From contig CAVVEU010000040.1 of the NCBI GenBank assembly GCA_963747235.1, positions 96,001 to 160,000 on the forward strand: a stretch of DNA of 64,000 bases. Direction: 5' to 3'. A program made the position numbers and the translations under genes. Origin of the DNA: an uncultured Candidatus Rokubacteria bacterium (GTDB taxonomy: Bacteria; Methylomirabilota; Methylomirabilia; Rokubacteriales; CSP1-6). Positions 1 through 64,000 of this stretch are shown here, piece after piece. The notes beneath the pieces are model-generated. The model did not search any database. It was given only the letters and a program-made list of their open reading frames with translations, and was not told the origin of the DNA. Within the stretch, counting starts at the first letter, position 1, and each line of letters starts with the position of its first letter.

Positions 1-704
1 CGAGCGCGATCACGCGGTCCGAGATGTCCATCACCACGCTCATGTCGTGCTCGATCAGCGCGATGGTGGTGCCGAACTCGTCGTTGACGTCGAGGATGAA
101 GCGGCACATGTCCTCCTTCTCCTCGACGTTCATGCCCGCCATCGGCTCGTCGAGCAGCAGGAGCTTGGGCTCGGCGGCGAGCGCGCGGGCCAGCTCCACC
201 CGCTTCTGGAGGCCGTAGGGCAGCTTGCCCGCCGAGGTCTTGCGGATGGCCTGGATCTCCAGGAAGTCGATGATGCGCTCCACGACGGCGCGGTGCTCGA
301 GCTCCTGCTTCATGGCCGGGCCCCAGTAGAGCGCCTCCAGCAGGAAGCTGCCCCGCATCTTGAGCAGCCGCCCGGTCATGATGTTGTCGAGCACGCTCAT
401 GCCCTTGAAGAGGGCCACGTTCTGGAAGGTGCGCGCCACCCCGAGGGCGGCCACGTCGTAGGGCCGGAGCGCGGTCCGGTCGCGGCCCTCGAAGAGGATC
501 TGGCCCTCGTACGGGTGGTAGAAGCCGCTGACCACGTTGAGCAGCGTGGTCTTGCCCGCCCCGTTCGGGCCCGATGATGGCCACGATCTCGCCGCGGCGG
601 ATCTCGAGGCTCACCCGCTCGAGGGCCTGCACCGCGCCGAAGCGCACGCTGATCCCGTTGACCTCGAGGAGCGGCGTGGGCGGCGGCGCGGCCGGCGCCT
701 TCAT
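1..704 (-). CDS. Branched-chain-amino-acid-type ABC transporter ATP-binding protein (LivG-like); runs off the window start, frameshifted
   Basis: Manual translation gives Walker A GPNGAGKTT, ARTFQNVALF, LPYGLQKRVELARALA, LLLDEP and IEHDM. The ATG at 704 overlaps the upstream TGA (ATGA). Confidence 0.9.
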   Translation of the reverse strand, partial: MKAPAAPPPTPLLEVNGISVRFGAVQALERVSLEIRRGEIVAIIGPERGGQDHAAQRGQRLLPPVRGPDPLRGPRPDRAPALRRGRPRGGAHLPERGPLQGHERARQHHDRAAAQDAGQLPAGGALLGPGHEAGARAPRRRGAHHRLPGDPGHPQDLGGQAALRPPEAGGAGPRARRRAQAPAARRADGGHERRGEGGHVPLHPRRQRRVRHHHRADRARHERGDGHLGPRDRA

Positions 705-2653
705 GCCGCCGCCCCCGCGCCCGCGCTCGCGAAGATCTCCGCCTCGCTGATCCGCACCGCCGCCCGCACGGTGCCGGTGCGCCCGTCCTCGTAGGTCACC
801 AGCGCCTCCACGTTGACGTGGTCGGCGGTGCCGTAGAGGGCCTCGATGAGCGGCGCGTACTTCTCGGCCACGAAGCCCCGCCGCACCTTGCGGGTGCGGG
901 TGATCTCCTGGTCGTCCGCGTCCAGCTCCTTGTGCAGGAGCAGGAAGCGCCGGATCTGGGCGCCGCGCAGCGTCTCCTCGTCGAGCAGGCTCCGGTTGAC
1001 CCGCACCACTTCCTGGCGGATCAGCTCGTAGACCTCGGGCTTCTGGGCCAGGTCCGTGTAGCTCGTGTAGGCGAGGCCGCGGCGCTCCGCCCAGTTGCCG
1101 ACCGACGGCCAGGTCGATGTTGATCAGCGCGCTCACGAAGCCGCGCCCGTGGCCCACGCACACCGCCTCCTTGACGTAGGGCGAGAACTTGAGCTTGTTC
1201 TCGAGGTACTTGGGCGCGAAGATCGTGCCCCCCGACAGCCGTCCCACGTCGCGGGCCCGGTCGATGATCTTGAGGTGGCCGTCCCGGTCGAAGAAGCCCG
1301 CGTCCCCCGAGTGCACCCAGCCGTCCTCGAGCGTCTCCCGGGTGGCCTCCGGATTCTTGTAGTAGCCCTGGAACACGCCCGGGCTCCGGTACAGCACCTC
1401 GCCGGTCTCGCTGATGCGCACCTCGACGCCGGGCAGCGGCGGGCCCACCGTGTCGAGCTTGACGTCGCCGTCCTGCTGGATGCAGATCAGCGCGCTCGAC
1501 TCGGTCATGCCGTAGAGCTGCTTCACGTTGACGCCGAGCGAGCGGTAGAACTCGAAGAGCTCGGGCCCGATCGCCTCGCCCGCGGTGTAGGCCACGCGGA
1601 TCTTGCCCATGCCCAGGTTGTCGCGGAGCGGGCCGTAGACGAGCAGCCAGCCGAGCGGGTAGAGCAGCCGGTCGAGGAGCGCGGGCGCCCGGTGCGCGAG
1701 GCGCCGGCGCTCCACCCGGCGGGCCACCCCGAGGAAGAAGTGCACCATGCGCCGCTTGACCCAGGCGGTGTCGTCCACCCGGATCATGCACCGAGGTGAG
1801 GATGTTCTCCCAGATGCGGGGCGGCGCGAAGAAGTAGGTGGGGCCGATCTCCTTGAGATCCGCCAGCACCGTGGCCGCGCTCTCCGGGCAGTTGGTGGTG
1901 AAGCCGGCCACCATCGACTGGCCGAAGGAGAACATGTGGTCGCCGATCCAGGCCATGGGCAGGTACGCCATGACCTCCTCGGCGTCCGTGAGGCGCTCGC
2001 GCTCGATGGCGCTGCGCGCGGTCTCGATCAGGTTGCGGTGCGAGAGCATCGCGCCCTTGGGCTGCCCGGTGGTCCCCGAGGTGTAGGCGATGACCGCGGT
2101 GTCCTCGGCCGCGCCCCTGGCCACCTCCTGGTCGAAGTAGCCCGGGTTGTCCTGGGCGAACTTGCGGCCGCGCTCCTTGAGCTCCTCGAGGCTCAGCAGG
2201 CAGGGATCCTGGTAGTGCCGGAGGCCGCGCGGCGTCGTCGTAGACGATCCACTCGAGCCGCGGGCACTGCGCGCGGACGTGCAGCAGCTTGTCCACCTGC
2301 TCCTGGTCCTCGACCACCGCGAAGCGCACCTCCGCGTGGTCGACGATGTACTGCATCTCCTTCTCGATCGAGTCCTGGTAGAGCGGCACCGGGATCCCGC
2401 CGAGCGCCTGCGTGGCCAGCATGGCCCAGTAGAGCTGGGGCCGGTTGTCGCCGACCACCGCGGTCTTGTCACCCCGGGCGAAGCCGAGCGCGGCCAGGCC
2501 CAGCGCGATGAGGCGGGCCTGCTCGACGTACTGGCTCCACGTGTGCGATTGCCAGATGCCCAGATCCTTCTCCCGGATGGCGACCTTCCGCGGAAGGCGC
2601 TCCGCGTTGCGGAGGGCCAGCTTCGGGAAGGTGTCGAGGCCCGGGTCGAGCAT
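701..2653 (-). CDS. Long-chain fatty-acid--CoA ligase (AMP-binding family); frameshifted
   Basis: AMP-binding motif YTSGTTGQPKG, C-terminal ELDADDQEITRTRKVRR and N-terminal REKDLGIWQ, spread over ORFs 1784..2653, 1021..2472 and 701..1009. Confidence 0.9.
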
Positions 2654-2782
2654 CAGGCGCGCGTGCGGGTGCGGATCGCGCGCGGCCGCGCGCGGCGAAG
2701 CTCACCTGCACCGTTGGAGAGAGTCTTCCCGCTCATCAGGCTCCATCAGGAGCACCCGCGCTGGGGGTGATAAAGTGGCGAA

Positions 2783-2811
2783 AGTCTAGCCCAGGGCCCC
2801 GGGGGTGTCAA
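2783..2811 (-). promoter_or_regulatory. Sigma70-type promoter for the acyl-CoA ligase/ABC operon
   Basis: Minus strand reads TTGACA-N17-TAGACT. Confidence 0.7.
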
Positions 2812-2816
2812 GGACT

Positions 2817-3190
2817 TTGCCCACCAAGACAAGGGTTTACAGCGCTCTTTCTGGCCGCCGCCTGCCTGGTCGGGGCGCTCGGGGCCGCCGCGCCGGGCCG
2901 GGCCCAGTCCGAGCCCGATTGCGCCCGGCCGGCCCAGGGGCGCGAGCTGATCGCCCGGCTCCGGCTGGCCGAGATCGAGGGCGCCGAGGACATCCACCGG
3001 GCCGCCATGTGGGAGGCCTTCGGCCGCTGCCCCGAAGGCGCCGCGGGCACCCCCTGCCGGACCGCGGAGCGGCAGCGCTTCGAGACCGAGTGGGAGGGGA
3101 AGCGGGCCCGGATCGAGGCGAAGTACCGGGCGGTCCTGAGCGATTTCGAGCGGCGGTGCCGGGCCCATCATCAGCCGGGGGCCTCTCAGA
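2817..3190 (+). CDS. Hypothetical small secreted protein with four Cys in the mature part; ends uncertain
   Basis: Signal-peptide-like FTALFLAAACLVGALGAAAPGRAQ followed by a helical domain (part of ORF 2767..3309). Confidence 0.5.
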
Positions 3191-4142
3191 GCGGCTTCTT
3201 GATCACCCGGGCCAGCTCGCCCACCACGCCGCGCCGGAAGGCCAGCACGCAGAGCACGAAGATGATCCCCTGCACGACGGTCACCCAGGCCCCGAGCTGG
3301 GCCAGGTAGTTCTCGAGCGCGATCACGATGACCGCGCCGACCACGGGGCCGAACACCGTGCCGAGGCCGCCCAGCAGGGTCATGAGCACGACCTCGCCCG
3401 ACATGGTCCAGTGCACGTCGGTGAGCGAGGCGAGCTGGAAGACGATGGCCTTGGTGCCGCCGGCCAGCCCGGAGAGCCCGGCGGAGAGCACGAAGGCGAT
3501 GAGCTTGTAGCGCTCGGCCTGGTAGCCCAGCGAGAGCGCGCGCGGCTCGTTCTCCCGGATCGCCTTCAGCACCTGGCCGAACGGCGAGTGGATGGTCCGG
3601 TAGATGAGCAGGAACCCGCCCAGGAAGATCGCGAGCACGACGAAGTACATGACGAGCGTGTTGCGCAGGTCGAGGAAGCCGAGCAGCATCCCGCGCGGCA
3701 CCGCCTGGATGCCGTCCTCGCCGTGGGTGAACGGGGCCTGCAGGCAGAAGAAGTAGAGCATCTGGGCCAGCGCCAGCGTGATCATCGCGAAGTAGATGCC
3801 CTGCCGCCGGATGGCCAGCGCGCCGATCGCGAGCCCGAGCAGCGCGGCGGTCACGCGTGCCGAGCAGGATGGCCAGCTCCGGCGGCCAGCCCCACACCTT
3901 GGCCGCGTGCGCGGTGACGTAGCCGGCCGAGCCCAGGAAGACCGCGTGGCCGAAGGAGAGCAGCCCCACGTAGCCGATCAGCAGGTTGAAGGCGCACGCG
4001 AAGAGGGCGAAGCAGAGCGCCTTCATGAGGAAGACCGGGTAGACGACGAACGGGCGCCACCACGAAGGACGGCCACCATCACCGCGAAGCCACGACTGGC
4101 GGCGTCCGGGCGTGCGCGGGCACGGCTCGCCATGCCGTCCAT
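3186..4142 (-). CDS. livM: Branched-chain amino acid ABC permease (LivM-like); frameshifted
   Basis: FNLLIGYVGLLSFGHA, GIYFAMITLA, AIRENEPRALSLG, GGLGTVFGP. Confidence 0.88.
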
Positions 4143-5023
4143 CTGGCGCCCGCCCGAAGAGGCCGGCCGGCCTCACCAGCAGCACGAGGGCCATGATCAC
4201 GAAGATCACGGTGTTCGACGCCTCGGGGTAGAACACCTTGGTCAGCCCCTCGACCAGGCCCGAGCCCGAAGCCGGTGACGATCGAGCCCATGATCGAGCC
4301 CATGCCGCCGATCACGACGACCGCGAACACCACGATGATCAGGTCGGCGCCCATCAGCGGGTTGACCTGGTAGATCGGCGCGGCGAGCACGCCGGCCAGC
4401 GCGGCCAGCGCGACGCCGAAGCCGTAGGTGAGCGTGATCATGCGCGGCACGTTGATGCCGAAGGCCTGCACCAGCGCCGGGTTCTCGGTGGCCGCGCGCA
4501 GGTAGGAGCCGAGCTTGGTGCGCTCGATGACGAACCAGGTGGCCAGGCAGACGCCGAGCGAGAACACGATGACCCACGCCCGGTAGTTCGGCAGGAACAT
4601 GAAGCCGAGGTTGCGGCCGCCGGTGAGCTGGGCGGGGATGGCGTAGGGCAGGCCCGAGGAGCCGAACTCGTGGCGGAAGATGCCCTGGATGATCAGCGCC
4701 GAGGCCGAAGGTGAGGAGGAGGCCGTAGAGGTGGTCGAGGTCGTAGAGGCGCTTGAGCAGGTGCGCTCGAGCACGATGCCGACCACCCCGACCGCCACCG
4801 GCGCCAGCAGCAGGGCCCACCAGTAGCCGAGCCCCGCGTACTGCAGCAGGAAGTACGCCGCGAACGCGCCCATCATGTACTGGGCGCCGTGGGTGAAGTT
4901 GATGATGTTGAGCAGGCCGAAGATGACGGACAGCCCGAGGCTCAGCATCGCGTAGAACGAGCCGTTGATCAGCCCGATCAGGAGCTGGCCGAACAGCGCC
5001 TGCGGCGGGATCCCGAAGATCAC
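4140..5023 (-). CDS. livH: Branched-chain amino acid ABC permease (LivH-like); frameshifted
   Basis: LGLSVIFGLLNIINFTHG, RAATENPALVQAFGINV, VVVIGGMGS. Confidence 0.88.
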
Positions 5024-5034
5024 GGTGTGAGCCT

Positions 5035-5068
5035 CCCCACCCAGCCCTCTGCCGGCGCGGGGAGAGGG
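5035..5068. repeat. Intergenic REP-like hairpin between the binding-protein and permease genes
   Basis: CCCTCT-N12-AGAGGG stem at 5045-5068, preceded by CCCCACCC; typical position of an mRNA-stabilising stem after an SBP gene. Confidence 0.4.
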
Positions 5069-5101
5069 TGCGAGCCCGTCCCCCGAGGCGGTGACTCTCG
5101 G

Positions 5102-6319
5102 CTACTTCTTCACCAGCGGGCAGTCGCCCTGGTCGAGGGGCCGGAACGCCTGGTCCGCCGGGATCGTCGCGCGGATCTTGTAGTAGTCCCACGGGCCCTT
5201 CGACTCCGACGGCTTCTTGACCTCGAAGAGGTACATGGGGTGGATCTTGCGGCCGTCGGCGCGGATCGAGCCCTTGCCGAACAGCGGATCGTCGGTGGGC
5301 ATCTCCTTCATCTTGGCGATGACCTTGGTGCCGTCGTCGCCCTTGAGCGCCTCCACCGCCTTCAGGTAGTGCAGCGTCGCCGGAGTACACCCCGGCGTGG
5401 ATCATGGTCGGGTGGATGCCGCGGTCCCGCTCGGCGAAGCGCTTGGCGAAGGCGCGCGTCTTGTCGTTCATGTCCCAGTAGAAGGCCTCGGTGAAGATCA
5501 GCCCCTGGGCCTTCTGCAGGCCGAGCGCGTGCACGTCGGTGATGAACACGAGCAGGCCGGCGAGGTTCTGGCCGCCCTTGACGATGCCGAACTCGGCGGC
5601 CTGCTTGATGGCGTTGGTGGTGTCGCCGCCCGCGTTGGCGAGCCCGATGATCTTGGCCTTGGAGGCCTGGGCCTGGAGCAGGAACGAGGAGAAGTCGGCG
5701 GTGTTGAGCGGGTGCCGCACCTTGCCCAGCACCTTGCCGCCGTTCTTCAGCACCACCGCCTCGGTGTCGCGCTCGAGCGCGTGGCCGAAGGCGTAGTCCG
5801 CGGTGATGAAGAACCACGTGTCGCCGCCGGTCTTCACGATGGCGCTGCCGGTGCCGTTGGCGAGCGCCCAGGTGTCGTAGGTCCAGTGGATGGTGTTGGG
5901 CGAGCACGCCTTGCCGGTCAGGTCGGAGGAGGCCGCCGCCGGAGACGAGGAACGCCTTGTCCTTCTCCCGGGCGATCTGGTTGACCGCGAGGGCGACCGC
6001 CGGAGTTCGGCACGTCCACGATCACGTCCACCTTGTCGGCGTCGTACCACTGCCGCGCGATGCTCGAGCCGACGTCGGCCTTGTTCTGGTGGTCGGCCGA
6101 GACGATCTCGACCTTCATGCCCTTCTCCGCGGCGCCGAAGTCCTCCACCGCCATCCGGGCCGCGACCACCGAGCCCTGGCCGGCGAGGTCGGCGTAGAGG
6201 CTCGACTGGTCGTTGAGCACGCCGATCTTGATGATCCCGTCGGAGACCTGGGCCTGGGCGGCGGGCGCGGCGACGAGCCCGATCGCGGCCATGATGACGA
6301 GCAGCCGGTTCTTGCGCAT
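5102..6319 (-). CDS. ABC transporter substrate-binding protein (LivK/LivJ family); frameshifted
   Basis: Signal peptide, IKIGVLNDQSSLYAD, ADHQNKAD, TADYAFGHALE; RBS AAAGGAG upstream. Confidence 0.9.
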
Positions 6320-6363
6320 GCGTTGCTCCTTTCGTTCGGTTGACTGCGACGTGGGACGGGCGA

Positions 6364-7075
<712 letters not shown>

Positions 7076-7079
<4 letters not shown>

Positions 7080-7830
7080 GGCCGGCGCCCAGGTAGGCCT
7101 GGACGACCTCGGGGTTGCGCGACACCGCGGCGTAGTCGCCCTCGGCCAGCACCTCGCCGCGGGCCAGCACGGTGATGGTGTCGGAGAGGTGCTCCACCAC
7201 GCTCAGGTTGTGCTCGACCATGAGCACGGTGCGGTTGCGCGGCCACCTGCTGGATCAGGGCCGAGATGCGGTCCACGTCCTCGTGGGCCATGCCCGCGGT
7301 GGGCTCGTCGAGCAGCATCATCTCGGGCTCGAGCGCGAGCGTGGTGGCGATCTCGAGCGCGCGCTTGCGCCCGTAGGGCAGCTCGACCGCGGGCGTGGCC
7401 TCGAAGGCGGCGAGGCCGACCGCGTCGAGCAGCTCCCGGGCCCGGCTCGTGAAAGGCGTCGAGGACCCGCTCCGAGCGCCAGAAGTCGAAGGACCGCCCG
7501 CGCCGCGCGCTGCAGCGCGATGCGCACGTTCTCCAGCACGGTGAGGTGCGGGAACACCGCCGAGATCTGGAAGGAGCGCACGAGCCCGAGCCGCGCGATG
7601 TCGGCGGGCCGCGAGCCCGTGATGTCGCGCCCGTTGAAGGTGATGCGCCCGCGCGTCGGCGCCAGGAAGTGGGTCAGCAGGTTGAAGCAGGTGGTCTTGC
7701 CCGCCCCGTTCGGCCCGATCAGCGCGTGGATGGTCCCGCGGCGCACCCGGAGGCTCACGTCCTTGACCGCGACGAAGCCGCGGAACTCCTTGGTCAGCCC
7801 CCGCGTCTCCAGGATGACGTCGTCGGTCAT
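7076..7830 (-). CDS. livG: ABC ATP-binding protein (LivG-like); frameshifted
   Basis: GPNGAGKTT, LVRSFQIS, LPYGRKRALEIA, LLDEPTAG. Confidence 0.88.
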
Positions 7831-8629
7831 CAGGCCGCCGCGGGACCGCCGCGCCGGACGGCGGCGGGTAGAAGCGCGGCTCCCGCCGCTCGTCCCAGGC
7901 CCGGTTGGCCTGCTCCATCTCCCAGGAGGTCATGCACTCGTGCTGGGCCCGCATCACGTCCTCGATCATCTCGCGCGGGTCCCGGTGGAAGGAGGCGTGC
8001 AGCAGCCGCTTGGCGTGGCCGGTCGCGGTGCGCGAGGAGTGGAACGCCTTCTCGACGATGCCCGCGAGCGCCGCGTCCACGCCGGCCGGCTCCACCACCC
8101 AGTTGACCAGGCCCATGGCGAGGGCGGCCTCCGGCGTCACGTGGTCGTTGAGCAGGGTCAGCTCCTTGGCGCGGCCGAGGCCGATCAGGCGGGCCAGGCG
8201 GAGGATCGAGCCGTCCGGGACGAGGCCGTGGCGGGTCGCGCCCAGGCCGAGGATGGCGTCGGTGGTGGCCATCCGCAGGTCGCAGGCGACCGCGAGCTGG
8301 AGCCCGCCGCCGATGGAGTAGCCGTGGAGCACCGAGACCACGATCTTGTCCATGTCCTCGAGGCAGTTCAGCGCGCGGGCCCAGTTCCGGTAGAACGCCT
8401 CGTCGATCCCGCCCGCCGACAGCACCGTGCGGTCCATGCCCGAGCAGAACGCCCGGCCCGCGCCCCGCACCACCACCACCCACACGTCCGCGTCGCGGGC
8501 CGCCGTCTCCGCCGCGTCGGCCAGCTCCGCGGACATCGCCAGGTCCAGCGCGTTGAGCACGCGCGGCCGGTTCAGCGTGATGGTGGCCACCCCGTCGCCC
8601 GCCGCGTAGAGCACGCTCGGCTCGGCCAC
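7830..8629 (-). CDS. Enoyl-CoA hydratase/isomerase (crotonase) family protein
   Basis: ITLNRPRVLNAL, GRAFCSGMD and HGYSIGGGLQLAVACDLR within ORF 7076..9520. Confidence 0.85.
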
Positions 8630-8631
8630 GC

Positions 8632-9780
8632 TCAGCTCCGCGCGCCCAGGATGTCGCGGGCGATGACCATCCGCTGGACCTCGGAGGTGCCCTCGCCGAT
8701 CTCGGTGAGCTTGGCGTCGCGGAAGATCCGCTCGATGGGGAACTCGGTGATGTAGCCGGCCCCGCCGTGGATCTGGAGCGCCTTGGTCGCCGCCTTCATG
8801 GCCACCTCGGAGGCGAAGACCTTGGCCATCGAGGCCGCGACCTTGGCCGGGCGGCCGGCGTCCTTGAGCACCGCGGCCCGCAGGGTCAGGAGCCGGGCCG
8901 CCTCCACCTCGGTGCCGATGTCCGCGATCATCCCCTGCAGCCCGTTGAACTCGGCCAGGGTCTTGCCGAAGGCGGAGCGCTGCTTCATGTACTTGAGCGC
9001 CTCGTCGAGCGCGCCCTGGGCGATCCCCACCGCCATCGCGGCCATCGCGATGCGGCCGCCCTCGAGCACCTGCATGGTGTTGACGAAGCCCATGTCGCGC
9101 TCGCCGCAGAGGGCGGTCGCGGGGAGGTGCACGTTGTCGAGGTGGAGCTCGGCGGTATTCGACGCGTGCAGGCCGAGCTTCCGGTACGGCTTCCCGGCCG
9201 TGAATCCGGGCGCGCCCCGCTCGAGGATGAAGGCGGAGATGCCCTTGTTGCCGCGCGCCGGATCGGTCACCGCCATCACCACCGCGATCTCGGCCACGCC
9301 CGCGTTGGTGATGAAGGCCTTGCTCCCGTTGAGCACGAAGTGATCGCCCTCCGCGACCGCGCGCGAGCGCATCGCGGCCGCGTCGGAGCCGGAGCCGGGC
9401 TCGGTGAGCCCCCACGCGCCCAGCGCCTCGCCGCGGGCCAGACGCGGCAGGTAGGCCGCCTTCTGCGCGGGCGAGCCGAAGAGCGCGATGTGGTTGGTGC
9501 AGAGCGAGTTGTGGGCCCACATCGTGATGCCGACGGAGGCGTCCACCCGGTTCAGCTCCTCCACCGCGAGGGCGTAGGAGACGTAGTCGAGCGCCGCGCC
9601 GCCGTACTCCTCGGGCACCAGCGCGCCCAGGAGCCCGGTGCCCGCGAGCTTGGCCATGATCTCGTGCGGGAACTCCTGGACCTCGTCGTAGTGGTGAATC
9701 ACCGGCGCGACCTCGCGCTCCGCGAAATCGCGGGCGAGGGCCCGCACCTCCTGCTGCTCCGGGGTGAGGGCGAAGTTCAC
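8632..9780 (-). CDS. Acyl-CoA dehydrogenase
   Basis: WGLTEPGSGSDA, LNGSKAFITN, QIHGGAGY, IGEGTSEVQR. Confidence 0.95.
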   Translation of the reverse strand: MNFALTPEQQEVRALARDFAEREVAPVIHHYDEVQEFPHEIMAKLAGTGLLGALVPEEYGGAALDYVSYALAVEELNRVDASVGITMWAHNSLCTNHIALFGSPAQKAAYLPRLARGEALGAWGLTEPGSGSDAAAMRSRAVAEGDHFVLNGSKAFITNAGVAEIAVVMAVTDPARGNKGISAFILERGAPGFTAGKPYRKLGLHASNTAELHLDNVHLPATALCGERDMGFVNTMQVLEGGRIAMAAMAVGIAQGALDEALKYMKQRSAFGKTLAEFNGLQGMIADIGTEVEAARLLTLRAAVLKDAGRPAKVAASMAKVFASEVAMKAATKALQIHGGAGYITEFPIERIFRDAKLTEIGEGTSEVQRMVIARDILGARS

Positions 9781-10185
9781 TTAGGCAACCGCGCGGATGT
9801 TCTCGCGCACGAACCGGATGATGTCCTGAGTCGAGGTGCCGGGGGTGAACAGCTCCTTGACCCCGAGGGCCTTGAGGGCCCGGATGTCCTCCTGCGGGAT
9901 GATGCCGCCGCCGAACACCGCGATGTCGTCCGCGCCCTTCTCCTTGAGCAGGTCGAGCACGCGCCCGAAGAGATAGTTGTGGGCCCCCGAGAGCACCGAG
10001 AGCCCGACCGCGTCCACGTCCTCCTGCACCGCGGTCGCCACGATCTGCTCCGGCGTCTGGTGCAGGCCCGTGTAGATGACCTCGAAGCCCGCGTCCCGGA
10101 GGGCGCGCGCCACGATCTTCGCGCCGCGGTCGTGCCCGTCGAGCCCCGGCTTGGCCACCAGCACGCGCACCTTGCGCTCGGCCAT
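9781..10185 (-). CDS. icmB: Cobalamin-binding small subunit of an acyl-CoA mutase (IcmB/MCM C-terminal domain)
   Basis: B12-binding motif GLDGHDRG (DxHxxG), SVLSGAH and GGGIIP. Confidence 0.85.
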
Positions 10186-10187
10186 GA

Positions 10188-10601
10188 TCAGTGCAGGAGC
10201 GCCCGCAGGCGCTCCCCCGCTTTCATGATCTGCTCGCGGTTGCCCGGCACCAGCCGCCAGTCGAAGCCCTTGCCGTCGTTGGCCCAGCGCGGGATCAGGT
10301 GCAGGTGGTAGTGCAGGACGGACTGGAACGCGGCCGCCCCGTTGGCCTGCAGCATGTTGAGCCCGTCGGGCTTGAGCGCCTCCCGGATCGCCAGGGCCAC
10401 CCGCTGGGCGGTGGCGATGGCGGCCTGGAGATCCTCGACCTCGGCCTCGAAGAGATTCGGGGCGTGGGCCTTGGTGATCACCAGGCAGTGGCCCGAGTTG
10501 AGCGGGTTGATGTCCATGAAGACCAGGGTCTTGTCGTCCTCGAAGATCTTCATCGAGGGGATCTGGCCGTCCCGGATCTTGCAGAATACGCAGTCGGTCA
10601 T
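10188..10601 (-). CDS. HIT family protein
   Basis: N-terminal CVFCKI and histidine triad HYHLHLIPR. Confidence 0.93.
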
Positions 10602-10614
10602 CGTGACCCTCCGC

Positions 10615-11682
10615 TCAGATCGTGAGCGTCCAGCCGTCTGGGTCGGGCGCCTGCCCGTACTGGATGGCCACGATGGCGTCGTAGAGCCGCTGGGTCAGCG
10701 GCCCGATCTTCCCGCCGTTGATCACCATCTTCCGGCCCTTGTAGGCCAGCTCGCCCACCGGCGAGATGACCGCCGCGGTGCCGGTGCCCCACACCTCGTC
10801 CAGCTTGCCGCGCTCGTGGGCCTCCACCACCTCGTCGATCGAGACCTGCCGCTCGCTCACCTTGAGCCCCCACTTGCGCATCAGGGCCAGCGAGGAATCG
10901 CGGGTGACGCCGGGCAGGATGGTCCCGGTCAGCGGCGGGGTGATGATCTCGTCGCCGATCTTCACCATGATGTTCATGGTGCCGACCTCGTCGAGGTACT
11001 TCCGGTGGACGCCGTCGAGCCACAGCACCTGGGTGAAGCCTTCGTGCTTCGCCTCGTCGCTCGCGAAGAGGCTCGCCGCGTAGTTGCCGGAGGTCTTGGC
11101 GCCGCCCACCCCGCCGTCCACCGCGCGCACGTACTTGTCCACCACCAGGATCTTCACCGGCGCCATGCCCTCCGGATAGTAGGCGCCCACCGGGGAGAGG
11201 ATGACGAAGTAGATGTAGGACTTGGCCGGCCGCACCCCGAGGAACGCCTCGCTCGCGATGATGGTGGGCCGGATGTAGAGCGAGGTGCCCACCGTGCTCG
11301 GCACCCAGTCGCGATCGACGTCCACGAGGCGGACGATGGACTGTAGCGCCATGTCCGCGTCGAGCGGCGGGATGCAGAGGCGCCGCGCCGAGCCGTTCAT
11401 GCGCTCCACGTGCTTGCCGGGCCGGAAGAGCCGGATCTTGCCGTCCACGCCGCGGAACGCCTTGAGGCCGTCGAAGATGGCCTGGGCGTAGTGCAGCACC
11501 GCGGTGGCCGGGTCGAGCGAGAGCGGCCCGTACGGCTCGACGCGCGGGTCGTACCAGCCCTTCTCTTCCTGGAAGTCGGCCAGGAACATGTGGTCGGTGA
11601 AGATCTGCCCGAATCCCAGGTCGGCGTCCTTCGGCTTGGGCTTGCGGGTGGTCGCACGGTTGATCCGGATCGGCTCGGTCAT
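10615..11682 (-). CDS. ilvE: Branched-chain amino acid aminotransferase
   Basis: [60 protein letters not shown]. Confidence 0.95.
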
Positions 11683-11696
11683 GGTTTGGCTCCCCC

Positions 11697-13348
11697 TCAG
11701 AAGATGATCGGCTCTCGATAGAGGCCGAACACCCGGCGATACACGTCGGCGATCTCGCCGAGCGAGACGTAGTCCTTCACGGCGTCCACCAGCACCGGCA
11801 TGACGTTCCGGTTCTCCCGGCAGGCGGCCGTGAGCTGCTGCAGGCGCTTCTCGACCCGCGCCGCGTCGCGCGAGGCCTTGACGCGCCCCACCCGCTCGAC
11901 CTGCTCCTGCTCGATCGCGGGGTCGATGCGGAGGTACTCCACGTGCTTCTCGTCGGGCATGACGTACTTGTTGACGCCCACCACCGCCTTCTGCCCGCGG
12001 TCGTCCATGAGCTGGTAGCGGTAGGCCGCGTCCGCGATCTCCTGCTGCGGGTAGCCGATGTCGATGGCCCGCACGATGCCGCCCAGCTCGTCGATCTTGC
12101 GGATGTAGTCCATCGCCTGCGCTTCCATCTGATCGGTCAGCCGCTCCAGGAAGTAGGAGCCGCCCAGCGGATCCGCGGTCAGCGGCGACCCCGGTCTCCT
12201 CGGCGATGATCTGCTGGGTGCGCAGCGCCACCGTCACCGCTTCCTCGGTGGGCAGGGCCAGCACCTCGTCGTAGGAGTTGGTGTGGAGCGACTGGGCCCC
12301 GCCCAGCACCGCGGCGAGCGCCTGCAGCGCCACCCGCGCCACGTTGTTGAGCGGCTGCTGGGCGGTGGCGGAGACCCCCGCGGTCTGGGTGTGGGTGCGC
12401 AGCCGCATCGACTCCGGCTTGCGCGCCCGGAACCGGTCCCGCATCACGGTGGCCCAGATGCGCCGGGCCGCCCGCAGCTTGGCGATCTCCTCGAAGAAGT
12501 CGTTGTGGATGTCGAAGAAGAACGACAGGCGCGGCGCGAAGTCGTCCACGTCGAGCCCGCGCTCGATCCCCGCCTGCACGTAGCCGAAGCCGTCGGCCAG
12601 GGTGAAGGCCAGCTCCTGCACCGCGGTCGAGCCGGCCTCGCGGATGTGGTAGCCGGAGATGGACACCGGGTTGAAGCGCGGCACGTGGGCGCTGCAGAAC
12701 TCGATGGTGTCCACCACCAGCCGCACCGCGGACTCGGGCGGCGAGATCCACTCCTTCTGGGCGATGAACTCCTTCAGCATGTCGTTCTGCATGGTGCCGC
12801 CCAGCTTGTCCCAGCTCACCCCCTGCTTGTCGGCCAGCGCCAGGTACATGGCGAGCGCCACCGACGCGGTGCAGTTGATGGTCATGGACGTCGTGACCTT
12901 GTCCAGCGGAATATCCCGGAACAGGATCTCGAAGTCGGCGAGCGTGGAGATGGACACGCCCTCGCGGCCGACCTCGCCGCGCGCGCGCGGGTGGTCGGCG
13001 TCGTAGCCCATCAGCGCGGGCATGTCGAAGGCGGTGGAGAGGCCGGTCTGCCCCTGCTCGAGGAGGTACTTGAAGCGGGCGTTGGTGTCCTCGGGCCGGC
13101 CGAACCCGGCGAACATCCGCATCGTCCAGAGCCGCCCGCGGTACATGGACGGGTACGGCCCGCGCGTGTACGGGAACTCGCCCGGGTAGCCCAGCTTGTC
13201 CTCGTAGCGCCAGCCCTTGAGGTCCTCCGGCGTGTAGAGCGACTGCACCGGGATGCCGGAGAGCGTCTCGTAGGGCACGTCGCGCTCGGGCGTCCGCTCG
13301 ACGAACGGCCCGTAGCTCTCCTCTTCCCACCGCTCCTTGGTCGGCCAC
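11697..13348 (-). CDS. icmA: B12-dependent acyl-CoA mutase large subunit with isobutyryl-CoA mutase-type residues; frameshifted
   Basis: [61 protein letters not shown]. Phe and Gln occupy the positions of MCM Tyr89 and Arg207. Confidence 0.8.
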
Positions 13349-13360
13349 GACTCGTCCTCC

Positions 13361-14519
13361 TCAGGCCACCCGGGCGACGCCGGCAAGCAGGTGACGGGCG
13401 ATGACGAGCTTCTGGATCTGCGAGGTGCCCTCGTAGATCTGGGTGATCTTCGCGTCGCGGAAGTACCGCTCGACCTGGTACTCCTTGATGAAGCCGTAGC
13501 CGCCGTGCACCTGGATCGCGTCGGTGGTGACGCGCATCGCGGTCTCGGCCGCGAAGAGCTTGGCCATCGCCGCCTCCGGCCCGTAGGGCGCGCCCGAGTC
13601 CTTGCGCCAGGCCGCGCGCAGCGTGAGCAGGCGGGCCGCCTCGATCGCGGTCGCCATGTCGGCCAGCATCCACTGCACCATCTGGTGCTGGCCGATGGGC
13701 ACGCCGAAGCTCTTGCGCTCGCGCGCGTAGGCCGCCGCCGCCTCGTAGGCGGCCACCGCGATGCCCACCGCCTGCGCGGCGATGCCGATGCGCCCGCCGT
13801 CGAGCGTCGCCGAGCGCGATCTTGAACCCCTGCCCCACCTCGCCCAGCCGGTTGGCCGCGGGCACCCGGCAGCGCTCGAAGAGCAGCTCGGCGGTGTCCG
13901 AGGCGCGGATGCCGAGCTTGTCCTCGGTCTTGACCACCGTGAAGCCCGGCGTGCCCTTCTCGACCAGGAAGGCGCTGATGCCGCGATGCCCGGCCGCCCG
14001 ATCGGTCTGCGCGAAGACGAGGGCGGCCGAGGCCTCGCGGCCGTTGGTCACGAAGATCTTCCGCCCGTCGAGCACGTACCCGTCGCCGTCCCGCGCCGCG
14101 AGCGTGCTCTGGTTGCTCGCGTCCGAGCCCGCCTCCGGCTCGGTCAGCGCGAAGCAGCCGAGCTTCCGCCCGGCCGCGAAGGGCGTCAGGAAGCGCGCCT
14201 TCTGCTCCTCGGTGCCGTGCTTGCACACCGGATCGCAGTAGAGCGAGTTGTTCACCGACATGATGACCGCGTGGGACGCGCAGGCCCGGGCCAGCTCCTC
14301 GACGGCCAGGACGTAGCCGACGGTGTCGCCGCCGCTGCCCCCGTACGCCTCCGGCACCGCGATGCCCATCAGGCCCAGCTCGGCCATGCGGGCGACGGTC
14401 TCCCGGGGGAAGCGGGCCTCGCGGTCGATGGCCGCCGCGATCGGGCGCACCTCTTTCTCCGCGAAGTCGCGGGTGAGGTCCCGGATCATCGCCTGCTCTT
14501 CCGTGAGGTCGAGGTTCAA
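13361..14519 (-). CDS. Acyl-CoA dehydrogenase (short-chain/butyryl-CoA type); frameshifted
   Basis: [38 protein letters not shown]. Confidence 0.92.
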
Positions 14520-14531
14520 GCTTTGCCTTTG

Positions 14532-15518
14532 CTATTTTTCGAGCAGCTGCTTGAATTCTTTCGTGAGCAGGGGGGCGACTTCGAAGAGGTCGCCGACGAT
14601 GCCGTAGTCGGCGATCTTGAAGATCGGCGCTTCGGGATCCTTGTTGATCGCGCAGATCACCTTCGACGTGCGCATGCCGGCCAGGTGCTGGATCGCGCCC
14701 GAGATGCCGAAGCCCAGGTAGAGCTTGGGCGAGATCGTCCGGCCGGTCTGGCCGATCTGGAAGCGGTGCGGCCGCCAGCCCGCGTCCACCGCGGCGCGCG
14801 AGGCGCCGACCGCCGCCCCCATCACCTTGGCGAGCTCTTCCAGGATGACGAAGTTCTCCGGGCCCTTGAGGCCGCGGCCACCCGAGACGACGATGTCCGC
14901 CTCGCTCAGCTCGGGCAGGCCCGTGGAGGCCTCCTGCTTGCGCTCGACCAGCTTCATGCTCTCGGCCGGGATGCTGGCGGTGGGCTTCTCCACCGTCGCG
15001 GCGCCGCCCGCGCCGTCGCCGGGACGGAACACGTTCGGGCGCAGCGTCGCCATCCACGGCGTCTTCGCCCACGTCATCTTCGCGAGCAGCTTGCCCGCGT
15101 AGACCGGCCGCGTCGCCACCAGCTTGCCGCCCTCGGCCGCGAGCACGGTGGAGTCGGCGGCGAGCCCCGCGCCCAGACGCGCGGCCAGCCGGGCCATGAA
15201 CTCGCGCTGCCGCGTGGTCACCGGCGCGAAGATGGCCTGCGGCGCCTCCTTGCCGGCCAGCTCCGCCACGACCGGCGTCCAGACTTCAGCCCGGTACGGC
15301 GCGAACGCCGCGTTCTCGAAGAGCCAGACGCGCTTGGCGCCCCACTCGCCGAGCTGCGTGAGCCCCTCGGGCGTGGCCTTGTCCGTCACCCACACCGCCT
15401 CGGCCTGCGCCCCCGCCGCGCCGGCCAGGCGCGCGGCCTCGCCCAGCACCTCGGCCATCACCTTCTTGGGTGCGCCCTGCCGATCGTCTTCCACCATGCT
15501 CCAGTACGCGCCTGGCAT
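14532..15518 (-). CDS. etfA: Electron transfer flavoprotein alpha subunit
   Basis: [46 protein letters not shown]. Confidence 0.95.
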
Positions 15519-15541
15519 GTCGTCCTCTCTGTGTCGTTGAC

Positions 15542-15623
15542 TACCGTTTACGTTCTTCAAGCTCTTCAGCTGCGGGGGCCCAGAAATGGCCCCCGCACTC
15601 CCCCAGTCTGGCGGACAACCGTT
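15542..15623. repeat. Dispersed ~82-bp palindromic repeat, copy 1 (etfB-etfA intergenic)
   Basis: Hairpin TGCGGGGGCC-CAGAAAT-GGCCCCCGCA; 15571-15607 (37 nt) is identical to the reverse complement of 35324-35360. Confidence 0.85.
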
Positions 15624-15648
15624 CTAGTCTTTGTTCGTTAGATCGCTT

Positions 15649-16428
15649 TCAGATGGCCTTGGCGTCTTCTCGCAGGGCGCGGACGAGTTCTTTGGCCGCG
15701 GCCGCGGGCTCGCCCTGGATGATGCGGCCGGGCGGGCGCGGCGGCAGGCTCTCGAGCTTGACGACGCTGAGCGCGGGCGGCTCGGCGGCGAGACCGAGAT
15801 CGGCCGCCTTGACGTCCTTGATCTCCTTCTTCTTGGCGCCCATGATCCCCTTCAGCGTGGGATAGCGCGGCTCGTTGAGCCCCTTCTGCGCGGAGGCCAC
15901 CGCGGGCAGCGGCAGGTCGAAGATCTCGAGCCCGCCCTCCATCTGACGCCCCACCCGGATGGTCTTGCCGCCTTCGTCCACCGCCTCCTCCATGATCCAG
16001 GAGGCGCACGGCCAGCCCAGCAGCTCGGCGACCTGCGCGGCCACCGCGCCCATGTCGTCGTCGATGGCCTGCCGGCCGAAGAGCGCCAGCCCGGGCGCTT
16101 CCTGCTTGATCACGCCGGCGAGCGCGCGCGCGGTCGTCAGCGTGTCGGCCTCCGCCCAGGCGGGATCGTTCAGGTGGATGGCGCGATCGGCGCCCATGGC
16201 CAGGCACGAGCGCAGCGCCTCCTTGCCGCGGTCGGGGCCGAGCGAGACGGCGACCACCTCGCCCTGCCCGCGCTTCTCCTTGATCCGGAGCGCCTCCTCC
16301 AGCGCGAACTCGTCGTACGGGGAGACGATCCAGGTGATGCCCGTGGTGTCGATGGCGCGCCCGTCGGCCGCGATCTTCACCTGCGTGGCCGTGTCCGGAA
16401 CCTGCTTGATCATGACGAGGATCTTCAT
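15649..16428 (-). CDS. etfB: Electron transfer flavoprotein beta subunit
   Basis: KQVPDT, PYDEFALEEAL, LAMGADRA, GRQAIDDD, NEPRYPTL. Confidence 0.95.
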   Translation of the reverse strand: MKILVMIKQVPDTATQVKIAADGRAIDTTGITWIVSPYDEFALEEALRIKEKRGQGEVVAVSLGPDRGKEALRSCLAMGADRAIHLNDPAWAEADTLTTARALAGVIKQEAPGLALFGRQAIDDDMGAVAAQVAELLGWPCASWIMEEAVDEGGKTIRVGRQMEGGLEIFDLPLPAVASAQKGLNEPRYPTLKGIMGAKKKEIKDVKAADLGLAAEPPALSVVKLESLPPRPPGRIIQGEPAAAAKELVRALREDAKAI

Positions 16429-16512
16429 GCGCGGAGGCCCTTTCTGCCTTGAAGCTCTTTCATAGCGGTTGAACTTGGAGGACTTCGGTTTGGCGGTTGG
16501 GCTCCTTCGCGC

Positions 16513-17326
16513 TTAGGCGCTCATCCGAACTGCTTCGCGTGAGGCGATTGACCGTGATTGGACCCGTGGCGATTGGACTCGCGTCGTCGTGCTGGTGGCC
16601 GTGGTGGTGTCGTATTGCAGGTTGCGGGTGATGCGGAAGCGGTCGCCGGGGATGAAGACGCGGTCGTAGACGATCGGGGTGCCCGTCGGCGCCCACCGAG
16701 ACGCGGTCGGAGCGGAAGGCGGCGATGCCGGGGCGGCAGCCCAGCTCGCGGGCGGCGCGGCGATCGAGGGGCACCGCGGAGACGGTCTCGCGGGCGGCCG
16801 TGATCTCGATGCCGAGCTTGAAGGTCAGCACCTGGCGGAGCGGCGTCACCGCCAGGTCGGCGCGCGAGACTTCCGCGCCCAGCGCGGCGGGCAGGTACGA
16901 GGCCTGGAAGCTCACCGGCTCGCCGTCCACGAGCCGGAGGCGCTCGAGCACGAACACCTCCGCGTGCTCCGCCAGTCCGAGCGCCTCGGCCACCCGCCGG
17001 TCGGCGGGCTCGAAGCGGCTCCGGAGGAACCGCGTCGCCACGTCCTCGCCCAGCGCCGAGAGGTCCCCGGCGAGCGCGCGAAGCTGCAGGATGTCGTAGT
17101 CGATGGCGGGCCGCGCGACGAAGGTGCCGAGGCCGTGCCGGCGGGCGATGAGGCCGTCGCGCTCGAGCAGATCGAGCGCCTGGCGGAGCGTCATGAGCGT
17201 GACCCCGAACTCGCGCGCGAGGCTGCGCTGGTTGTCGAGGCGCTCGCCCGGCCCCTGGCCCGAGGTGGCGATCCGCTCGCGAAGCGTCTGAGCGATCTGG
17301 TGATACCGCGGCACGCGACTCGCCAA
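16513..17326 (-). CDS. GntR (HutC/UTRA subfamily) transcriptional regulator; frameshifted near the C-terminus
   Basis: w[17 protein letters not shown]...[16 protein letters not shown]...RRHGLGTFV plus a UTRA-like [12 protein letters not shown] domain; TAA at 16513. Confidence 0.88.
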
Positions 17327-17439
17327 GTGAGCCCCCACGCTCGGTGTTCTAGAACTCCTGCGGTCGCTCAACTTCCTCGTCGAGCATTCAGAACGGGATT
17401 CACTCAGGCCACGACAGGCAGTTACTGCGACCGGCGCCC

Positions 17440-17469
17440 ATTGTAACCGGGCCGGGCGCGCGGGGTCAA
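17440..17469 (-). promoter_or_regulatory. Sigma70-type promoter of the GntR-etf-mutase operon
   Basis: Minus strand reads TTGACC-N18-TACAAT. Confidence 0.6.
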
Positions 17470-17484
17470 TGGGCCCCGGCCGGG

Positions 17485-18560
17485 CTAGGCGGGGGCCTCG
17501 GCACTCATGCGCTGGGAGAACGTCACCAGCGCGTGGAGCTTGGCGGCGGCGGCGCCCGAGTCGATCGACTGGGCGGCCAGCGCCACGCCCTCCTTGAAGT
17601 CGCGCGCCTTGGCGCCCACCACCAGCGCCGCCGCCGCGTTCATCAGCACGATGTCGCGGCGCGGCCCCGGCTCGCCCCCGAGCACGCGCCGGATGATGTC
17701 GGCGTTCTCCTGCCGGTCGCCCCCCTGCAGGTCGCCGATGGCCGCCCGCGGCATGCCGAAGTCCTCCGGGCCGCACGCGGCTGGTCCGCACCACGCCCTC
17801 GTGCACCTCCGCGATGTGGCTCTCGCCGGTGTTCGAGATCTCGTCGAGCCCGTCGGCGCCGTGGACGACGAAGGCCCGGATCGTCCCCAGCTCGGCCAGC
17901 GCGCGGGCGAGCAGCTCGGTGAGCGCGGCCGCGTACACCCCGATCACCTGGGCGTTGGCCCCCGCGGGATTGGTGAGCGGCCCGAGCATGTTGAAGACGG
18001 TGCGCACGCCCATCTCGCGGCGCGCCGCCATCACGTGCTTCATGGCGGTGTGCAGCAGCGGCGCGTAGAGGAAGCCGATCCCGACCTCGTCCACGCAGCG
18101 CGCCACCTTCGGCGGGCTCAGCTCGATGTTGATCCCGAGCGCCTCCACCACGTCGGCGGACCCGCAGAGCGAGGAGACCGAGCGGTTGCCGTGCTTGGCC
18201 ACCTTGACCCCCGCCCCCGCCGCCACGAACGCGGTCGCGGTCGACACGTTGAAGGTGCCGGACGCGTCGCCCCCGGTGCCCGCAGGTGTCGATCAGCATC
18301 TCGCGGTCGGTGCCGGTCTGAGCCAGATCCGCGCCGCTGGCGCGGACTTTCACCACCTTCTGCCGCATCACCTGGGCGAAGCCGATCAGCTCCTCGACGG
18401 TCTCGCCCTTCATGCGCAGCGCGGTGAGGAACGCGGCGATCTGGGCGTTGGTGGCCGCGCCCGACATGATGGCTTCCATCGCGGCCGCCGCCTCGATCCG
18501 GGTGAGGTCACGCCGGTCCACGAGCGCGCGCACCGCTTCGGTGATGATGGGGCTGGTCAC
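17485..18560 (-). CDS. trpD: Anthranilate phosphoribosyltransferase; frameshifted
   Basis: DTCG(T)GGD...[39 protein letters not shown]. Confidence 0.95.
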
Positions 18561-21500
18561 GGGCGGCTCTTCGGCGCGGCCGGACGGACGCCAGCGCGCG
18601 CAGGATGTCCTGGATCTGCAGCGGCTTGGCCAGGACCAGGTCCACGCCGTGCGTGGGCAGATCCTCCGGCGCCACTTCGACCCCGAATCCGCTCATCATC
18701 ACCACCGGCACCTCCGGCGCCCGGTCCTTGACCGCGCGCGCGACCTGCCAGCCCGTCATGCCGGGCATCGCCAGGTCCGTGAACACCACGTCGAACCGCT
18801 CGGCGCCGAGTCGGTCCACGGCCTCCTTGCCGCTCCGCACGGTCACCGCGCTGTGCCCGGCGGTGGTCAGGATGTCCGCGACCACCTCGCCCACCTCCTG
18901 CTCGTCGTCCACCACCAGGCAGTGCAGCGAGACCAGCGCGCCGGGCACCGCCGCGAGCGGCGGGGCGACGGCCGCCGCCGGCCCGCGGTCACGGCGGGGA
19001 ACAGGAGGCGGAAGGTCGTGCCGTGCCCCTCTTCGCTCTCGACCGTGATCCGCCCGTTGTGGCGCTGGAGGATACCATAGGCCATCGAGAGGCCGAGGCC
19101 GGTGCCCTTCGGCCCCTTGGTCGTGAAGAACGGGTCGAAGATCTTCTCCCGGATGTGCTCGGGAATGCCCGTCCCGGTGTCGCGCACCTCGACCTCCACC
19201 TGGCCGTCGGCCACCCGGGTGCGCAGGGTGAGGGTGCCGCCCTTCGGCATCGCGTCGACCGCGTTGAGCACCAGGTTGGTGAAGGCCTCGCGCAGCTCGG
19301 CCGGATCGCCCGCCACCGGCGGCAGCCCCTCGGCCAGATCGGTCTCCACGTGAATCTGGGCGTCGTCGCTCCGACGCCGATCCTGCCGCCAGGCGGACTC
19401 GGTGGTCTCGAGGACCTGCTGGACGATCTGGTTGAGGTCCACGTCCACCGCGGGCTGGTCGCGCCGGATGCCCGTGAAGTCCTGCAGCCGGCGCACGGTG
19501 CGGGCGCCGTCCATGGCCGCGCGCTCGATGACCTTGAGCCACTGGCGCAGCTTGACGTCCTGCACGCGCTCGAGCAGGAGCTGCGCGCGGCCCAGGATGG
19601 AGGCGAGCAGGTTGTTGAAGTCGTGGGCCACGCCCGACGCCATCTCGCCGAGCGCGCGGAGCTTCTCGGTGCGCACGAGCTGGTCCTGGGCGGCGCCCAG
19701 CTCGCCGAGGGCGCGCGTGCGCTCCTCGTACAGGCGCGCGCTGCGGAGCATGAGGGCGACGAGCTGGGCGATGTTGACGAGGAGGCGCTCGTCGCCTTCG
19801 GTGAACGCGCGGTCGGGGCTGCGCAGGGACAGCAGCCCGATCACGCGGTCGCCCGCGGTCATGGGCACGACGAGGGCGTGCGGCATGTCCATGGCGTTGG
19901 GGACCGGCGCCACGCCCAGCCGCCGGCACTCGCCGAGGTAGTCCGCGGTCCGGATCGGCCGGCCGCTGCTGAGCACGAGTCCGGAGAGCCCGGCCTGGGA
20001 GCGCGGGTAGGCGCGCGGCTCGTCCTCGTCGCAGCGGCGCCCGTCCCGCACGCGCAGCACGACCTCCAGCCGATCGTGCTCCTCGTCCAGCAACACCACC
20101 GCCATGTGCCGGACGTCCAGGACGCGCGGCACCTGCTGATGCAGCGAGTCCAGGATGCCGGCCTGGTCGAGCTGGCCGGTGACCGAGCGCGACAGCTCGT
20201 GGAGCACCGACAGCTCCTGCACCCGGCGCTGGTTGTCCTGGAAGAGCCGCGCGTTCTGCAGGGCCACGCCGGCCTGGCTCGCGACCGCCTCCATCAGCCG
20301 GCGCTCGGCGTCCGAGAGCTCGCGGGCCTTGTCCCACCAGTTGGCGGTGAAGCCGCCGATCATCTGCTCCTGGGCGAAGATCGGGACGAACAGGTGCGTG
20401 CGCACCGGCGCGCTCTGGCGGATCTCCTCGGGGATGCGGGGATCGGTGCCGCCGTCGGTGGAGATGACGGAGTGGCGCTGCTCGGCCGCCTCGCGATAGA
20501 ACGCGTGCTCCCGGATCGAGAGACGCAGGCCGCGGAGCGCCTCGAGGCGATCCGGGGGAACGTGGTAGCCCGCGAGCGGCGCCATCCACTCCCCGTCGTC
20601 CTGCAGCAGCCACATGCCCGCGCTGTCGGCGCCGAGGCCGCGCGCCACGAGGCGCAGGAACTGGCGCGCCAGGGTCTCCATGTCGAGGGTCGAGGCGAGC
20701 GTCTGGCTCACCGACAGGAGCGTCTCCGTCTCCTGGAGCTTCACCTCGGTCTGCCGGCCCAGCTCCGCGTTCTCCATGCCGAGGCCGACCTGGGCGGCCA
20801 CGCCCTCGAGGAGCCGCAGCTCCGACTCGCCGAACTCGCGCCCGGTCTGCCACCACACCAGGAACAGCGCCCCGACCGGCTCGCCCCGCACCGTGGTGGG
20901 AGCGAAGAGCACGGAGTGCGCGCCGATGTCCTCGATCAACCGAAGGTCGAAGCGCGCGTCCGCTCTCGCGTCCGAGGACCACGCGGCCCGCCCCTCGCGC
21001 CAGACCTGGGCCAGGGCGGGAAACTCCGCGAGGGCGAAGGGGCGGGTCAGGAAATGCTCGAGCAGATGCTTGGGCACGTGATAGCCCGCGGTGGGCACGA
21101 GCGACTGGTGCTCGCGGTCGAGGCCGTAGATCCCGACCATGTCGGCGCCGAAGGCGTGGGCCACCTCACGCGCGACCGTGCGCATGACGTGGGCGGTGGG
21201 CTCCGGCTGGGAGAGCGCGCGGCCGACGGACAGCAGGGCCGTCGTCTCCCGCAGGCGCTCCTGCACCTGGGTATAGAGCTGGGTGTTGGCCAGCGAGAGC
21301 GCGAGCTGGCCCGCGATGGCCATGGCCAGATCCACCTGCCAGGGCTCGAAGGGCGTCGGCCGCTCGGTGTGATCGAGCGCCATGACCCCGATCACCTCGC
21401 CCTGGCGGATCAGCGGGACGGCCATGGTCGACTTCGCATGGAAGAGCTCGACCCACTCCGGCGAGATCAGGTCGCTCGTGGCGGTGTCCGGCACGATCAC

Positions 21501-24500
21501 CGGCCGCCGCGTCTCGATGACGCGCGCGTGCATCAGCGGATTCCCGGGCAGCGATCCGGTCATGCGGCGATACCGGTCCCAGGTCTCGAGGTCCTGGTGA
21601 CCGTCGGCGAACTGGGACATGAGCGGCACCACGCGGCCGTCGACCCAGCGCTGGATGGAGCAGCGGTCCACCCGGCACACCTGGGCGATCTTCATGGCGA
21701 CCTCGCGCAGCAGCCGCTTCGAGTCCAGCGTGGAGTTGAGGATCTCGGCGACCTCCAGGAGGGCCCGGCTCTCCTCGAGCCGGCCGCGAGTCTCGCCGTA
21801 GAGCCCCGCGTTGCGGATGGCCACACCCGCCTGGGCCACGAAGCTCTCGAGGAGCTGCTCGTCGTCGGGGTCGAGCCGGATCGGCTCGCGCCCGTTGAGG
21901 GAGAGCACCCCGAGGAGCGTCTCCTGGACCACGATCGGCACCACGAGCGCGCTGCGCAACCCGTGGGACGCCGCCCACTCCGTGAACTTGAACCGGGGAT
22001 CCTGCGCGATCTCCTCGATCTCGAGCGTCTCGCCGTGCAGCGCCACCCAGCCCACGCCGCCCTCACCATACAGGACGGTCTTGGAGGGGAAGTCGTCGGC
22101 CATCGGATCGGATGAGGTCCGGAACTCGACCGTGCGGGCCGCCTCGTTCGCGATCCAGAAGCTCGCCAGCGGCACCGCGATCAGCTCGCCGGCCGCCTCG
22201 GCGATGGCCCGGAGCACCTCGTCCATGTCGAGGGAGGAGGACACGATGTGCGCGAGGCGGGCCAGGCTGCGCAGGCGCGCCGCGCGGACGTCGAGGGCCC
22301 GGTAGAGCCGCGCGTTCTCGAGCGCGACCGCGATCTGGTTCGCGAAGGCCGAGAGGTACTCGACCTCGCGGCTGCTGAACGCCTCGCCCACCGGCCGATA
22401 CACGACGAGCGCGCCCTGCAGGTGCTCGCGGATGAGCGGCACCGCGAGGATGGACCGGCCGCCGATCTCCTCGACCCAGCGCCGCGACTCCGGCCGGAGC
22501 TGGATCCGCGGATCGTTCAGCACGTCGGCCGTCCAGACCGGCGCGCGCTCGGCCAGGGCCCGTCCGATCACGCCCTCGTCGGCATTGAGCGGCTGGGCGC
22601 GCCCGGTGATCGGGCCGGAGAACGGCCCCTGCCCGGCCACCAGGTGCAGGGGGCCGCCGGCCGCCTCCTGCAGCCAGATCGCGATGTCGAGCCGCCCGAG
22701 CGACTCGTGGGCCTGGGTGGCGACGATCTCGAGCACCCGGGCCTCGTCGAGCGTGGACACGAGCACGCGCCCCATCTCGGCCACCACGCGCATCCGCTCC
22801 GCCTGCTCGGACGCCTCGCGATAGAGCCGCGAGTGGTCGATGGCGATGGCGGCCTGGCCCGCGAAGCTCTCCCCCAGCTCCTGCTCGCGCGCGGTGAAGG
22901 CGCGCCGCCCGCGGAAGGTCAGCACGCCGATGGCCCGCTCACCGACCATGAGCGGCACGCCGAGATAGTGCGTGTAGCCGAGCCGCTTGCCCGCGGCCAG
23001 ATGGTCGGCCGGCATGATTGCTCGCCTCGAGCTCGCACATGAGCGCCTGGCCGGAGGCGAACACCCGGCCGGTCAGGCTCTCGCCCACCTTGATGCGCGG
23101 CCGGAGCATGGACTGGGCAGCGGTGCCGGCGAGACCCGCCACCACCAGGTCGTCGCCGTCGAGCAGCCGGAAGCCCGCGTTGTCCACGTCGAGCAGCCGG
23201 GCCGCCTCCTCCGCGATGGACGTCAGCAGGCTCTCCGGCGTCACGAGCGCCCCGATCTTCTTGTTGATCTCGAGCAGCGAGGACAGCGACGCCTTGCGGT
23301 CACGCTCCTGCGCGAACATCCGCGCGTTGTCGAGCGCGGTGGCCGCCTGCCCGGCGAGCGCGGTCATGATCGAGATCTCGGCCGCGGACGGCGTGTGCGG
23401 CTCCCACCAGTAGGCGGCGATCGCGCCGTGCGCATCGCCCTTGGTGAGCAGGGGGACGGACAGGACCGCGCGGTAGCCCTCACGCTGGATCAGCGCGCGC
23501 GCCTCCGGGCTGATCGCCAGCGCCGTGTCGTTCAGCACGTCCTCGCTCCACACCGGGACGCGCTCCTCGATCGCGCGGCCGGTGGTACCCTCCCCCAGAC
23601 GCATGCGCAGCGAGGCGGTGAACGCGCTCGACAGGCCGCGGCCGCGCTCGTAGGACACCACCCCGGTTTCCCGGTCGACCCGCATGACGCCGACCGCGGC
23701 CACCGCGAGCAGCGCCTGGCACCGCTCCAGCACCAGATCGAGGACGCGATCGACGTCGAGGGTCGAGCTGACCGCGCCGCTCACCTCGAGGAGCGCCTGG
23801 TACTGGGCCGCGTTGCGCGTGGCCTCGTCGAAGAGCCGCGCGTGCTCGAGCGCCACCGCGGCCTGCGTGGCGAAGTCGGTCAGGATCGAGAGATCCTCCT
23901 CGGTGAACGGCGGCGCGCCGGGTCCCCGCCCCGCGGTCATCACGCCCAGGGGCCGGTCGCCCGCCATGAGGGGCGCGGCCAGCAGCCGGCTCGTGAACGG
24001 GATGAACTCGGCCATCGCGCCGGGCGAGCTGGCGTAGTCGTTGGCCAGCGCGCCCCGACCGGTGGCCAGCGCGGCGCCGGCCACGCCGCTGCCGATCTTG
24101 AAGCGGAGATCCCGGATCCAGTCCGGGACATCCGACCAGGCCCGCGGGCGCAGGGTGTCGCCTTCCAGGAGGTACACCGCGGAGAACGTCCCCCCGATCA
24201 GCCGCTGGGCCGCGCGCGCGATGACGACCAGCAGCTCCTCGGGGTCGAGCTGCTCGGAGATGTGCCGCTCGATCACGTGCTGCGCCTCGAGCCGGCCGAG
24301 GCGCACCGCCGCGGTGTCGCGGAGCTGGGCGCGCTCGACCGCCAGGCCCACCTGCTGGGCCACCGCCGAGAGGATCGTCAGCTCCTCGGGCAGGAACTCG
24401 CGCCGCTCCTTGGAGACGAGCGCCATCACGCCCCAGGTCCGGTGCTCGACCGGGATCGGCAGCGCGAGCTGGGTGCGGTGGGCCCGCTCGGCCGCCATCT

Positions 24501-25741
24501 CCCGGATATGCTCTTCGGAGGGCGGCGAGGCGTCCAGGTGGGTGACGATGGTCTCGCCGGTGCGCGCCGCGTCGCCCACGTGGGAGCCCTCGAGCGGGCG
24601 GTTGCGGGAGCGATCGAGATAGCGGGGATCGACGCCGCTCTGCCCTTCCAGGACGAGCTGGCTGGCGTCGTGGTCCAGGCGATAGATCACGCCGACGTCC
24701 ATCCGGGCGAGACCGCGCACGATCTCGAGCGTCTCGCCGGCGGTGGTGGCCAGGTTGGAGCCGCGACTCATCGTCGCGAACACCGCGTTCAGCGCTTCCA
24801 GCTCGCGGTTGCGCCGCTCGAGCGCCACGCGGGGGCTGTCCGCGGGCGGCCCCGACCGCGCCGGCGGGCGCGGCCGGCCGGCCGCCGGCAGGAACGCCAG
24901 CACCACGCCCGCGAGCACCACCGCGCCGGCCCCCAGCAGGGCGAGGAACTCCAGCAGCAGGCGGTGCTCGGCCCGCGCGAACTCCCGCACCGACAGCACG
25001 ACCCAGAGGCCGCCGTCGGGCGACGTCACGACGGGCTCCGCGAGCCGGCGAACCGCGAAGGGCTCGTCGCCCACGTCGGTGGCGCCGACGGTGGCCGCGC
25101 GGGCCCAGCCGCTCCCGGGCAGATCGCTCCGGCTGGCCGCGAGCGCGCGATCGCCCGCGACGAAGATCACCGCCGGTCGCGCGGGGAGCCGGTCGAGCAA
25201 GGCGCCAAGCCCCTCGACGCGCCGGCCGGCCACCACGGTGCCGGGGCCGCCGGGCGGCTCGCGCCCGGCCGGGCTCTGCACCGGCGCGGTGACGAGGAAG
25301 TACGGCTGGCCACCCGCCAGCCGCAGGGTCAGGACCGGCTCGGTCGGCGGCCGGCGCGCCGGGGAGGCTCGGCGGCGGACCCGCCGGCACCTGCACCAGG
25401 GGCGTGCCGCGCGCGTCCCGGATCGTGATGAAGTCGGCGAGCCCGTCGCGCGTGACGGCCAGCACGCGCGGAGAGGCGCCGCGGGCCAGGATCGCCCAGT
25501 CGCCCTTGGCCGTTCCCTCGACCACCGCGGGGTCACTCGCGAGGAGGATCGTCTCGCGTCGCAGCGATTCCTGGTAGTCGCCGACCAGCGCGTTCACCGC
25601 GTCCACGGTCCGGGCGACCGCGGCGTCGCGGGTCCGCACGAGCTGGCGGTGGGCCGCGACAAACCCGAGGCCGGCCAGGATCCCCAGCGGGATCGCGAGC
25701 AGCAGGAACGGGACGAGGAAGGTCCGGATGAACCGACGCAC
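18557..25741 (-). CDS. Giant hybrid sensor histidine kinase: TM-extracytoplasmic-TM, 10 GAF domains, HisKA, HATPase_c, REC; frameshifted
   Basis: H-box [11 protein letters not shown]-box [31 protein letters not shown] and receiver LVVDDE...[10 protein letters not shown]...KP. Ten GAF-terminal Q-x-A-x-A-x-x-N-A-R-L-like helices across ORFs 23480..25741, 22939..25536, 18867..23015 and 18508..20982. Confidence 0.88.
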
Positions 25742-25770
25742 AACCTATTCTCGGCCCGTAGCGCGAGCGA

Positions 25771-25776
25771 ATTATA
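25771..25776 (-). promoter_or_regulatory. Putative -10 box of the multi-GAF kinase gene
   Basis: Perfect TATAAT 30 nt upstream of the GTG start, in very GC-rich DNA. Confidence 0.5.
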
Positions 25777-25789
25777 CGGGTTTTCGCTC

Positions 25790-26505
25790 TCAGAGCCCCA
25801 GGTAGGCCTGCTTGATGTGGCCGCTCGCGAGCAGCTCCGGCCCGGGCCCCGACCGGGTCACCCGCCCGTTCTCGAGCACGTAGCCCCGGTGGGCCAGGTG
25901 CAGCGACCGCAGCACGTTCTGCTCGACGAGCAAAATAGTGAGCCCTTGCGCGTTGATACGCCCCAGGTCCTCGAAGATCGCCTTCACCATGACCGGGGCC
26001 AGCCCGAGGCTCGGCTCGTCCAGCATGAGCAGCCGGGGGCAGGCCATGAGCCCGCGGCCGATGGCGCACATCTGCTGCTCGCCGCCCGAGAGGGTCCCCG
26101 CCGAGCTGCTCCCGCCGCTCCCGCAGGCGCGGGAACAGGTCGAAGACCCGCGCGAGGGTCTCGGCTCGCCGGCGCCCGGGCCGCCCGCGTGCGGGCCCCC
26201 AGCTCCAGGTTCTCCAGGACCGTCATCGTCGGGAAGAGCTGGCGGCCTTCGGGCACGTGGGCGATGCCGCGGGCCACGATCTGGGCGGACGTGAGGCCGT
26301 CGAGCCGCTGGCCCTCGAACTCGATGCGCCCGCGGCGAAGCGGCAGCAGGCCCGAGATCGCGCGCAGCGTGGTCGTCTTGCCCGCGCCGTTGGCGCCGAT
26401 CAGCGCCACCGCCTCGCCCTCGCGCACCTCGAGCGAGACGTCGCCGACCGCGGTCAGGTCGCCGTAGCCGACCTCGATGCCCTCAACGCGCAGGAGTGTG
26501 GACAT
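25790..26505 (-). CDS. livF: ABC ATP-binding protein (LivF-like); frameshifted
   Basis: GANGAGKTT, HVPEGRQLF, LDEPSLGLAP, LVEQN. Confidence 0.88.
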
Positions 26506-27227
26506 ACTCCTCGCCCAGGTAGGCCTCGATCACGCGCGGGTGGTTGGCGACCGTGGCGGGGGGCCCCTCCACGATCTTCTCGCCGAAGTTGAGCACCGCG
26601 ATGCGGTGCGAGAGCGTCATCACCGCCCGCATGTTGTGCTCGATCAGCAGGATGGATACGCCGTCCTCGTTGATGCGCTGGATGAGGTCCACGATCGCCG
26701 CGATCTCGGTGGGATTGAGCCCGGCCATCACCTCGTCGAGCAGGAGCAGGGTGGGCTCGGTGGCCAGCGCGCGCGCGAGCTCGAGCCGCTTGCGCTCGGC
26801 GAGGGTCAGCCCGGACGCCGCGTGCCCGGCCTTGGCGCCCAGCCCCACCCGGTCGATCACCGCCGCGCGCCTTCTCCCGCGCCTCCGCCATGCGGGGGTG
26901 CCGCGCCAGCGCGCCCACCCGGACATTGTCGAGCACGGAGAGATGGGGAAAGGGGCGGACGATCTGGAAGGTGCGGGCCAGGCCGAGGCCGCAGATCGCG
27001 TGCGGCTTGAGCCCGACGAGCGGGTGGCCGTCGAAGTGGACCGTGCCCTGGTCGGGCGCGAGAAAGCCCGAGAGCAGGTTGAACGCGGTGGTCTTGCCGG
27101 CCCCGTTGGGGCCGATGAGCCCGAGCACCTCGCCGCGCGCCATCTCGAGCGAGAGATCGCGCACCGCCACGCAGCCCGCCGAAGCGCTTGGAGATCCCGG
27201 CGACGCGGAGCAGCGGCGGCAGGTCAC
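26483..27227 (-). CDS. livG: ABC ATP-binding protein (LivG-like); frameshifted
   Basis: GPNGAGKTT, ARTFQIVRPF, RKRLELARALA, LDEVMAGLN, IEHNM. Confidence 0.88.
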
Positions 27228-28171
27228 CGGGCCGCGCGCGCCCAGAGGCGGCGCAGGGCCGGGTAGGCGCCCTGGGGCAGGAAGAGCACCACCGCGATGA
27301 GCAGGAGGCCGTAGGCGATCAGGTGCGCGCCCGCCCAGCCCCCCTGCCCGAAGTAGATCCGCGAGACCTCGGCGAGCGGGCTCAGGATGAAGGAGCCGAG
27401 GATCGGGCCCATGACCGTCCCCGCGCCGCCCACGATGGGCCGGATGATGATCTCGACCGAGAGCGGGATGCCGAACACCGAGCCGGGCTGGAGCGAGAAG
27501 AGGTAGAACGCGTAGAACGTCCCGCCCACGCCGGTGAGGAACGACGAGACGATCATCGCCAGCATCTTGTAGCGGAAGGTGTTCACCCCGAGCGCCTCGC
27601 AGGCGCTCTCGTCCTCCCGGATCGCGATCAGGTACGCGCCGAAGCGGCGGCGCTCGATGGCGGCCACGATGCCGGTGGCGATCAGCATCAGCCCGAGGGC
27701 CACGTAGTAGTACACGCGGTTGTCCTGGAACTGGAACTGCCACGGGTTGCCCGTGAAGGTGATGTAGTAGCCGAGCGCCCCGCCCACCGCGTCGGTGTTG
27801 AGCGCCACGATCCGGCAGACCTCCGCGAAGGCCACCGTGAGCAGCACGAAGTAGAAGCCGCGCAGGCCGAAGCGGAAGCCCAGGTAGCCGACGATGGCGC
27901 CGAGCACGGCCGAGAGCAGGCCGCCCACCAGCATGCCGATCCACGGCGTGAGCCCGGCCTGCACCGAGAGGATCGCGGAGGTGTAGGCCCCGATGCCGAC
28001 GAAGGCGGCGTGGCCCGCCGAGAGCTGCCCCGCGTAGCCGCCCACGATGTTCCAGGCCTGCCCGAGGAAGGCGTAGAAGAAGATGAAGATGAACACGGTG
28101 ACCGCGTAGGAGTTGAGCACCGCGGGCAGCAGCAGCAGGACGAGCAGCGCGGCGGCGCCGAGCCACTTCAC
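27224..28171 (-). CDS. livM: ABC permease (LivM-like)
   Basis: WNIVGGYAGQLSAGHA, GFYFVLLT, AIREDESACEALGVN. Confidence 0.88.
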   Translation of the reverse strand: MKWLGAAALLVLLLLPAVLNSYAVTVFIFIFFYAFLGQAWNIVGGYAGQLSAGHAAFVGIGAYTSAILSVQAGLTPWIGMLVGGLLSAVLGAIVGYLGFRFGLRGFYFVLLTVAFAEVCRIVALNTDAVGGALGYYITFTGNPWQFQFQDNRVYYYVALGLMLIATGIVAAIERRRFGAYLIAIREDESACEALGVNTFRYKMLAMIVSSFLTGVGGTFYAFYLFSLQPGSVFGIPLSVEIIIRPIVGGAGTVMGPILGSFILSPLAEVSRIYFGQGGWAGAHLIAYGLLLIAVVLFLPQGAYPALRRLWARAAR

Positions 28172-29041
28172 GCGGCGGTCTTCCCGAAGAGCCCGGCCGG
28201 CCGGAACAGCAGGATCACGATGAGCAGCGAGAAGCTCACCAGCTCCTTCATGGACGGGCTCAGGAACACCGCGCCGAGCGACTCGGCCACCGAGACCAGC
28301 AGGCCGCCCAGGAACGCGCCGGGCAGGCTGCCCATGCCCGCCGATGATCACGATGTTGAACGAGGCCACCGACAGCGAGAGCCCGCCCGCGGGCTGGAAG
28401 GGCAGGATCGGCGAGACGAGCGCCCCCGCCGCCCCCACGCACGCGGCCCCGATGCCGAAGGCGGCCGCGTAGACGCGCCGCACGTCGGTGCCGATCACGA
28501 GCGCGCCGTAGGCGTTGTCGGCGGCCGCGCGCATGGTGCGGCCGAGGTCGGTGCGGGTGAGGAAGAGGTAGAGGGCCAGGGTGAGCACCATGGCCAGCGC
28601 GAAGGTCACGAGCCGCGCCACGTCCACGAACACCGGCCCGAGCCAGAAGGTCGCCGCCCGCAGCGGCGAGCGCACCCGCTGGGGATCGGGGCCGAAGGCC
28701 ATCAGCGCCGCGTTCTCGAGCACGAGCGCGACGCCCAGCATCAGCAGGATCTGCATCTCGTGCGGCGCGTCGACGATGCGGTCGACGAGCAGGCGCTGCG
28801 TGACCCAGCCCATCAGGAAGAGGGCGCCCGCGCAGGCGACGAAGCCCACGTAGGGGTCGATCCCCGCCCGCGTGGCGAGGATCCAGGCCAGGTACATGCC
28901 CCAGACCATCATGTCGCCGTGGGCGAAGTTGACGACGCGCATCACCCCGAAGATCAGGGTGAGCCCCACGGCCATGAGGCTGTAGACGCCCCCGAACAGC
29001 AGGCCGCTCAGCAGCCCCTGGGCGACGAGCGCCGGGTCCAG
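28168..29041 (-). CDS. livH: ABC permease (LivH-like); frameshifted, start uncertain
   Basis: GLTLIFGVMRVVNFAHG, GRTMRAAADN. Confidence 0.88.
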
Positions 29042-29047
29042 GGCCGG

Positions 29048-30329
29048 CTACGCCTTGGGACGCGGGAAGACGAACTTCGAGACGGCGGCCTCCCGGGGCC
29101 AGACCGCGACCGGCTTGCCGGCCAGGATCTGGATCATGGTGGTGACCGCGTTCGGATTGTCGCCGATCTCGTTGAACACCACCGGCCCCGCGTACTGCAT
29201 GAGCCCGCCCGACCAGTTCGACGTCCGGAGCGCCTCCACGATGGCGTCGGGATCGGTGGACTTGGCGCGCTCGAGGACGTCCGCGATCAGCATCATGCCG
29301 TCGTAGGAGTAGCCCGAGTTGGTGTCGAACGTCTTGCCGTTCGACCGCTTCAGGTAGTCCTCGGCGACCGCCTGGGTGCGCGGGTTCTTGAAGTTCGCCC
29401 ACGGCAGGCTGCTCATGACGTAGTCGAGGTCTTCCTTGAGGGTCGCGAGCTGCCCCGCCTCGTAGAGCCCCGGGCTGCCCGGCCCGACGATGCCCATGAT
29501 GTCCAGGCGCTGCTTGCGGATCTCGGGCAGGAGGAGCTGCGCGCTCGCCGGCCGCGTGATCGGCGCGATGATGTCGGGCTTGGCCGACTTGGCGCGCGAG
29601 ACCTCGGTGGAGAGATCCTGGGGCGGCTCCGGCCACGGGATCACGTCCACGATGTCCCACGAGGGCTTGGCCGCCGCGTGCGCGGCCTGGAAGCCCTTGG
29701 CGTTGTTCTGGCCGAAGAGGTCGTTGCAGTACATCAGCACCACCCGCTTGGGCGACACCTTGGCTTCCTGGAAGATCTCGGTGAAGTACTGCACCGCCTT
29801 GCGCCCGAACGACGAGCCGGTCGGGAAGTTGCGGTACACGTACTGCGTCTTCTGCTGGCCGTCCTTCACCGCCTTCGCCACGTTGGCGGTGATCGGGTCG
29901 GCGGCGGCGATGTCCACCAGGAACGGGATCCGGCGCTGCTGGACCACCGGCACCATCGCCGCGGTGGAGCCGGAATCGAAGGAGCCCATCAGCACCTGGG
30001 CGCCCTGGTTGATCACCCGCTCGGCCTCGGTCCGCCCGACGTCGGGCTTCGTCTGCGTGTCGCCCAGGACCAGCTCGAGCTTCATGCCGCCGAGCGACTT
30101 GATGCCGCCCGCCGCGTTGATCGCGTCGGCGGCCATCTGCGCCCCGAGGCGGCAGGCCTGGCCGGGCTCGGCGAGCGGGCCCGGTGATCGGGTGCACCAC
30201 GCCGACCTTGAGCGTCGGGGCCTGCGCGCGCAGCACCGCGGGGAAGCCGAGCGCGGCGGCGCCCGCGGCGGTCCCGGCGGTCTTCAGGAAGGTGCGGCGA
30301 TGCACACGTGGCTGGCGTCGGTCGCTCAT
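29048..30329 (-). CDS. ABC substrate-binding protein (LivK family) with a Tat signal; frameshifted
   Basis: RRTFLKTAG...RAQ twin-arginine leader, INAAGGIKSLGG, periplasmic binding-protein-like sequence. Confidence 0.88.
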
Positions 30330-30354
30330 CGATTTATCCCCCGTTGGCCCAGTG

Positions 30355-31506
30355 TCAGGTGTTGCCCAGAAGCTGCTGGGCGATGACCACTCGCTGGATC
30401 TGGTTCGTGCCCTCGTAGATCTGGGTGATCTTGGCGTCGCGCATGAAGCGCTCCACCGGGAATTCCTTCGTGTAGCCGTAGCCGCCGAGGATCTGCACCG
30501 CGTCGGTGGCCGCCTTCATGGCGGTGTCCGAGGCCAGGCACTTGGCCACCGAGGACTCGAGCGCGGCGCCGGTGATCCCGTGGTCGATCAGCGCGGCGGC
30601 GTGGTGGACGACGAGCCGCGAGGCGTGCACCGCGATCGCCATGTCGGCGAGCATGAACTGGATGCCCTGGAAGGCGGCGATGGGCTGATCGAAGGCGCGC
30701 CGCTCCTTGGCGTAGGCCACCGAGGCGTCGAGCGCGGCCTGGGCGATGCCGACCGCCTGCGCGCCGATGGTCGGGCGCGACTGCTCGAGGGTCTTCATCG
30801 CGACCTTGAAGCCCTCCCCTTCCGCGCCGAGGCGGTTCTCCACCGGCACTTCACAGTCGGTGAAGTGCAGCGCCACGGTGGGCGAGCCGTGGATGCCGAG
30901 CTTGCGCTCCGGCTTGCCCACCGTGAAGCCCTTGAGCCCCGGCTCGATCAGGAGCGCCGTCACGCCCGCGGCCCGCTTGCCGGGCTCGGTGGTGACGAAC
31001 ACGGTGATGATGCCCGCGTGCGAGCCGTTGGTCACCCACATCTTGGAGCCGTTGAGCACGTAGCGATCGCCTCGGCGCACCGCTCGGCAGGTCATCGCCG
31101 CCGCGTCGGAGCCCGCGCCGGGCTCGGAGAGGGAGAAGGCCGCGGTCATCTCGCCGGAGGCCAGCTTCGGCAGGTAGCGCCGCTTCTGCTCCTCGCTGCC
31201 CGCGAAGATGATCGGGTAGCCGCCGAGATTCTGGACCAGGAAGATGGTCGCGGTGGAGGCGCACGCCCAGGCCACCTCCTCGGCGGCCAGGCAGAACGCG
31301 AGCGAGCCCGACGCGGTGCCCCCGTAGGCCTCCGGGATGTGGAGCCCCATGAGCCCCTGCTGGCCGAGCAGCTTGAGCTGCTCGTGCGGGTACTCCCCGG
31401 TCTCGTCCACGTGGGCCGCCAGCGGGGCGATGCGCTCGCGCGCGATCTCCCGCGCGAGATCGCGGATGGCCCGCTGGTCGTCGCTCAGGTAGTACAGGTG
31501 GCTCAT
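30355..31506 (-). CDS. Acyl-CoA dehydrogenase
   Basis: FSLSEPGAGSDA, NGSKMWVTN, QILGGYGY, YEGTNQIQR. Confidence 0.95.
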   Translation of the reverse strand: MSHLYYLSDDQRAIRDLAREIARERIAPLAAHVDETGEYPHEQLKLLGQQGLMGLHIPEAYGGTASGSLAFCLAAEEVAWACASTATIFLVQNLGGYPIIFAGSEEQKRRYLPKLASGEMTAAFSLSEPGAGSDAAAMTCRAVRRGDRYVLNGSKMWVTNGSHAGIITVFVTTEPGKRAAGVTALLIEPGLKGFTVGKPERKLGIHGSPTVALHFTDCEVPVENRLGAEGEGFKVAMKTLEQSRPTIGAQAVGIAQAALDASVAYAKERRAFDQPIAAFQGIQFMLADMAIAVHASRLVVHHAAALIDHGITGAALESSVAKCLASDTAMKAATDAVQILGGYGYTKEFPVERFMRDAKITQIYEGTNQIQRVVIAQQLLGNT

Positions 31507-31551
31507 TTCGAGTAGCGGTAGAACCCCGCGAGCCCGCAGCCCCCCTCCCTC

Positions 31552-32409
31552 TCACTTGTGGCTGTAGTCATAGAAACCCTTTCCCGTCTTGCGACCGAGC
31601 TGCCCGGCCATCACCATGCGCTTCAGCAACGGCGGGGGCGCGTAGCGGGGTTCCCGGTACTCGTCGAACATGACCTCGGCCACGAACATGGTGGTGTCGA
31701 GGCCCACCAGGTCGAGCAGGGTGAAGGGACCCATCGGGTAGCCGCAGCCGAGCTTCATGGCCTGGTCGATGTCCTCCAGCGTGGCCAGCCCGCCCTCGTA
31801 GACCCGGATCGCGTCGAGCAGGTAGGGCACGAGCAGGCGATTCACGATGAAGGCCGTCGAGTCTTTCGCCCGCACCGGCACCTTGCCCACCGCCTGCACC
31901 CACTCGTAGGCCGCGAGCACGCTCTTCTCGTCGGTGAGGATGGTCTGGATGACCTCCACGAGCTTCATGAGCGGCACCGGGTTGAAGAAGTGCAGCCCCA
32001 GCACCTGACCGGGCCGCCTGGTGGCCGCGGCCATCGCGGTGATGTTGCAGGACGAGGTGTTCGAGGCGAGCAGCGCGTGCGGCGGGCAGATCCGGTCGAG
32101 CTTGGCGAAGGTCTCGTTCTTGAGCGGCTGGTTCTCGGTGATGGCCTCGATCACGAGGTCGCAGTCGCGGAAGGCCTCGAGGCCGACCACGCCCCTGATC
32201 CGACCCATGATCTCGTCGCGGGTCTTCTCGTCGATGCGCGCCTTGGCCACCAGCGCGTCGAGGCTCTTGCGGAGCCCGCCGAGCCCCCGGTCGAGCAGCT
32301 CCTGGGTCGCCTCCGCCACGATCGTGGAGAAGCCGGCCTGCGCGGCGACCTGGACGATGCCCGATCCCATCAGCCCACAGCCCAGCACTCCGACGGTCCG
32401 TATGGCCAT
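31552..32409 (-). CDS. hbd: 3-hydroxybutyryl-CoA (3-hydroxyacyl-CoA) dehydrogenase
   Basis: GCGLMGSG Rossmann motif, [28 protein letters not shown]. Confidence 0.92.
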
Positions 32410-32489
32410 GCCTGGTGTCTCCTGATCACAGCCGGCCCCGGTCGCCCGGGGGCGGCGTCAGCTTCGTCTGGGAGGAGCCGGCTCGACGA

Positions 32490-32836
32490 TCAGCGGCGGG
32501 AGCGCGACCGGTTGTAGGCGGCCAGCGCGAACTCGTGCTCGATGTCGCCGCCGGGCACGGGTTCATCACCTTCACGCTGATCCCGGTCTTCTTGTTGCGC
32601 ATCGAGCCGTCCGGCTGCGGCTCCCACTCGTCGATGGCCGACGGGCGGGGCGCCAGCGCGTCACGCTTGATGTCCTCGGTATAGGCCCGCTCGCGGGACT
32701 CCACGGGGCGGTTCATCAGGTTGAGGATGAGGGGCGCCACCGCCTTCTGCTCGGGCTCGGCCGCCCCCAGGCCCACGGGGACCGCCAGTCCCGCGACCAC
32801 GATCACCAGTGCTCCCAGCCATCCGCGCTCGGTCAT
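32490..32836 (-). CDS. Hypothetical exported protein; frameshift near the C-terminus
   Basis: N-terminal hydrophobic signal (WLGALVIVVAGLAVPVGLGAA), RBS GGGAGG; fills the apt-hbd gap. Confidence 0.6.
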
Positions 32837-32878
32837 GGATCGCCTCCCGGCCCCCATCATACAACCACTTGCGACCGC

Positions 32879-33409
32879 CTAGTCGTAGACGATCAGGGAG
32901 TCGATCCGGTGGCCGGCGCCGGCCAGCCGCTCGCGCCCCTTGAGAAAGGCCAGCTCGATCAGGAACGTGGCCCCGACCACGGTCGCCCCGAGCCGGTCGA
33001 AGAGCTGGAACGTGGCCGCCATGGTTCCGCCGGTGGCGAGGAGATCGTCCACCACCAGGACCCGCTGGCCCTTGCGCACCGCGTCCTCGTGGATGGCCAG
33101 CACATCGCGGCCGTACTCGAGCTCGTACTCCTCCTCGATCGTGGGCGCGGGCAGCTTGCCCCGCTTGCGCACCGGCACGAAGCCCGCCTTGAGCTGGTGC
33201 GCGAGCGCGCCGCCGAAGATGAAGCCGCGCGACTCCACGCCCACCACGAGGTCCACCCGCGCGGTGTGGTAGCGCGCGGCCAGGTGGTCGATCACGGAGG
33301 CCCAGGCCGGGCCGTCCTTGAGCAGCGTGGTGATGTCCTTGAAGAGGATGCCCTCGGTCGGGAAATCCTTGATGTCGCGGATCTTTGCGCGGAGCTCGCC
33401 GACGTCCAT
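32879..33409 (-). CDS. apt: Adenine phosphoribosyltransferase
   Basis: DFPTEGILFKDIT, ESRGF, RKRGKLP, PRPP motif VDDLLATGGT. Confidence 0.96.
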   Translation of the reverse strand: MDVGELRAKIRDIKDFPTEGILFKDITTLLKDGPAWASVIDHLAARYHTARVDLVVGVESRGFIFGGALAHQLKAGFVPVRKRGKLPAPTIEEEYELEYGRDVLAIHEDAVRKGQRVLVVDDLLATGGTMAATFQLFDRLGATVVGATFLIELAFLKGRERLAGAGHRIDSLIVYD

Positions 33410-33421
33410 GGCGCAGGAATG

Positions 33422-34180
33422 TTACCCGCCGGGCCTCGGAGGCGCAATCCGAAAAACCGCATCCGCGAGCATGGCGAGGTCGGGAATCAGCAGGTCGGCC
33501 TCGGCCGACGGCCGGCGGAAGCCCGCGGTGTAGTGCGCGGCCGCGCATGCCCACGCCCTGGGCCCCGACCACGTCGGCATCCGGGTTGTCGCCGATGTGC
33601 ACCGCCTCGTCCGGCGCCACCCCGGCGCGCTCCAGCGTGACGCTGGAAGATCTGGGCCTCCGGCTTCCGGAAGCCGACCTCGTCGGAGTAGGAGATCGCG
33701 CCGAAGTAGCGAAGCAGCCCGTGGCGCTCGAGCACCCGGCGCAGGATCACGCCCGGGGTGCGCCCGGTGTTGGAGACGATGCCGAGGCTCACGCCCCGCG
33801 CGGCCAGCTCCCGCACCGCGCGATCCGGCGCCCGGACAGAGATCCGGCGGATGGGCCAGCACCGGGCTGATGTAGCCGTCGAGCGCCGCCGCGAACGCGG
33901 CGGGATCCAGGCGCGCCGCGATGCCCTCGCCGCGGGTGTCCAGCACGATCCGGAGCTGCTCGTCCGGGCTCGGGTCACGGTGGAGGCTCCAGAAGCGCTC
34001 GACCAGCACCTCGCCCGAGCGCTCGTGGACGTCCTCCGCCTCCGCCTCGCTCACCGGAGCGCCCGCGTCGCGCAGCGCCCGCCGGATCGCGGCCACGCGG
34101 AGCGCGCGCTGGGCGCGGAGGTTCTCGGGGGAATCGGTGACGAGGGTGTCCCAGAAGTCGAACGTGACGAGGCGGATCAC
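33422..34180 (-). CDS. HAD family hydrolase; frameshifted
   Basis: Motif I FDFWDTL, VSNT, KPEAQIF, HIGDNPDADVVGA. Confidence 0.88.
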   Translation of the reverse strand: MIRLVTFDFWDTLVTDSPENLRAQRALRVAAIRRALRDAGAPVSEAEAEDVHERSGEVLVERFWSLHRDPSPDEQLRIVLDTRGEGIAARLDPAAFAAALDGYISPVLAHPPDLCPGAGSRGAGAGRAGREPRHRLQHRAHPGRDPAPGARAPRAASLLRRDLLLRRGRLPEAGGPDLPASRWSAPGWRRTRRCTSATTRMPTWSGPRAWACAAAHYTAGFRRPSAEADLLIPDLAMLADAVFRIAPPRPGG

Positions 34181-34949
34181 GAAGCGAAGCGGGGCTTGCG
34201 CTTGCCGAGGTAGGCGTCCATGGCCTCGCGGGGCTCGCCGGTGGCGAAGGACTGGCCGAACGCGTTGACCCCGTACTCGACCGCCGTCCGCTGATCCGTG
34301 TTCCGCCAGCGCACGATCAGCTCCTTCTGCAGGCGCACCGCGGTGGGCGCGCACTCGACGATGCGCCCGACCAGCTCCGCGGTCACCGCGCGCAGCCCGG
34401 CCGCCGGCGCGACCCGGTTCACCAGCCCCCACGCGAGCGCCTGCTCCGCGGTGACCGGGTCGCCGGTCAGCAGGATCTCGGCCGCCCGCCCCGGCCCGAC
34501 CATGCCGGGCAGGAGCGCCGCCTCGATCACCGAGGGGATGCCCACCCGAATCTCGGGCAGGCCCAGGAGCGCGCCCGCGGCCGCGGTGCGCAGGTCGCAG
34601 GCCATCGCGAGCTCGAAGCCCGCCCCGAGACACGCGCCGTTGATCATGCACACGGTCGGGAACGGCGCGTCGTGCACCAGGTTGATCGCCTCGTGCAGGC
34701 TCGCGATGAACGCGCTTGGCGGTGGCCGGGGGTGAGCTCGCGCAGCACCTGGAGCTGCATGCCGCCGGTGATGGCCCGCCCCGCGCCCGTGATCACCGCG
34801 GCGCGGACGCGTCGGATCGCGCCGGAGCGCGTCGAAGGTGGCGCGGATCCCCTCCACCATCTCGGGCACGATCAGGTTCAGCGGCGGCCGGTCGAGGGTG
34901 ACCCACGCCACGCCGTGCCTCGCGCTCGACGCGGACGAAATCAGGTCAT
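34177..34949 (-). CDS. Enoyl-CoA hydratase/isomerase family protein; frameshifted
   Basis: TLDRPPLN, NGACLGAGFELAMACDLR, LPEIRVGIP. Confidence 0.88.
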
Positions 34950-34962
34950 CGGCATCTGCGCG

Positions 34963-35277
34963 CTAGTACCGCTTCATCTTCGGGTCGATGGCCCGCGCCC
35001 AGAAGTCGAGGCCGCCCGCCAGGTTCACCGCCTTGAATCCCTGCTGGCGGAGAAAGTTGGCGACCGCGGCGCTGCGCACGCCGTGGTGGCAGTACACGAT
35101 GATCTCGTCGGCCGGATCGAGCTCGGCGGTGCGGAACTCGATCTCCTCGATCGGGATGTGGGTCGCGTTGTCGAGCCGGCACAGCGCGGTCTCCCAGTCC
35201 TCGCGCACGTCGAGCAGCACGAGCGGCTCCCGGCGATCCAGCTTCGCCTTCAGGTCCTGCGGGCTTATGTCGGTCAT
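34963..35277 (-). CDS. Single-domain rhodanese/sulfurtransferase
   Basis: LLDVREDWE, active-site CHHGVRS, NLAGGLDFW. Confidence 0.92.
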   Translation of the reverse strand: MTDISPQDLKAKLDRREPLVLLDVREDWETALCRLDNATHIPIEEIEFRTAELDPADEIIVYCHHGVRSAAVANFLRQQGFKAVNLAGGLDFWARAIDPKMKRY

Positions 35278-35308
35278 GACGGCCTCCCGGGGCCGAAGAT
35301 TACACCGA

Positions 35309-35389
35309 AACGGTTGTCCGCAAACTGGGGGAGTGCGGGGGCCATTTCTGGGCCCCCGCATTTAATAAAGCTTGAAGAACTAAACGGTA
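35309..35389. repeat. Dispersed ~82-bp palindromic repeat, copy 2 (inverted relative to copy 1)
   Basis: Reverse complement matches 15542-15623, including TACCGTTTA..TTCTTCAAGCT, the 10-bp hairpin and GCGGACAACCGTT. Confidence 0.85.
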
Positions 35390-35444
35390 ATCAGCCGCGG
35401 ACAGCCGACTGTAGTCAGCCGAACGGTCGTCCGCGGACACGCGT

Positions 35445-36550
35445 TCACGGCTCCGCCGGGAGCAGCACGCTGGTCTCCGGGGAGATCTCGATCTTGACGT
35501 CGTCGCCGGGCTTGAAGCTCTTGCCCTGCTGCGCGGAGGTGATCATCTCCACGCGGACCGTGCCGCCCGGGATCGTGACGTCGTAGAGCTGGCGCGCGCC
35601 CTCGAAGACGTGGCCGACCACCTTGCCCGCGGATGCCCCCCGCCGCGCGCTCGGCCTCCTCGAGGCGCAGCGCCTCCGGCCGGAGGCAGAGCAGGCCGCG
35701 GTCCCCGACCGCCCACGGGTGCCCGCCCGAGGCCACCGGGATGCGCGAGCCGCCCGCCGTGTCCACCACCACGCCCAGGTCGCGCACCTCGAGCACCCGC
35801 ACCGCCACCAGGTTGGCGGCGCCCACGAACTCGGCCACGAACCGGTTGCGGGGCCGCCAGTAGATCTCCTCGGGCTTGCCCTCCTGCACGATGCGGCCCT
35901 GGCTCAGCACCGCGATGCGCGTGGACAGCGCGAGCGCCTCCGCCTGGTCGTGGGTGACGTAGATGGTGGTGATCCCGACGTCGCGGTGCAGCCGCGCCAG
36001 CTCGAGGCGCATCTGCGCGCGCAGCACCGCGTCCAGGTTGGAGAGCGGCTCGTCGAGCAGGAGCAGGCGCGGCTGGATGATCAGGGTCCGCGCCAGCGCC
36101 ACCCGCTGCTGCTGGCCTCCCGAGAGCTGGGACGGCCGGCGCGTCTCGAAGCCGTCGAGGCCCACCTGGCCGAGGGCGGCGGCCTACCCGCGCGGTCAGC
36201 GCCGCGCCGCTCACCCCGCGCTCGCGCAGGCCGAAGGCCACGTTCTCGAACACGGACAGGTGCGGCCACAGCGCGTAGTGCTGGAAGACCATGCCCAGGT
36301 TGCGCTTCCACGGCGGCACCGGATCGATCGGCTCGTCGTCCACGATGATGCGGCCGGTGTCGGGGGTGATGAAGCCCGCGAGCAGCCGGAGCAGCGTCGT
36401 CTTGCCGCAGCCGGACGGCCCCAGCAGCGTGTAGAACTCGCCGGGGCGGATCGAGAGCGAGACGTCCTGCACCGCCCAGTGCTCGCCGTAGCGCTTGCCC
36501 ACGTTCTCCATGCGCACTTCCGACAGCCGGATCAGCTCCTCCTGGCTCAC
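35445..36550 (-). CDS. ABC ATP-binding protein (FbpC/PotA family, TOBE domain); frameshifted
   Basis: GPSGCGKTT, MVFQHYALWPH, LSGGQQQRVALAR, DEPLSNLD, VTHDQAEA. Confidence 0.92.
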
Positions 36551-37736
36551 GCGCTCCGACCTCCCTCGCCCCACGGAGGGGCCTCGCCCCACGGACGCGC
36601 GCGGCGGTTGAGCCGCGCCACGAGCGGGATCACCGACAGCCCCATCCCGGCCAGCACCAGGTAGACGGCGGCGGGCGGCATGGACGACAGCAGCGTCGTC
36701 GCCACGACCGGCCCGATGAAGGCCGCCCCGATCCGCGCCGAGTTCACGAATCCGATGGCTTCCCCGGACGCCCGCTGCGCGATCGCCGCCACCGAGAGCG
36801 GGAAGACCGGCGCGATGCACAGCACCTGCAGGAAGCGGAGCACCCCGAAGCTCCACACGTTGCCCGCGACCCCGAGCGCGGCCACCAGCAGCGAGGAGCC
36901 CAGCGAGGAACCAGATCAGCGCGCGCCGGTCGCCGACCACCTCGGCCAGGCGCGGCGCCGCCATCGCGCCGAGCGCGGCGGCCAGCCCGGTGATCAGGAG
37001 GAGGAACCCGCTGACCTCGAGCGTGGAGTCCCCCGACACCCCGAGCGGCGGGAGGATCTGCGGGAGGATCGCGGCGAGGAAGAAGATCTGCGTCGATCCG
37101 GTGAGCACCACGAGGCACGCCGTCACCAGCTCGCGCGGCGACGTCCGCCGGTCGCCCGCGGCCCTGGCGTCGCGCGGCTTGCCCGGCGGCACGCCCCAGG
37201 CCACGAGGGCCGAGCAGGCCCACAGCATCACGCCGCCCAGGATGAAGGAGAGCTGGAACCCGAGGCGCGCCGCCACCACCGCGCCCACCGCCGGCCCCAG
37301 CACCTGCCCCAGCGTCATGCCCGACTGGATGTAGGACACCTGGCGCCGCACGTCGCCGCCGGAGCGCCCCACCATGATGAAGGCGAAGGTGGACACCGCG
37401 CCCATCAGGCCCAGGAGCACGCGGGCGACCAGCATCTCGGGCAGCGTGCGCGCGAGCGCCATGCCGAGGAAGCCCAGCCCCTGGAACGCCTGCACCGCCA
37501 TGAAGCCGCGCTTGGGATCGATGCGCTCGCCGATGCGCCCCGAGATCGGCGCGGTGATGACCGTGATGAGCGGGCTGATGCCGAGGATCCACCCGGTCCA
37601 GCGCAGCGTCGTGGCCGCGTCCAGCGTGGACATCTTCTGGATGTGGAAGGGCAGGCTCACGTACACGAACGACCACGCGAAGGTGCCGAGCAGCATCGAG
37701 GCCGGCAGGACCCAGGTCCGGGCGTGGCGACGCCAT
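36547..37736 (-). CDS. MFS transporter (DHA1-like); frameshifted
   Basis: About 12 hydrophobic segments, motif-A-like GRIGERIDPK, GQVLGPAVG. Confidence 0.85.
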
Positions 37737-37738
37737 CG

Positions 37739-39410
37739 TCAGCTCCGGAAGAGCGCCGCGCCGGAGCGCCGCGCCAGCGCGGTGGCGGCCCACGTCCCGG
37801 CCGCCACCAGCACGATGGCGACCACCCCGAGCGCCGCGCCCGGGCCGCGGCCCACCGCCGACTGCATGTAGAGATAGATGCCGTAGGAGAGCGGGCCCAG
37901 CTCCACCCGCGGGACCAGCAGGATCGTGGACGAGAGATCCACCGCCGAGGTGATGAACGCGAGCAGGCCGCCGGCCAGCAGCCCGCGCATCATCAGCGGC
38001 AGCGTGATGCGCCGGAAGGTGCGCGGCGCGATTGGCCCCGAGGTTCTGGGCCGCCTCCTCCAGCGCGGGCGAGAGCTGCTGGAGCGCCGCGTAGGCTCCC
38101 CGCACCGCGTAGGGCAGCCGCCGCACCGCGTACACGATCACCAGGATGAGCCACGTGGACGTGAGCGGCTCGCCCAGGCCCGGCACGCGGAACGACCCGA
38201 AGGCGCGGAGGTAGCCCACCGCGATCACCACGCCCGGGATCGCGAGCGGCACCGTGGAGATCGTGTCGAGCCACTGCCGGCCCCGCACCCGGCCGCGGAG
38301 CAGGAGCCAGGCGATCACCGCGCCCAGCGCCACGTCGAGCAGCGCGGCGAGGCCCGCGTAGCGCATCGTGTTCGCGATGAACTGGGGCGAGCGGACCAGG
38401 ATCTCCTCGTAGTTGCCCAGGGTGTAGACGGTCGGGACCGGGGTGAGGCTCCACACCTTCGAGACCGACAGCAGCAGGATGCCCGCGTGCGGGAGCAGCG
38501 CGGGCCCCAGCAGCAGCGCGACGAGCCCCCACGCCACCAGGGCGCCGCGCGGACCCAGCGCCACCGGCGGCGCCTCGCCGCTCCGGCCGAGCGCCGCGAA
38601 CTCGCCGCGGGCCAGGACCGCCTTGGACAGCGCGAGCGCCCCGAGCGACAGCGCCACCAGGATCACGCAGATCACGTAGCCGTCCACGTCGGTGAGGCCG
38701 ATCGTGGTCACCCGCACGTAGGCCTGCGGCGCGAGCAGCTTGGTGTAGTTGAGCATGAGCGGCGTGCCCAGGTCGTCGATCACGCGGATGAACGTGAGCA
38801 GGGCCCCCGCCGCGTAGCCCGGCAGGGCCAGCGGCAGCAGCACGCGGCGGAAGAGGCGGAAGCCCGAGCTGCCGAGGTTCTGGGCCGCCTCCTCGAGCGA
38901 GCGATCGAGCCCGGCGAGCGCGGCCGCGGTGTTGAGCAGGATGAACGGGAAGTAGTGGAGGCTCTGCACCAGCACCACCCCGGTGAGCCCCTCCATGAAC
39001 GGGATCGTGAAGCCCGCGTGCTCGCGGAGCAGCAGGTTCACCGCGCCGCTGCGCCCGAGGATCTGCTGGAAGGCCACCGCGCCCACGAAGGGCGGGATCA
39101 CGAGCGGCAGCACGCCCAGCACCGTGACCAGGGTCCGCCCCGGGAAGCGGTAGCGCACGGTGAGCAGCGCCAGCGGCACCGCGATCACGCTGCCGATCAC
39201 CACCGCCAGCACGCCGGCCAGCAGCGTGTTCACGAACGCCTCGCGGAAGAGCGGGCGCCCGAAGAAGGCCGCGAGCGGTCGCAGGGTGGGCACGCCCCCG
39301 TCCAGGAAGGCCACCGACAGCACCTGGAGCAGCGGGTAGACGATGGCGGCCGCGAGCAGGGCCAGCAGGGCCGCCACCAGCGTGGCCTCGCCCGCCGAGC
39401 GGTGTGCCAT
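37739..39410 (-). CDS. ABC permease (FbpB/AfuB-type, duplicated TM domain); frameshifted
   Basis: Two EAA loops (LEEAAQNLGSS and LEEAAQNLGAN), PLVIPPFVGA, DLGTPL. Confidence 0.9.
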
Positions 39411-40826
39411 CAGGCGGACGCGGTCGGGCTCGATTCGACGGCCGACGCCTCGGGCGCCATCGGCTGCGCCGCGAACGTCAGGTACTCCAGATCCTCGAGG
39501 GTCTGCTCGAGGCGATGGTAGGCCCACGCGCAGCCGAGCAGCGCGGCGAGCGGGTAGCCGAGCCCGTAGCTGCGCGGGCCCACCAGCAGCGTGATCACGG
39601 TGAAGACCAGGTTGCCGGCCAGGAAGACGCCCGCGACCTCGGCGGCCGCGCGCCGCCGGTCGAAGTAGAGCAGCACGATGCCCCCGAAGAGGCAGAGCAC
39701 GTGCAGCAGCGCGCCCACGAGCCCGCAGCGCATGATCCCGAGCTGCAGCCCGTCGAGCGCGAGCTCGGCCGCGATCCACGGGGCCAGCACCATGAGCAGC
39801 AGGGTCAGCGGGCCCTGGACCACCAGCATGCGGCGCAGGCCGTCGCGCAGGCAGAGCGGTCATGGCCCGCTTGGCCTCCAGCACCTGCCGCAGGGTGCCG
39901 TGCTTGGTGGCCACGCCGTAGTACTCCCGGTAGCGATCGTAGAAGTCGGTCTCGACGCTGACGAGGAAGATGGCGAGCGACGGCACGACCGAAAGGTAGC
40001 ACAGGAAGATCGGGGTGTCGTAGAGCGAGGCGTGAAACCAGCCGACGATCTGGCGCCCGGTCGGCGCGATCCAGAACGCGATGCGGTCCACCGCGATCGC
40101 CGCGTTGTAGAGGAGCCCGGCCGCGATCAGATCGGGGTAGCGGGCGAAGGCGCTGGTGAGATCCACCGTCTCCGGCGCGCGCACCGCGGTGAGCTCGCGC
40201 TCGACGCGCGCGCACAGCACGAACAGGATGCCGGCCTGGCCGAGCAGGAAGCCGCCCAGGTGCCCGCTCGTGCCGAGCCAGCGGCCGAGCGCCAGGGCCG
40301 CGAGCAGGCTCACCACGTTGCCCGCGAAGAAGGCGGCCACCACGCTCGCGTAGTCCTGGGCCGCGCCGAGGTAGATCATCACCATCCAGGTGCACGACAC
40401 CACCACCAGCAGCATGACCCCGAACAGGCGCAGGCCCGGGTCGAGGCCGGGCGCCAGGGCGTAGAACAGCGCGCCGAGCACCAAGTGCGCGAGCGCGGTC
40501 CACCCGACCGTGAAGCGGTAGGAGACGACGAGGGTCCCGAGGCGGCCCACGTAGAGCTCGTCGGCGAGCTGGCGCGTCACCACCATGTGCGCGGCGCCGG
40601 TCGTGATCAGCGAGAACGTGTAGGTGTAGACCACGATCGCCTGGAAGCGGGCGTGCGCCGCCTCCCCGATCAGGTCGCGGGAGAACAGGGCCAGGGTCCC
40701 GAGCGTGCAGATGGAGAGCAGCCACGGGCCCGCCGAGAGCACCGCGCCGTAGAGGTGGGCGCGCAGCCACCCGCTGCTGCTGTCCTCGACGATGAGGCGC
40801 TTGAGCCGGAAGCCGATGCCCGCCAT
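39410..40826 (-). CDS. pelG: Pel polysaccharide inner-membrane transport protein PelG; frameshifted
   Basis: N-terminus MAGIGFRLKRL (PelG hallmark MAGIGF), SAGPWL, YDTPIFL, VETDFY; multi-TM. Confidence 0.92.
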
Positions 40827-40830
40827 CGCC

Positions 40831-42336
40831 CTACCGCGCCCGCGACCCGATCATGTCGGTGTAGATCTCCCGGTAGCGACGGATCAGGTCGGACTCCTGG
40901 TAGTGGGCGCGCACCCGGTTCCGGGCCGCCCGGCCCATCTCCTCGCGGAGGCCCGGGTCGCGGGCCAGGCTCAGCATCGCCTGCGCGGTCGCGCCCGGGT
41001 CGGCGAGGCCGGTCACGAGCCCGCTCGCGCCGAGCGCGCGGTCCGCGGGCTGGCTGCCCTCGAGGAGCTCGCGACAGGCGCCCACGTCGGTGGAGACCAC
41101 CGGGATGCCGGCCGCGGCCGCCTCCAGGATCACGAGCGGCAGCCCCTCCGAGATGCTGGTGAGCACGAGCACGTCGATGCGCGGGTAGATCTGCTTGACG
41201 TCCACCCGGCCGGTGAACTCCACCCGCTCGGCGATCCCGAGCGTGGCGGCCAGCACGCGGCACTCGTCGAGATACTGCGGGTCCTCGTCGCCCGGCCCCG
41301 CGATCACCGCGGTCGCGCCGGGCAGCGCCGCGCTCACGATCTTGACCGCGCGGATGAACGTCTTCACGTCCTTGATCGGCACCACGCGCCCCACGAAGCC
41401 GATGCGGAACTCGCCCGGCGCCGCCTCCACGCGCGGCAGCGCGGCGAGCGGCTCCATGTTGATGCCGTTCGGCACCACCAGCGTCTTGGCCGGGTCCGCC
41501 CCGTCGCGGATCTGGGCCTGGCGGTTGCCCTCGAAGATCGTGACGATGCGGTCGGCGTGGGCGTAGGTGATGCGCGAGAGGTGCTCGAAGAGCCGCGTCC
41601 ACAGCTCCTTGAAGAAGCCCGGCCCCGCCGACAGCGTCATGGGCGCCTGCTGCTGCACGTAGATCCACTCGGCCTGATCGATCTCCATCCGCCGCTCGCG
41701 CGAGTAGATGCCGTGCTCGGTGAGCAGCATCGGGCGGTCGTGGCGCACGCGCTGGGTCGCGGCCACCAGCCCGGCCCATCCGGTGGAGACGGTGTGGTAG
41801 AGCGCGGCCTCCGGCACCGGGGCGTGGAGCAGCCGGAACATCGGCAGGTGGGTGAACCGCCACGTCCAGAAGTAGTCGAGGAACGAGATGTGGGGGGCCC
41901 GGCTCTCGTAGAGGCGCCGCACGATGTCCCACGAGGGCTTGCCGTAGATGTAGTCGTGCACCGAGGGGCCGGCGCCCTGGTGCGGGCAGATCCGCTTGAG
42001 CAGATCGCCGAGCCCGTCGACCCGGCCGTCCTTGAGCTCCTCGTGATAGCGGAAGATCGTCTCCCACGAGGCGGGATCCATCGCGTGGCTCTTGCCCGCC
42101 GGCTCGTCGCCGCCGTGGATGCCCACGTCCACCAGGCTCACCACGTTGGGCGGCATGGTGTAGCGCGGCTCGTGCGTCTCCCCGCTCGTCGCCGAGATGT
42201 GGAAGATCGCGAAGCGCAGCTCGGGCAGCGCGTTGACGAGCTGGTGGATCCACGCCGACACCCCGCCCGTCACGTAGGGATACGTGCCCTCGAGGATCAG
42301 GCAGACGTCGGCGGGCGGGGTCGTCGTCCCGGTCAC
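40831..42336 (-). CDS. pelF: GT4 glycosyltransferase PelF
   Basis: DVCLILEGTYPYVTGGVSAW, STGWAG, LTEHGIYSRER, GRVVPIKDVKTFIRA, SISEGLPLVILEA. Confidence 0.95.
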   Translation of the reverse strand: MTGTTTPPADVCLILEGTYPYVTGGVSAWIHQLVNALPELRFAIFHISATSGETHEPRYTMPPNVVSLVDVGIHGGDEPAGKSHAMDPASWETIFRYHEELKDGRVDGLGDLLKRICPHQGAGPSVHDYIYGKPSWDIVRRLYESRAPHISFLDYFWTWRFTHLPMFRLLHAPVPEAALYHTVSTGWAGLVAATQRVRHDRPMLLTEHGIYSRERRMEIDQAEWIYVQQQAPMTLSAGPGFFKELWTRLFEHLSRITYAHADRIVTIFEGNRQAQIRDGADPAKTLVVPNGINMEPLAALPRVEAAPGEFRIGFVGRVVPIKDVKTFIRAVKIVSAALPGATAVIAGPGDEDPQYLDECRVLAATLGIAERVEFTGRVDVKQIYPRIDVLVLTSISEGLPLVILEAAAAGIPVVSTDVGACRELLEGSQPADRALGASGLVTGLADPGATAQAMLSLARDPGLREEMGRAARNRVRAHYQESDLIRRYREIYTDMIGSRAR

Positions 42337-43290
42337 GCCGCCCACCACCGAAGGGTCTCGTCGGCGCGGCCGGCGGCCACCGCGTCCCGCGAGATCGCCC
42401 GCACGTCGCCCCAGCGGCCCTGCGCGAAGAAGATCTCCGAGAGGAGCAGGTCCGCCTCGGTGGACGGCGCGGCGGCGCGGGCCTCCGCCGCGAGCGTCTC
42501 CGCCTCCGCCACCTCGCCCTGCGCCAGCCGCACCCGGGCCAGCGCCGCGGCCGGCGCGGCCCACTCCGGCCGGCGCGCGCGGACCGCCCGGTACGCGGCC
42601 TCCGCCTCGCCGAGCCAGTGGCGGCCCATCGCCGCCTCCAGCAGCCGGCTTTCCTGATAGGCCACGCACGCGTCGCCCACCGCCATGAGGCGCTCGGGCG
42701 ACTCCGGCTCGAGCTGCAGCTGCTCCTTCGCCAGCGCGATGCGCGCCACCAGCCGCTCCTCCACCCGCTGCAGGGCGCCCGAGGCCGCGATCTGCGTGTC
42801 GCGATCGTCGGCCCGCAGCGCCTCGCGCAGCAGATCCACCGCGGCGCCGTCGCCGCGCTTGGCGAGCAAGCCCGACGCCCCAGCGCTGGGTGCGCGGGTC
42901 GGCCGCGCGGATCAGATCCGCCACCGGCTGCACCGAGACCTGCGCCTGCAGCCAGTCGAGCACGCGGTCCACCGGCTCGGGCGTCTGCCCGGGACCGGGC
43001 AGGCCCGCCATCTCCGAGTGCGCCCCCGCGTACATCCCGGCCGGCGCGGCGCGCTTGCGCCAGAAGGCGATCGCGCTGAGCCCGATCAGGCCGAGGCCGG
43101 GCAGCGAGAGCACGAGCGACGTGGCGAGGAAGCGGGCGTCGCGCCGGCCGTCGCCCAGCCCGCGGCCGGCGAGCCACGCGGCGGCCACGTGCGCGAGGAG
43201 GGCGAGCGACCACCACCGGACCCCCGCGAGCGCGAGCGCCAGCGCGATCGCCTCCGCGAGCCAGCCCGCCGGGAGCGCGGCGATCAGGGC
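42333..43290 (-). CDS. pelE: PelE-like protein (TM + HEAT-like + TPR); frameshifted, start approximate
   Basis: N-terminal TM helices, then AVDLLREALRADDRDTQIAA HEAT-like repeat and TPR helices; lies between pelD and pelF. Confidence 0.75.
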
Positions 43291-44639
43291 GTCACTTTCC
43301 CGGGCCGCTCCCGTACCGCGAGCACGCGGATCGAGAACTCGAGGTCCTGCGTCTCGTCGTCGCCATACGGGGCGAAGTGGAAGTTGCCGATCTCGCGCGA
43401 GAGGCGCTCCACGACGACCTCGGCGTGCGCGGGCGGGGTCTCGGGCAGGATGATCGCGAAGGAGTCCTCGGTGGCGTAGCGGCACACGATGTCCACGTCC
43501 CGCAGCGTGCGCGAGAACACGAGCGACAGCACGCGCCCCAGCTCGACGCGGCGCTGCGGCTCCACCGCGCCGAAGCGCTGGACGCGGAAGATCACCACCG
43601 CGAGCGGCCGGCCGTAGCGGTCGGCGCGCATCTCCTCCTCGTGGAGCCGGCGCTCGTAGTACGCGTAGGTGTAGGCGCCCACCAGGTCGTCCTCGATGGT
43701 CCGCGCCCGCGTCTCCTGGTGCGTCCGCGCGTTCGCGAGCGCCCGCGCGCCCCAGTCCGCGACGAGGCCCAGGCGGTCGAGCGAGGCCGCGGTGAGGCGC
43801 AGGAAGGGCAGCGCGGTCACGGTGAGGCAGCCGAGCAGCGTGCCCTGCGGGCCCAGCAGCGGGGCCGCCATCAGCAGGCTCGCGGTGTGGAGATCGTCGA
43901 GAGAGGCGATGACCGCGGCGTCGCGCACGCTGACCGGGCGGCCGAGGCGGACCGCCAGGCCCACCAGGCCCTCGTCGGGCGGGATCTCCGACCGCTCGGG
44001 CGCCGGCCCCTCCGCGGCGCGCAGGCGCATCAGCTCGCCCTCGAGCACGTAGCACTGGCAGGCGTCGGCCTGCAGGAAGCGGCGCGCGGTGAGCGCGATG
44101 GCCGGGTAGAGGCGCTCCGCGTCGAGCGTCTCCAGCGCGCGCGCCGCGGTGTAGAGGCTCGAGAGCGACGCGCGCTCGTCGGCCACCCGCCGCTCCAGCT
44201 CGTGCTTGGCCTCGGTCGCGGCCATGAAGCGCACCGCCTGGTCCGCCAGCTCGTGCTCGAGCGCCTCGACGCGGCGCTCGAGGGCGCGCTCGGCCCGGCG
44301 CAGCGACTCCCGCTGCGCGCCCAGGCCGAAGCCGGTGCCGATGAGCAGGAGCGGCGTCACGTAGTGCCCGAGCGTCCGCACCTCGCTCCAGGTCAGGTAC
44401 TCGAGACGCGCCACGATGCACGCGGTCACCACCGCCGCGGTCACGAGACCGCTCGTGAGCCCGGCGCGGAGCCCGTGGCGACAGGCCACCACCGCGACGA
44501 GGAGCAGGGCCGGGTTCGGCTGCACCGCGAGGAAGCCGGGGTCCTTCGGGCGCAGCAGCAGGTTGACGACGGCGAGCACGAGGAGCCCGCCGCCCAGCTC
44601 GAGCAGGTAGGGCCGGTCGCGGCGGAGTGTGGCCAGCAC
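43284..44639 (-). CDS. pelD: PelD-like c-di-GMP receptor (TM + GAF + degenerate GGDEF)
   Basis: Four N-terminal TMs, GAF domain, and LRDVDIVCRYATEDSF = RxxD I-site with a degenerate GGDEF motif; synteny. Confidence 0.82.
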   Translation of the reverse strand: MLATLRRDRPYLLELGGGLLVLAVVNLLLRPKDPGFLAVQPNPALLLVAVVACRHGLRAGLTSGLVTAAVVTACIVARLEYLTWSEVRTLGHYVTPLLLIGTGFGLGAQRESLRRAERALERRVEALEHELADQAVRFMAATEAKHELERRVADERASLSSLYTAARALETLDAERLYPAIALTARRFLQADACQCYVLEGELMRLRAAEGPAPERSEIPPDEGLVGLAVRLGRPVSVRDAAVIASLDDLHTASLLMAAPLLGPQGTLLGCLTVTALPFLRLTAASLDRLGLVADWGARALANARTHQETRARTIEDDLVGAYTYAYYERRLHEEEMRADRYGRPLAVVIFRVQRFGAVEPQRRVELGRVLSLVFSRTLRDVDIVCRYATEDSFAIILPETPPAHAEVVVERLSREIGNFHFAPYGDDETQDLEFSIRVLAVRERPGKVTP

Positions 44640-44646
44640 CCGGCGC

Positions 44647-45222
44647 TTACCGCGCCCGGGCGTCGCCCAGGGCGCCCGTCAGATGGGCGGCCATGTCGTG
44701 GGCCACCTGCTGCGCGACGCGCGCGAGGCCGTCCTCGCGGATCCACGAGGAGCCGAGGCGGGCGTGGCTCGCGCTCCACACCACCTCGCCGGAGGCCACC
44801 TCCACGAGCCGCGCGGTGACGCCGACCGCGGGCGTCTCGGAGAGGCCGGGCTTGTAGCGGTACTCGGTCACCGAGCCCTGCAGCACGTGGCTCACCTGCA
44901 GGAGCCGGCCGATGCGCTGGGCGGACGGCAGGCGGCCCACGTCGGCCGGGTCCAGGTTCTCGCGGCGCAGGAGATCGGCGACCTCGCTCGGATCCATCAC
45001 CGCGATCGCCCCGGTGGCGAGCAGCTCGGTGACCAGGAGATCGGCGGTGGACTGGCCGGCGCGCAGCGAGGTGGTCTGGTTCTCGAACGCGAGCACCGCG
45101 ACGCGGCCCACGCGGCCCGCGCCGGGCTTCACCCACTCCTGCACCGCGCTCGCGCATCCGGCCGCGGTCAGCACCGCGGCCGCCAGCCACAGGATGCTCG
45201 AACGCCGCCAAGTGGGTGTCAT
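44647..45222 (-). CDS. pelC: PelC-like outer-membrane lipoprotein
   Basis: Lipobox TAAGC, VAVLAFENQT, GSVTEYRYKPGLSETPAVG, GEVVWSAS. Confidence 0.85.
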   Translation of the reverse strand: MTPTWRRSSILWLAAAVLTAAGCASAVQEWVKPGAGRVGRVAVLAFENQTTSLRAGQSTADLLVTELLATGAIAVMDPSEVADLLRRENLDPADVGRLPSAQRIGRLLQVSHVLQGSVTEYRYKPGLSETPAVGVTARLVEVASGEVVWSASHARLGSSWIREDGLARVAQQVAHDMAAHLTGALGDARAR

Positions 45223-46682
45223 CAGTACAGGATGTCGAGGCGGCCGAGGAAGAATTCTTCCTGGCCGCCCACCGTGGTGGACTCGGTGTTGCGAGTATAG
45301 AGCACGCGTCCCTCCAGCCAGGGGCGAATTCGCCACCGCCCTTCCCCGTTGACCTCCCACGAGGTGATCGCGCGAAAGAGATCGCGACGCCCGACCGCGC
45401 CCGCCTGCAGGCGCACCGCGGGCGTGACGTCCCAGCCCACCACGCTGCCGATGCCCAGGACGTCTTCTCTCTTGATGAACGAGACCGCTTCGCGCAGGGC
45501 GCCGTCCGCGGTGGCGGTGTACCGGGAAAAAAATACCTGCGGGATCAGCGTGACCTGCACGCGGCTCCGCACGAGCTCGAGCTCGGCCCGCCCCGCCGCC
45601 TCCCAGCGGTCCCCCAGATCCTCCCCGGAGATGCGGTAGTGCCGGACGTCGTAGTGGGCGCCCAGCACCACCGGGACCAGGACACGGCGCGCCACGTCCA
45701 CCGTCACCCGGTCGGTCGTGCCGTTCCGGGGCAGCGCGGTCACCGGGTTGGTGAGCAGCTCGCGGATGGCCACGTCCACCGTCGCGCTGGTGGCCTTCGC
45801 GTCGTCGTAGGCGCCGCCGAGCCGCGCGGTGGCGCGGAAGATCTCCTCGCGACGCCGCGACTCCTCGAGCCCGGCCCAGAGCGAGATCGCGCGCGTGGCC
45901 TGGAAGCCGACGGTGGCCAGCGCGGTCCACACCTCCTCGCTGAACGCGGACTGGCCCAGCACGCGGTCCTGGATGTAGCTGCCGTGGCGGGCGCCCGCGC
46001 GCAGCCACCAGCGGTCGGCCAGCCAGCCGCGCCACGCCGCCTCCTCCACGTGATGCGTGGCCGCGGCCTGGAGCAGCGTGGAATGGATCAGCTCGACGCG
46101 CGGGGCGTGGCCGAGGAGGATCTCGCGGTAGGCGGCCAGCATCTCGCGATTCTCCGGATCCGCGTCGAGCATGCGGCCGTAGAGGTCGAGGGCGCGGCGC
46201 CACCGGCCCGCGCCGAGCTCGGCCGCGGCCAGGTCCGCGGTGATCCCGGCGTCCTTCGGCTGCTCGCGGGCCAGCACGTCGAGGCGGCGGCCCGCCTCCG
46301 CCGGCGCGCCCCGGGCCAGGTCGAGCCGGGCCTTCAGCCGGCGCAGCCGCGCCGACGTGGGATCGTCGGCCAGGTAGCGATCCACCACCGGGCCCGCCTG
46401 CTCGAGCTGCGCCGCGTCCACGAGCAGCTCCGCGTGGTCCTCGCGGAGCGTGCGGTTGTCCGGGTAGCGCTCGAGCAGCGCGCGATAGGCCGCGAGCGCC
46501 TCCTCGAGCATGCCCAGGCGCGCCAGGATGCGCGCCCGCATCATCTGGGCCTCGAGCGGGTCCGGGGCCTCCGGCGTCCCGGGCGCGGCGGGCGGCGTCT
46601 GCGCGCGCGCGACGGGGATCGGGGCGGCCAGGGTCAGGCACAGGAGCCCGGCGACGGCGCAGGCGAAGCGGAAGGCGGTCAC
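45222..46682 (-). CDS. pelB: PelB-like outer-membrane protein (short TPR + beta-barrel)
   Basis: Own signal peptide (FACAVAGLLCLTLAAPIPVARA/Q), TPRs, amphipathic beta-strands and C-terminal aromatic LGRLDILY; sits immediately upstream of pelC. Confidence 0.7.
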   Translation of the reverse strand: MTAFRFACAVAGLLCLTLAAPIPVARAQTPPAAPGTPEAPDPLEAQMMRARILARLGMLEEALAAYRALLERYPDNRTLREDHAELLVDAAQLEQAGPVVDRYLADDPTSARLRRLKARLDLARGAPAEAGRRLDVLAREQPKDAGITADLAAAELGAGRWRRALDLYGRMLDADPENREMLAAYREILLGHAPRVELIHSTLLQAAATHHVEEAAWRGWLADRWWLRAGARHGSYIQDRVLGQSAFSEEVWTALATVGFQATRAISLWAGLEESRRREEIFRATARLGGAYDDAKATSATVDVAIRELLTNPVTALPRNGTTDRVTVDVARRVLVPVVLGAHYDVRHYRISGEDLGDRWEAAGRAELELVRSRVQVTLIPQVFFSRYTATADGALREAVSFIKREDVLGIGSVVGWDVTPAVRLQAGAVGRRDLFRAITSWEVNGEGRWRIRPWLEGRVLYTRNTESTTVGGQEEFFLGRLDILY

Positions 46683-46731
46683 CGAGGGAGTATGGCGGCG
46701 GCGTCCGCCGCGTTCAAGGGAGGAGGGCGGG

Positions 46732-48955
46732 TCAGCGAGGGCGAGCGGGCAGGAGCCGGAGCGCGCGCTCGAACTCGAGGCGCGCGCGCTCCTCGTCCCG
46801 GTCGGCCGCGTAGAGCTCGCCCAGGAGGTAGTGCACCTCGTAGTCACCGCCCTTCACGCGGTTGAAGCGCTCGAGCGCCTGCCGGGCCCCGCGCGCGTCG
46901 TGGCTCCAGGCCATGAGCTGCCCGGCCCGCTTCAGCCCCTCCGCGTCGTCCGGCTGCACGTCGAGCAGCGAGCGGTAGGCGCGCAGGGCCACGTCGTTCC
47001 GCGACATCGCGAGGCTGCGCCGGCCGACCTCGCGCAGCACCCGCGGATCGCGCGGACGGGCGCGCATGAGGCTCTCCCATTGCTTGAGCGCCGGCTCGCC
47101 CGCCCCCGTCCAGTCGTAGAGCTGGGCCAGCGCCAGGCGCGCGGCCACCGCGTCGTCGCCGTCGCCGGGCGCGGCCGCGAGGACGGCCTCGTACTCCGTG
47201 ACGGCATCCGGGTACTTACCGAGATCCATCAGGATCCGGCCCGCCTTGGCCCGGTAGGCCGGGCCCGCCGAGGCGGCGAAGCGGCGGTGCACGCGGAGCC
47301 CGTCGTCCACGCGCCCGGCCTGCGCGGTGAGGGCCAGATACCGGAGGGCGAGGCTCTCGTCGATCGGGCGGCGCTCCACCACCGGCTGCAGCAGGCGCAC
47401 CGCATCCGGGAACCGGCCGAGCCCCTCGGCGGCCTGGGCGGCCGCGTCGCGCAGCGCCCAGTCGTCCGGGCGACGGGCCAGGAGGCGCTCGGCAACCCGC
47501 AGGAGATCCGCGGGCCGATCCTGGAAGCGATAGAGCTCGGCGAGCCGTCCCGAGCGAGGGCTCGGGCAGCGCGCCCGCGCGGTCGAGCCCCTCGTAGACC
47601 GAAATGGCCTCGCGCTCCTGATTGTTCCACTCGTGGAGCTGCGCGAGCCTCAGCGCGGGGCCGGGCACGCCGGGGCTCTGCTCGACGATCCGGCGCTGGC
47701 GCGCGATCGCCTCGGGCAGGCGGTTCGCGGCGACGAGCGCGTCCACCGCCTGCTGGGCGTAGCGGGAATCTTGAGGCGAGAGCGCGGCGAGCCGATCCAG
47801 CGCGGACAGCGCGGCCTGCCCATCCTCGCCGCCCTGGGCGAGCGCGGCCACCCGCTCCTGCAGCGCGCGATCCGCCGGGCGCGCCTTCGCGACGCGCTCG
47901 AGCAGGGCCAGCGCGCGACGCGGGTCGTTGCCCCATTCGTAGAGCTGGGCCAGGGCCAGCGCGGTCTCGAGCCGATCCGGCGCGATCTCGATGGCCCGTT
48001 CGTACGCGGCGATCGCCTCGGGCCCGCGGTCCTGCTCGACGAGCAGGCGGCCCAGCAGGGCCAGCGTGTCGTGGTCGCGGGGACGGAGCGCGGCCAGCTC
48101 CTGCTGCGCGCCGATCGCGCGCGGGCCGTCGCCGCTCGCGCGGTAGAGCTCCACCAGCCGGCGGCGCGCGGCTTCATCGCGCGGATCGGCCGCGCGCTGG
48201 CGCTCGAGCAGCGCGATCTCCTCAACGCGCGGCGCGCCGCCCGGCGCCGGAAGGAGGCGGTCACGAGCCTCGACGTCGGCGGGCGCGATCCGCGCCAGCA
48301 CCTTCCAGTGCTCGATCGCGCGATCCCCCTGCCCGAGCGAGTCGTACGCCTGGGCGAGCCAGCGCCGCCCCTCGGGATCGTCGGGCCGCCGCCGCACGAA
48401 GGCCTCCAGCACCGTCACCGCCTCGTCCTGCCGGTTGAGGCTCCGGGCGACGGTGGCCAGCTCGCCCACGACGGAGGAATCCGTCGGGCTGAGCGTCACC
48501 AGCTTGCGGAGCACCGCGACCTGGCGCTCGTAGTCGCCCTTCCACAGATAGGCGGTGAGCAGGCGCTCGAGCAGCGGCACGTCGTCCGGTCCCGGGTTCA
48601 CGGTGAGCCGCTCGATCACCGCCGCCGCCGCGGCGGGGTCCTTGTTGGCCTGGTACGCGTCGGCCAGCTTCAGCAGCAGGTCGCGGCGCCGCGGCAGGCT
48701 CCGGGAGGCGTCCTCGAGCGTCGCGATCTCCCGGTCCGGCTCGCCGAGGCCCTCGTAGGCGGTGGCCAGCCCCAGCCAGAGCTGCGCGTCGGTCGTCTCG
48801 CCGCGCAGCGCCTCGGTGAACAGGTCCCGGGCCAGCGCGTACTGCCGATCGGCCAGGTAGGCCCAGCCCAGGTCGCCGCCCCACGGGACGGACAGCGCGA
48901 GGAGCGCGAGGGTGAGCAGCACCCCCAGCCCGAGCTTCCAGCGCTCGATCTTCAC
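46732..48955 (-). CDS. Large TPR protein, PelB N-terminal scaffold-like; frameshifted
   Basis: N-terminal hydrophobic anchor or signal, then many TPRs with repeated LAQLYEW-type motifs; lies between pelA and the barrel gene. Confidence 0.75.
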
Positions 48956-51085
48956 CCGAGTCGCACGTCCACGTCCGCGGCCTCCCCGGCGCGGACCGTC
49001 AGGTGCCCGTCGCGCCCGGTCCGCGGCCGCTCGCGCCGCGTTCCGGCGCCGTCGCGGATCTCCACCGCGATCTCGCGATCCGCGGGGAGTCCGGCCAGCT
49101 CGACCACCTTCGGGCCCATGCCGGAGAGCGTGAGCTTGAGGCGCGCGGCCTCGCGGGCCCAGGCGGTGACGCGATGGCTCGCGTGCACGAGGTACGGCGT
49201 CGAGGGCGGCCGGTCGCCCAGCACGATCAGGGCGGGGTCGGGCCCGGCCAGGTGCACGTAGAGCGCGCCCTGGTGGTGCACGTAGCCGAGGACTCCCGTC
49301 GAGCGCCGCCAGGTCCACCCCGGCGCGGGTGTCGTCGAAGCGCACCGTGCGCAGGGCGCCGTGGTCCCAGACGCGCCAGCCTCCCGCGGCGCGCGCGATG
49401 CGGGCGGTGCGGAAGCCCTCCACGATGGCCAGGTACTCGCTGGTGAAGAGCCGCGCGAGCGGCTGCCGCCCGACCCACTCGTGCACGTAGCGCAGCGAGG
49501 CCAGCGCGGCCACGCGCTCGGCCGAGTAGAAGTGGTAGTAGAGGTTGACCGGCGCGACGCGACGCGGCTTCTCCGTGTTCTCGAACGTCTCGACCACGTG
49601 GCGGTAGCCGTAGAAGGGGCCGGTCCACAGGTTGGTGTAGAGGTTCTCGTTGGAGGCCGAGGTGTAGGTCTGCCACTGCCGGCCCACCTGGCGCATCAGC
49701 GGCGCGACCCGCGTGTAGCTCGGCCACTCGCGGTCGCGCATGGTGTCGCCGCCGTTGATGTTGGGCACCCCCAGCCGCGCGAGGACCGCGATCGCGTCCT
49801 CGCTCACCCGCGTGGACCCGGACCACTGAAAGAGCCGCACCCGCTTGCCCGGCGGCAGGAGCCGCTCCTCGATGTAGCGGATGGAGCCCGCGGTCTCGGT
49901 CTCGACCGAGTACGGGATCCCGGACAGCGCGAAGCTCCGCGTCCGCTTCTCCCAGTCGAGCGGATGCGTGTAGGAGTGGCTGCCCGCCTCCACGTTCGGC
50001 AGCCGGAACATGGCGCGGGCCAGCTCGTGGAACTCGGGCGAGCCGAGGAGCGTCGGCTCCACCTCCGCCACCACCACCGACACGCTGGTGGGCAGGCCGT
50101 AGCGCGAGAGGATCTCCTCGAGCAGGATCTGGCCGCTCGAGGCGCCCGCCCGGACCTCCGAGCGATTGCGCAGGCCGTCGCCGTCGATGTGGGAGTAGCA
50201 GATGCGCCGCCCGCACTGGGTCGTGGTGTCCGGCCGCGGCCAGTCTCCGACCCCGAGCGCCTCGCGGAAGAACGCGAACGGATCGAGCCACCACTGCGCG
50301 CCCGACTCGCCCGGGAACTGGAAGCGGACGTACTCGGCCGCCGCGAAGCCGCCCCACGGGCCGGTCACCACCACGTGGCTCTCGGAGTCCGGCAGGTCGC
50401 GCCGGGCCAGCACCAGGTGCGCGTGAGAGGCAGGCCCGCGCGCCCGCACCTGCTGGTAGTACGGCAGGCCGGGCGGGAGCGGCCGCTCGAACTCCATCAT
50501 CTTCGGATCCTTGCGGCGGAGCTCGATGACCTTCTGGTTGCCGGTCCAGTTGCCGAGGAACTCGAGCCCGCTCGGCGCGAGGGCCTCGTTCACCACCGTC
50601 AGATCAACGGTTCGAAGAGTCCGGCGATCGCGGAGCGCGCCCAGGTACTCGAGGATCACCACCCGGCGCCCGGCCCGCATCTGCGCGCCCAGCCAGCGCA
50701 GGTAGTCGAGCGGCGCGGCCATCTCCTCGCTCTGGAACCAGGTGACGACGCCGCGGTAGCGCGACATGGTCCGCTCGTCCGGCAGCCCGCGGTCGATGTC
50801 GTGGTACTCGACCATGAGCCCGAGCCAGTTGAGCGGCATCTGGGCCCAGCTATGCACCTCGTTGAGCGTCGCGGTCTTGGGCCGGCGGCCCTCCACGTCG
50901 TTGGAGAGCTCGCTGGACTTGTAGAGCGCCAGCACGTAGCGCGGCAGCTCGCCCGCCGCGGGCGCGCTCGCGCCGGGCGCGGCCTGCGCCGCGGGCACCC
51001 GCGCGCCGGCCGCCCGCAGCGCGAGCACGCCCGCCGCGGCGGCCGAGCGCCCGAGCAGGGCGCGGCGCGAGAGCTTTCTCGTCAT
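48952..51085 (-). CDS. pelA: PelA-like carbohydrate deacetylase with a Tat signal; frameshifted
   Basis: SRRALL twin-arginine leader, PDTTT..GRRI..SHIDGDG, GSHSYTHP, NENLYTNLWTGPFYG, PVNLYYHFYS. Confidence 0.88.
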
Positions 51086-51092
51086 GCGCGGC

Positions 51093-51963
51093 TCATGGCG
51101 CGAGCGTGTGGGTCGAGACCTGGTCGAGGCCGATCGTCGAGACGTACGGGATGAAGCCGCGGGCGCGCGAGCGCCGGATCAGCTCGGCCGGCCAGGGCGC
51201 GCCGCGGTCGGCCGCGGTGTACTCGAGCGTGAACACCGGCAGGCCCAGCGCGACCACGCGGGCCAGGAGGAGCGCGCGCGACTCCGCCTCGTCGGCCGGC
51301 CGCACCCGGTAGGCCTTGGCCTTGAAGTCGTAGTCGGTCCAGATGGACTCGAGCGCGACCGCGTCCAGCACGGTCGGGAGCCGCTCCGCGATGGGAAGGC
51401 CGCCGTTGATCATGAGCAGCGCCCGCGGATGGCGGCGCTTCAACTCCACGAGCACGCGCTCGAGCGCCCGGGCCGCGCCCTTGAAGCGCCGCGGATCCGT
51501 CTGCTCGAGGTCGAGCGCGGTGTCGGCGGTGTCGAGGAAGAGCCCGTTGACCGGCCCGGCGAGCGCGACGCGGCACCACCCGGTCGAGCAGCCAGCGCTC
51601 GTAGGCGGGCGCGCGCACGTCGAGGCGGCGCGCGTCGGGCCAGCTCGGGTTGGGCGAGAGCACCCACGGCTCACCCGCGATGGCCGCGAACTCGGGATGG
51701 CTCGTGTTCACCTCGCCCAGGCTCACGTAGGTCAGCAGGAGCGAGCCGTGCCGCTTGACGAGCGGCAGCGGCGGGTGCGCGTGCGGATCGAGCACGACCA
51801 CGTCGAAGCGCGCCAGATCCGCGGCCGCCTCGGGGGCCGCCGCGTAGTAGACGGCCCAGGTGCGCACGCCCGCCAGGGGACGGATCGGCGAGGCGGCCGG
51901 CGCCGACGCCCCGCCGAGCCCCAGGACCAGGGCGGCGGCGAGCAGGCGCCGCGTCAGACCCAC
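51093..51963 (-). CDS. Endo-alpha-1,4-polygalactosaminidase (GH114/GH166; PelA hydrolase-like); frameshifted
   Basis: Signal peptide, WAVYY, FDVVVLDP, YVSLGE, GLFLDTAD, LESI, FTLEY, GFIPYV. Confidence 0.85.
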
Positions 51964-52784
51964 GCGGCGAGCGCCTCCCCCCGGGTTGCGTGATTCGTGA
52001 TGGCCTTGATCAGGCGGGTCATCTCGAAGATCGCCCGCACGTCGTCCTGCAGCGCGCAGAGGTGGAGATCACCGCCCGCGGCGCGGGCGACCTTGAGGGT
52101 CGCGACGAGGGCGCCCATGCCCGAGCTGTCGATGTAGCCCACGTTCCCGAGATCCACCAGCAGCTTGACGGACCCCTCGTTCACGAGTCCGGACAGGACC
52201 CGCTTCATCTGATCCGCGGCCGCCATGTCGAGATCGCCCTTGGGGACGACCACCGTGATCGCGGCCGAACGAGTTACCTCGATGTCCATGGCCTCTCCTG
52301 ATCGAGCCGGCGGCGCGGCCCCGCCCTCCGCGATCGAGCGATCGGCCGGGCCATGACCCGGCCGGTACTTGACGAGGGTCCAGCGGGTCCCTCGCTCCCG
52401 GCGTATGTCGACGGAAACCGAATCGGCGATGCGATGCACCAGGTGGATGCCCAGCCCGTGGTCCGGCAGCGCGTCCAGATCGGGCGCCACGTAGCGGGCG
52501 GCGTCGAAGGCCCGTCCGAAGTCCTCCACCTCGAGAACCAGCCGATCCTCGAAGCCCAGGATCGAGACGTGGATGGGCTGGCCACCCCGGCCCTCGTAGG
52601 CGTGCTCGATGGAGTTGCCGCACAGCTCGCCCACCGCCAGCACGAGGGCCGCCCGGGTCTCCCGCTCCACGCCGAGCCCGGCCAGCTCCGCGCGGAGCCA
52701 CTCGCGCAGGCGCGCCAGGTTGCGGGCCTCGCTCGACAGCGTGAAGCGGCCGGGTGCCGCCGGATCACGTTCTGGCCGGGTCAC
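51954..52784 (-). CDS. RsbW-like anti-sigma/Ser kinase (HATPase_c_2) in frame with a STAS anti-anti-sigma domain
   Basis: LAVGELCGNSIEHAY, DFGRAFD and HGLGIHLV, then PKGDLD and YIDSSGMGAL (phospho-Ser motif). Internal RBS AGGAGAG and ATG at 52289. Confidence 0.88.
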   Translation of the reverse strand: MTRPERDPAAPGRFTLSSEARNLARLREWLRAELAGLGVERETRAALVLAVGELCGNSIEHAYEGRGGQPIHVSILGFEDRLVLEVEDFGRAFDAARYVAPDLDALPDHGLGIHLVHRIADSVSVDIRRERGTRWTLVKYRPGHGPADRSIAEGGAAPPARSGEAMDIEVTRSAAITVVVPKGDLDMAAADQMKRVLSGLVNEGSVKLLVDLGNVGYIDSSGMGALVATLKVARAAGGDLHLCALQDDVRAIFEMTRLIKAITNHATRGEALAAWV

Positions 52785-52810
52785 GCTCTGAGGCCCACAT
52801 CGCGCGATTC

Positions 52811-52819
52811 AGTATAGCA
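52811..52819 (-). promoter_or_regulatory. Extended -10 promoter heading the rsbW/STAS-pel operon
   Basis: Minus strand TG-C-TATACT, about 27 nt upstream of the first start codon. Confidence 0.55.
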
Positions 52820-52877
52820 GCGGGAAGGCGCTCACCTGGCGGAGCGCCGGAGGGAACGACGAGGAAGCGGGGCGGCG

Positions 52878-53123
52878 TTACCGCCGCGAGTAGCCGAGCT
52901 GGGCGCCGACCGGGAAGCCGTTGCGGTCGCGCCGGTAGGGATCCGCGGTCACCGACTCGCGCCAGGCCTGGTATTCGCGCTCGTCCTGCCAGCGGCGGAG
53001 CGCCCACACGGCCAGCCCCACCGCCACGCCACCCGCTGCCACGACGCAAACCAGCGCTCCGCGCTTCATCATCGTCTCGAGCGAGCTGCCCTGCTCCGAT
53101 ACGGGCGTGTCCATGGCCGCCAT
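52878..53123 (-). CDS. Hypothetical small single-TM protein
   Basis: Strong RBS AGGAGGAG; one TM segment followed by a charged tail. Confidence 0.6.
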   Translation of the reverse strand: MAAMDTPVSEQGSSLETMMKRGALVCVVAAGGVAVGLAVWALRRWQDEREYQAWRESVTADPYRRDRNGFPVGAQLGYSRR

Positions 53124-53465
53124 CTCCTCCTGATCGCCTCTATTCGGCGCCGATCGAGAACCAGAGTATGACCGAGCTCACTCCGATGAACCCCACCGTG
53201 ATCAGCGTCGTCAGCAACATCGCGCTCGGACCTCCCGGGCCTCGTCCCTGCCGCGCTTCTTTCGTCCGCCCGGGTAAGGTAGCAAGAGCCAAGCCATGCC
53301 GGACGCCGCGCCAAATCAGCCAGTTGGGATCCCGCGGGCCCCGCGGTATCCGGAGCTTGTCAGGTCGAGTGCCGAGACTTGGTCACGCCACGCAGCGCAT
53401 GCGCGCTAAGTACGTGCAATTATTGGTAGGAAGTCTGGCCCTGTTCTTGCCTCTCCCTTTCTGTC

Positions 53466-53912
53466 ATGACCGTCACCGCCGCGTTCCGCCTCAAGCTGCT
53501 GGGTGGCGCCCTTCTCGGGCTGCTGGTGGCGATCACCGCCGTCACCCTCGTCTCCGGACGGCGCGAAGCTCCACGGCCCGTAGCCGAGTCGCGACCGGCC
53601 GAGGTGGTCTCGGCGCCCGTCGCCCCGCCGGTCACGGAATCGCCGGCGCCGGTGGCCTCCCGCTCGCGCGGCCAGGCCGAATGGACCTTCTTCTTCCGCC
53701 CGGGTGATACCTTGAGCCGCATGGCGGATGGAAGCGCGCTGGGCGTCGTCGCGCGGCTCGAGCGGCAGCACAAGTTTCCCGATGGATCCACCGGCCCGGC
53801 CTACGTGATCCGGTCGGCCGATCAGCAGGAGAACGCCTTCGACGCCGACGAGCTGGAGCGACGCGCGCGCATCGAGGCGATCCGGGACGTCCGCATTCCC
53901 CCGACGCGCTAG
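53466..53912 (+). CDS. Hypothetical membrane-anchored protein
   Basis: N-terminal TM, Pro/Ala linker, small globular domain; RBS not obvious. Confidence 0.6.
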   Translation: MTVTAAFRLKLLGGALLGLLVAITAVTLVSGRREAPRPVAESRPAEVVSAPVAPPVTESPAPVASRSRGQAEWTFFFRPGDTLSRMADGSALGVVARLERQHKFPDGSTGPAYVIRSADQQENAFDADELERRARIEAIRDVRIPPTR

Positions 53913-53944
53913 CCCCCGAAGCGCAAGCCCCCGAAGCGCAAGCC
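53896..53944 (+). repeat. 15-bp tandem repeat
   Basis: AGCCCCCGAAGCGCA twice exactly (53911-53940), with a degenerate copy upstream and a partial copy downstream. Confidence 0.7.
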
Positions 53945-53953
53945 ATAGTCCGG

Positions 53954-54145
53954 ATGGAAGACTCCGTCGCCCTGGTCGATTCGATCATCCTGGTCGCGGG
54001 AATCGTGCTGATCCTTCTCACCAGCCTCCGCGTATCCCGCCGGCGCTCCACCAGCAAGCCGGTCAAGGGCCAGACCGGGGCCCTCGTCGGCATCGTGGTC
54101 TGGCTGGGGTGCCTCGGCGTCGCGCTCTATCTGATCTTCGGCTGA
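53954..54145 (+). CDS. Hypothetical 63-aa two-TM protein
   Basis: Two hydrophobic helices separated by a basic loop. Confidence 0.55.
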   Translation: MEDSVALVDSIILVAGIVLILLTSLRVSRRRSTSKPVKGQTGALVGIVVWLGCLGVALYLIFG

Positions 54146-54156
54146 TCGGCCGACGG

Positions 54157-54795
54157 TTACTGCGACACCGCCTGCTTCCAGGACACCGCCCCCGCCACGT
54201 TCGCCGGCTGCGGGGCCGTGCACGCCGCGCCGCGCGCGCCCACGCTGGCGGTCCCGCCGCGTACCGTGCAGACGCCGAAGGGCGTGCCGAGCTCCGCGGT
54301 GCCCTGGACCACGGTGAGCGAGCTCTGACCGTCCTCGGCCACCTTCAGATCGATCTCGGCCTCGCGCGCCGCGACGACGGCGGCGGGGCTCTCGATCTCG
54401 AGCTGGTTCGCGCCCGCTCCCGCCTTGGCCCAGATACCGCCCCGGCTCACCCGGAGGATGCGCGTCGTCCCGCCCGTCTTGTCCCAGCGCGAGAGGATCT
54501 TGAGCGACGTGCGCTCGTTCAGGGCGACCGGGATGCCGGGCCGGAGCTGGATCAGCGCCTGGCTGGCCGCCTCGGTGCGCAGCACGTCGCCCTCGAAGAG
54601 CGGCAGCGATCCGCGGCCCTGCAGCCGATGCTCGATGCCGTCCGTCCGCACCACCACCAGCGTCCCCACCGCGTTCTGGGCCGTGCCGACCGGCACGCCC
54701 TGAGCCGCCGCCGCTCCCACGCCGCCGCCCGGCAGCAGCGACCAGAGCGCCAGCGCGATCACCAGCCCTCCACTCCATCCGGCGCGCGCGCGCAT
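54157..54795 (-). CDS. Secreted FecR-domain-containing protein
   Basis: Signal peptide, LFEGDVLRT, IESPAAVVAAR, VVQGTAEL: pattern of the FecR periplasmic beta domain. Confidence 0.75.
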   Translation of the reverse strand: MRARAGWSGGLVIALALWSLLPGGGVGAAAAQGVPVGTAQNAVGTLVVVRTDGIEHRLQGRGSLPLFEGDVLRTEAASQALIQLRPGIPVALNERTSLKILSRWDKTGGTTRILRVSRGGIWAKAGAGANQLEIESPAAVVAAREAEIDLKVAEDGQSSLTVVQGTAELGTPFGVCTVRGGTASVGARGAACTAPQPANVAGAVSWKQAVSQ

Positions 54796-54802
54796 GGCCG
54801 CC

Positions 54803-55790
54803 TCAGTTCCCGTGATAGACGACGCGGATCGGCTTGCGCCCCACCGGCACCGTGGCCAGGACCGAGCTGCTGCCGGTGTCGATGACCTTCAGGTCGTTCG
54901 AGTTCTCGTGCACCACGAAGAGCCGCGTCCCCTCGCGGTTGTTGGAGATCCCGTTCGGCCGCTGCCCCACGTCGATCTGCTCGAGGATGCGGAGATTGCT
55001 CGGGTCCGCGCTCACCACCACCACCCGGTTGAGGCCCGCGACGGTGACGTAGGCGTTCGGACCCTGCAGGCCCTTGAACCCGAAGGCGATCTGTTGCGGC
55101 CCCGGCCCCACGTTGATGGACCCGACCTTGTCCTGGGTGGCCGGGTCGATCACGTAGATGTCGGTGCCGCCCGTGTTCGTGCCCCAGATGCGCCCGTCGG
55201 GGCCCAGCACCAGGAAGTGCGGATTGGTGCCCACCGGAATCGCCTTCAGCACGCGGTGCGTGGCGGTGTCGATCACCTCCACCGTCTTGTCGCCCTGGTT
55301 GCTCACGTAGGCGAAGCGCCCGTCGCGCGAGAAGGTGAGGCCGGTCGGCCCCTTGCCCACCGCGATGGTGCCCAGGATGCGGAACGTGCCGGTGTCCACG
55401 ATCGAGATCGTGTTGTCGCCGATGTTGGCGACCCACGCCTGCCGGTTGTCGTTGGTGAGCGTGACCACGTGGGCCCGGTCGCCGGTGGCGATGGACGCCA
55501 CCGTCTCGAGCGCGCGCGTGTTGATGGCCGACAGCCGGCCCGAGGCCAGGTTGGTGGCGAAGAGCCAGCGGCCGTCGCGCGAGAGCGGCGAGGTCGTGGG
55601 TCGCGTGGTTGCGCGAGTCCACGGTCGCGATGACCTGGAAGGAGTCGCCGTCCACGACCGTCACCGAGTTCGAGCTCTCGTTGGCGACGAAGACGCGCGA
55701 CCGCGGCGCCTCCTCGGTTTCCTTCACGGCCATCTCGGCGCAGCCGGCCACGAGGCCGAGCGAGAGAGCAACTGGAATGATCGCGCGCAT
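54803..55790 (-). CDS. YVTN/YncE-type beta-propeller lipoprotein; frameshifted
   Basis: Lipobox LVAGC and repeated (A/F)YVxNxxxxTVxVID...IxVGxxP units. Confidence 0.88.
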
Positions 55791-55866
55791 GGACTCCTCC
55801 TGACTTCGGCTGGGAAAGCGCCCCCTACCTTGGTCCAGGAACCCCCGGCGAGTCAAGAGCCGTTCG

Positions 55867-55896
55867 TTGACAGCCCTCCGGAGAAGGGCTTAGTCT
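55867..55896 (+). promoter_or_regulatory. Sigma70-type promoter of the caspase-TPR pair
   Basis: TTGACA-N18-TAGTCT, 35 nt upstream of ATG 55931. Confidence 0.6.
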
Positions 55897-55930
55897 CTAA
55901 CCCAGGTCGAGCGGAGAAAACGCTATTCCG

Positions 55931-58666
55931 ATGACGTGGATACGACGCAGTAAGGGCACCGTTGCGGGCGCGATCGCCGGCCTCCTCGTGCTGTGCGGTG
56001 GCCTCACCGCGTGGGCCCAGGCTCCGAAGGCCGAGCGGCCCACCTACGCGGTCGGCGACAAGTGGATCCGCAGCGACGGCGCCTACGACCTCATCCGGAT
56101 CGAGAACGGCCGCTACGTCTTCGCGGCCGACGGCGGCCGCGAGGTCCACCTCACCCGCGACCTGGGCGTGGCCAAGATCGTCCGCGGCGGCCAGGTGCTG
56201 CTCGAGCTCGAGCCGCCGCCCGGCCTCACCTGGCCGCTCGAGATCGGCCAGTCGGGTGTGTCGTGGCTCACGCTCAAGAGCCTCGATCCGCAGTTCGGCC
56301 AGAGCGTGGTCCGCCTGACCTGGAAGGTCGACGCCTACCAGGACGTGCGCGTGCCCGCCGGCACCTTCAAGGCCTTCCGCATCGTGCAGGTGCTCGAGCC
56401 GCGCTTCCTCGCCACCTCGCCGCAGTCGCGGCGGCTCGAGCTCGCGTTCTGGTACGCGCCGGCCATCCAGCAGCTCGTGCGAGCCGACGGCAACGATCTG
56501 AGCGGGCTCGCGTTCCAGGCCGTCGCCCTCGACCGGCCCGCGGCGGCGGCGCTCGCGGTGGCGCTCGTCGATCCGAAGGACCAGGGCCGCGTGGCCACGG
56601 AGCGGATCACGCTGAACGGCAAGGTGACGGGCGGCACCGGCCCGCTCCGGATCGCGGTCACGCTCAACGGCGCCGAGATCGCGCGGCAGCAGGAGCCCGG
56701 CACGCCCGGCAAGGACGTGGCGCTGAGCGTGCCCGTGAAGCTCGCGCCGGGGCGGAACACGCTGATCGTCACCGCCACGGACGGCGCCGGCGTCAGCCGC
56801 CAGGAAGGGCGCGTGCTCTTCTACGACAAGCCCGCGCCCGCGGTGGCCGCGGCCCCGACCGCGCCAGCGGCGCCCGCGCGGCCCACGCCGCCGCCGCGAG
56901 CGCGACCCCGCCGCCCGTCGTCGCGCCGGCGCCGCCACCGGCGGCCGCCGCGCCGCCGGTCGCGCCCCGCCGCCACCGGCCGTCGCGGCGACGCCTGCGC
57001 CCAGCGCCAACGCCGACTCCGGCCCCGCCGCCCGCCGTCGCGCCGCGCCCGCGCCGGCCACGCCGGCGCCCCCGCGCCGCCACCGCCGGCGCGCGCCCGC
57101 ACCGCGCGAGCCCGAGCCGCCCGGCGACACCCGAGCCGCCGCGCGCTCCGACGCCGCCCCCCGCGGTCGAGCCTCCGCGGGCCCCGCGCCGCGCCGCCGG
57201 TCGTCGCGGCCGTGCCGCCCGAGTCGTCGGTGCGGCCGGCGAACGCGTTCCGCATCACGATCTCGACGCCCACCAACCAGGCGCGCGTGGAGCAGGAGAT
57301 GGTCACGTTCGCGGCCGTCGTGTACGGCGGCACCGGCGTGCGCCAGGTGCTCGTCACCGCCAACGGCGTGGAGCTCTGGCGCCAGGACAACCGCACGCAG
57401 CAGCCGTCCATGGCGGTGAATCTCCCGGTCAAGCTGGCGGAGGGCCAGAACACCCTGGTGGTCACCGCGGCCGAGACCGACGGCACGATGCACCAGGAGA
57501 TGCGCACCATCCACCACGAGAAGCTGATGCCGCTCGCGGTGGACGTGCGCTACCCGGAGGATCGCTCCCGCGTGACCGACGAGGCCAGCGTGGTGGCGGC
57601 GGTGGCGCGCTCCAGCAAGGGCATCAGCCGGATCACGGTGACGCTGAACGGGACCGAGGTGCATCAGCAGGAGGAGCGGAGCCCGCAGAAGACGATGGCG
57701 GTGAGCGCGCCCCTCACCCTGCGCGAGGGCGCGAACGCCATCGTGATCACCGCGCGCGAGCCCGACGGCGCGGCCCGGCAGGAGGTGCGCACCGTGATCC
57801 TGGAGCGCGTCAAGCCCGCCGTCCCGGTCGTCGTCGCGCCCCCGGCTCCGCCCGCCGCGCCGCCGTCCACCCAGTGGGCGGTCATCATCGGCGTCGGCGG
57901 GTACGAGAACTCGGCGGTGCCGCGCCTGCGCTACTCGGTGGCCGACGCCGACGCGATCTACCAGACGCTCATCAGCGCGGGCTTCAAGAAGGAGAACATC
58001 CTTCTGATGACCGACAAGACCGAGCGCAAGCCCACCCTGCGCAACATCAAGTGGGCCCTCGGCACGTTCCTCGCCCGCTCGGCCCACAAGGACGACCTGG
58101 TGATGATCTACTTCGCGGGCCACGGCGCCTCCGAGGTGGACCAGCGCGGCATCGAGCGGGACGGGCTCTCCAAGTACCTGGTCCCGGTGGACGCGGACCC
58201 GGACGATCTCTACTCGACCGCCCTGCCGATGGACGAGATGCAGAACGTGCTGGCCCGGATCGAGGCGGAGCGGGTCACCGTGTTCCTCGACGCCTGCTAC
58301 AGCGGCGCGGCGGGCGGGCGCACCTTCGCCTCCACCAAGACGCGCACCGTCAACGTGGACGACATCTTCCTCGACCGGCTCACGCGCTCCAAGGGCCGCG
58401 CGATCGTCACCGCCTCGCGACCCTCCGAGCTCTCCATCGAGCTGGCCGAGCTGGGCCACGGCATCTTCACCTACTACCTGGTGCGGGGCCTGCAGGGCTA
58501 CGCGGACATCAACCGCGACGGGATCGTGTCGCTCCAGGAGCTCTACGAGTACCTGGCCCAGGAAGTGAGCCGCAAGTCGCGCCAGGTGGGCGGCAACCAG
58601 CACCCCATGCTGAAGGGCGAGCTGGAAGGCGTGCTGCCGCTCACCCGCACCGGGAAGCGCAATTAG
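55931..58666 (+). CDS. Secreted caspase-family (peptidase C14) protein with an N-terminal VPAGTF-motif beta domain, three Ig-like repeats and a Pro-rich linker
   Basis: Signal peptide; catalytic YFAGHG and FLDACYSG; WAVIIGV; GHGIFTYYL; three GxNxxxxTAxxxDG Ig-like units. The linker probably contains compensating indels. Confidence 0.88.
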   Translation: MTWIRRSKGTVAGAIAGLLVLCGGLTAWAQAPKAERPTYAVGDKWIRSDGAYDLIRIENGRYVFAADGGREVHLTRDLGVAKIVRGGQVLLELEPPPGLTWPLEIGQSGVSWLTLKSLDPQFGQSVVRLTWKVDAYQDVRVPAGTFKAFRIVQVLEPRFLATSPQSRRLELAFWYAPAIQQLVRADGNDLSGLAFQAVALDRPAAAALAVALVDPKDQGRVATERITLNGKVTGGTGPLRIAVTLNGAEIARQQEPGTPGKDVALSVPVKLAPGRNTLIVTATDGAGVSRQEGRVLFYDKPAPAVAAAPTAPAAPARPTPPPRARPRRPSSRRRRHRRPPRRRSRPAATGRRGDACAQRQRRLRPRRPPSRRARAGHAGAPAPPPPARARTARARAARRHPSRRALRRRPPRSSLRGPRAAPPVVAAVPPESSVRPANAFRITISTPTNQARVEQEMVTFAAVVYGGTGVRQVLVTANGVELWRQDNRTQQPSMAVNLPVKLAEGQNTLVVTAAETDGTMHQEMRTIHHEKLMPLAVDVRYPEDRSRVTDEASVVAAVARSSKGISRITVTLNGTEVHQQEERSPQKTMAVSAPLTLREGANAIVITAREPDGAARQEVRTVILERVKPAVPVVVAPPAPPAAPPSTQWAVIIGVGGYENSAVPRLRYSVADADAIYQTLISAGFKKENILLMTDKTERKPTLRNIKWALGTFLARSAHKDDLVMIYFAGHGASEVDQRGIERDGLSKYLVPVDADPDDLYSTALPMDEMQNVLARIEAERVTVFLDACYSGAAGGRTFASTKTRTVNVDDIFLDRLTRSKGRAIVTASRPSELSIELAELGHGIFTYYLVRGLQGYADINRDGIVSLQELYEYLAQEVSRKSRQVGGNQHPMLKGELEGVLPLTRTGKRN

Positions 58667-60257
58667 CCGGCGCGGCTTCGCCCTGCTCGCCGCGCTCGCG
58701 CTGGCCCTGGGCGCGGCGCCGGTCGCCGCCCAGCCCGCCGCCGACGGCCAGAGCTGGGAGACGCCGATGGCCGCGGGGGATCGCGCCTACCAGCAGGGCC
58801 GCTACGCCGAGGCCGAGCGCTTCTTCGCGGCCGCGCTCGAGCGCGCCGAGCGCCTCGGGGCGCAGGACCCGCGCGTCGCCCTGAGCCTCGGCCTGCTCGC
58901 CGCGGCCTACCAGGCCGAGGGCAAGTACGCGCCCGCCGAGCCCCTCCTCCGCCGCGCGCTCGCCATCGCGGAAGGCGCGCTCGGCGCCGACCATCCGGAA
59001 GTGGCGGCCACCCTCACCGCGCTCGGCGCCCTCGGCGCCGCGCAGGGCCGCTACGCCCAGGCCGAGCCGCTGCTGCGCCGCGCGCTCGCCATCGACGAGC
59101 GCGTGCTGGGGCCGGAGCATCCCGAGGTCGCGGGCACCCTCGACGCGCTCGCCACGATCGAGCGCCTGCAGGGCCGCTACGGCGACGCCGAGATGCGGAG
59201 CCGCCGCGCGCTCGCCATCCGCGAGAAGGTGCTCGGGCCCGACCACGTGGACGTGGCGGCGAGCCTCACGACCCTGGCCGCGCTCTACCGGATCCAGAGC
59301 CGCTACGTCGAGGCCGAGCAGCTCGCCCAGCGCGCGCTCGCGATCCGCGAGAAGGCCCTCGGGCCCGAGCATCCCGAGGTGATCGGCCCGCTCGTGACGC
59401 TCGGCGAGCTTCACGCCGAGCAGGGCCGCTTCGCGCAGGCGGAGCCGCTGGGCCGCCGCGCCCTCACGATCGCCGAGAAGACGCTGGGCCCCGAGCACCC
59501 CGAGGTGGCCGGCGCGCTCGACCTGCTGGCCGGCCTGGCCCGCACCCGCGGGCGCTACGCGGACGCCGAGACGCTCGGTCGGCGCGCGCTCGCCGTCCGC
59601 GAGAAGGCCCTGGGCGCCGAGCATCCGGACGTCGCGGCGACGCTGGCCGGGCTGGCCGAGCTGTCCGCGCTGCGCCAGAACGCGACGCAGGCCGAGTCGC
59701 TGGCCCGCCGCGCCCTGGCCATCCAGGAGAAGGCGCTCGGCCCCGAGCATCCGGACCTGGCCCGGAGCCTTCGCGCGCTCGGGGAAGCCCAGCGGCTGCA
59801 GAACAAGTACGCGGAGGCCGAGCCCAGCTACCAGCGCGCGCTCGCCATCGACGAGAAGCGCCTCGGGCGCGAGTCCCCGCGTGTCGCCCTCGATCTCGGG
59901 AGCCTCGGCACGCTCTACCGCCTGCAGAGCAAGTACGCGCAGGCCGAGCCGCTCTACCGGCGCGCCCAGGCCATCGGCGAGAAGGTGCTGGGCCCCGAGC
60001 ACCCGCAGGTGGCCGCGACCATCGTGGATCTCGCCTCGCTCTACCGCGCGCAGAGCCGCTTCGCGCAGGCCGAGCCGCTCTACCAGTGGGCGCTCACGCT
60101 GCAGCGCAAGGCCCTCGGCCCCGACCACCCCGAGGTCGCGGAGAGCCTCGAGGAATACGCGGCGCTGCTCAAGCAGATCAATCGCGAGCCGGAAGCCGCC
60201 GAGATGGAAGCACAGGCGCGGGCCATCCGCGCGAAGGCGGGCGCGCCGGCGCGGTAG
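58662..60257 (+). CDS. Exported tetratricopeptide-repeat protein (eleven 42-aa kinesin-light-chain-type repeats)
   Basis: Eleven LGxxHPxVA...Y..AEPL..RAL.I repeats. An in-frame signal peptide SRRGFALLAALALALGAAPVAAQ lies upstream of the called ATG at 58767. Confidence 0.88.
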   Translation: MSRRGFALLAALALALGAAPVAAQPAADGQSWETPMAAGDRAYQQGRYAEAERFFAAALERAERLGAQDPRVALSLGLLAAAYQAEGKYAPAEPLLRRALAIAEGALGADHPEVAATLTALGALGAAQGRYAQAEPLLRRALAIDERVLGPEHPEVAGTLDALATIERLQGRYGDAEMRSRRALAIREKVLGPDHVDVAASLTTLAALYRIQSRYVEAEQLAQRALAIREKALGPEHPEVIGPLVTLGELHAEQGRFAQAEPLGRRALTIAEKTLGPEHPEVAGALDLLAGLARTRGRYADAETLGRRALAVREKALGAEHPDVAATLAGLAELSALRQNATQAESLARRALAIQEKALGPEHPDLARSLRALGEAQRLQNKYAEAEPSYQRALAIDEKRLGRESPRVALDLGSLGTLYRLQSKYAQAEPLYRRAQAIGEKVLGPEHPQVAATIVDLASLYRAQSRFAQAEPLYQWALTLQRKALGPDHPEVAESLEEYAALLKQINREPEAAEMEAQARAIRAKAGAPAR

Positions 60258-62003
60258 CCGCGCGCTAGGCGCACTCGCGGGAGCTGACGCGCAGGAGACA
60301 CAGGCGCATCACGGGCGTAACGAGTCAGGTCGTCGGTCGGGTCGCCCGCGGATGCAGCACATCGATCGCCCAGCGGACGTCCAGCCGCTCCCCGAACCAC
60401 TGGGGGAGCCCCGTGCGCGCATGAAGATTGAGCCCTTGCGCGGCGTTCTGCTGCTCGGATCGCTCCGGCTGGATCAGCAGGTACCACGGCCGGCGCCGGG
60501 ACGTCGGGCAGCGGCCGGCCATCCGGCCGTCGGAACTGGAGAGCGCCGTCGGGTAGTCGCTCGACCTGGTAGCCCTCCTCGTGCACCGCGCGGTGATGCC
60601 GGCGGCAGAGTAACGCGAGGTTCGAGAGCTTCGTCGGGCCGCCGTGAGCCCAGTGCCGCACGTGATGTCCCTCGGCGATCCGGACGTTGCAGCCCGGGAA
60701 GCGGCAGGTCTTGTCCCGATGCTGCAGCGCCCGTCGGAGCGCCGGCGGGAATCGTCCGCGTCCGGGCGCCCGACCTCGACCACCCGCCCGTCCTGGTCGT
60801 GCCGCATCACCACCCGGCTCGCGTCGCACGCCAGCCGCTGCGACGTTCCCGCGGGAACGTGCGCGCCGTCCTCCAGCACCGACTGCCCGGGCTGGGCCGC
60901 GTTCGCCAGGACCGCGGCGTCCACGTGGACCACCACCTGATAGCGCTCCCCTGGGGCTCCGGATCGAGCTCGTGATGCAGCGCGGTCTCCGCCAGCAGGC
61001 CAACGCGTCCGCCTGCTGCTGCGGCCGGGTCGGGGTCTCGGCCGCTGGGTCGGCGGCGGAGACGGCCTCGTCGGCACGGCGCCGCTGGTAGAGCGTCTCG
61101 CGGGCCGCGTCGAGGGCCCGCAGGAGCAGCGCACCGACCTCCGGGGTCAGGCGCCCGCGGAGCACCACGGTGCCGTCCTCATCCTGGTGGACATGCAGGG
61201 CTCGGCCCGCGTGCTGGCGGACGCCTTCTCGGGCTTCGGCCTGCTGATCCAGCCGGCGCCAGCCCCGCACGATGCTCTCCACGTGGACCGCCGTGCCCGC
61301 GCGCCCGACCGCGAGCAGGCGCGCCTCCGTCTCCGGGGTCGCGATCCGCGTCAAGGCGCGGACCTTCGCGTAGGAGAGCTCGCCGCGCGCCATCGCCTCG
61401 GCCAAGGCCGGCAACGTCCCGAGGGCACGCGCCACCCGGACGTGCTCCCGGGCAGCGCCGGGGGCGAGGCCGACGCGCCAGGCGAGCCACTCCGCGCAGG
61501 AGCGGAAGCCGTTGGCCCAACCTTCGCGCGCATCGAACTCCCGGATCAGCGCGAGAAGCCGGGCCGTCGCCGCCTCGAGATGCGCCGAGAGCTCGGCGAT
61601 CTGATCACCCAGGCGATCCAGCTCCGCGAGGTGCGGGGGGTTGGGTTGCGACGGTTGCAACGGAGCGGGAAGGTCCGGCGGGCGTGGGACCATGATGAGT
61701 CTCCTTTCTGTTACGAAGACTCTAAACCCTGCTTCCTCGAGCGCCTGGGACCGCCCACGTTGCGCGAACTCGAGAGCGCAGCGATGATCGATCGTCTCCC
61801 GCATCGCGGCCGTGCATCAGGCGTCGGAGGCGCGCCGCACGATCGGGATTCCCCACGCGCACTGGACACGCGACGAGGCCGTCGAAAGATGCCGTCAAGC
61901 GGAAAATGCGAGACGATCCCGCGTGCTGGCGAACGAAGCTGTGGGGATACCACTCAGCGAATGCGGCTCAGCGAATACGCCTACGGGTGCCCACCGCGCG
62001 CTA
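60258..62003 (-). mobile_element. Putative ~1.74-kb DUF222-HNH insertion element
   Basis: Direct repeat CCGCGCGCTA at 60258-60267 and 61994-62003; imperfect inverted repeats (11/13) at 60266-60278 and 61971-61983; lies exactly between two convergent stop codons. Confidence 0.55.
60325..61693 (-). CDS. DUF222 (13E12-repeat family) HNH endonuclease; frameshifted
   Basis: FDAREGW...SCAEWLAW, GELSYAKVRALTR, QRLACDA, and HNH RDKTCRFPGC...HHVRHWAHGGPTKLSNLALLCRRHHRAVH; RBS AGAAAGGAG. Confidence 0.9.
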
Positions 62004-63330
62004 CCGGATCTTCCCCGCCGCGGCCTCCGCAAGCTCGCGGGCCCGCGCGTAGCCGGCCTTCGCCGCGGTGTCCCACTCCGTCTCCATCCGCGACTTCACC
62101 TCGGGCTTGTCCTTGAACGCCGCGTTGACCTCGCGGTCGGAGGCCGCGCCGGGCGTCGAGCGGCACCGTGCTCGCGAGCTTGCGGGCCTCCGCGAGCTGG
62201 GCAGCCGCGGCCTCCACGTTGCGGCCGCCCGCCCGCGCCTTCGTCACCTGCGCGTCGGCCGCGTGGATCGCGCCCCAGGCCGCCTTGAGCTCGGCGTGGC
62301 GGAAGGTCACCACCTGGTCGAAGAGCGCGTTGACCACGTTGCGGCGGCCGGAGGAGAGCTTGTCGTCGAAGTCCACCCCGCCCAGCTTCATCGTGAACGG
62401 GTTGGGATAGCCCTTGGGCGCGCGCGCGTAGAGGCCGGGCACCACCGGCAGCCGGCCGATCTCGGGCGCGAAGAGCCGGAGCTGCCCCTCGTCGCCCAGC
62501 AGGTAGTCGACGAAGGCGCGGGCATTGGCCGGGTTCGGCCCGTTCTTCACCACCGCCACCGAGGCCGGCACCACCGAGGTGAGCGACGGATACGCGAAGT
62601 CGATCGGCTGACCCGACGCGATGGCGGAGAGCCCGAAGAAGTCGATCACCACGCCGATGCCGTACTGGCCCGAGACGACCGCCTCCGGCACCCCGAAGCT
62701 GCGCTCGGTGATCGAGCCCATGTTGCCGCCGGTCTGCAGCAGCAGCGCCCAGCCCTTCTCCCAGCCGTAGGCCTGCAGGATCACCTCGACGGTGAGATGC
62801 GTCGTGCCGCTGCGCGAGGGCGCCGAGATCACGAGGTGGCCCCAGTAGCGCGCATCGGCCAGGTCCGTCCACTCGCGCGGAGCGGGCAGCTTGTGGAGCG
62901 CCAGGTAGCGCGTGTTCCACATGAGGCCGTAGCCCGAGACCGCGAAGCCCCAGTAGTAGCCGTCCGGATCGTGGAGCGGGAAGCTGCCGATCCTCGCGGG
63001 GATCCGCGCCAGCGTCTCCTTCGGCAGCGCGACCTTCTCGAGCAGGCCGTCGGCCTTCAGGGTCTGGAAGGCGTCCACCGCCGAGACCCAGAAGATGTCG
63101 GCCTCCGGCCGGCTCCGCGTCTCGCGCAGGTAGGTGACGCCCTGGTTGGTCTGCTGCTGCTTCACGATCACCTTCACCCCCGGCGTCTTCTGCTCGAAGG
63201 CCTGCTTGTAGGCCTCGAAGAGCTCCTTGGGGAACGAGGTGAGCACCACGACTTCCTTCGTCGCGGGCTGGGCGGACGCGGACACGACACCCGCAAGGAG
63301 CGCGAGGGCGGCGAGGGCGACGCGGAGCAT
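62001..63330 (-). CDS. Periplasmic ABC-type solute-binding protein, PgtC-like; frameshift near the C-terminus
   Basis: Signal peptide; SGYGLMWN, LPAPREWTDL, SAPSRSGTTHLTVE, GWEKGW and RSFGV resemble the PgtC/AfuA-type family as I recall it (no search run). Confidence 0.8.
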
Positions 63331-64000
63331 CAGGAGCGCTTGAGCACGAAGACGGTCATGTCGTCCTGCAGGCGCGACCCGGCCCGCTGGAGCACCTCCG
63401 CGGTCAGCCGGTCGGCCAGCGCCTGCGCGCTCAGCGCGCGCTCGCGCTCGAAGAGCGGCAGCAGGGCCGGGATGCCGGGCCGGTGGCCGTCCTCGCTCTG
63501 GGCCTCCACGATGCCGTCGGTCAGCAGCACGAGCGTATCGCCGGGGGTCGCCAGGTTGAGCTCGATCTGCAAGAACGTGGAATCGGGGAACACGCCGAGC
63601 ACGGTGCCGCCCGCCGGGCCGAGCGAGGCTCCCACCGCGGGACGGTCCGCGCGCATGATCACCGGGTCCGGGTGGCCACCGCCCGCGAGCACCACGCGGC
63701 CGGGGTCGCTCGGATCCAGCGCGGCCAGCACCAGCGTCACGAACATGGACGGCGGCATGTCCCGGCAGAGCGACGCGTTCAGCCGGGTCAGCACGTCCGC
63801 GGGCTGGGGCAGGTCCCGCGCGATCTCCCGCAGGAGCGTCCGCACCATGACCATGAGGAGCGCGGCGGGAATGCCCTTGCCGGAGACGTCGCCGACCACC
63901 ACCCCGAGCCGCTCGCCCATCGGGAAGATGTCGAAGAAGTCGCCCCCCACGATGGTGGACGAGCGCAGCACCGCCCCCGCGTCGAGCCCGGCCACGCGCG
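63330..64000 (-). CDS. SpoIIE/RsbU-type PP2C phosphatase (C-terminal part; the gene starts beyond the window)
   Basis: VGGDFFD, GDVSGKGIPAAL, MFVTL, GGHP, LTDGIVEA, DDMTV. Confidence 0.93.
   Translation of the reverse strand, partial: RVAGLDAGAVLRSSTIVGGDFFDIFPMGERLGVVVGDVSGKGIPAALLMVMVRTLLREIARDLPQPADVLTRLNASLCRDMPPSMFVTLVLAALDPSDPGRVVLAGGGHPDPVIMRADRPAVGASLGPAGGTVLGVFPDSTFLQIELNLATPGDTLVLLTDGIVEAQSEDGHRPGIPALLPLFERERALSAQALADRLTAEVLQRAGSRLQDDMTVFVLKRS

Follow-up and report, generated by a model that had tools for sequence, protein, structure and literature searches.

Free-standing homing endonuclease genes encode HNH or GIY-YIG nucleases and are found between conserved phage genes (e.g. 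mob and seg of T4). IscB of IS200/IS605-type elements is a nuclease with HNH and RuvC domains that is guided by an upstream omega RNA. In mycobacteria, a prophage attachment site has been described for the REP13E12 repeats. These repeats of Mycobacterium tuberculosis (REP13E12 or 13E12) are dispersed, multicopy units of about 1.5 kb that carry DUF222, often with HNH, and are not associated with a transposase. In the available parts of two papers, they are counted among repetitive elements (PMC10589994) and described as gene-conversion hotspots that 'lack defined biological function' (PMC13061034); within the portions of the literature searched, neither their function nor their means of spread is established.

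The gene described here has the same two Pfam domains and is likewise multicopy, dispersed, and without an associated transposase. Its host differs, being a Rokubacteria/Methylomirabilota-like soil bacterium and not an actinobacterium, and here a filled/empty pair defines the unit as gene, leader, and copy-specific ends. The locus lies in a 64,000-nt stretch of DNA (hereafter the window, whose copy of the gene is C40). Specifically, a 1,726-bp segment with one DUF222+HNH gene is bounded on both sides by CCGCGCGCTA. The left copy of this direct repeat (60258-60267) is directly 3' of the stop TAG (60255-60257) of a TPR-repeat gene, an open reading frame at 58767-60257 on the plus strand (Pfam TPR_12, E 2.2e-123). 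The right copy (61994-62003) ends in CTA (62001-62003), which is the stop of a solute-binding-protein (SBP) gene at 62001-63330 on the minus strand (Pfam SBP_bac_6, E 6e-27), whose reading frame closes here with ...AAGKIR and the stop.

The two copies are 1,736 bp apart from start to start, and the coordinates given in the original prediction are correct. The 10-nt repeat is above chance expectation, because exact repeats of at least 10 nt, with a slack of +-3 nt, have a frequency of 3.1e-4 among random junction pairs of the same genome (repeats of at least 6 nt are found at 3% of such pairs). No longer, decayed duplication was found, the insert ends being dissimilar to either flank (p 0.10-0.96).

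The empty TPR/SBP junction was sought in relatives, and it was found. Both gene ends lie on one contig, about 3-105 nt apart and without the nuclease gene, in 13 of 20 same-genus genomes, and both are also held by 35 of 48 related genome and metagenome loci, none of which is matched by DUF222 probes. In the closest relatives, G013 and G014, the flanks abut, with query positions 1-1562 and 3300-4700 overlapping by 3 nt. Since the same gene ends stand without the nuclease gene in relatives, the segment is, as judged from these comparisons, a discrete lineage-specific insertion between two convergent stops. Short direct repeats are a common cause of deletions that leave one repeat copy behind, so the gene could in principle be ancestral at the site and lost from relatives in this way. 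We find this hardly credible, given that the gene is missing in the closest relatives (flanks 92-93% identical), in more distant ones (81-89%; TPR gene orthologues overall 81-93%) and in all 48 further loci, and that no empty site holds the single 10-nt repeat expected after deletion.

The filled junctions are spanned by short-read contigs from other runs (X1 at 59712-60371 and 61601-62078, X3 at 61654-62303), and other soil runs contain a filled allele that is about 99% identical. For runs X1-X4, 15 of 26 joints were listed, and the insert is skipped in 0 of these 15. One X2 contig matches 59960-60263 and then continues for 35 nt unlike the window. These two observations speak neither for nor against an empty allele in the runs.

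Empty junctions in relatives read TAG/TGA-CCG-CTA, with a spacer of CCG or GCG that is 3 nt long at 13 loci. Excision in silico of the interval with one repeat copy yields TAG-CCGCGCG-CTA. The 7-nt spacer CCGCGCG, which a clean 10-nt fill-in duplication needs, is in no empty site seen, so that one has to assume either a further change of 4 nt in this lineage or sequence borne by the insert. The target-derived part of the repeat is demonstrable for 4-6 nt only, i.e. CCGC (G014 type) or GCGCTA (L188 type). The hairpin that had been predicted at the excised junction belongs to the hypothetical sequence alone. Natural empty junctions (L020 and L019) show no better folding than shuffled sequences (z -0.52 and +0.99), and a palindromic target as a rule is not supported.

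Within the insert, the nuclease gene lies at 60326-61693 on the minus strand, as read in three frames and from paralog alignment and Pfam. Its start codon is at 61693-61691 and its stop at 60326-60328 (TCA), the earlier ORF call having begun further upstream. PF02720 matches 60998-61693 on the minus strand with 50.3 bits (E 2.7e-13; cut-off 24.4), compared with 95.9 bits for the intact relative P0002, and PF01844 matches 60485-60787 with 34.6 bits (E 2.1e-8). The HNH catalytic and zinc-finger core (CRFPGC...HH...N...CRRHH...H) is found at 60578-60706 on the minus strand (PF01844 on P0001 residues 367-409). Residues C283, C328, H336, H337, N351, C356, H360, and H364 are invariant in 49 homologues, and the window copy has the motif. 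The gene is the sole cargo, preceded by 300 nt of insert upstream of its start codon, and the insert is without a transposase, both as first proposed: Pfam finds DUF222 and HNH only, and no other conserved ORF or transposase domain is present.

A fold search with the protein model matches the HNH part to the HNH domains of IscB and McrA (Z 6.2-7.0) and residues 28-141 to the ParB/Spo0J DNA-binding domain (Z 5.1-5.2). Foldseek returned nothing from the PDB at an E of 0.001 or below, and a sequence profile against the PDB gave matches to the HNH core only (E 0.002-0.007). The model thus suggests a helical DUF222 domain, part of it weakly ParB-like and putatively DNA-binding, joined to an HNH nuclease. 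In the window copy, the nuclease gene has 5 single-base frame breaks, near 60450, 60746, 60769, 60960, and 60997, and the SBP gene has a single one near 62142, where near-identical X3 and X4 contigs are one base shorter. At each break in both genes, contigs from other runs have a frame-restoring indel. The breaks look like assembly errors, yet the window copy might be dead.

A family-conserved leader precedes the gene at 61694-61899 on the minus strand. It begins with a CTTGAC box (61899-61894) and includes a TAGAGTC box; the ribosome-binding site is surrounded by an inverted repeat, GAGTC/GACTC. The distance from CTTGAC through ATG is 206-212 nt in 26 of 27 copies, and this constant length shows that the upstream boundary of the putative functional unit is sharply defined. 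What is conserved across the family is the coding sequence together with about 210 nt of leader, starting at the CTTGAC box. A promoter scan found no promoter-like site, and one terminator-like site was found on the wrong strand, across the start codon.

The likeness to IscB is worth weighing here, as IscB is among the best HNH fold matches (Z 7.0, rmsd 2.1 Å over 65 residues) and a conserved stretch of about 210 nt also lies upstream of the DUF222-HNH gene. However, the matches cover the HNH core only (model residues 310-379), the whole-chain search is weak for the 443-residue model, and no RuvC family is among the Pfam matches of the protein. The leader also differs from an omega RNA, having no conserved structure, covariation, or Rfam match above threshold; the sole Rfam row was a microRNA model (22.7 bits vs 78), and RNAalifold on 26 leaders gave 5 pairs at -1.29 kcal/mol with 1 compensatory pair, so that a structured RNA was rejected. 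The resemblance to IscB thus appears limited to the generic HNH fold.

Copies of this gene are numerous. There are 6 dispersed DUF222-HNH loci in the bacterium's own genome, and of the 183 genomes of the order, 120 have PF02720 matches, with 1-12 per genome (a tally that takes in the unpublished genomes G048, G164, and G165). The family, to which the mycobacterial REP13E12 repeats belong, is very large, with 30,004 cluster representatives at an E of 0.001 or below and more than 8,000 close homologues. Presence and absence could be followed for C40, C29, and C24 and, in addition, at six sites that are filled in relatives and not in the bacterium's own genome. Clean empty sites were not found for C8 and C23, where relatives have other DNA.

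These copies do not share their ends. Homology between copies stops at about 60331-60337, i.e. 60-70 nt inside the insert, and at 61912, about 85 nt inside. The termini of the C40, C29, and C24 inserts are dissimilar, and every copy has its own unrelated stretches at both ends, with the upstream ones about 15-105 nt long. For example, the CTTGAC box is separated from the insert end by about 94 nt in C40, 12 nt in C29, and 91 nt in C24, and by roughly 15-27 nt in L090 and L098. In the window, the copy-specific segments are the untranslated stretch 3' of the nuclease stop (60268-60325, minus strand), which is dissimilar to other copies, and the upstream stretch at 61900-61993. The former folds as RNA no better than shuffles (z 0.18) and has no terminator-like site, the latter is not similar to either flank, and neither has a further copy in the genome. 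Conserved termini had been expected across copies; instead, homology ends inside the insert, and the right end has no relative in the 183 genomes of the order besides itself. A donor for this end (61906-61998) was also sought among these genomes and rejected, the search giving the segment itself and 19-26-nt matches (E about 0.007).

Single-copy ends of this kind, together with the lack of significant inverted repeats and of any transposase remnant in the insert, make it highly improbable that the gene is the passenger of another decayed mobile element, e.g. a defective insertion sequence that would own the ends and the duplication.

The length of the target duplication varies as well. It is 10 nt for the window copy and 4 nt (CGGG) for C24, while C29 has no direct repeat and 5 nt of its empty site are gone. 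These values come from the 3 sites that can be resolved; at 6 further sites the entire spacer between the genes differs, so that filled and empty forms cannot be compared to the nucleotide. A 10-bp duplication is not supported as a general feature of the family. The same holds for the inverted ends: in the window, 11 of the 13 positions of 60266-60278 do agree with the reverse complement of 61971-61983, which is at chance level, since a match of this quality within two 40-nt ends is found in 3.8% of random pairs. The arms are also placed asymmetrically, the left one overlapping the direct repeat and the right one lying 10 nt inside the right repeat. Over the three inserts, inverted matches of 13 nt reach at best 10, 8, and 9 of 13 positions, the last two values being those of C29 and C24, from which the proposed inverted ends are absent.

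The target sites themselves show no single context. Among 8 sites with readable flanking genes, 4 lie between convergent and 4 between tandem genes, with 0 divergent, and convergent junctions are not the rule that had been proposed. A preference for TAG stops at insertion sites (7 of 12 flanking stops, compared with a usage of 34% in the genome, or 803 of 2,380 ORFs) is not convincing (roughly p 0.08). A shared target word, GGCGCGGTAGG, was found at two unrelated sites, possibly by chance, and was not retained.

These results bear directly on the original prediction of an autonomous HNH-driven element with terminal inverted repeats, a 10-bp duplication, and palindromic convergent-junction targets. 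Such an element would account for a 10-nt repeat that lies exactly at the insertion limits, for an insert without transposase, for the 4 of 8 readable sites that are convergent with none divergent, and for a short palindrome, CCGCTAGCGG or CGCTAGCG, at empty sites. We nevertheless hold it to be very unlikely, as the inverted ends are asymmetric, at chance level, and missing in C29 and C24, the termini are not conserved, the duplications are of 4 and 0 nt at the other resolvable copies, folding at natural empty junctions does not exceed that of shuffles, and near-identical copies within a genome were not found. By the test that the prediction itself had named, which looked to other copies for shared termini and duplications, it is largely refuted. 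As to identity between copies, the five paralogs are 82-87% identical to the window copy (nearest 87%) and the closest pair, C29/C24, is 92% identical. In four other genomes with 7, 6, 4, and 3 copies, intragenomic identity is 75-90%, and none of the pairs among these 20 copies reaches 95% or more.

Insertion sequences share with these copies a discrete insertion of 1.6-1.7 kb, a multicopy distribution and, at the window site, a short direct repeat. In contrast, the DUF222-HNH copies lack a transposase domain, their ends are neither conserved nor inverted, their duplications differ in length, and they are only 75-92% identical within a genome. The cassette does not behave like a transposon whose ends are defined.

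Integration of a circular cassette at a short CCGCGCGCTA-like core by a recombinase encoded elsewhere was also considered, as in integron cassettes or small integrative elements, where the crossover would leave the core on both sides. The repeat of the window copy, in which some bases come from the target and others are missing from empty sites, is what an imperfect shared core could give. We regard this as quite unlikely, however, because a core-like sequence does not recur at the junctions of other copies, no conserved recombination site is seen at the ends, and end lengths vary.

Homing-type spread fits other aspects of the data. Free-standing homing genes are likewise single intergenic nuclease genes with their own expression signals, present or absent in collinear relatives, and without inverted ends or transposase. 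The nuclease would cut the empty allele of the locus in a related cell, and the gene would be copied by homologous repair from a transferred filled allele, with the first ectopic insertion having occurred elsewhere, and the 10-nt repeat would be a by-product of that event or of (CG)n slippage. In keeping with this, presence at the same locus varies among close relatives at several sites; for example, the C29 insertion is common to G000 and G013 (90% identity) and other species are empty. The 99% filled allele in other soil runs and the modelled architecture of an HNH with a putative DNA-binding domain also fit. However, homing makes no target duplication and acts at one allelic site, whereas here many paralogs occupy many chromosomal sites. 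It would account for spread within a locus, not for at least 6 different loci per genome nor for the duplication, and a separate site would be required for each of more than 20 paralogs with 75-92% identity. Overall, we consider homing-type spread rather unlikely.

The explanation that we prefer, if only tentatively, is that segment 60262-61998 is a free-standing DUF222-HNH cassette, inserted in this lineage by transposase-independent break repair; these limits are subject to the register ambiguity that the repeat entails. At the TPR/SBP junction, a double-strand break, staggered or resected, would have undergone fill-in and been joined by illegitimate repair to a DNA fragment bearing the cassette. 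The resulting duplication would be up to 10 nt long at this junction, and 4 nt long or absent elsewhere. The insertion and its limits, the duplication, the absence of common ends, and the divergence among copies are shown by the data, whereas the cutting agent and the mode of fragment joining are what we infer; the encoded DUF222-HNH protein is the obvious candidate for making breaks. The genome has end-joining genes, with Ku and LigD_N adjacent on contig C33. The constant length of the leader is more order than random fragment capture predicts, and it counts against the break-repair explanation.

A broader form of the break-repair explanation, which we think unlikely as it stands, is that DUF222-HNH cassettes are a class of transposase-free mobile genes whose copies are installed by their own nuclease and by host end-joining. 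In this class, a sequence- or structure-directed HNH would open intergenic DNA just past stop codons, often at small palindromic repeats, and end-joining with fill-in would install the gene with its leader, producing duplications of 0-10 nt. If true, this would account for the spread of one of the largest uncharacterised nuclease families and for the existence of the mycobacterial REP13E12 repeats.

The locus is an unusually clean before/after pair, because in relatives only 3 nt separate the flanking stops, and the entire inserted unit can therefore be read: the gene, its 206-nt conserved leader, and the copy-specific ends. The result speaks against a mechanism like that of insertion sequences and in favour of a spread of these genes by break repair or homing, and the empty TPR/SBP junction offers a concrete substrate for a nuclease assay.

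The insert lies between two convergent genes, and its coordinates agree with the original prediction, which had placed the TPR stop, both copies of the direct repeat and the SBP (solute-binding protein) stop at the positions found here. The TPR gene (58767–60257; TPR_12, E 2.2e-123) ends with the stop TAG at 60255–60257, and the left copy of the CCGCGCGCTA repeat follows directly 3' of it at 60258–60267. The right copy is at 61994–62003, and its final three bases are the stop of the SBP gene (minus strand; SBP_bac_6, E 6e-27). The only gene between the repeats is the DUF222-HNH gene, also on the minus strand, with a start codon at 61693–61691 that is preceded by AAGGAGA, and a stop (TCA, 60326–60328) past the family-typical ending ...WFGERLDVRWAIDVLHPRA... 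Its N-terminal piece matches PF02720 (DUF222; E 2.7e-13) and its C-terminal piece PF01844 (HNH; E 2.1e-8). The next gene upstream (55931–58666) encodes Ig-like domains followed by a caspase-like Peptidase_C14 domain (E 3.7e-22), and its G+C climbs to 0.81–0.89 at 56650–57250; the pairing of a caspase gene with the TPR gene is of interest in its own right.

We compared a 4.7-kb region around the insert with 40 related genomes. The junction is empty in 13 of 20 same-genus genomes (G002, G006, G007, G008, G009, G010, G011, G013, G014, G015, G016, G017, and G019), where a single contig carries both gene ends, separated by ~3–105 nt that hold no DUF222 gene; in the other 7, the TPR and SBP ends were not found together. 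In G013 and G014, the flanks abut, i.e. query positions 1–1562 and 3300–4700 share a 3-nt overlap at 91–93% identity. The SBP protein retrieved 160 loci from public genomes and metagenomes. In 48 of them the SBP 3' end has an identity of 84% or more; 35 of these also contain the TPR end, and none of the 48 matched two DUF222 probes. The stop-to-stop spacer in the 35 loci is 3 nt in 13, 4–22 nt in 6, 58–107 nt in 8 and ~1 kb in 1, while the stops overlap in 7. Since close and distant relatives alike are empty, the window's lineage gained the gene.

The filled junctions are spanned by contigs from other soil runs (59712–60371, with 8 mismatches; 61601–62078; 61654–62303) and are not an assembly artefact, one spanning run possibly being the source sample and independence not full. 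The insertion is real and its limits are clean: between the two stops sits a cassette of gene and leader whose ends are private, and it carries a short duplication. The TPR/SBP junction is a site of recurrent gain and loss. In other lineages (L022/L106, L021/L107, L187, and L191–L195), it holds 58–107 nt of other DNA. The ~1 kb in the junction of locus L186 finishes in sequence resembling another gene's 3' end, and remnants of that end persist in the shorter inserts.

The assembled DUF222-HNH gene contains five single-base frame breaks (near 60450, 60746, 60769, 60960, and 60997), and the SBP gene contains one near 62142. Contigs from other sequencing runs have a frame-restoring indel at all of these sites; single-base differences also occur at 61772 and 61785, in other-run contigs whose full length shows just 2 mismatches. 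All six DUF222-HNH copies of the window's genome (G000) have scattered single-base indels, and none of four paralogs scanned there gave a complete reading frame. One copy in G013, which also has very long contigs, shows the same scatter, and intact copies are found in fragmented, short-contig genomes (e.g. the 443-residue ORF of locus L098). Because other-run contigs restore the frame, all G000 copies are broken and short-contig genomes have intact ones, we think that most breaks in the window gene are probably assembly errors, and the window assembly seems to carry such errors across 60450–60997 and at 61772, 61785, and, within the SBP gene, 62142. The window copy itself may be dead.

The original prediction described a 10-bp target duplication. 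In the same genome, random junction pairs spaced by 1,736 nt show an exact repeat of at least 10 nt (±3 nt slack) at a frequency of 3.1e-4 and one of at least 6 nt at 3%, which ties the repeat to the insertion. However, the 7-nt spacer expected upon excision, CCGCGCG, is in none of the empty sites. Specifically, the G014-type empty site reads TAG-CCG-CTA-GCGG, and that of L188, L198, and L214, the most window-like downstream contigs, reads TAG-GCG-CTA-GCGG, so the demonstrable target sequence within the repeat is only CCGC or GCGCTA, respectively. Either four extra bases (a (CG)n-type change) pre-dated the insertion, or part of the repeat arrived with the insert. No longer, decayed duplication is present around it. 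Recombination at a core, which would act on such shared bases, seems improbable. The proposed inverted ends do match at 11 of 13 positions, with arms 0 and 10 nt from their respective repeats, but 3.8% of random end pairs reach this value, and the inserts on contigs C29 and C24 of the same genome have nothing comparable (best matches 8/13 and 9/13). Natural empty junctions hold a short palindrome, CCGCTAGCGG or CGCTAGCG; their single-strand folding is no better than that of shuffles.

The five G000 paralogs are 82–87% identical to the window copy, and the closest pair (C29/C24) reaches 92%. Homology among copies ends on one side at ~60331–60337, where the coding sequence stops, and on the other at 61808–61831 (up to 61912 in the best relatives), so that ~65 nt at one insert end and ~85–94 nt at the other are private to the window copy; the right private end has no relative among 183 genomes of the order. 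The C29 copy, whose insertion is common to G013, has taken the place of the upstream gene's last codons and lies immediately before a promoter-like TTGACT...TATAAC; it has no repeat, and 5 nt of the empty site are gone. The C24 copy is bounded by a stop and by the ribosome-binding site of the next gene, and the only sequence repeated on both sides is the 4-nt CGGG. No clean empty site was found for C8 and C23, where relatives have other DNA, and at six sites filled in relatives and not in G000 the entire intergenic spacer differs, so junctions are not resolvable there. Other copies thus share neither ends nor a fixed duplication, and they are old. Convergent junctions are not the rule that had been proposed: flanking genes are convergent at four of eight readable sites (window, L082, L090, and L098), tandem at four (C29, C24, L080, and L081), and divergent at none.

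An active insertion sequence makes near-identical copies, unlike what is seen here. Four other genomes with 7, 6, 4, and 3 copies show 75–90% identity within each genome, with no pair at or above 95%. The transposon first proposed is very unlikely, and its transposon-like features do not hold up.

A REP-like palindrome (CCCTCTCCCC, 2–10 nt, GGGGAGAGGG, longer arms) occurs 167–176 times in G000 (e.g. C29:144445–144508, C40:77957–78031, and C40:361606–361693, all outside the window). It is at or beside 3–4 of the 6 G000 intergenic slots where relatives carry the cassette, in two of them taking the cassette's place between the same two convergent stops, and none lies within 1.5 kb of G000's own six copies. 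The L082 insert (G013:C7; 2,031 nt) has ~480 nt at ~2499–2976 between such a palindrome and its CTTGAC box, with a possible small extra ORF. Five relatives (L084, L088, L091, L092, and L093) carry the cassette between flanks matching C11 at ~9610 and 12418, and in G000 that position is taken up by 2.8 kb of different sequence (C11:9612–12417). G000:C37:6708–15120 repeats C8:439119–445108, at ~90% identity to the same G013 locus; the C37 region has a degraded DUF222-HNH copy and its C8 counterpart 183 nt of other sequence, which could reflect either two strains within one bin or a duplicated region.

Besides the gene itself, the copies share a leader. Measured from a CTTGAC(A/G) box to the end of the ATG, it spans 206–212 nt in 26 of 27 copies (window 61691–61899, minus strand), with mostly variable intervening sequence; the search pattern permitted ~170–300 nt, so this narrow range is no product of the search itself. 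The leader has the conserved boxes AATCA, TCGCG, and GG(T)GTAGAGTC, and a GAGTC/GACTC inverted repeat surrounds the ribosome-binding site. No consensus RNA structure emerged for the leader, no Rfam family scored above threshold, and a canonical promoter match was likewise absent. The insert extends past the CTTGAC box by ~94 nt in the window copy, ~12 nt in C29, ~91 nt in C24, roughly 15 nt in L090, and roughly 27 nt in L098.

The AlphaFold2 model of P0002, an intact relative protein (mean pLDDT 87.6), has a long, helical N-terminal region and, at the C terminus, an HNH domain that aligns to IscB (Z 7.0, rmsd 2.1 Å, 65 residues; second match Z 6.2), McrA (Z 6.8), and TagI (Z 6.7). Residues 28–141 align to the Spo0J/ParB DNA-binding domain (rmsd 2.6 Å, 91–96 residues), a hint only of a ParB-like part in the predicted structure, because Z 5.1–5.2 is in a range where common arrangements may match. 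Foldseek returned no match to the model at E ≤ 0.001, and a sequence-profile search matched only the HNH core. The gene has more than 8,000 close homologues, with PF02720 and PF01844 in nearly all of the 120 listed, and the family comprises 30,004 cluster representatives at E ≤ 0.001. Of 183 genomes in the order, 120 contain PF02720, a tally including the unpublished genomes G048, G164, and G165.

In published work, REP13E12 regions are gene-conversion hotspots that "lack defined biological function" (PMC13061034), REP13E12/HNH endonuclease/DUF222 is among the repetitive elements found by a mobile-element detector (PMC10589994), and DUF222 is mentioned only in the remark that some HNH enzymes have it as a fused domain (PMC3592412). 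No mobility mechanism for DUF222-HNH/REP13E12 was found in the openly accessible literature that was searched.

Our preferred, though tentative, reading is that the cassette entered through break repair and not by transposition. A staggered or resected break at the junction would be filled in and then joined to a cassette-bearing fragment, with the cassette's own nuclease as the natural candidate for making the break. Ku and LigD_N are adjacent in G000, so end joining is available. Homing-type copying between alleles is an unlikely account of the insertion itself, and it may add to the spread of the cassette. The window insert is of the DUF222-HNH/REP13E12 kind, already known and now in a new phylum, and a defined test substrate for the DUF222-HNH insertion mechanism is now in hand.
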